Positions 1-64,000 of a stretch of 64,000 bases of DNA are shown piece by piece; the first letter of the stretch is position 1, and each line of letters opens with the position of its first letter. The position numbers and the translations under genes were made by a program. This DNA is from Octopus bimaculoides (lineage: Eukaryota): assembly GCF_001194135.2 (NCBI RefSeq), contig NC_069006.1:25979054-26043053 (forward strand), given 5' to 3'. The notes beneath the pieces were generated by a model. That model made no database searches. It was not told the origin of the DNA and saw nothing but the letters and a program-made list of their open reading frames with translations.

Positions 1-23920: not shown

Positions 23921-24556
23921 NNNNNNNNNNNNNNNNNNNNNNNNNNNNNNNNNNNNNNNNNNNNNNNNNNNNNNNNNNNNNNNNNNNNNNNNNNNNNNNN
24001 NNNNNNNNNNNNNNNNNNNNNNNNNNNNNNNNNNNNNNNNNNNNNNNNNNNNNNNNNNNNNNNNNNNNNNNNNNNNNNNNNNNNNNNNNNNNNNNNNNNN
24101 NNNNNNNNNNNNNNNNNNNNNNNNNNNNNNNNNNNNNNNNNNNNNNNNNNNNNNNNNNNNNNNNNNNNNNNNNNNNNNNNNNNNNNNNNNNNNNNNNNNN
24201 NNNNNNNNNNNNNNNNNNNNNNNNNNNNNNNNNNNNNNNNNNNNNNNNNNNNNNNNNNNNNNNNNNNNNNNNNNNNNNNNNNNNNNNNNNNNNNNNNNNN
24301 NNNNNNNNNNNNNNNNNNNNNNNNNNNNNNNNNNNNNNNNNNNNNNNNNNNNNNNNNNNNNNNNNNNNNNNNNNNNNNNNNNNNNNNNNNNNNNNNNNNN
24401 NNNNNNNNNNNNNNNNNNNNNNNNNNNNNNNNNNNNNNNNNNNNNNNNNNNNNNNNNNNNNNNNNNNNNNNNNNNNNNNNNNNNNNNNNNNNNNNNNNNN
24501 NNNNNNNNNNNNNNNNNNNNNNNNNNNNNNNNNNNNNNNNNNNNNNNNNNNNNNNN

Positions 24557-24608
<52 letters not shown>

Positions 24609-24727
24609 CACACACACAGAGGTATGTATATATATATGCATACATATATGTACATATATACATACACATATGTATATGTATGCCTATGTTTATGTGTATT
24701 TATACAAATGTGTGTGTATTGGTATAT

Positions 24728-24774
<47 letters not shown>

Positions 24775-24826
24775 CATATACATTTATATGCATCTATAGA
24801 CATATATATATATATACAATATACCA

Positions 24827-25060
24827 GAGTAAGTACATAATTGTGAAACAAGGTGGGCAAAAATTGTACTCGAATACCAAAGGTAGAGTAATATGCTTTC
24901 TTATTATTAAAGCTGGAAAAATATCAGAAAAATCTGCTCCTCAGAGTTTCACAAACCCATTCATTGAACAGTCTAAACTGTCTGACAAATGGGAACGTGA
25001 AACTCTGAAGAGCAGTCTTTCGTCATATTTTTGTGATGCTTTTTGCAGCTTTAATAATAA
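24827..25060 (-). mobile_element. Penelope-like terminal repeat, family E, with fold-back duplication
   Basis: GAGTAAGTACATAATTGTGAAACAAGGTGG..GGTAGAGTAATATGCTTT shared with 36500 and (inverted) 39640; inverted arms TTATTATTAAAGCTG (24901-24915) / CAGCTTTAATAATAA (25046-25060), centred on a CTAA loop at 24973-24976. Confidence 0.7.
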
Positions 25061-25939
25061 TAATAATAATAATAATAATTATTATAATTATAATAATTAT
25101 AATAATAAAGGATATATATATATCCCAGAATGAAGCCGCTTCCCCTTCCACTTCCCTTCCCACTCAGCTGTAGGGGATTTTACACTTTCAGTCTGCATGG
25201 TGACCTCACTGGTGCTGGTACTGTCAACTAAAATGGCCAGTGCACACCATAAAGTGGTTGGCATTTGCGTCTACATGCATCTGCATCTGTATGCTGCACA
25301 CGTGTACAGATAAGCATTTGTGTTGATTGATTCAATATAATTATGGTGCATCTCAAGGCATTGCTTAGGTCAGTCGATTCCAATTGAACGTAGCTGTACA
25401 TGTGTACACTTAAAGATAGACTGGTCGGTTGTAAGGGAAACATTTAATTGCATAAAGATGCAACAGATGTAAGGATTTGATAACCTATTCAACCTGCATC
25501 AACAGGAAAAAAAAGTGGTAGACACAAAAATAGAAAAAACAGAAAGACGGGAAAGAAGAATGACTCTGTATTTGAAAAAGGAGCAGGCAAATAGATAAAA
25601 CCATTCCCATGATAGAAACTTGGTTTAGATTGCAAGCACTAATGAATTGGATTTGGTGGTTCCATTTCTTTACTTTGAACCAGAAAATTACCAAATCTTC
25701 TTCTTCCTTTATATTGGTGCACAACTCAAATGGATGTTTCTTTCTTTTTTCTATTTTCATTTTTCTTGACTGGTTTACAAACATATCTTTATAACGCATG
25801 TGTATATACCTTTGTACAACACCTCTGCCATCATTTCATCATTACCATCTCGTACATGTACATATGTTTGTGTGTGTGTGTGTGAATGTATATGTGTATA
25901 TATATATATATATGTATATATATTATATACACATATGTA

Positions 25940-26150
25940 TATGACCACCTCCGTCCAGCCGGCTGCCATGATTGACTGCTAGCCGCTAAAGCTTTTTATA
26001 TTCTCTCTGTTTATTTCCTTGTGTTCCTCTCTATTGAAGAGCGTAGGCTCGAAACGTAAAAGACTTTCTCACTTCCCGAGTGTTAAACTAATACACCTGC
26101 TTGTTGTTTATACACCTGTCTTCGTCTTTTGTCTTTTTGTAAATTCCAAC
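25940..26150 (+). mobile_element. Penelope-like terminal repeat, family F, with degenerate hammerhead-like motif
   Basis: CTATTGAA GAGC-GTAG-GCTC GAAA CG TA AAAG at 26031-26062; embedded between (TA)n tracts; related to 63880-64000. Confidence 0.6.
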
Positions 26151-26185
<35 letters not shown>

Positions 26186-26200
26186 ATATATGCATGTGTA

Positions 26201-26242
<42 letters not shown>

Positions 26243-26729
26243 CACACACATACTATACGCACACATATAAATGTCTGCATGTGTGTGTGTGCCTAGAATG
26301 GACCACTTGTTTGATTAAGTCCACGTAAACAAACCCTGTTTTTACGACAAGGAATCGGTGTAACGCTGGCAAACAATTTCTGAATGGAATCACAAGAGGG
26401 AAAATGCTGAATGCATCTCTCTGTCCTCTGCCACAAATAACCTGAAGAAGAGTCTTTGAGAAAATAAGTTAATTTTCTTTCTTTCCTGGCACCAATTAAT
26501 ATTCCTTTATGAAATGAAACCCATAAAACATAAACCAATCGGCCCCAGTCCTGGCTGTTTACTAGATTAATATCTAAACTGAACCCTCGGTGAAAGGTTC
26601 AACTCACTGAGCTGTGCAAATTGATGCCATATTATGTTAAAGTGCTGCACCAGGAAAGACAGGAGGATGCAACCACAGAGACGGAATCATTTCTTATCTG
26701 TTTACCATTATTTCCTTGGGCCATTACAG

Positions 26730-26912
26730 ATGCACGCTTGAGTTCAGAAGTGGAGATTTTCCCTTCTGAGACAAATTCCAGTTCAACCTTGCCACCACCA
26801 CCACCACCACCACCACCACTGCTGCTGCTGCCACCGCCACCTCCGTCACCATTAGGTCTCAGGGATTCGAAAGAAGGCGATCTCGTTTTCGCCGATGACT
26901 CATACTTCACAG
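26730..26912 (+). other. Candidate internal exon (183 nt, phase 1-1 open frame)
   Basis: Pyrimidine-rich acceptor ..TTATTTCCTTGGGCCATTACAG at 26729; donor CAG|GTGATG at 26912/26913 (modest); open frame ARLSSEVEIFPSETNSSSTLPPPPPPPPPLLLLPPPPPSPLGLRDSKEGDLVFADDSYFT; no recognised domain. Confidence 0.3.
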
Positions 26913-26920
26913 GTGATGTT

Positions 26921-27180
26921 TATCATCATCATCATCACCACAACCACCATCACCACTACCACCACCACCACCACCACCACCGGCAACAACAACAAATACA
27001 TAACTATATCGTGATCCCATCGCTACCACCATCATTATCATTACAACCCCCTTTGTCATCACCACCACCACCACAGCCATCATCATTATCACCACCATCA
27101 CTGCTACCCCCAGCACTACCATCACCTCCATCATCGTCATTACCACCTCTCCATCATCATAATCATTATCATTATCATAT
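26921..27180. repeat. (CAT/CAC)n trinucleotide field
   Basis: Direct inspection. Confidence 0.9.
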
Positions 27181-27385
27181 TGCAAAAATAGAATTTCAAG
27201 TATCAGATTGTATTTTTTTATTATTATTTTTTTCCCCCCAGAGTTGTTATTTTAAATCTTTTGTTGTTTGTTTTTATCAAAATCTTTGTATTTTCATGGC
27301 AGACCCTTCCTTGCTCATTGTTCATAGAATTGCCTTTGAAATATATGTCACATGTCTGCTACAAGACAATACTTAGCCACATCAC

Positions 27386-27440
27386 AATCATCATCATCAT
27401 TGTTTAACATCCGTTTTCCATGCTGGTATGGATTGGACCC
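27386..27440 (-). mobile_element. Family D tail fragment
   Basis: CATCATCATTGTTTAACATCCGTTTTCCATGCTGGTATGGATTGGAC on +. Confidence 0.7.
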
Positions 27441-27655
27441 ACCCTCTAATAATAATTCTCTATATACCAGCTCACCTGAAACACAGCTTTTCATTTGTTT
27501 CTGGACTTTCTACACCTCTCCTTGTCCACATACCAACACTCCACCCAGATTACCACTGGATATACTTTCACGGATTTCACTGGACTCTTCTGTTGATATA
27601 TATATGTATATATGTACATACACACACACACGCATATATATATATACACACCCAT

Positions 27656-27882
27656 GTGTGTGTTTGTCCTCCACCACCACTTGACAACCAGTGGTGGTTT
27701 GTTTACACCTCAGTAACTTAGCAGTTTGGCAAAAAGAAACCGATGAAATAAGTACCAGGCTTTACAAAAAAAAAAAAAGTCCTGGGGTTAATTTGTTCAG
27801 CTAAACCCTTCGAGGCAGTGCCCCAGTATGACCACAGTCCAATGACCGAAGCCAGTAAAAGATTGAAGTTAAAAGATAAAAG
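27656..27882 (+). mobile_element. SINE family A, 3' half
   Basis: CTTGACAACC..GTAACTTAGCAGTTTGGCAAAAAGAAACCGATGAAATAAGTACCAGGC..CTGGGG..CCCCAGTATGACCACAGTC matches the tail of 18629-18993. Confidence 0.8.
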
Positions 27883-28881
27883 TAGGAAATAAATAAAACA
27901 ATTAAAAAATAGAAAGAAATGTGTGTGGAAATGTGTGTGTGGAAACGTGTGTGTGGAATTACCTGTTCATTGAAGCGAATCCAGTCTTGAACTGGAGTTT
28001 AAAGAATGTCTTGTTTCTTACCCAACCCCTTCCAACTTCACCAATAAACAACTGTTTGATAGGGCTGGTGGGGTGGGGGTGAGAAAGATTTGGGGATTCT
28101 TGGCTAATATACAAAGTTGACGGAGGTGAAATGAAAAGTTGATCAGTTAAGTTGCGAACCTGTTTGATCTTTGTGAAGAATTTCAAGATTATTGTCAAAA
28201 GGCATCCATCAATAATTCTTTTCCTTTAATCTTCAAATAGCTTCAGATTCCCCCATTATCTGATAGGGACTGCAATCTAGTTCAACGAAAGGCGTTTATC
28301 TATAAAAAAATCTAATTGTAAGGTCAGTTGCTGCCAGTATATTTTAACCAATATTTTAAGCTGTTCCTTTGAACTGGCATCATGCTTAGCTAAAATACTT
28401 CTACAGTTATAGCAAAAGCTGTGTGTTTCAAACCAACCATTTGGAATGGAATTTCTATACCTGTATAGACCAACTGATGTGGTGGCGCTGAAGTTAAGAC
28501 ATTACCTTAATCTAGTTGAGGAATTTACATGTCAGAGTTGTGTCGATGTTAATGTCTACTTTGTTTTGTTTTTTTTATTTGATTTTATTTTTGCAACCCT
28601 TCAGAGGCAATTATTGCTTGTTAATGGCTGCACACATGAGGTGTTTGTCTAAACATAAAGAAGGCAAATTTCTTTAGAAAGAAATGGTAACTACTGATGG
28701 CAGAAGATTCGGTTCCTCTGATTTCAAGATAAAAAGGAATTAAAGACCAGGAATAGGGTGTTAATACCTGAAGCAGTAGAATCCATTGTAATAATAGTAA
28801 AAAGGAGAACTCTTTCATGATTGTCTAAAAACAGGGACCAGAGTGTCCCTTTGTGTAACATAATATGCCTTCAATATGGAA

Positions 28882-29045
28882 ACAGGCATGGCTGTGTGGC
28901 AAGGAGTTTGCTTCCCAACTATATGGTTCCTGGTTCAGTCCCACTGCATGGCACCTTCGCCAAATGTCTTCTGTAGCTTCAGATTGACCAAAGCTTTCTG
29001 AGTAGGTTTGGTAGATGGAAATTGTACTGAAGCTTACTTGTGTGT
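28882..29045 (+). mobile_element. SINE family A, 5' half
   Basis: CAGGCATGGCTGTGTGGCAAGGAGTTTGCTTCCCAAC..GGTTCAGTCCCACTGC. Confidence 0.85.
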
Positions 29046-29431
29046 GCGTAGTTATATATAAACTTGACTCTACACCCAGTATTGAATCCTCCATCAGTAA
29101 ATATTCTGTTATTCTTAAACTGTTTTAAAATAATAACTTTGATTTGACATTTATATTTATTTGCGTGTGTGTGTGTGTGTTATGAATTAATAAATTTTGG
29201 CAAAAGACGTCAACAACAATGAGAAGTTGAATGAATTATTTCTCTTGAATGAAAGTCTCTTGTATTCAAGGACAGTCTCTTGCCTCTGTCTCCATCCGAA
29301 ACGATTCATGACTCACTAATTAATTAGCCCTTTACAAACCTCTGACCAACACTGCTTGCATTCATTTAAAACAAAATGAAAATAAATATTATTTTTAAAG
29401 CAGTCCAATAATAATAATGATAGTAATAATA

Positions 29432-29464
<33 letters not shown>

Positions 29465-30136
29465 GTAATAATCCACCATGTTTCTGTTTCCAGTGCACTC
29501 ACTGTTGTCACACATTACAGTGACTCTATTGTCTTCCGGGCCCTTTGTCCTTAGATGTAATGGCATTATTTAGTCTGCTGTCAAAGCCCCACAAGTTATT
29601 CAGTGTAGCCATTGTTCAGGAAATTTTGTTTAACACAGTCTCTTTCCTTCTTCCTCTCTTTCACACTCTCCCTCACTCTCTGTCTCTCTCTCTTATTAGG
29701 ACAGAGCTAGAAGATATTTAAAGTTGGCTTCCAGGTTAGGATTTAACGATAGATCTGTTTTGATGATTTGAATTTGTTTGTTAATCTTGCATGAAAATCA
29801 CAGAATCTACACAGAGAAAGATTGCAGGAGATGTGCTTCTTACAAGTACAAACTAATAAGCACTGACCTTTTCCCCTGTTGAGACTGCAGCCCGGAGGAC
29901 AAATGAGCCATGGGCCCAGGAAGCGGAGAAGGTGCAGTTGAAGCTTTTGCCATTGCAATATGATAGATTGGCTGAGATGTGTTTGACATCATCAGTAGTG
30001 AGGGGCTGGGCTGCGGCACAATGACATGAGCTTCAGTGATAAGCCAGAGTAATGTTTGAGAGTCTGTGAAGTGTACTCATGACAAAGATTATTTCTACAA
30101 ACTGAGCCACAAGAAGCTTGAGCAGTGTGTGTGTGT

Positions 30137-30298
30137 GTAGGCATGGTTTTGTGGTAAGAAGCTTGCTTCCCAACCACATGGGTCCAGGTTCAGCCCTACT
30201 GTGTGGCACCTTGCGCAAGTGTCTTCTACTATAGCCTCAGGTCAACCAAAGCCTTGTGAGTGGATTTGGTAGAGGGAAACTGAAAGAAGCTCATTGTA
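30137..30298 (+). mobile_element. SINE family A, 5' half
   Basis: GGTAAGAAGCTTGCTTCCCAACCACATGG..GGAAACTGAAAGAAGC. Confidence 0.9.
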
Positions 30299-30372
30299 AC
30301 TAGTAAAAGCTAAAGGCTGTGTGTATATGAATACATACATACATACATATGTATATATGTCTATGTATATGC

Positions 30373-30416
<44 letters not shown>

Positions 30417-30948
30417 GAATAGCCTAGTCCTAGGAGGAACTAAGAGTAAGCAGTCAACTTTTGATATAAATATCTCAATAGTCTCACCAAAATATTGAGT
30501 TTATATCAGATACAATATACTTTTGATATGTAACTCTTACATTATTACAAACATACCTATTTAGCTCTCTCTATATATAAGTGCGCACACCCACACACTT
30601 GTATATACACATATATATGTATGTGCATATATGTGTGTGTATAGTATATATATCCTTTGCATTTCTATATAATAGGTATACCCCTTACACACACACACGC
30701 ACACGAGCGCGCATCATCCCCTCCACCATTAAATAAGCTGAAAAATACCAAGAAGTATGTTTTCTCTTCATATCAACGACACTTGAGCCATTACAAAGTT
30801 ATTACAAATTTATGATTGGCTGCAAAAGATGTTGTATTTGATGAGTTTTATGAGAATATATTCATATATTCAAGATTTGGTGAGTGCATTAAGTTCACAT
30901 ACTTCACGTTATGAGCAATTTGCGTGTGCGACAATGTGTCTACACACA

Positions 30949-30987
<39 letters not shown>

Positions 30988-31284
30988 CTGTGTTTGTGTT
31001 GTATGTTGTGCAGTTTCCATCATATTTAATTTTCTCTCTGTTCCATTGTTCTAGAGCTTCATCTACTAAATTACATCAATGTTCGATTCTTTATTGACTA
31101 ATATTCCTTTTATTCCATCAATTTCCTCTTCTGGCGGTGTTTCATCATTGTGGAATATCTAAAGATTGTTCAAAGTGTGACAATACTCCACTGATATCTA
31201 ATATCTAAGTGTGTGTTTGTGTGCATATATATATATAAGATACAGAAATAATTTTATTCTCAAACGCAATAGCATGAACAGGAT

Positions 31285-31356
31285 AAACTATCCGAGACTC
31301 GAACTCACATCCCTGTGATTATACGTCAAGTTCTTTACCTTTGAGCTAAACTGCCC
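31285..31356 (-). pseudogene. Degenerate tRNA-like sequence (Ile-UAU-like), probably part of a repeat
   Basis: 72 nt GGGCAGTTTAGCTCAAAGGTAAAGAACTTGACGTATAATCACAGGGATGTGAGTTCGAGTCTCGGATAGTTT; A box, B box, loop CG-TAT-AA; acceptor stem only via G-U pairs and one mismatch. Confidence 0.5.
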
Positions 31357-31796
31357 AGTAACGAATTGTTCTGCAATTTTAGGATTTATAAATCTTTCAA
31401 TACATCTCAGCGCTTCTAAAGCAAACTTTGTTTACTTTCATCGTAAGTTGAATATATATATATATATATATATATTGTCAACAATGTACATATACATACA
31501 CACACATTAACACACATATATACAAGTGGAGGGGACTTATTACTGTATCCTTTGGATGGTGCTGGCCTTGTGTTTGTAAATATTTTCTGAAAGTCAAATT
31601 GATCCATTGATATGGTTCATTAGGTGCAGAATAAACTTAATTTAATTGATAAATGCTGTAGTAGCTTAATTTAATTTAATGCTGATATCTGCCAAATGTC
31701 ACTTAAGACAGACAATTAGTATGCGGGCTGGCTTAAGGTACCGACAACTCAGGCCCCAGCAACCCTAGGGCTGGCCCTGATTAGTATCCATTTAAT

Positions 31797-31937
31797 TTCT
31801 CAACCACATGGTTCCAGGTTCAGACACCTTGGGCAAGTGTCTTCTACTGTAGCCTCAGGCTGACCAGAGCCTTCTGAGTGGGTTTGGTAGACAGAAACTG
31901 AAAGAAGCTCATCATGTGTGTGTGTCTGTGTGCTTGT
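31797..31937 (+). mobile_element. SINE family A, 5' half with internal deletion
   Basis: CAACCACATGGTTCCAGGTTCAG-ACACCTTGGGCAAGTGTCTTC..GAAACTGAAAGAAGC. Confidence 0.85.
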
Positions 31938-32329
31938 TGGCTACATGTTAATTTAATGTATTAAGTTTACCTTTATTAATGTATATCGAATTATACATAG
32001 ATGTATATACGGGATTTACACAGGTATAAGAGTTGGAACCTGTCATCCGCTTGCAGACCATTTTCGAAAGAAATGTTTTGCCCGTTGCACTAAAACGTTT
32101 CCCTTCCCCTGCCCTAAACAGTAATTTGTCCGTCATTGGATTATAGTGATAACCTTTTGTACAACACAACTACCATTCTCTGAGGCTCTGTAATTTGTAA
32201 CTGTGATTTGTGACAGACCAAAGCGAAATGGCCAATAATCAGATTAAACCGCAAGTTTCCGAGAAGGATTCTGGGACAACAGCTCGGGGTCCATCACCTC
32301 TGGTAGTTTTACAGCGGATTTCTCTTTAG

Positions 32330-32476
32330 GGTGTCCTCATTTGTCATTCTATCTACCGAAAACCCTACGACGATGGAAGACTGGTGACATGTGCAGACGT
32401 AACCAGTTGGAACCGCACAATAAGTTCCAACTTTGTCACCTGCGCTTCAAAACATGCAGATCTGCAACGATTACAG
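32330..32476 (+). other. Candidate exon (147 nt if internal; could be part of an alternative first exon)
   Basis: Consensus donor CAG|GTAAGT at 32476/32477; acceptor TTTCTCTTTAG at 32329; repeat-free, CpG-containing context; two of three frames open. Confidence 0.5.
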
Positions 32477-32808
32477 GTAAGTTCGCCGCCATGAATTCAC
32501 TTTGAGGAAAGTTTATCAAGAAAATATATCCATTGAAAACAAAAAGACGGTGAATTGGTGACGGTGGAATTACTGGACTTCATCTGCGATGGGAGTGAAA
32601 AAGTCGTGGATGTCAAGTCAGAAATGGCATTGATAATATGGAAGCACAAGGAGACAGCAATCGTCTCTGAAGGCGGAGCAATCACCATGTGGGTGTGTTT
32701 ACCTATGTGTGGCTGGCTGGATGTACGTATATGTGTATGTACGTGTGTGTGTGTATACGAGTACGTCTGCGTGTGTGTGTGTGAGAGAGTGAGAGAGGGA
32801 GAGAGAGG

Positions 32809-32846
<38 letters not shown>

Positions 32847-33800
32847 CGTAAGCTAGATTATCCTATTCACGAAAAGGTAAAAAAAAGTCTAATTAATCGG
32901 GAGTGAAAGTCGTTTTCGAACTAGTTTCGCCGTACAAAGGGTAACAACTGCGGAGGGATAAAAGTAGCTGCAAGGGAGGTAACTCTAGGTATAGGCGTCT
33001 CGAATTACTCGGCAAGTGAAAGAATAATAAAAACTACCTGACACCTTAATTACTTACTCTCATTATATGGATTGATTATTATTAATTACAGACTATATAA
33101 TTGTTTTGTTGTCAGCAGCCCCACCACCACACATTCATTTACGGAGTTTTAAAAGTCTTTTACTGCTAAAATAGGTTGTCGAGGAATGTCTAACTTTATC
33201 GCAGAAATATAGTTTAAAAACAGGGTCCTTATTGTTGTCTCGCCCCCAAAACAATCTGTTTACCTAATTAAACAAATCAACGTTTAATTGTTAATAAAAC
33301 ATTTATGTGAGGTACATAGAAGAAGGTGTCCGATCAAAATAAAGGTGTTTTCATTTTTAAAGAACAAAAAACGAGATTACAGTTAGGGGTTGTTTTATTG
33401 TTCCCTGTTTGTAAATTCTTAACCAGCACTGAAAAATATTTCTTCTGTCCCATTTTTATCTAGACGTTTCATGAGCCTTGAGAAATTACTTCGACTTTAC
33501 TGAATCGAATTTTCCTTCTCTTATCCACGGAAAAAAAAGAGGCCGGATACATCCGACGTTTTCTGTTTGTTTATTGAGATCAAATGTTGACATGTGTAGC
33601 TTCTGTGACCGGTTATTCATTTGTTTATTTCTCTGTTATTTGAAGAAGGGCGCATTAAGAAACAGTTGAACTCAACCAAAGACTGAGTTTAAACAAACAT
33701 GTTGCTGTTGTTGCTGCCGCCGTGTTACCCCAAGTTCTGTTGAAATAAATCACCGTCAAACACAGAGTGTTGGCCAATTACCTGAGTTCTCGCTATTTTA

Positions 33801-34260
33801 CAGTTAATAGGCTGAGCTTTAAATAATTATCATTGTCATCATCTTCCTTTAAATGTCCACTTTTTCATGCTTTCATGAATTGGACAAAGTTTCCATCGTC
33901 CAAATCCAGGCACAAGGCTTTGGTTAGCCTGGAGGATACAGTAAAAGACATTTGCCCAGAATGCCATGCAGTGGGACCGAACCCAGAACCATACGGTTGG
34001 GAAATAAACTTGTTGACCACCCAGCCACGCCTGTGCTTCCATGTTTATTACGTAGTCAATAGATGGAGCTTTAATTAACAATGCATATTTGATAGACTTT
34101 AACTAAATACACACAGCTTATATATTCAACTATACCCGACTGATTGAGCCATAATTAACTATACATAGTTAATAGATTCAGCTATGAGTAATTAAAAGAA
34201 GTCAATAGGCTGGGCTTTAATTAATTCTACATCGTTAATAGATTGAGTGGTAAGATAGAC
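33801..34260. repeat. Degenerate ~35-bp TAATTA-containing minisatellite split by a SINE insertion
   Basis: Units like AGT(C/T)AATAG(A/G)(T/C)TG(A/G)GCTTTAATTAAC at 33802, 34053, about 34160 and 34200. Confidence 0.55.
33827..34036 (-). mobile_element. Chimeric SINE: family A head joined to a family D (RTE-type) tail
   Basis: Minus strand A head to GGATTTGGACGATGGAAACT, then TTGTCCAATTCATGAAAGCATGAAAAAGTGGACATTT..GATGATGAC. Confidence 0.6.
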
Positions 34261-36032
34261 ATTATGAATAGACTGATCTTCTGTTTCTGGTGTCAACGAA
34301 GTGAATCTAAGACTGCGAAAGGGAGGAGTCGGTGTTTGGCTACGGTTTCAGATTTGATGAGATCTTTTGCATAGATGTCGGCCATGAGATAAAAGCAACG
34401 ATGCTCTGAGATGTCAGCCATGTGGGTGTGGTGTGCGTGCGGATCTGTGCCCCTGTGTCTTTGTGTGTGTGTGTGTGTAAGTGTGTATGTGTTTGTGTGT
34501 ATGTATCTGTCCTTTTGTGTGTGTGTGTATCTGTGCTTGTGTGTGTGTGTGTGAGGGGGGTGTTTGTGTGGGGGTGTATGTGTGTATTTATGCCTTGTGT
34601 TTGTGTCTGTGCTTCCGTGTGTGTGACTGTATGCGTGAGTGTTTGTGGGNNNNNNNNNNNNNNNNNNNNNNNNNNNNNNNNNNNNNNNNNNNNNNNNNNN
34701 NNNNNNNNNNNNNNNNNNNNNNNNNNNNNNNNNNNNNNNNNNNNNNNNNNNNNNNNNNNNNNNNNNNNNNNNNNNNNNNNNNNNNNNNNNNNNNNNNNNN
34801 NNNNNNNNNNNNNNNNNNNNNNNNNNNNNNNNNNNNNNNNNNNNNNNNNNNNNNNNNNNNNNNNNNNNNNNNNNNNNNNNNNNNNNNNNNNNNNNNNNNN
34901 NNNNNNNNNNNNNNNNNNNNNNNNNNNNNNNNNNNNNNNNNNNNNNNNNNNNNNNNNNNNNNNNNNNNNNNNNNNNNNNNNNNNNNNNNNNNNNNNNNNN
35001 NNNNNNNNNNNNNNNNNNNNNNNNNNNNNNNNNNNNNNCGTACATGGTGGTGATGGTGGAGGTTGTAGTAGTTACGTATGGAGAGAAGAATTATCGTAAT
35101 TAACTCAGTGAGGAGTGGTGCAGGGACGGTGGTGGGGGAGGAGGCACCGGTATGATGTAGAAATATTCCAAAAAGACCACTGAACCAACTTGAAGAATTA
35201 CACGACGGGTGGGGAGCCGCGGGGCAGGGGTGTGGGGCAGTAACACTACTACCACCACCGACCATAACCAACCAACACCACCCCCAAACTTTACATGTAC
35301 TCTTCTGATTATTGCGGGTATCAGCAAAAATGATGATGTCTTTCCCCCAGTTACCCACTTAAAAAGAAAAAACAAAAAAAAACACATCTATGCTAGTATT
35401 AACAACAACAACTGCAACAACAACAAGACATTGCTGCTGTCTGGCAGACTTGTCTTCCAGCTCAACAAACTTATTTAGACTACAATAATATCACAGAGAA
35501 AAATGGGCAAATTTGTTGTTTGGTTTAGTTTTATTTTGTAATTTTTATTTTTTTTTTATTTTTCTCACAGCGAGACATTTTTTTAGGTGTTTTAGTAATG
35601 TTTTTTTTAGTTGTACCTACCTACAACTACCCTCCTCCGCCCCTCCCGTTGCCATCATCATCATCACTCCACCTGATAAAACACACACACACACACACAC
35701 ACTCCAGACATGGTTTAGTTTTTCATTACTATTTTTTTTCCGGGGGGGTTTCTCTCTCTCTCTCTCTCTCGCCCGTTTCATCGTCAACCACCTAGAAAAC
35801 CCTGGATCAAACGAAAAAATGGTCTAAAAGTAGCACCAAATGAAAAAATCTACCGACATAGCCGTTGCTGTCGTTGCCGTCGCCACCGATAAATGCTTAG
35901 AGAACATCAAATAAGCTAATTATCTCTCAGTCGATTGCCATAGAAAGATGCCACACACAAACAGACAAGCAGCATCACGAGAAATAGCATGCAACAGTCT
36001 TGGCACTCATGCATGCACACACACACATGCAT

Positions 36033-36067
<35 letters not shown>

Positions 36068-36294
36068 GTATGTATGTATGTGTGTGAATACCTGTGTGTA
36101 AATATATATTTATAATGTACATATGTAGATAAATGTTATACATTATGTGCGTGTGTATTGTGTGTGTGTGTGTAAACATATTTATAGATATATAATGTAT
36201 ATATGTATATATATATAATGTTTATATATATACATATATATATATATGATGTTTATATATATATATATACATACATACGCACGCATACATATGT

Positions 36295-36472
36295 ATGCCA
36301 CCTGTGCCAACACTTTCAGAGTGGTTGGCGTTAGGAAGGTCCCCCAGCTGTAGAAAACTGCCAACACAGACTGGAGTCTGGTGTAGTCTTCTGGCTTGCC
36401 AGCCCTGGTCAAACTGTCCAACCCATGCCAGCATGGACAACGGATGTTAGATGATGATGAGGATGATGATGA
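36295..36472 (+). mobile_element. Family D (RTE-type 3' end)
   Basis: GAGTGGTTGGCGTTAGGAAGG..CAAACTGTCCAACCCATGCCAGCATGGACAACGGATGTTAGATGATGATG. Confidence 0.85.
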
Positions 36473-36499
36473 TATATATGTATATAAATATATATACCT

Positions 36500-36674
36500 G
36501 AGTAAGCACATAAATGGGAAACAAGGTGGAAAAAAGAGTACTCAAATACCAGAGGTAGAGTAATATGCTTTATTTAAAAGCAGCAGAAATATAACAAAAA
36601 GCTGTTACTCAGAGTTTCACGTTCCTGTTCGTCGGACAAACAGGAACGTGATGTTTCTGCTGCTTTTAATAAAG
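36500..36674 (-). mobile_element. Penelope-like terminal repeat, family E, with fold-back duplication
   Basis: Same body as 24827; inverted arms CACGTTCCTGTT/AACAGGAACGTG and CTTTATTTAAAAGCAGCAGAAA/TTTCTGCTGCTTTTAATAAAG. Confidence 0.75.
36602..36639 (-). ncRNA. Minimal type I hammerhead ribozyme motif (U4C variant)
   Basis: UUGU CCGACGA AC-AGGAAC-GU GAAA CUC-U-GAG UA^ACAG: stem I 4 bp, core, stem II 2 bp, GAAA, near-palindromic stem III, GUA cleavage triplet. Confidence 0.6.
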
Positions 36675-37475
36675 TATATATATATATATATATATNNNNN
36701 NNNNNNNNNNNNNNNNNNNNNNNNNNNNNNNNNNNNNNNNNNNNNNNNNNNNNNNNNNNNNNNNNNNNNNNNNNNNNNNNNNNNNNNNNNNNNNNNNNNN
36801 NNNNNNNNNNNNNNNNNNNNNNNNNNNNNNNNNNNNNNNNNNNNNNNNNNNNNNNNNNNNNNNNNNNNNNNNNNNNNNNNNNNNNNNNNNNNNNNNNNNN
36901 NNNNNNNNNNNNNNNNNNNNNNNNNNNNNNNNNNNNNNNNNNNNNNNNNNNNNNNNNNNNNNNNNNNNNNNNCCCCTCTCTCTCTATCTCTCTATCCTCT
37001 CTCCCTCTCTCTCTCTTTCTCTCACACACGTGCATGCATACAACCCAATTATGCTTACAGGCCCACATACACAAACACACACACACACACACACACACAA
37101 ACTTGCATTTCCACACATAAATAGATACACACACATATGCGCGCAAACACAGAGCTTCCAGTCTGCCTTGCACCCACATATTCACATGTAAATACCCTTC
37201 GTTCTGCAGGCATTTTTATCAGAAGTGACAATATTTGTCAGAGATCAAAACAGAGAAATGTCACATGTAAGTGGAACTTGATGCTCCGCCCTTTTCTCTC
37301 CCCACCCCTGCCCCATTATACACACACATGCACACACTTGTTTTCATTAGCAGATTTGCTACAGTAACTCAAGGGCCTTCAGCTATAGGCCACAGCACTT
37401 ATCAAATGCTATGGATATATTTTTAGAGAAATAACATTAGAGGTTGACTGTGACATCATGTTTCACTGTCTTAGC

Positions 37476-37627
37476 TGTGTAGTTATGAAATCTGCTTTCC
37501 AACTACAGCATTTGGGGGTTCAACCCCACGTAACGTCACTTTGGGTAAGGGTCTTCTACAGTAGCCCAAGATAGACCAAAGATTTGCGAGTGAATTTGGT
37601 ACATGGAAATTGTGCAAATGAGCTTGT

Positions 37628-37632
<5 letters not shown>
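37476..37632 (+). mobile_element. SINE family A, 5' half, diverged
   Basis: GGTTCAACCCCAC..TTTGGGTAAGGGTCTTCTACAGTAGCC..GAGTGAATTTGGTACATGGAAATTG. Confidence 0.7.
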
Positions 37633-37682
<50 letters not shown>

Positions 37683-37964
37683 GCATGTATGTATATGTGT
37701 ACAAATCCAAGAGAAATGACAGGAGAAAAAACAATGCAACGAGACAGTTGGTCACTATCCCCAAAAAAGGAGTTCCAGGAATATTCCCATCAATAGAAAT
37801 GGTGCTGGATAAAGTGTGTGGCTCCAGAATGGGGACAACTTCGAGGGGGGTTAAAGGCCGAATTGATGTAGATTGGAATTTTCTTCTTATAGCGCCAATC
37901 TCTGATAGTTTTTGGTCAGGCTTTGTATATACAAACAAGTATAGCATCTGTAGATGTATGTTGA

Positions 37965-38009
<45 letters not shown>

Positions 38010-38113
38010 CATACAAACACATGTATATACATACACACATAAGAGTTTTCTTTTTTTATATATTTATGTATTGAAATGCTGCAAGCTGTGTGTTACAGGG
38101 TTTGAAACAGTGG

Positions 38114-38159
<46 letters not shown>

Positions 38160-39052
38160 GCGCGCTGAGCTTAACAACAGCCACTGAGGAGGGGGGGGCA
38201 GAGGGGGAGGCTGGCAGGCAGGCAGGGGTGATGTTTTAATCCCAGAATCAGCAGATATATATATGTGTGAACTTTTGAAATAGCAGCAAGCAGTTCTGTT
38301 GTCCTTCTAGGCTCACATTACCAAAGACTGGCTGCAACCTGCAAATGCGTGTGATTGGAGGAGTTTGAGAACATTAGTAACGAGAGCAGAGGTAGTGATA
38401 CGGAGGAATCGCAAAAATTATTGTTCTAAACCAGCCAAACTATTTGCTTTCTGCCTCTTTCTCTCTCTCTTCCTCTCCCTCTCTCTCTCTCCAAGCTATT
38501 TGGCATATTTGTTAGGGTAACCCATACCGGTATGAAAGCTAAAACAATAGGAAGTGCATTGTGACCAGTGATGTATAACAATATCCAAAAGTTTGGTCAA
38601 CACCATCATACCACAATATAAATGTCAAAGGTGAAACATGTATTCTGTTGGGGCAGGGTGATGGCTTCCTCCCAAATCTTTTTGCAACACAGAATATAAA
38701 TTCTAGATTTTTTTTTTTTTTGTTGGAATGTTTCTGTCCCTAGTTGTTGTTCAAAGCAAAGATTTATGACAATTTCAATTAATGTTACTAAAACAACAGC
38801 TGTAACATCTGTGAAATATTGGAATCATAATATCTGGATTGAACCAACCCACATAAAAACGAAAATCTTAAAACAATTGCAATCTGTGGAATAGTTCAGC
38901 TCTGGATCCCATATTACGATATTAAAGTATTCTTGGATGTTTCTGTACAGACTGGCATCTGTGAACTGGTCGCACGGTTATGGTAAGAACGAATAGATAT
39001 ATAAATGTCTTGATAGACGGATTGAAAGATACAGCAAAACCTATATTGATAA

Positions 39053-39093
<41 letters not shown>

Positions 39094-39637
39094 CGTATAC
39101 AGACACCCATAATTATAAGTACACCTACACACACACATATATCTTGTGACATATGCTAAGGAGCTGAGGAGGAATAAATATGGTGATAAGATTTGCGTGA
39201 TAGCTGTGGAATTTTGCTAATCTACTTTCAAGGGAATGTCAGGTGTTCTTAAAAGTCACGTTAATTGATGCTGTTTTTTGGCGCAGGATGGAGCGACAGC
39301 TGATGATGGCTTTACTTATAGAATGCGGTTGTGGAGCTGATGGCTTTAGGTTCTTGGAACAAGAAACAGATGGATGAACCGATAGACAGACGGAAAGACA
39401 AACGGACTGACAGGTGGACAGGCGTTCATGGTTTATTGCTTTTGGCTGAGAATTCTGTCAACCTTCAGCTATTTTCTTATCTTATCTTATATTGCTATTT
39501 GAGCGAAATTCGAAAATTTGTCTGTAATTTCTTGCTGGTTGAGTAACCACATCAGAATGATCTATGTTGGTGTGTGTGTCTGTGTATATGTGTGTATGCA
39601 TGTGTAAGTATATACGTGCATACACACACACACACAG

Positions 39638-39830
39638 TTTTATTAAAGCCAAAAGGGTTTCACAAACTTCAGAGCTTCATGTAACCATTCATCGACTGAC
39701 TAATGGTCATGTGAAACTCCGAGTAACGATCTGTGAAGTATTTTCAGCTTTAATAAAATAGTATTTTGCTCTGCCTTTGGTATTCGAGTACTATTTTTCC
39801 CACCGTGCTTTTGCACCTATATGCTTACTT
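39638..39830 (+). mobile_element. Penelope-like terminal repeat, family E, with fold-back duplication
   Basis: Perfect 12-bp outer arms TTTTATTAAAGC (39638-39649) / GCTTTAATAAAA (39747-39758); CTGACTA ATGGTCATGT GAAA CTCCGAG TA at 39696-39725; tail CTCTGCCTTTGGTATTCGAGTACT..CCCACC..ATGCTTACT. Confidence 0.7.
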
Positions 39831-39992
39831 ATATGCATACATGTGTGTGTGTGTACCCATTTAGTGTTGACTATTAATGCTCAATAAGCATTAATTTTAC
39901 ATGAATGTGACATGAACATAATATCCTTGGACGGAAAAAAATATACATTTGGATGTTGTGCTTATGCAGTCATTCTAGCAGGCTTATATATA

Positions 39993-40130
39993 TACGATGG
40001 GCTTCTTTCAGTTTCCATCTACTAAATCCATTCACAAGGCTTTGGTTGGTCTGAGGCTACTGTAGAAAACATTTCTCCAAGATCCCACACAGTGGAACTG
40101 AACCCAGAACCATGTGGTTGGGAAGCAAAA
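39993..40130 (-). mobile_element. SINE family A, 5' half
   Basis: GGGCTTCTTTCAGTTTCCATCTACTAAATCC..GAACTGAACCCAGAACCATGTGGTTGGGAAGC on +. Confidence 0.85.
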
Positions 40131-41060
40131 ACATCTCTTTATAACTTTATGTAAGAAGTCGTAGAAGAATTAATGTATTTTAATTAAATGTCTCCCAATT
40201 ATTGATTATTTAAAATATTAATTAAAATACATGGATTGCGCATTTCATTAGAACAACCATTGCCCTGAAAGAGTGAATTCCAAGACAATCCTCAATACTG
40301 TTGCTATTAAAACTGTGCTGGTTTAACCTCACAGACATCTGTTTCTTTTGATGATTAATGCTAATGAATTTAATGACATCGAAATAATTAACCATCAGCT
40401 GAATATATTTACTGTAGACTTTAGACCGTTATCGTTGTGTAGACAGAGAACTGATTGTAGATCAATAAGGTTGATGCATGATTGATATAATGGTGTTCTG
40501 AGATTTAATGTTTGTCAAAGAACAAAGATTACAGCTGTTTGTTGTTAACAGGGGTCAAACTGACCAATTTTCAAACCAAACTAACCAAACTTTGACCACT
40601 TCGTTAAGTTGGTTTCGAGCTTTTATTTATTTAATTTAACTCCTTCTGTGTGTTTGTGTATGCTTTTGTGTGTGTGTATGTGTGTGTGTGTATGTGTGTG
40701 TGTGTGCCATTTGTTACATATATACGAGGTCCTTAACATGGCATCGAAGCCATTAGTAGTACATAACATCAAAACAGAAATAGGAAACCCAATGACAAGA
40801 CTGTAACACTTCTCATGTTATATGCCCCACCACCCCCTCCGACCATGCCCTCCCCAACTCTCCACTGAACTCCTTTTGTTATGCAATGCAAATTTTTCTG
40901 CACATTTTTGCTGCCGCTGACAACAACTGCTTGAAATATTCTTGGATTGTATTTCATCAGATAAACACTTGGCTCAGTTGATGGGGTTCCTATCAAAACA
41001 GGTCTGAAGCTTCTTGTGGGAGTTTGGCAACAACTAAAGTAACAGCGATACACTGTTCGT

Positions 41061-41109
<49 letters not shown>

Positions 41110-41260
41110 CTCTCTGTGTCTCTCTCTCACCCTCTCTTATATGTATGTGTGTGTGTGTGTGTGTGTGTGTTTATTTCTTTCTTTTACACTCTCTCATATA
41201 TATATTTATATATATATACATTTATATGTGTGTATATCTCTCTCTCTCTCTCTCTCTCAC

Positions 41261-41490
41261 TCAGGTGGTGAGCTGGGCAGACTCCTTAGCATTGCTGGGC
41301 AAAATGCTTCACAGCATTTCATCTGTCTTCACATTCTGAATTCAAATTCTACCAAGGTCAACTTTGCCTCTCATCATTTCGGGGTCGATAAATTAAGTAC
41401 CAGTGAAAAACTGGGGTCCATGTAATTGACAAGTCCCCTTCCCCCAAAATTTCAGGCCGTGTGCTTTCAGTAAAAAGGATTATTACCATT
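41261..41490 (+). mobile_element. SINE family B, full length
   Basis: GGTGAGCTGGGCAGA head, TTCTGAATTCAAATTC, GGGGTCGATAAATTAAGTACCAG core, AAAAAGGATTATTA tail. Confidence 0.9.
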
Positions 41491-42016
41491 TTAACCATTA
41501 TTATTATTGTTATTATTATTTATGTGACCAAATTCTGTAACCCACGCCTATTTATACATTGCCATTCTGTAAATATAACAGGTTTTGTTTTGTTTTTAAA
41601 GAAACAGGCATCTGGGAAAAGTCTCTGCACATGCACGCACACACACACACACACATTCTGAACTGTTAGCATATATAAATACATTTAAATCTACATGTGT
41701 GTGTGTGTGCGCCTGTGTTTGTTTATTTAATGTAAACTCATTCTATTTACAAAGTGTCTTAGTCAAGGAATCTATTAGAAGTGGGTTCTAATGAGGTCTA
41801 TGATACAGAACAAACTGCTGCTGCTTCATGTGGCCACAGCAGCAGCAAACAATGTCTTTAATAAAGAAAACATCAAAGGAATGGTTCCTTGCTAATCCAA
41901 CATTACCAAAAAATATGATGAAATTTTCTTTTGGCTGCGACTTCTTTGTTGTTAATGAAATAAGCAAAATAAAGAAACAAGAAATGTTTCTAAAATGATG
42001 GGATGCAGTCAGAGAT

Positions 42017-42090
42017 GAGTGTGACTGTGTGGTTAAGAAGCTGGCCTCATCATCTCATCATTCTGGGTTCAATCTCAATGTGCAGGACCT
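42017..42090 (+). mobile_element. SINE family A head fragment
   Basis: GTGTGACTGTGTGGTTAAGAAGCT..CTGGGTTCAATC. Confidence 0.55.
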
Positions 42091-42092
42091 TT

Positions 42093-42183
42093 GGAATTTT
42101 AACTCAGAACATAAACGGGCAAAGTGCCACTAAACAGTTTGTCTGGCACGCTAACGATTCTGCCAGCTTGCTGCCTTAATTAA

Positions 42184-42222
<39 letters not shown>

Positions 42223-42410
42223 GCTTTGAATTTTGGCATAAGGCCAGCAGTTTTGAGGGAGGGGTTAAGTTGATTACATCGACCCCCAGTGTTAAGCTGG
42301 TACTTATTTTATCAACCCCCGAAAGGATGAAAAACAAAGTCAACCTGAGAACTTGAACTCAGAATGTAAAGGCAGACGCAAAGCAGCTGGGCATTTTGCC
42401 AACGGTTCTC
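42093..42410 (-). mobile_element. Two tandem SINE B copies (42410-42186 with (TTA)n tail; 42178-42093 head only)
   Basis: Reverse complement of the B core and heads, separated by (AAT)n. Confidence 0.85.
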
Positions 42411-42464
42411 CACCCTCATAACCCAGTTCTCCACCCTCATAACCCAGTTCTCCACCCTCATAAC
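42405..42464. repeat. 21-bp tandem repeat x3
   Basis: GTTCTCCACCCTCATAACCCA at 42405 and 42426, and 18 nt of it at 42447, all identical. Confidence 0.95.
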
Positions 42465-42744
42465 ATTGGCATAAAGACAGAAATCTACAGAGAACGCGAA
42501 AAGTCNNNNNNNNNNTCAATAAATATCATCAACTGAAATTTTTGACTCGACCATCATCAATTGATGTTTCAGCATCTACTTCATCAAATGTGCCTAAGTA
42601 TAATCAGCCCTTATTGATTCAAACAAATCAAGTCAGAAATGAAAGATTTATACAGAGATGAAGTGTTTTTTTTTTCTGACGACTGTTATGTCGTTTGTCT
42701 GCCTCAGACATTTCATGCAACCGTTTCCTGAATTTTAAGGGTTA

Positions 42745-42886
42745 AATTGATTTGGGAATCTATCGACCCCAGAATGGTGAACGGCAAAGTTGGCTTCAAT
42801 AAAATTTGAACTCGCGATGTAAAGACCCAAAAGAAAAACCACCAGGCATTTTGTTGGATGCTCTACCGATTCTGGCTTGGTTGCCA
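42745..42886 (-). mobile_element. SINE family B, diverged
   Basis: TATCGACCCCAGAATGGTGAACGGCAAAGTTG..TTTGAACTC..GGCATTTTG..CGATTCTG on +. Confidence 0.7.
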
Positions 42887-43309
42887 GGTTATTATGAATG
42901 ATTGCTGTAGAATTTTAATAATCGTCCAACAGAATGGTTTCTTGTCTGTTTTTTTTTTTTTCTTTTGGATTTGCTTTATATTAAATTGGTAAATATTAAT
43001 GAAAACTGATCAGCACACCTACTCACCCACACACCCACCCACACACACACACGTCAGCAATCAATATATGCACATATTGCACTAATAACGAGCAGATTAA
43101 TTGTTCAGCCAAAAAGACAAACGACATCACAATTGCTCCAGAATGTTAATGAAATGAGTTTTGTTGGTTGGAAGGAATCGCAGCATCTTGCCATCAATAA
43201 CCACAAAACTTGTCATTTCATCAAATATTTGCAACCTATCAAACCCACGTCTTCTCTGACACATGTTTTGCCATTTGCTGTTTCCTCTTGCATGATGACG
43301 ATGACGGCA

Positions 43310-43500
43310 TCACAATGATGACGATGACGATGACGATGGTGATGATCTTGGTGGTGATGACAGTAGTGATTTTGATGGTGTAGTGGTAGTGGTGGTGGCA
43401 GCAATGGCGGTTGTGGTTGTGGTGATGATTGTGGCTGTAGTGGTGGTGGTAGTGGGGGTAGTGGCTGCGTTGGTTGTGGTGGTGGTGGTGGTGGTGATGC
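43310..43500. repeat. (GAT/GGT)n trinucleotide field
   Basis: Direct inspection. Confidence 0.9.
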
Positions 43501-43759
43501 ACTTTGGGAGGGGGGTGAGCAGGCACAAATGCAAAACACACATCTTTGCTAATTTCCTGTTTGTTTTCTCATCGTTTTTAGCCAATAATAAGGACACCCA
43601 CTTGCTCTTGCACGCCCACCCCCGCTCCACCCCCACACACACATTGGCCGTCCTTGTTCATTCCTCCTCATGGAGTTGTTTGTTTTAGTGGTGATGGCGT
43701 GACAGAGAGTGGAGCAAGTTATGATAACCAATAGGAAATTCGTCACTGCCATTTATACA

Positions 43760-43797
<38 letters not shown>

Positions 43798-44389
43798 GGC
43801 TCAGGAAAGTAGGTTCCGTTACTCTGCTATTTACATTCACACCTGCTGCCACTTCCAGCAAACACCTCCTCCACCTCTATTCTTTATTAGCTCCTCCCCC
43901 TCCTCATCATGAGTTTCGTCATTCAATTATTCAAATGATTGTTTTAATTAAATCTTACCATTCATCTCTAGGAGGGCCTCTGCGGTCCACACATCCAGCC
44001 CCAGATCTCTTGAACAATGTCTAACTGGTTAAGTGGAATAGTTTACCTCGGAACACCATTGGTACATTGTTTCCTCTTAAAACGGATCCTGGTTTCCACA
44101 GACTGGATTCTCAGAAGACTTCAGTTCAACCCCTGTGACCCTAGGGACACCTCTGTATTATAACAAGTTGCTGTTTCCTCTGAAGAATATTAGGGAATGC
44201 TGCATTGAAACTTTCCTAGAATCAGTTACCATTTTAGATTTACAGAGAGAACCTTTCCTACCTTGTGGCCTGACACACTTCAAGACTCTCTACACAGCTG
44301 AAGCTAATTTACGTCTGACATCATACACAGTGCTGTGTGTTAAATTCTTTGTGGCACTGGTGGGGTGGGGTGGGTGTGGCCATGACTGG

Positions 44390-44610
44390 GACGACTGTTG
44401 TGACGATGACGATGATGATGAAGATGGCAACAATAACGATGCTGATACTGGCAGTGGTGGTGAGGAAGGGGATGATGATGGGGTGAAGAGGGTGGTGGTG
44501 GTGATGATGATGACATTGACGATGATGATGATGACATTGACGATGATGATGATGACTGTGGTGATGATGATGATGATGACAATAACGATGATGATGATGA
44601 TGATGATTAC
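44390..44610. repeat. (GAT)n trinucleotide field with a duplicated GATGATGACATTGAC unit
   Basis: Direct inspection. Confidence 0.9.
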
Positions 44611-45065
44611 TGTGGTGATATTGAACGTCACAGTACCAAAAGCCTTCCCCACCTGAAGCAATTTCTTATCAAAAGACCAAACTTTAAAGAACGGTCGAGA
44701 TTGATGCCATCCTCTCTTGGCTCTGTTTTGAGTGAAGAAACTTCTGGAATTTCAAACACAAAATCGATTCTAAGAACATCAAAGTGAGACAGGGTCACCG
44801 GCTATCCCTGTGCCTAAATTTGTTATTGAACTCAACCGACATGAAAGGGTTTCAAATTGGTCTTGTTACCTGCAGTTCACAGAATTCTGTTTCGTCTGCT
44901 AGAGAGATGTCGTACACCCACACATCATCCATATTTCATGAAATCATGCTTTCAACAAATTCGTTTCATATATATAAACATGAATGTTTTTATTTATCAT
45001 TTATTGTAAATGTTTTATTATTGTTGTTGTTGTTGTTGTTGTGGTGGTGGTGGTGCTGCTGCTGC

Positions 45066-45155
45066 TTCTTAGCGGTATTTCGTCTGCCACTACATTCGGA
45101 GTTCAGATTCCATCTAACCCATGCCAGCATGGAAAGCAGACGCTAAATGATGATG
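45066..45155 (+). mobile_element. SINE B head fragment fused to a family D tail
   Basis: CTTAGCGGTATTTCGTCTGCCACTACATTCGGAGTTCAGATTC, then CTAACCCATGCCAGCATGGAAAGCAGACGCTAAATGATGATG. Confidence 0.65.
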
Positions 45156-45872
45156 TGAATTTAGTTTGAACCCTTTTCAACCCTTCTAGACACCTCCCTA
45201 CGATGGGGGAAAGGGGCCTAGTTACCCAGTGACAACCACTGCAAGACAAAAATAGGTACCATAGAGGGGTACTCGGAGTGCCAATGTAGTCAGAAGCAGA
45301 CATAAACACCCTCCTATGTAAATTGTACACTGTTTATACAGGGATAATTAGGGGTTGTGTCAAGTTTACGAGGACTTTGTTAAATCCTAACTGTGAGTTT
45401 GGTTCCTGGATCTTTCTTTGAGCAGGAATCACAAAAGATGTGTTAGCAATGTGGCTTCACTTCTTATTGTTCCACCAACACCATTCCATTGTGGAGTGAA
45501 AACACCACCATCCAGTTCTCTTGTGCCTCTTCTCCATTGTTGTTTTGTTGTAACGTCTCGATTGGTTTGTAAGCTAACGAAACCATCTGTTCTACATCTA
45601 CAACTATTTATAAATAAATACAACATGAATGAGTAAACAGACGGCATCTATTTTATAGGATAATGTTCAGGTTTGTATTTAATAATGTTGAACATTAACA
45701 CTATTTCACTACCCTCACAACACCACTTGTGTGTGTGTGTGTGTGTGTGTGAATATTTGTATGTTTGTTAGATATACTGACTCATGACAAAATCCTCATG
45801 CAATTTTATAATGACTTTAGTTTTATTTGTGGGAAAAAATTAATCTGTGAAAACAATCCTCCTCCTCCTCCT

Positions 45873-46011
45873 CATCATCATCATCATTTAACGTCCATTT
45901 TCCATGCTGGTATGGGTTGAACCATTTGACAGGAGCTGGCATGGCTGGAGAGCTACACCAGGTTACAGTTGCCTGCTTTGGCATGGTTTCTATGGCTGGG
46001 GCACCACCTTC
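45873..46011 (-). mobile_element. Family D (RTE-type 3' end)
   Basis: (CAT)n TTTAACGTCCATTTTCCATGCTGGTATGGGTTG..GGCATGGTTTCTATGGCTGG on +. Confidence 0.8.
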
Positions 46012-46278
46012 AAAGGTTTCAGTCTATCATATCAACACCCCCTTCCTTCCACGACCACCACCACCACCATCACCACTAACTCACCCCCACCTCACCCAAC
46101 CCCCTACCCCATACCTATTTCTGTCTGGTGGTACTTATTTTATCGATCTACTATTTATCAAGTGGCTCACTGACTAGGAGCCGATGCACTGCACAGGGTG
46201 GAGTGTGGAGGGGGAGGGGAGGCACAGGGTGGGTTGACCCTGGCAGTGTGTAATGTCAAATATATAAACACAAACATA

Positions 46279-46314
<36 letters not shown>

Positions 46315-47060
46315 ANNNNNNNNNNNNNNNNNNNNNNNNNNNNNNNNNNNNNNNNNNNNNNNNNNNNNNNNNNNNNNNNNNNNNNNNNNNNNNNNNNNNN
46401 NNNNNNNNNNNNNNNNNNNNNNNNNNNNNNNNNNNNNNNNNNNNNNNNNNNNNNNNNNNNNNNNNNNNNNNNNNNNNNNNNNNNNNNNNNNNNNNNNNNN
46501 NNNNNNNNNNNNNNNNNNNNNNNNNNNNNNNNNNNNNNNNNNNNNNNNNNNNNNNNNNNNNNNNNNNNNNNNNNNNNNNNNNNNNNNNNNNNNNNNNNNN
46601 NNNNNNNNNNNNNNNNNNNNNNNNNNNNNNNNNNNNNNNNNNNNNNNNNNNNNNNNNNNNNNNNNNNNNNNNNNNNNNNNNNNNNNNNNNNNNNNNNNNN
46701 NNNNNNNNNNNNNNNNNNNNNNNNNNNNNNNNNNNNNNNNNNNNNNNNNNNNNNNNNNNNNNNNNNNNNNNNNNNNNNNNNNNNNNNNNNNNNNNNNNNN
46801 NNNNNNNNNNNNNNNNNNNNNNNNNNNNNNNNNNNNNNNNNNNNNNNNNNNNNNNNNNNNNNNNNNNNNNNNNNNNNNNNNNNNNNNNNNNNNNNNNNNN
46901 NNNNNNNNNNNNNNNNNNNNNNNNNNNNNNNNNNNNNNNNNNNNNNNNNNNNNNNNNNNNNNNNNNNNNNNNNNNNNNNNNNNNNNNNNNNNNNNNNNNN
47001 NNNNNNNNNNNNNNNNNNNNNNNNNNNNNNNNNNNNNNNNNNNNNNNNNNNNNNNNNNNN

Positions 47061-47095
<35 letters not shown>

Positions 47096-47617
47096 TATAC
47101 ATATATATATATATATAGGGAGAGAATTGAGAGTTTACCTACAAGACACACTGTATTAACTAATGCTCCCCCCACCTCCACCACCTTTTAACAGACATAA
47201 CAATGTATTTAAAGCCAAATTTTCATCAGTATAATCCTGTTATCTTGTTCTCTTATTTCAGTGGGGCCTCAATCTGTCACACTGTGTTCATTTCCTATTA
47301 CAATAAACCTGAAATAATACCATCCCAAACATAATCACCGATAGCATCGTCGTAGCAGCACCGTAGTCATCAGCTTTAATACCCTATGCCACTTAGTGTA
47401 CAATTACCTCAGCATTTACCACCTCTACTTCGCATTTCCTGTCCAATGTAACCTTAGCAGCCATCATTTCTGATGTTCTTCATAAAGAAGATAAACACTT
47501 CCCTTCCCACTCCCTGGTGAATAACTTTTTCTCTTTATTGCAATATGGCTAAGTCTATCTATGTACGGATGTGTGTGTATTTATGAGCACATTGCTACTT
47601 TGAATGTATTTATATAG

Positions 47618-47790
47618 GTGCAGGTATGACCGTGTGGTAAGAAGGCTTGCTTCCCAACCATAGGGTTCTGGGTTCAGTCCCATCACCACGTGGCACCTTG
47701 AGCAAGTGTCTTCTGCTATAGTCTCAGGCTGATCAAAGCCTTGCAAATGGATTTGGTTGACGGAAACTGAAAGAAGCTTGTCAAGTGTAT
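47618..47790 (+). mobile_element. SINE family A, 5' half
   Basis: GTGTGGTAAGAAGGCTTGCTTCCCAACC..GGTTCAGTCCC..CACCTTGAGCAAGTGTCTTC..GACGGAAACTGAAAGAAGC. Confidence 0.9.
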
Positions 47791-47795
47791 GTGCA

Positions 47796-47854
<59 letters not shown>

Positions 47855-47917
47855 CCCATACTCTCGGAGTGGTTGGCATTAGGAANNNNNNNNNNATATA
47901 TATATACACACATCCCA

Positions 47918-48078
47918 TACTCTCGGAGTGGTTGGCATTAGGAAGGGCATCCAGCCATAGAAACCATGCCGAATCAGACTGGAGTCTGGCGCAGCTCCCC
48001 AGCTTGCCACCTCTGGTCAAACTGTCCAACCCATGCCAGCATGGACGACAGACATTAAATGATGATGATGATGATGAT
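47918..48078 (+). mobile_element. Family D (RTE-type 3' end)
   Basis: CGGAGTGGTTGGCATTAGGAAGGGCATCCAGCC..CAAACTGTCCAACCCATGCCAGCATGGAC..ATTAAATGATGATG. Confidence 0.85.
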
Positions 48079-48154
48079 ATTGATATGTGTGTATACATAC
48101 ACACACACACACACACACACATACACATATATGTATACATATATACACATATGT

Positions 48155-48197
<43 letters not shown>

Positions 48198-49336
48198 AAC
48201 ACACATATCTATACATATATATGTATATCATGGTTCCCGTTTAAAGCACTCTGTAGGACTGTACAAGAACCCTCGTCTCCTACACTCTGCTATAATTATT
48301 CTGATAAAATTGGATAAGAGCTATCTTTCTGACATCACCGCCGTTACCAACAGCTTCATTACATTACATAAAGAATTCTCTTGGCATATTATGGTAAACT
48401 CTTAATTCCCTCACAGCAAACTCTTCGAGTCGAGATAGCAAAGATTTTATGGCTAGATGAGCAGCAAGCAACAGATTAAAACCAGTTTTAATAGCCCAGA
48501 TTTTATCATGATTAAGAGATTTAATAACTGCTTTATCCAGCTGCACTTAAACAACTAAATCAGGTTAGAAAATGGTCCTGGCTTGGTTGAGGGAATGGCA
48601 TCTGGGAATTAGTGGAGAAACCAACTAAAAAATGAAATAAGAAATACAAAAAAAAAAATAGAGACTTCAACTCCAGTGTGTATCTAGTGTTCTAGAAAAT
48701 TTTCGCTACTTAAAATCAATATTANNNNNNNNNNNNNNNNNNNNNNNNNNNNNNNNNNNNNNNNNNNNNNNNNNNNNNNNNNNNNNNNNNNNNNNNNNNN
48801 NNNNNNNNNNNNNNNNNNNNNNNNNNNNNNNNNNNNNNNNNNNNNNNNNNNNNNNNNNNNNNNNNNNNNNNNNNNNNNNNNNNNNNNNNNNNNNNNNNNN
48901 NNNNNNNNNNNNNNNNNNNNNNNNNNNNNNNNNNNNNNNNNNNNNNNNNNNNNNNNNNNNNNNNNNNNNNNNNNNNNNNNNNNNNNNNNNNNNNNNNNNN
49001 NNNNNNNNNNNNNNNNNNNNNNNNNNNNNNNNNNNNNNNNNNNNNNNNNNNNNNNNNNNNNNNNNNNNNNNNNNNNNNNNNNNNNNNNNNNNNNNNNNNN
49101 NNNNNNNNNNNNNNNNNNNNNNNNNNNNNNNNNNNNNNNNNNNNNNNNNNNNNNNNNNNNNNNNNNNNNNNNNNNNNNNNNNNNNNNNNNNNNNNNNNNN
49201 NNNNNNNNNNNNNNNNNNNNNNNNNNNNNNNNNNNNNNNNNNNNNNNNNNNNNNNNNNNNNNNNNNNNNNNNNNNNNNNNNNNNNNNNNNNNNNNNNNNN
49301 NNNNNNNNNNNNNNNNNNNNNNNNNNNNNNNNNNTA

Positions 49337-49377
<41 letters not shown>

Positions 49378-49641
49378 TTGGATTAAAAAAAAATATATAT
49401 ACATTTAAACACACACATGTATAAACATACATATATATATGGGTTAGTGAAATACAGGTGTTTACAGAGGACCATATGGTATACACAGGCGTGTATATCT
49501 CCCTAAGCAGTTCCATACACTTATATAAATAATACATACCATTCTACATCCACGCAATCACAATTATGCATCTATCTACACAGATTCATCATAATTATAC
49601 TCCAATTTCCAACCAGCCAACAATTCACACACACACCTTAA

Positions 49642-49689
<48 letters not shown>

Positions 49690-50235
49690 CATATGACTGA
49701 GTTATGCTCTCCTGTGAAAACACCCTCCTCCCTGGAGCTGTTAGGAGCATAAATTCACTGACACTGCAGTTCCAGCCTGTGTTGTGTGTGTATATTTGGG
49801 CCAGGATGTATTTCATGCTAACGGAATACTTCCTTTCTGCGAAAGCATCATTTCTTTTGAATAATTACAAAACTTGCATCCTGTGCCAGGAGATATGATA
49901 CTACTGGGATTCTAGCATCAAAACGCCACACACTAATGTATACTGCCATATCCTGACTACTAAGACATCACTTCTGCCATTTCTCCACGCACACACACAC
50001 ATATATGTATATTTATTTATATATACATACATACACACATTTATATGTGTGTGTGTGTGTGTAACCACACCTAAATGTTTTACTATATTAATCAAATCAC
50101 ACATAATCTCTCATCTCTTACTTTCTGTCACTGCAAGCAGATGTGTCTCTTTCCATCATGATCCACTTCCAATATCATGTATGTATGTATTTACATAGGT
50201 AGATAGGCATCTATGAATGTAGGAAGGTATATATT

Positions 50236-50287
<52 letters not shown>

Positions 50288-51242
50288 TGTCTGTATTGTC
50301 TTAAAAGTAACAAGATAAGTCACTTAATAGTTACAGAAATTGTACGTGTTGCGGATGTGTTGGGCATATAGTAATATATATANNNNNNNNNNNNNNNNNN
50401 NNNNNNNNNNNNNNNNNNNNNNNNNNNNNNNNNNNNNNNNNNNNNNNNNNNNNNNNNNNNNNNNNNNNNNNNNNNNNNNNNNNNNNNNNNNNNNNNNNNN
50501 NNNNNNNNNNNNNNNNNNNNNNNNNNNNNNNNNNNNNNNNNNNNNNNNNNNNNNNNNNNNNNNNNNNNNNNNNNNNNNNNNNNNNNNNNNNNNNNNNNNN
50601 NNNNNNNNNNNNNNNNNNNNNNNNNNNNNNNNNNNNNNNNNNNNNNNNNNNNNNNNNNNNNNNNNNNNNNNNNNNNNNNNNNNNNNNNNNNNNNNNNNNN
50701 NNNNNNNNNNNNNNNNNNNNNNNNNNNNNNNNNNNNNNNNNNNNNNNNNNNNNNNNNNNNNNNNNNNNNNNNNNNNNNNNNNNNNNNNNNNNNNNNNNNN
50801 NNNNNNNNNNNNNNNNNNNNNNNNNNNNNNNNNNNNNNNNNNNNNNNNNNNNNNNNNNNNNNNNNNNNNNNNNNNNNNNNNNNNNNNNNNNNNNNNNNNN
50901 NNNNNNNNNNNNNNNNNNNNNNNNNNNNNNNNNNNNNNNNNNNNNNNNNNNNNNNNNNNNNNNNNNNNNNNNNNNNNNNNNNNNNNNNNNNNNNNNNNNN
51001 NNNNNNNNNNNNNNNNNNNNNNNNNNNNNNNNNNNNNNNNNNNNNNNNNNNNNNNNNNNNNNNNNNNNNNNNNNNNNNNNNNNNNNNNNNNNNNNNNNNN
51101 NNNNNNNNNNNNNNNNNNNNNNNNNNNNNNNNNNNNNNNNNNNNNNNNNNNNNNNNNNNNNNNNNNNNNNNNNNNNNNNNNNNNNNNNNNNNNNNNNNNN
51201 NNNNNNNNNNNNNNNNNNNNNNNNNNNNNNNNNNNNNNNNNN

Positions 51243-51295
<53 letters not shown>

Positions 51296-52598
51296 TTATG
51301 TATAATGTGTGTGCATTTAAGTGTGGAGAATGTTACAAGAATCACAGGGAGAGGATCATTTGAGCTAAACATAATGTCCTGAGTGGTTTTATTGGCAAAA
51401 TTTGGCCAATCATCCACATTGTAAAAATGTCTGCTGCAATGCATGGGAATTGTCATCTGGTCATGTTAGACGTTTCCAAAGAAGTAGGGGTTGTGTAAAA
51501 ACTTTGTGCCTCATGATTTTACAAGATCAATATGAAGGCCACATCATGTTGTTTTGTGTTTTGGAGAAGAAAAACAAGAGAAACACATCACCATCAGGGA
51601 AGTAGTTGATTGGTTGAATATTGATGAAGACTTACTGAGAAGTTGCTATAAGAGGGGGCATGACCCTGGGAACAGGGAGGGCAAGTGCAACCCCTAAAAT
51701 TTTTCTTGGGTGCAAGATTAAAATTTGCATCCCCACTTTTCTCAGGTTTTGTTATCATTTTATTATTTTTTTTGTGCAGATGACGTCACTAGGTAATTTC
51801 CATGCAGACATCTTGCTTTTTTACTCTGGCATTCCATTTAGATAGAAAAGAGAAAATAGCATTTTCATTCCACTGTTAAGTAATTGGTAACCATTATCTA
51901 TTAATGCTAGGATACAAATTTAAGAGACCCCAGGTAACATTCCACAGCAATGTAGAAAACTGGAGATTTATCAACAACAACAACAACAGCAATAAACTGT
52001 TCTAGCTGTTCATCTTCATCGGAGTGTGACTGTATTTGGTTAGAAGGAGGGGAGAAAACTATAAAGAATCAACAGACAAAATAGGAATTATAGATTCTTA
52101 GAAGACAGTAAAAGAGAGATTCAAAACCATATTGTAGATTATCAGATTATCTTGACATTTCTGAAACGGCAGCAGCAGATGTAGGAGAGCAGAAGACTAT
52201 CTCTGGTGAAGAATATGACACTGAGAAGGGGATATATATGAGAGAGACAGAGCCTAGCATGGAACAGCTGTTTCATGTGAATTAGATGAGATATTGGGGG
52301 CGATTGTGTGCTGGGGCTTTCCGTGTGTGTGGCGTGCATTAATGCAGAGCTACATGTAGATATACTCTCACTGTCACACACACACACAGGGACACACACA
52401 TACACATACACATGAAGATATTGTACACTTAGAGATATATTTATGAGAAGCATTCCAAGAGGTAACATCAAAATTTACAAGTACACTACAACCGAAATAG
52501 ATAAACGAACACAAACAGGGGACAACATGATGTATCCCCCACCACACACACACACATATACACTGAAAACAAAAGAACAAAACAAACAAACATGGCAG

Positions 52599-52629
<31 letters not shown>

Positions 52630-53033
52630 TGCCGTCATCATTTGTCTGCCATAGCAGATAGCTACATCTTTTCTTTTACTCATTGCAAATTTCATCACCC
52701 TCTCTAGTCTCATTGGTCAGGTGGTTAGTTCCATGGCCAATGGCAAGATCTGAATCCCTCAGTAGAATTTGAACTTACACACAGTATCTTTCTTTCAATT
52801 TATTCCCCCCCCCCCCCCNNNNNNNNNNNNNNNNNNNNNNNCCCCCCACCGCTCTCTTAGGTTTGGCTACATCCATTGTTCCGAAAGACAACAGCCAAAA
52901 GAGTAAGTAGGACCATCTTAAAACAGTAGAATAGCTTGTGTTTGGTGTGAGATCAAACCCCATCAAGGCATATTTGCCTCTCCTCCGTCAATATGACAAA
53001 ATAGATACCAGTCATGTACTGGACACCATTTCT

Positions 53034-53065
<32 letters not shown>

Positions 53066-53724
53066 ATGACAGAGAGAACGTAGTAAATGAATACAGAGGC
53101 AGCCATGTATGAATGAAGGCAGCTTGTTTCCTGTCCAGCAGCAAATATTAAAACCTCTCCACGTCTGGACTGTATTTAAGTTACGACAATAGAAAATCCA
53201 TGTTGAACAAGAGCATAACCAACAAGCTCCCCCACATTTCCATTCTGTTACCTAACGAGAAGAAATGGTTGAGTCAATATTAACAAACAGTTAATTAATG
53301 ACTTGAAACGAGGACAAATCTTTCTTTACACATTTTAGTTAATACTAGAATGTATTTTATACAGTGTTAACTATTAAAGCAGCCATCAATATCACGAACA
53401 GCTAACGTTGCCACGTAACTCTGTGCGGACATCTGTGTGTGTGTGTGTGTGTGTGGTTGATTTTGTCTTTGCACAGAACCAGCAGCTTGCCTCCAGGATA
53501 CGACATATTGTATAAAACTGGTCGAGTGTACTTAACACCCAAGCAATTTGTTAAAAATAATAAAATTTCAGCAAACTAAACAAATTATATTTTTGCTTTG
53601 TCAGCCTTGATTAATAAACGAAAAAAGAAAAAGAAAGAAAAAACAAACGTAAAAAAAGCCGTCGACACGTTGTGTCAATAATTAGTGAAATGCGAAAATA
53701 GACATTATAACGAGCAAGTGGGAT

Positions 53725-53820
53725 GCAGGCAGTGACTATGTGATTAACAAGTTTACTTTGTAAGTAGGTGGTTTTCGGTTCAATCCCACTCCATGATAGT
53801 GTCTTCTGTCATAGTCTTAT
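53725..53820 (+). mobile_element. SINE family A head, highly diverged
   Basis: GCAGGCAGTGACTATGTGATTAACAAGTTTAC..GGTTCAATCCCAC..GTGTCTTCTGTCATAGTC. Confidence 0.5.
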
Positions 53821-54035
53821 GGTAATGGAAAGCGTTGTGAGTGGGTGACATCCTGCCTGAGGGCCTGGGTAGGCTGCCACAGTTGGTCTTGAGTAGTAGA
53901 CTCAATCCATTACCCTATCTAACACTGCCATCCCCATCATCATCACCATCACCACCACCATCAACATATCATCATCATCATCATCATCATCATCAACTTC
54001 ATCACCACCGTCATCATCACCACCACCATTGTAAG

Positions 54036-54255
54036 TACAAGGAGGTTCCTGGCTTTAAGGGTATCACGAAAAGCCTGGTTGGAGGCCCAACCTTCCGAGT
54101 TCTTTTACAGGGCTTAGAAAAACTGAAGGACCCCTGCAATAAGTGTGTGAATCTGAGAGGAGGGGAATATTTTGAATGAAATCATAATTAACTGATCCTC
54201 ATCCTGTATTTTCTTTTATCCAAAGCCTGGAACTTTTCAGCCCCCCCCCCTCATA
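54036..54255. mobile_element. Mariner-derived MITE
   Basis: TA at both ends; left end GTTCCTGGCTTT (internal deletion) complementary to right end AAAGCCTGGAACTTTTCAGC(C)nTCATA; same TIR family as 22074. Confidence 0.75.
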
Positions 54256-54634
54256 CATACCTGGCATTTTATCAATCTCTGCTTGATGAAAGGTAAAGTC
54301 AACTGTTGTCACATTTAGATGTTGACCACCAAAACTAAATTCTACCAACTCATAATATTTCCTTGCTTCTGCAAATTCTTTAACTCTTTTGATATCAACC
54401 TACCTTATACAGTTTCTGGTTTTATCAAAGAAATGCTGGTAGAGCTAGAATTTGTGCTGCCTAAAATGGTCCTAGAATTTGGTTGCCCTTCCCCATGAAA
54501 AATATCTCATAATGCATACAATTACCACCCAAGGTGAACTACACTACTTTATTCCACTTCACCCTTCTTAGCTATGCTATTGGATATGAAACCTCCTTGT
54601 TTTAAAATTATTATCATTCTTCTTCTTCTTCTTC

Positions 54635-54678
<44 letters not shown>

Positions 54679-54812
54679 ATATATATGTATATATATATAC
54701 TCTTGACTGGTGTGTGTAAAACTTACCTTGTGAAAATATACATTAATATATTTTCAGTAAAACTATTTATATGAAAACATTTGTGAAAATATATTTGGCT
54801 ATTTTTTTACTC

Positions 54813-54856
<44 letters not shown>

Positions 54857-54860
54857 AAAC

Positions 54861-54989
54861 CGAAGGGCCACTGCAATAAGTGTGTGAATCTGAGAGGAGG
54901 GGAATATGTTTAATGAAATCATAATTAACTGATCCTCATCCTGTATTTTCTTTTACCTAAAGCCAGGAACTTTTCAGCAATCCCTCATA
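54861..54989. mobile_element. Duplicate of the 3' half of the 54036-54255 MITE
   Basis: Near-identical CTGCAATAAGTGTGTGAATCTGAGAGGAGGGGAATAT..GATCCTCATCCTGTATTTTCTTTTA; same downstream flank ATACCTGGCAT. Confidence 0.85.
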
Positions 54990-55462
54990 CCTGGCATATG
55001 GTCGTGGCAGATGAAGAGATATCTCACAGTGTTAGGGACTAACTGGGACCCTGCTGGACAGGCCAACTGGGAGGAGCCAGGAATATCTCAAGACATGGTG
55101 AATGCAGCAACTCACTGCAACAGCACATTCCCCCACATCTGACCTCATCTGACAATAACCATCCCCATTGTTATCAGGGTGGGGTTATGAAAAACACACA
55201 GGTGTGACATGAAGAAGAATAAATAAATCAAAGTCGATTCAAACTGTTCAATAAGTAATCTTACCTGTGGCACATATTATATTGATCTTATAGGTTGGGT
55301 ACAGGTGGATAGGCGTCTATTATTGATATAGCTGTTGGTTCACGATGGAGGGGGGGCTGCGTTAGCAAAATATTTGACTGACATAAATATTCACACAAAT
55401 GTTTGTTTTAATTATTTGTTTTACATTTTGTCTTGTTTTGTTTTGTTTCGTTAATCAATCAG

Positions 55463-55502
55463 CCTAACAATTACTTTTCCTTGTTTACTTTTTCAGGTGA
55501 GT
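55463..55502 (+). other. Candidate recursive splice site RS4 (CAG|GTGAGT at 55496/55497)
   Basis: Canonical branch motif CTAAC (55464-55468), pyrimidine tract TTACTTTTCCTTGTTTACTTTTT, CAG, then consensus GTGAGT; second donor AAG|GTATGT at 55617/55618. Confidence 0.55.
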
Positions 55503-55804
55503 CTTTTTTCTTTAATCAATTAACATTTGTTCTGCTGATTACAATTGAAAATCCTGCAACAGCTTGAGGGAGGAGGGTTTTTAAGTGGTCCTCACCTCAC
55601 ACAGCACGTCGTTAAAGGTATGTCAACTAAAACAAAGCTAAAAAAAAAAAATAACAATAAAAAAACAAGCAAAAAAGACAATGGGATACTTTTTACTTTT
55701 CTGTTGTTTCAAAATTAATTGTATCAGTTAATATATTGATCTCTGTGTATCAGACTGCTAAGTTAATATAAAAGTGTATGATGTAAACAGCAACGTTTTG
55801 ATAT

Positions 55805-55854
<50 letters not shown>

Positions 55855-56019
55855 ATACACTGCAAGTTCCTGTATGGTGTCTGCCTCCCCGCCCTAGTTT
55901 TCCCTTACAAGGCATTGCATAACAGGAGGCTCTGATAAAGCCCTCCTTAACCAATGGGATTGAACCCAGAATCCTGTGATTGCAAAACAAAATGCCATCT
56001 CCTGAGCTTACTCTTCTTA

Positions 56020-56275
56020 TGGAGGTGTGTGTGGCTTAGTGGTTAGGGATGTTGGATTCATGATCATAAGATTGTGGTTTCAATTCTTGGACCAGGCAAT
56101 GCATTGTGTCCTTGAGCAAGACATTTCATTTCATATTACTCCAGTCCACTCAACTGGCAAAAATGAGTTAACCTGTGAGGAACTGGCGTCCCATCCAGGT
56201 TGGGAATTCATACACCATAGAAACCAGCAAACTGGCCCTTATGAACCTAGATGACTCAGGAAGGAACTTTACTCT
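56020..56275 (+). mobile_element. SINE family C (subtype C2, different tail)
   Basis: GTGGCTTAGTGGTTAGGG A box, GGTTTCAATTC B box, TGTGTCCTTGAGCAAGACA..CCAGTCCACTCAACTGGCAAAAATGAGT shared with 7274; tail diverges after AAAAATG. Confidence 0.85.
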
Positions 56276-56734
56276 CTACTTTTCTTATTAGGGGTCATAA
56301 GACCTTCGCTACCCCTAACATCCCTCTCTGTCTTCATCTCTCTCTCCTTCCCCATCTCTACCTCTCTCCTCTTAGATCTCTAGATAGACATATCCATCAT
56401 TAACATAGATATTCAGGGATGGCAGAGAAGGCTTCTTTTTTTTATTTTGCTATTGTGTTTTTTTTGTTTTTTTTAATTGTTTCTTTTCTTTTGTTGTTGT
56501 TTTTCTATTATTTGCAAATAAAAGAGAAAACCAGAAATGGTGAGAGGAGAAGATAAATATAAACAGGAATAAAAGGTTTCTTGTTGCTACGATATTTTCT
56601 CTCGAAATGGTCATCACGTTGAGATTGGTTTCAATTGCCATTTTCATTGTTGCCCTTTTGTTTGCCGTCTCTCACTTTCAACAACAACAACAACAACAAC
56701 AAGACGAAACTCCGGTGGAAATACATTTTTACAG

Positions 56735-56805
56735 GAATTTCCTTGACCAAGATTCCCACCCCCTCACCTCTTATTCAATTTCTTAATGGAATTAGAAGTC
56801 GTGAG
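56735..56805 (+). other. Candidate small exon (71 nt)
   Basis: Acceptor ATACATTTTTACAG at 56734 and consensus donor GAG|GTGAGT at 56805/56806. Confidence 0.4.
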
Positions 56806-57409
56806 GTGAGTTTCTCAGAGCAGGGCCTCTACAAGCAGACACATTAATTCATACATTCCCACACACGCATTAATTCTCACACATTAACTCATACACACAC
56901 ATTAACTCATACACACACACACACACATACATGTATGATTACTTCCTCATTTTGAATGAAACAAGCCAAGTTTATATTTAGCCATGAGAATATGTCTTGC
57001 TTAACAATGCTTATTTTTTTGCTGTGTGCCAGATATTCTGGAGGCTGGGGAAGCAACTCTACTTAGAGTACAACCAAAATCCTCACCACTTAAAAACACA
57101 GATTGGTAACAAATTCCACAAGAGACATCAACATACTTCTCTCTCTCTCTCACTCTCTCTCACTCTCTCTCACTTCCTCTCTCTTTCTCCCCCTCTCTCC
57201 CCCTCTCTCTCTGCCTTACTGTTTCTTTTAGATGATCTAAATTGTTTAGTTACCCCTGACCCTTTCCTGCTGCTATATCCCCTTCTCCCTTCTAGATTGG
57301 TTTTATACTCCCTGTACTCCTGACTCCTGTTATACTCCCAGACACTTCTCTCTAGACGCTCTTTCTCTATTGCTACCAGACTTCCTGTATTACTGCCATA
57401 CTACAGTCA

Positions 57410-57850
57410 TACACACACACACACTCTCTCTCTCTCTCTCCCCAACGCCATACACCTGGTACTGTAGCTATACACAATGCACTGATTCCATACACACACA
57501 CACACTGCAATGATTCTACACACATGTATATACACCCACACACTACTCTGGACTCTACACCCTGCACAGATTCTACAAATACACCACACACACACACACA
57601 CACATATACACACTGCACTGACTCTACACACACATGTATATACACCCACATACACACATTGCTGTTATTATACATCCTGCTCTAATTCTACATACACACA
57701 CACACACACACTATTCTGATTATACACCCTGCACTGTTTTCTACATACACACATACTGCCATTACTATACACCCTCTACTTATTCTACACACACCCTACG
57801 GCTGTTATTATTATTATTATTATACATCCTGCACTCATTCTATACACTCG
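57410..57850. repeat. Compound CA/TA-rich degenerate minisatellite
   Basis: Recurrent ACACACATGTATATACACCCACA, TATACATCCTGC and (A/T)CTCTACACAC units. Confidence 0.75.
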
Positions 57851-58438
57851 CTCTCTCTCTGCTACTGTTGCTGCATTCCCGCTACAGCTGTGACAAACCC
57901 CCATCCGCTGCCACACATCTTCCCCCCCTCCCATGCCACATTATTCTCAATATTACAACTGTTTCCTCTTCACTGTCTGCCCCCTGCCACCCGCTGCCCC
58001 CTGCCACCACCATTCTCCGTTTATTACCAAAAACCTTACAAAATAATCTTTCCTCACAACCAATTCAGCGCATTTGTGTCATGGAGGCTTTCGAAGGTCT
58101 TTTGTTTGAACATATATACATTGGGGATAACTAGGTTACGCTCGGAGAGCGTGGTCACAGCTGAATGGCTGGGGACCAGTAGAGAAAGGGGTTAGAAAAT
58201 ATGGTGGAACATAGGGCCCAGAAGGAGGGAGAGAAAGAGGAGGGGGAGTCTATGTACACGTGCTAGTTTTAGGGGAGAATTACTGGAAGTATTTCCTAAT
58301 TTCATTAGTGGTGGACACGTGCTGTGTACTTGTGGGAGATGTATGAAATGATAATAGCAGTGCTCCAGCATGGCCGTTGTCAACTAGCTGAAACCAGTGG
58401 AAGAGTAGATGTCAACAGTATATACATACATATGTACG

Positions 58439-58485
<47 letters not shown>

Positions 58486-58523
58486 GTATATATAGAGAGA
58501 GAGAGAGAACACTCTATTAGTTA

Positions 58524-58687
58524 TGATGACGTGAGTTCCAGTTGATTCGATCAATGGAAGAGCCTGCTTGTGAAATTAATGAGCAAGTGGCTGAGTACTC
58601 CACAGATGCACATACCCTTAATGTAGTTCTCAGGGAGATTCTGCATGATACAGAATGGGACAAGGCTAGCCCCCTTTGAATTACAGG
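58524..58687 (-). mobile_element. SINE C1 tail
   Basis: Reverse complement of the 7274-7581 tail. Confidence 0.8.
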
Positions 58688-60537
58688 AGAACTCGGTGAA
58701 GAATCCAATTCTTCTGGAACTGCAACAATATTCAGCCCTTTTTTTAATACCAACCCACCTGATCCTATCCTTGGTTTTTATGATATAAACTTCATGCTTT
58801 CAAAGGATCTCAGTTAAAATCCTCCAGCAACATTTCATGTTGATTTATGCTTCAAAAACCAGCTTAATTACAACAACGTAATTTCACTAAATTGTTTGTT
58901 ATTTTCAAATTTAATTGGAACAAAAGCAGGATGTATTTCAATAGAAATATAGTCAGAACTAGTTTGACTAAAATAGAGTTTAGTAAAAAGGGGGAGAGGG
59001 GAAGAGATGATGATGATGATGCTGATGTGTGGATTGATTCACTGAAATGTAATACCTGGCTATGGATTATACAGGGAGCAGTTTAATCAGACTGGATAAT
59101 CTAAAGCAAACAGGACATACACTTCATACACTTCTCTGATGCAGCTGCACTGGAGTGTGTATAAATAAGTGTATATACAAATAGAGAGAGAAATATATAG
59201 TATATCTTGTGTGTACAGTTAGATGTATGACTGCTTCTGTTCAGTTCAGAGCTCATATATATATATATATATATATATATANNNNNNNNNNNNNNNNNNN
59301 NNNNNNNNNNNNNNNNNNNNNNNNNNNNNNNNNNNNNNNNNNNNNNNNNNNNNNNNNNNNNNNNNNNNNNNNNNNNNNNNNNNNNNNNNNNNNNNNNNNN
59401 NNNNNNNNNNNNNNNNNNNNNNNNNNNNNNNNNNNNNNNNNNNNNNNNNNNNNNNNNNNNNNNNNNNNNNNNNNNNNNNNNNNNNNNNNNNNNNNNNNNN
59501 NNNNNNNNNNNNNNNNNNNNNNNNNNNNNNNNNNNNNNNNNNNNNNNNNNNNNNNNNNNNNNNNNNNNNNNNNNNNNNNNNNNNNNNNNNNNNNNNNNNN
59601 NNNNNNNNNNNNNNNNNNNNNNNNNNNNNNNNNNNNNNNNNNNNNNNNNNNNNNNNNNNNNNTATATATATATATATATATATATTCCTCTGAGAGGTTA
59701 AAAATGGCTGCAAAAGGTCTGAAATCTGAGCAACAGGAAATAATTGTGTAGATATGTAACAGATCTTCTGTGGAGGTTTTGTGTCTCCCTTTTTTTTTTT
59801 TATGAAATGAAACTGTTTTATATGGAGACATGCACACACGTAGATATGTAAATGTGTGTGTGTAGTGTGTAATATCTGTGACTGTTAACCCTTTAACACC
59901 CCTTGTTAATAAAGGGTTACACATCAAATGCTAGAATCTTATAGGGATAAACGGATAAAGTTGGTAATTAGGGAATGCTGAAAATTAACAAAAATATGCT
60001 ACAGAACATATGAATAAATTTACTCTGTATCATAAAGTTTATCTAAATAGTACATGTATGTGTGTGTTTATGTATGTATATATATATGTATGTATATATA
60101 AGGAGAGAGAATCAGAGAGAGAGAGGGAGGGAGAGACATAGGTATGTATATAATTCTATATAAACAAAATATATTAACAAAATACAGATACTAAACCATT
60201 ATTTTTTTATCCTCTGATATATTAATTGCTAAATCTATACCATCAAATGATTTGTTTTTGTAAATGATGCATATAAAAATAGTCTGTGAGAACCCGTGTA
60301 ATTCTAGCCCCCATATAAAGGTAAATGAAGACCAGCTACTGTTGATTCCTGGTTTGTATTTCTTAAACCCTTCTTTCCTGTATTTTCTCTGAGGTGTTGG
60401 GATGTAAGACTCTGCAACTGTTGTACAGAACAGTCAAAGAGATATTGGTTAGCAATTTCTATGTTAAAGAAATATATTTTTGTTTGGATCTCGTTTACAG
60501 GAATGAAAACGGTTTCCACTCACGCTATATAAATATA

Positions 60538-60571
<34 letters not shown>

Positions 60572-60731
60572 AAACAGACAAACTCATATGTGTGTACTTT
60601 ATATATATGTACACAGACACACACGTACGCACACACACTCACACACACATGTACACATACACGTATATATGTACACCCGCTTATAGGTATACATCAACAC
60701 GTGTATATTTGTGTGTGTGTATATGTGTGTT

Positions 60732-60936
60732 GTGTTTGTGTTTGTCTCCCCCACCATCACTTGACAGCTGATGTTGGTGTATATATGTCACTGTAACTCA
60801 GCAGTTTGGCAAAAAAGACCAATAGAATAATACTAAGCTTACAAAGAACAAGCCCTGGGGGTGATTTCTTTGACTAAAACCTTTTAAGGCAGTGCTCCAG
60901 TATGGCTACAGTCAGATGACTGAAAACAAGTGAAAG
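60732..60936 (+). mobile_element. SINE family A, 3' half
   Basis: CACTTGACAGCTGATGTTGGTG..GGCAAAAAAGACCAATAGAATAA..CTGGGG..GCAGTGCTCCAGTATGGC. Confidence 0.8.
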
Positions 60937-61373
60937 TACACAGAACTGATTTTTTTCTTCCTTGATGAGGGGGTGAAGCTTGAAATATCAGGCACTTTCT
61001 TGGTCCTATTAATAAACAATATGTTTATTCAAACCACTACACATCACCTTACAACATTTCTTTCCAGCATTTCTTTGCTATAAACTATATTTATCTCGCA
61101 TCTTTTTAATTGAAAACTTTCTCTGTTTCTTAATGAATTTTTCTTATCATCGTTATCAACATTCTGTTTCAAAAATAGGATGCAGGGACCGAAAACCAGG
61201 CAATTTATCATTTCAAATTGCCATTATTACAAAGATTATTAGAATACATGTAGTTTCCATTTTTTCCTTTTTAATTAGCATATCTTTCCCAATTAACTTA
61301 ATGACACCACTAATCACTGTTTTACTCTTTCTCTCTCATGCATATGTCCCCTTCGCTCTCTCTCATTTATACA

Positions 61374-61420
<47 letters not shown>

Positions 61421-62179
61421 NNNNNNNNNNNNNNNNNNNNNNNNNNNNNNNNNNNNNNNNNNNNNNNNNNNNNNNNNNNNNNNNNNNNNNNNNNNNNNNN
61501 NNNNNNNNNNNNNNNNNNNNNNNNNNNNNNNNNNNNNNNNNNNNNNNNNNNNNNNNNNNNNNNNNNNNNNNNNNNNNNNNNNNNNNNNNNNNNNNNNNNN
61601 NNNNNNNNNNNNNNNNNNNNNNNNNNNNNNNNNNNNNNNNNNNNNNNNNNNNNNNNNNNNNNNNNNNNNNNNNNNNNNNNNNNNNNNNNNNNNNNNNNNN
61701 NNNNNNNNNNNNNNNNNNNNNNNNNNNNNNNNNNNNNNNNNNNNNNNNNNNNNNNNNNNNNNNNNNNNNNNNNNNNNNNNNNNNNNNNNNGACTAAGAGT
61801 ACTGTTTGTTGGAATCAAAGCTATTTAGGTTCAGATCTTAAAACTCTTAACAACCAAAATACCAGCAGAAGCAGAAGAGAATGACTGACATTAATCCGCC
61901 TTGGAAAGTTTAGGATTCCTTTCGGTTACTTTTTTAAATTTGTTTTTTATATGTTTTTTTTTGTTTCTACTTTTATTTATTTATTTAATATTATGATCTT
62001 GGTGATGCCACAATCGGGATATATTAAAGGGGAGTTTGTGGAATGACAAATCATTTAATTGGTGTGAGGAGAAGCAAGTGTAATGTTTTGGGGGTTGTTG
62101 CCCTTCACCAGAAAGTTTCCATGTGCCAAGCAGCCAACCATCTTTTTTTCTTTCCTTTTGTTCTCTGATGAAGGTTTAA

Positions 62180-62405
62180 CCCCTTCGTTACCGTATTTCT
62201 GTTGAGATTCTCCGTATTTCTTTCAATTACTTTAAATATAACAAAGAATTTAGTAAAATAACTTCATTATTATTATTAAGCTGGTGTTAGGAACCTAAAT
62301 TGTGATTAAAGTTTGGTGGAAGATTTTAATTCAGAACTCATGAAAACAAGACATTTGTACTCAGAGCCCCAGAGGCGGTTTCAGCTGGGTTGGTCATGAA
62401 AGGGG
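62180..62405. mobile_element. piggyBac-type MITE
   Basis: TTAA (62176-62179), then CCCCTTCGTTACC; right end GGTCATGAAAGGGG is an imperfect inverted copy; right TSD degenerate. Confidence 0.6.
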
Positions 62406-63549
62406 AGTCCAAAACATAAGACTTTCTAATCTTTGCACCAGTAGAATTTGTTTGACATTCCAGGAACTTTTTTGTTTAATATTTACCAATGCAGACTCTT
62501 GTGTGTGTGTGTGTGTGTGTGTGTGTGCATAGTTAGTTGAGTGTGTATATATGAAATGTATGATGCAGATGTGTGTGGTTGTTTGTGTGTGTGTGGGGGG
62601 AGGGGTACCTAATTTCTTCATTAACGATTATAAACAAAAAGTTTCTCATTAGTCGTTTGCTGAGTCATTAAACCCTTCCCCCCCTCTCTCCCTCTCTCTC
62701 TCCATCTTTATCAGATCGTTTCCAATCACTGTTCCAGACCTTGTTTTCGCCCTTCTATTTCCCTATTTAGCCCCCATCNNNNNNNNNNNNNNNNNNNNNN
62801 NNNNNNNNNNNNNNNNNNNNNNNNNNNNNNNNNNNNNNNNNNNNNNNNNNNNNNNNNNNNNNNNNNNNNNNNNNNNNNNNNNNNNNNNNNNNNNNNNNNN
62901 NNNNNNNNNNNNNNNNNNNNNNNNNNNNNNNNNNNNNNNNNNNNNNNNNNGGTGAGGTGTTATTTATGCCCTTGGGCAAAAAAAAAAATCAAACATGCCC
63001 CCCCCACTTCCCGTCCCTGCACCCTCCCCTTCCCTCCATATACTGACAACAGGATTAAGCAATCTACCTTCCCTCCACCCCCACCCCTTGCCATTCCAAT
63101 CTATAATATACAGGACTAATCTGGTTATCTCTGCCCTCTTCACCACGTAATCTCTTGTCTCCATCTCTCTCCCTCTAGAACAACACACACACACACACAT
63201 ATAATACATATATAATACATATATACACATATACACACACACATGTATGTTGATGTCATAAGCACTTCATTCCAAGCCATCCACTTATTTTTCTTCTCTC
63301 TCCAATGTCTGAATATATTTTACTACTGTACACACTCACATACATGCATTCATACACACATGCACACACACACACACACACACACAGTCACACACACAAG
63401 CAGTTACACACACACACACAGACACACATCATTAACCATTTCCCTCCCATTCGGCACTTTTACATTTTGGAAGATTTTGAAAAAAGATATCACAAAAATA
63501 ATTGTAACGTAACAACAACAATGCAGATAATTAGTTAATGAATTCTAAA

Positions 63550-63858
63550 GAGTTCAGTTAGCATCTACCATTGTTGGTAACGAAGGGCATCTCCCTCAGA
63601 GCAAAAGGCAGACTCTATGATGCCTGTGTGCGAACATCCATTCTACATGGCAGTGAAATGTGGGCTGTGACCACCGAGGCCATGTGATGGCTTGAAAGAA
63701 ATGAAGTCAGTATGTTTCACTGGACGTGCAATGTCAGTGTGCATGCATGACAGAGTGTAAGTATCTTGAGAGAAAAGTTAGACATAAGAGGCATCAGATG
63801 TGGTGTGCGAGAGAGACGACTGCACTGGTGTGGTCATGTGGTACGTATGGATGAGGAC
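63550..63858 (+). pseudogene. RTE-clade LINE ORF remnant (region C-terminal to the RT domain)
   Basis: From 63565: LPLLVTKGISLRAKGRLYDACVRTSILHGSEMWAVTTEAM*WLERNEVSMFHWTCNVSVHA*QSVSILREKLDIRGIRCGVRERRLHWCGHVVRMDED; matches the RTE (Y/H)GSE(T)W and RL(R)W(Y)GHV(x)RM motifs; two in-frame TGA consistent with CGA>TGA decay. Confidence 0.9.
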
Positions 63859-63879
63859 GTATGTATATATATATATAGT

Positions 63880-64000
63880 TAAAAAAAACAATAACAAAAA
63901 AACAAAAAAAACAACAAAGTGAGGACGTGATATGGATAGTATTATTGGACGCTCAGGAAAGGAAAGAGAGAGTGTATGACGTTTCGGGCGTAGCCCTTCT
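63880..64000 (-). mobile_element. Penelope-like terminal repeat (family F-related) with hammerhead-like motif cut by the window edge
   Basis: Minus strand ..AGA A GGGC-TAC-GCCC GAAA CG TC ATACAC; downstream TTCCTGAGCGT..TAATAC similar to 26074-26095. Confidence 0.65.

What the first reader, a model, noticed from the sequence alone, without database searches (positions are those of the whole stretch)
55463..55623. RS4 has full RS-exon architecture: branch point, AG|GT, and a 121-nt poison exon
Seen: CTAAC with branch A 29 nt upstream, a clean pyrimidine tract, CAG|GTGAGT, then AAG|GTATGT at 55617/55618. The segment 55497-55617 has stops in all three frames (TAA at codon 9; immediate TGA; TGA at codon 23) and a non-triplet length. 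Established: vertebrate RS-exons are defined as exons, then excluded via the reconstituted donor, and usually contain PTCs when included. It lies 1.2 kb before candidate exon 56735. Inference: recursive site doubling as an NMD switch, perhaps dependent on which upstream exon supplies the donor's exonic bases.
Basis: partly seen in the sequence, partly recalled or inferred. Interest (0 to 1): 0.7.

Follow-up and report, generated by a model that had tools for sequence, protein, structure and literature searches.

The report
Candidate recursive splice site, octopus intron
A very strong intron-end signal sits directly against a very strong intron-start signal in non-coding octopus DNA, the layout used for stepwise ("recursive") removal of long introns in flies and vertebrates. 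It is rarer than chance, but its use could not be tested, and the "poison exon" part of the claim has no support.

Summary

The bare 9-mer YAGGTRAGT is not unusual: 4 seen, 2.3 expected. With a pyrimidine tract it is: 2 seen, both on the + strand, 0.09 expected, and 0 of 100 shuffles reach 2. Position 55497 is the best donor and the sixth-best acceptor on its strand. A second site at 22812 has the same layout, with a 48-nt downstream exon.

The window is octopus DNA: repeat-rich, CpG-depleted and with no identifiable coding exon. A CpG-rich island with a consensus donor at 32477 could mark a first exon 23 kb upstream.

My best reading is a recursive splice site with a cryptic RS-exon (confidence about 0.5).

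The "poison exon / NMD switch" claim is unsupported:
- 58-60% of random 121-mers have stops in all three frames.
- No flanking coding sequence was found.
- The proposed downstream acceptor at 56735 is weak.
- All candidate upstream donors end in CAG.

No RNA data or related genome was reachable, so use and conservation are untested.

The parts
55426..55452 (+). (TTTTG)5 microsatellite. It is the distal part of a roughly 110-nt T-rich stretch upstream of the site.
   Evidence: TRF; sequence
55464..55468 (+). CTAAC branch-point consensus. The branch A at 55467 is 29 nt before the last intron base.
   Evidence: An exact CTAAC at this distance is expected at 1.5% of random positions.
55469..55493 (+). 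Pyrimidine tract and AG exclusion zone. 18 of the last 20 nt before N-CAG are pyrimidines.
   Evidence: The acceptor PWM score is 13.4, sixth best on the + strand.
55494..55502 (+). The composite site CAG|GTGAGT: a 3' splice site abutting a consensus 5' splice site (candidate ratchet point / RS-5'ss).
   Evidence: The donor PWM score is 13.2, the best on the + strand. The joint score of 21.2 exceeds the 99th percentile of the best site per shuffled strand.
55497..55617 (+). 121-nt candidate cryptic RS-exon. It is non-coding, has stops in all three frames and contains a purine-rich GAGGGAGGAGGG stretch.
   Evidence: The stop pattern is uninformative (58-60% of random 121-mers). The sequence is unique within the window.
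55615..55623 (+). AAG|GTATGT, the downstream 5' splice site that would define the RS-exon. It is weaker than the RS donor.
   Evidence: PWM score 9.0 against 13.2. It is the only donor of at least 6 bits within 300 nt. The chance of such a donor 25-125 nt downstream is 4.5%.
22785..22865 (+). Second composite site with the same layout: T-rich tract, TAG|GTAAGT at 22811/22812, a 48-nt candidate RS-exon (22812-22859) and the donor AAG|GTGTGG at 22860.
32001..33600 (.). CpG-rich island (o/e 0.8-1.0 against 0.37 for the window), in unique sequence. It is a putative promoter / first-exon region.
   Evidence: unique within the window
32474..32482 (+). CAG|GTAAGT consensus donor without a pyrimidine tract. 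It is the candidate end of a non-coding first exon, 23.0 kb upstream of 55497.
   Evidence: 12.8 bits
16653..16661 (+). CAG|GTAAGT consensus donor without a pyrimidine tract. It is a candidate alternative upstream exon end.
56735..56811 (+). The donor is strong and the acceptor weak. Its membership in the transcript is uncertain.
   Evidence: Donor 12.4 bits, acceptor 1.4 bits. A better acceptor lies at 56376 (11.5 bits). Its open frame has no protein homologue.

Best explanation
The site is a recursive splice site (ratchet point) with a cryptic RS-exon. It lies on the + strand, inside a long intron of an octopus transcript that I could not identify.

Proposed mechanism, inferred by analogy with flies and vertebrates:
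1. The 121-nt segment 55497-55617 is first recognised as an exon. Its signals are the CTAAC branch point, the pyrimidine tract and CAG on the 5' side, and AAG|GTATGT on the 3' side.
2. The upstream exon is spliced to 55497. The best candidate is the non-coding exon that ends at 32476 beside a CpG island. This step removes about 23 kb as a first lariat.
3. The junction regenerates the consensus donor CAG|GTGAGT. That donor is stronger than GTATGT and is used in the second step, so the 121 nt leave with the rest of the intron and no trace remains in the mRNA.

Shown: the motifs, their strengths, their rarity, their restriction to one strand, and a second site of the same design at 22812.
Inferred: transcription of the + strand, the identity of the flanking exons, and actual use of the site.
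For: - The motifs are exactly as described.
- Position 55497 is the top-scoring donor and the sixth-best acceptor of the + strand.
- The joint score of 21.2 is above the 99th percentile (19.8) of the best site per shuffled strand. P is about 0.002 for two such sites on one strand.
- YYYYYNYAGGTRAGT gives 2 matches against 0.09 expected, and 0 of 100 shuffles reach 2.
- Two of 30-116 acceptor-like sites are followed by GTRAGT, against 0.02-0.07 expected. None is on the - strand.
- An exact CTAAC lies at -29 (1.5% by chance). A single donor of at least 9 bits lies 121 nt downstream (4.5% by chance).
- The twin site at 22812 also has a 9.0-bit donor, 48 nt downstream.
- The RS donor is stronger than the RS-exon donor (13.2 against 9.0 bits), as efficient recursion requires (PMC6224609; PMC8605326).
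- Both sites lie in unique sequence between repeat copies.
- A CpG island with a consensus donor at 32477 offers a first exon and a first intron of at least 23 kb. In flies, first introns are enriched for recursive sites (PMC6110457).
Against: - There is no RNA evidence and no conservation evidence of any kind.
- No gene or coding exon was identified, so even transcription of the + strand is inferred.
- The bare 9-mer is not over-represented.
- The features were chosen after reading the sequence.
- My PWMs are generic metazoan approximations written from memory, not trained on octopus.
- Block shuffles destroy natural T-runs, so they understate the number of decoy acceptors. The conditional test corrects for this.
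- If the next exon really is at 56.4-56.8 kb, the site lies about 95% of the way through the intron. Fly sites sit near midpoints and cut introns into 9-15 kb pieces.
- The RS-exon is 121 nt, longer than the usual fly figure of about 50 nt or under 100 nt.
- A 2.7-Gb genome (size from my own knowledge) would hold on the order of a thousand such composite sites per strand by chance alone.
- Recursive splicing has not been reported in molluscs in the library searched.
Confidence: 0.5

Rival explanations
1. Chance. A T-rich tract, partly a microsatellite, happens to be followed by CAGGTGAGT in non-functional intronic or intergenic DNA. The spliceosome does not use the site.
For: - The bare 9-mer count is ordinary (4 against 2.3 expected).
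- The genome is T-rich and full of simple repeats that make decoy acceptors: 116 acceptor-like sites on the + strand alone, and (TTTTG)5 directly upstream.
- On the - strand of the same 100 nt, a fair acceptor (55637, 10.6 bits) and donor (55595, 11.3 bits) can also be read, which shows how easily exon-like patterns arise here.
- No gene was found.
- The features were picked after the fact.
Against: - Two full composite sites fall on one strand, with 0.02-0.09 expected.
- Both have a donor of at least 9 bits within 125 nt (4.5% each).
- An exact CTAAC lies at -29 (1.5%).
- The - strand has nothing comparable (best joint score 9.6).
Confidence: 0.28
2. An ordinary exon, constitutive or alternative, of a 5' UTR or a long non-coding RNA. 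It spans 55497-55617, is retained in mature RNA and happens to begin with GTGAGT. In the vertebrate terminology this would be an 'annotated RS-exon' whose regenerated donor is normally kept silent.
For: - It has a strong acceptor with a branch point, a usable donor and an exon-like length of 121 nt.
- It contains a purine-rich GGAGGAGGG stretch that could act as an enhancer.
- No coding sequence is nearby, so stops are irrelevant.
- In deuterostomes, annotated RS-exons far outnumber cryptic ones, and the exon junction complex represses their recursion (PMC6224609).
Against: - An exon starts with GTRAGT by chance only about 0.06% of the time.
- The regenerated donor would be the strongest donor in the window and 4 bits stronger than the exon's own donor. 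In reporter assays such a difference drives skipping.
Confidence: 0.13
3. One reading: a recursive site that doubles as an NMD switch. Inclusion of the 121-nt exon would poison the mRNA, and the choice would depend on which upstream exon is joined to it.
For: - The layout allows inclusion or skipping.
- The exon has stops in all three frames and a length that is not a multiple of three.
- Cryptic RS-exons are known to be harmful when included inside coding regions (PMC8605326).
Against: - The stop and length features are expected for 58-60% of random 121-mers.
- No coding exon flanks the site. In a 5' UTR or a non-coding RNA there is no reading frame to poison.
- All three candidate upstream donors end in CAG, so the regenerated donor is the same whichever is used.
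- The downstream 'exon 56735' has a 1.4-bit acceptor.
Confidence: 0.06
4. A U1-binding or decoy element. The consensus GTGAGT recruits U1 snRNP to protect a long intron from premature cleavage at the A-rich, AATAAA-containing stretch just downstream (55640-55682), or it acts as a decoy exon, without productive recursive splicing.
For: - A consensus 5' splice site lies about 150 nt upstream of an A-rich tract with AATAAA-like hexamers.
- The role of U1 in suppressing intronic polyadenylation is established (my own knowledge). Decoy exons are described in PMC7373989 (abstract only, listed).
Against: It does not explain why the donor is fused to a complete, high-quality 3' splice site with a branch point. 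It also does not explain why the twin site at 22812 has the same fused design.
Confidence: 0.03

Closest known systems
Drosophila intronic ratchet points with cryptic RS-exons (e.g. Ubx, kuz, Bx; Duff 2015, Joseph 2018/2021, Pai 2018)
   Same: - A long pyrimidine tract and AG fused to GTRAGT.
- A weaker 5' splice site a short distance downstream that defines a non-coding, out-of-frame cryptic exon.
- A ratchet-point donor stronger than the exon's own donor.
- A setting in a long, probably first, intron.
- More than one site per locus (PMC8605326, PMC6110457).
   Different: - The organism is a cephalopod, where recursive splicing is unreported in the library searched.
- The RS-exon is 121 nt, against about 50 nt or under 100 nt in flies.
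- The donor is GTGAGT rather than the fly-preferred GTAAGT.
- The site may sit close to the 3' end of the intron rather than near its midpoint.
- Neither ultraconservation nor splicing intermediates have been shown.
Vertebrate RS-exons, cryptic (CADM2-type, Sibley 2015) and annotated, EJC-repressed (Blazquez 2018)
   Same: - Exon definition comes first, followed by competition between the regenerated RS-5'ss and the exon's own 5'ss.
- The exon length is typical of vertebrate exons.
- Stops are present if the exon is included.
- The sequence is CpG-depleted with a CpG-island-like candidate promoter upstream (PMC6224609).
   Different: - Vertebrate cryptic sites are few (about ten) and lie in very long neuronal-gene introns.
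- Here the host gene, its expression and any EJC dependence are unknown.
Dual-specificity splice sites (AG|GURAG used alternately as 3' or 5' splice site; own knowledge, not checked in the library)
   Same: The core sequence CAG|GTGAG is the same, and the position could act as either an acceptor or a donor.
   Different: In that model the site bounds real exons on both sides. Here the upstream side is a T-rich tract that does not look like an exon.
Poison (NMD-triggering) cassette exons
   Same: A short exon with a non-triplet length that carries stops.
   Different: A poison exon must lie inside a coding region and is usually highly conserved. No flanking coding region was found here, and the stop pattern is the random expectation.

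Membership tests
Intronic recursive splice site / ratchet point | [quoted passage not shown] | tested here: met
   CAG|GTGAGT with a branch point and pyrimidine tract. Acceptor 13.4 bits (rank 6), donor 13.2 bits (rank 1). The joint score is above the 99th percentile of shuffles.
Intronic recursive splice site / ratchet point | Lies on the sense strand inside a long intron of a transcribed gene | tested here: inconclusive
   No gene was identified. There is indirect support only: composite sites and perfect donors occur only on the + strand, and a CpG island with a donor lies 23 kb upstream.
Intronic recursive splice site / ratchet point | A downstream 5' splice site defines a short cryptic RS-exon | tested here: met
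   AAG|GTATGT lies 121 nt downstream and is the only donor of at least 6 bits within 300 nt. The chance is 4.5%. This is longer than the usual fly distance of under 100 nt.
Intronic recursive splice site / ratchet point | The regenerated RS-5'ss is stronger than the RS-exon 5'ss | tested here: met
   13.2 against 9.0 bits with a generic PWM. All candidate upstream exons supply CAG.
Intronic recursive splice site / ratchet point | Splicing intermediates: ratchet junction reads, sawtooth read density, segment lariats | not testable with these tools
   No octopus RNA-seq or transcript assembly was reachable.
Intronic recursive splice site / ratchet point | Strong evolutionary conservation of the acceptor|donor motif compared with its flanks | not testable with these tools
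   No cephalopod genome is in the searchable DNA collections. A metagenome scan for the core 24-mer gave 0 hits.
Intronic recursive splice site / ratchet point | Position divides the intron into intermediate-sized segments (flies: near the midpoint, 9-15 kb pieces) | tested here: inconclusive
   The site is 23.0 kb from the candidate donor at 32477 but only 0.9-1.2 kb from the nearest candidate downstream exon. That exon is itself doubtful.
Poison exon / NMD switch | The exon lies between coding exons, so its inclusion creates a premature stop | tested here: not met
   No coding exon was found in 64 kb. 17 candidate segments gave no homologue in a database that does hold O. bimaculoides proteins.
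Poison exon / NMD switch | In-frame stops and/or a frame-shifting length beyond the random expectation | tested here: not met
   Both are present, but 58-60% of random 121-mers in this window have stops in all three frames.
Poison exon / NMD switch | The included isoform is detectable and is stabilised when NMD is blocked | not testable with these tools
   This needs an experiment.

The most novel reading that the evidence does not exclude
Recursive splicing through cryptic RS-exons operates in the long introns of cephalopods. This locus would carry at least two ratchet points (22812 and 55497) in the introns of a transcript with several non-coding 5' exons. That would be the first case in Lophotrochozoa. 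It would suggest that the RS-exon mechanism dates back to the bilaterian ancestor or arises repeatedly wherever introns grow very long.
Probability: 0.4. Interest if true: 0.5.

Novelty: new member of a known kind. Interest (0 to 1): 0.3.

Why it matters
Recursive splicing has been documented in flies and vertebrates. In the paper library searched here, nothing links it to cephalopods or molluscs. Octopus genomes are large and repeat-rich (own knowledge), and accurate removal of very long introns is a real problem for such genomes. A confirmed ratchet point would extend the mechanism to a third major animal lineage. It would also justify a genome-wide search comparing the sense and antisense strands of long introns. 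On its own, one sequence-only candidate is a modest lead. The more striking claim of an NMD switch is not supported.

Tried and rejected
1. Finding the host gene.
- I translated all open segments and scored exon candidates with PWMs.
- I searched 17 candidate segments as two composite protein queries. Neither gave a hit.
- The segments included the 59-aa ORF with a membrane-anchor-like start at 56607-56786, the open frame of exon 56735-56805, the 32.3-kb segments and all three frames of the GC-rich 11.9-12.3 kb block.

2. Exact look-ups. Look-ups of a 33-aa upstream ORF of the putative first exon and of two octopus proteins gave nothing, so no further octopus DNA could be obtained.

3. Other database searches.
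- A metagenome scan for the 24-mer core gave 0 hits.
- Rfam on the whole window gave nothing.

4. Repeat origin. The sites at 55300-55800 and 22400-23200 are not copies of any repeat within the window. Only neighbouring segments are. A genome-wide repeat check was not possible.

5. RNA structure. The fold of 55440-55640 is not unusual (z = -0.73). The T-rich and A-rich inverted flanks are low-complexity, at 72-82% complementarity. I rejected a structured-RNA reading and a MITE reading as unsupported.

6. Strand bias of merely strong donors (at least 11 bits) is 7 against 6, so it says nothing about orientation. Repeat orientation is also uninformative.

7. Sites 16653 and 32474 lack pyrimidine tracts.

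Full report
WHAT THE WINDOW IS

The window is eukaryotic draft assembly. It has about 35% G+C, 15 runs of N and abundant (TA)n and (CA)n microsatellites. Translations of its dispersed repeats match a UniRef entry labelled Octopus bimaculoides at 85% identity. I therefore treat it as octopus DNA, from O. bimaculoides or a close relative.

CpG is strongly depleted overall (o/e 0.37). The exception is a 1.6-kb stretch at 32.0-33.6 kb with o/e 0.8-1.0. Rfam finds nothing in the window.

THE OBSERVATION

- CTAAC is at 55464-55468, with its branch A 29 nt before G55496.
- No AG lies between the branch point and the splice site.
- 18 of the 20 nt before N-CAG are pyrimidines.
- CAG|GTGAGT is at 55496/55497.
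- AAG|GTATGT is at 55617/55618.
- The 121-nt interval has TAA at codon 9, an immediate TGA, and TGA at codon 23 in the three frames.

There is one small correction elsewhere.

IS IT MORE THAN CHANCE?

The bare 9-mer YAGGTRAGT is not. There are 4 matches against 2.3 expected on both strands, and 17 of 100 shuffles reach 4. All four are on the + strand. Two of them (16653, 32474) have no pyrimidine tract and look like ordinary exon ends.

The composite with a pyrimidine tract is a different matter:
- YYYYYNYAGGTRAGT occurs twice, at 22812 and 55497, both on the + strand. Expected is 0.09, and none of 100 shuffles reaches 2.
- Conditioning on natural acceptor-like sites avoids the weakness of shuffles, which destroy T-runs. 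Of 30-116 such sites on the + strand, 0.02-0.07 should be followed by GTRAGT. Two are. None of the 9-95 on the - strand is.
- With generic metazoan PWMs, 55497 is the best donor and the sixth-best acceptor of the + strand. These PWMs are my own approximations, not trained on octopus.
- Its joint score is 21.2, and 22812 scores 21.9. The best site per shuffled strand averages 13.9, with a 99th percentile of 19.8. The best on the - strand is 9.6.

The side features add modest weight. An exact CTAAC at 18-40 nt is expected at 1.5% of positions. A donor of at least 9.0 bits lies 25-125 nt downstream of 4.5% of positions. Both composite sites have exactly such a donor, at 121 nt and at 48 nt.

Two caveats apply. 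The features were chosen after reading the sequence. A genome of this size would also contain on the order of a thousand chance composites per strand.

SURROUNDINGS

Both composite sites lie in sequence that is unique within the window, between copies of dispersed repeats.

I could not find a gene. Open segments on both strands look non-coding. Seventeen candidate exon or ORF segments, searched as two composite queries, gave no hit. The database does contain O. bimaculoides proteins. Exact look-ups and a metagenome scan gave no additional octopus DNA or transcripts.

The best contextual clue is the CpG island at 32.0-33.6 kb. It contains a consensus donor, CAG|GTAAGT, at 32477 with no upstream pyrimidine tract. 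This looks like a promoter with a non-coding first exon. It would put 55497 23.0 kb into a first intron.

Two further consensus donors, at 12333 and 16656, could be alternative upstream exon ends. The twin site at 22812 would then lie in their intron.

Downstream, the donor at 56806 is strong (12.4 bits). A better acceptor lies at 56376. The next exon is therefore uncertain.

THE 'POISON EXON' CLAIM

Stops in all three frames occur in 58-60% of random 121-mers of this window. A length that is not a multiple of three is expected two times in three. These features show only that the segment is non-coding.

A poison exon must interrupt a coding region, and none was found. If the site sits in a 5' UTR or a non-coding RNA, NMD logic does not apply.

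The idea that the outcome depends on the upstream exon's last bases also finds no purchase. All three candidate upstream donors end in CAG, so each would regenerate the same consensus donor.

MECHANISM PROPOSED

By analogy with flies and vertebrates, the 121-nt segment would first be defined as an exon. The upstream exon would be joined to 55497, releasing a first lariat of about 23 kb. The regenerated CAG|GTGAGT (13.2 bits) would then outcompete AAG|GTATGT (9.0 bits), removing the RS-exon with the rest of the intron.

The literature supports each element of this scheme:
- Ratchet points are tandem acceptor|donor pairs with a short, poorly conserved, usually out-of-frame cryptic exon. Donor competition decides skipping or inclusion (PMC8605326).
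- Efficient recursion needs an RS-5'ss stronger than the downstream 5'ss. Most fly sites have such a 5'ss within 100 nt (PMC6224609).
- Fly sites are enriched in first introns and in introns over 40 kb. They tend to sit near midpoints and give 9-15 kb segments (PMC6110457).

The present site fits the first two points. It fits the third only in part. The first segment is long, but the site may be very close to the next exon, and its RS-exon is longer than is usual in flies.

RIVALS

- Pure chance: about 0.28.
- An ordinary retained UTR or lncRNA exon that happens to start with GTGAGT, an 'annotated RS-exon' in the vertebrate terminology: about 0.13.
- A U1-recruiting or decoy element guarding the A-rich, AATAAA-containing tract at 55640-55682: about 0.03.

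A structured-RNA reading and a MITE reading were rejected. The fold has z = -0.73, and the inverted flanks are low-complexity.

NOVELTY AND VERDICT

Recursive splice sites are a known kind. The held literature has no paper linking them to octopus, cephalopods or molluscs. If real, this would be a new member of the kind in a new lineage.

With sequence evidence only, I put the recursive-site reading at about 0.5 and interest at 0.3. The decisive data are junction, lariat and sawtooth reads in octopus total RNA, and conservation across octopod genomes. Both exist publicly but were out of reach of these tools.

Noticed in passing
window 22785-22865 (+): A second composite site of the same design: a T-rich tract, TAG|GTAAGT at 22811/22812, and a 9.0-bit donor (AAG|GTGTGG) 48 nt downstream. 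It has the highest joint acceptor+donor score in the window (21.9).
   Followed up: partly
window 32001-33600: The only extended CpG-rich stretch (o/e 0.8-1.0 against 0.37 overall), in unique sequence. It holds a consensus donor CAG|GTAAGT at 32477 and a 33-codon upstream ORF (ATG at 32229). It looks like a promoter with a non-coding first exon.
   Followed up: partly
window 56607-56786 (+): A 59-codon ORF, MVITLRLVSIAIFIVALLFAVSHFQQQQQQQQDETPVEIHFYRNFLDQDSHPLTSYSIS, whose start resembles a signal anchor. It stops 19 nt before the strong donor at 56806. It has no homologue. It could be a chance ORF, a micro-protein, or a first coding exon broken by an assembly indel.
   Followed up: partly
window 11892-12332: A GC-rich (52%) block next to an assembly gap, with long open frames on both strands (Ala/Thr/Ser-rich on +) and a donor CAG|GTAAGC at 12333. 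It has no protein homologue.
   Followed up: partly
window 55440-55520 and 55399-55680: A 20-nt direct repeat (GTTTTGTTTCGTTAATCAAT / GTCTTTTTTCTTTAATCAAT, 85% identical, 61 nt apart) brackets the composite site. T-rich and A-rich flanks form weak inverted repeats around the whole 121-nt unit. This could be the trace of a small duplication or of an inserted element.
   Followed up: partly
window 55595-55637 (-): On the opposite strand of the same segment, a fair acceptor (55637 at 10.6 bits, 55626 at 7.9 bits) and a donor (55595 at 11.3 bits) outline a 31-42-nt mini-exon-like pattern. This is probably chance. It is a reminder of how T/A-rich flanks mimic exon signals.
   Followed up: no
window 16357-16453, 22929-23032, 56030-56165: Three dispersed repeat families. 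The first two have about 7 further matches each in the window, in both orientations. The third has one further copy, at 7283-7411. Their translations match stretches of annotated octopus proteins, which suggests repeat-derived sequence inside those gene models.
   Followed up: partly
window 1290-1340 (+): A third, weaker composite site: a long T-rich tract followed by CAG|GTAATG at 1333/1334 (acceptor 11.9 bits, donor 8.1 bits).
   Followed up: no
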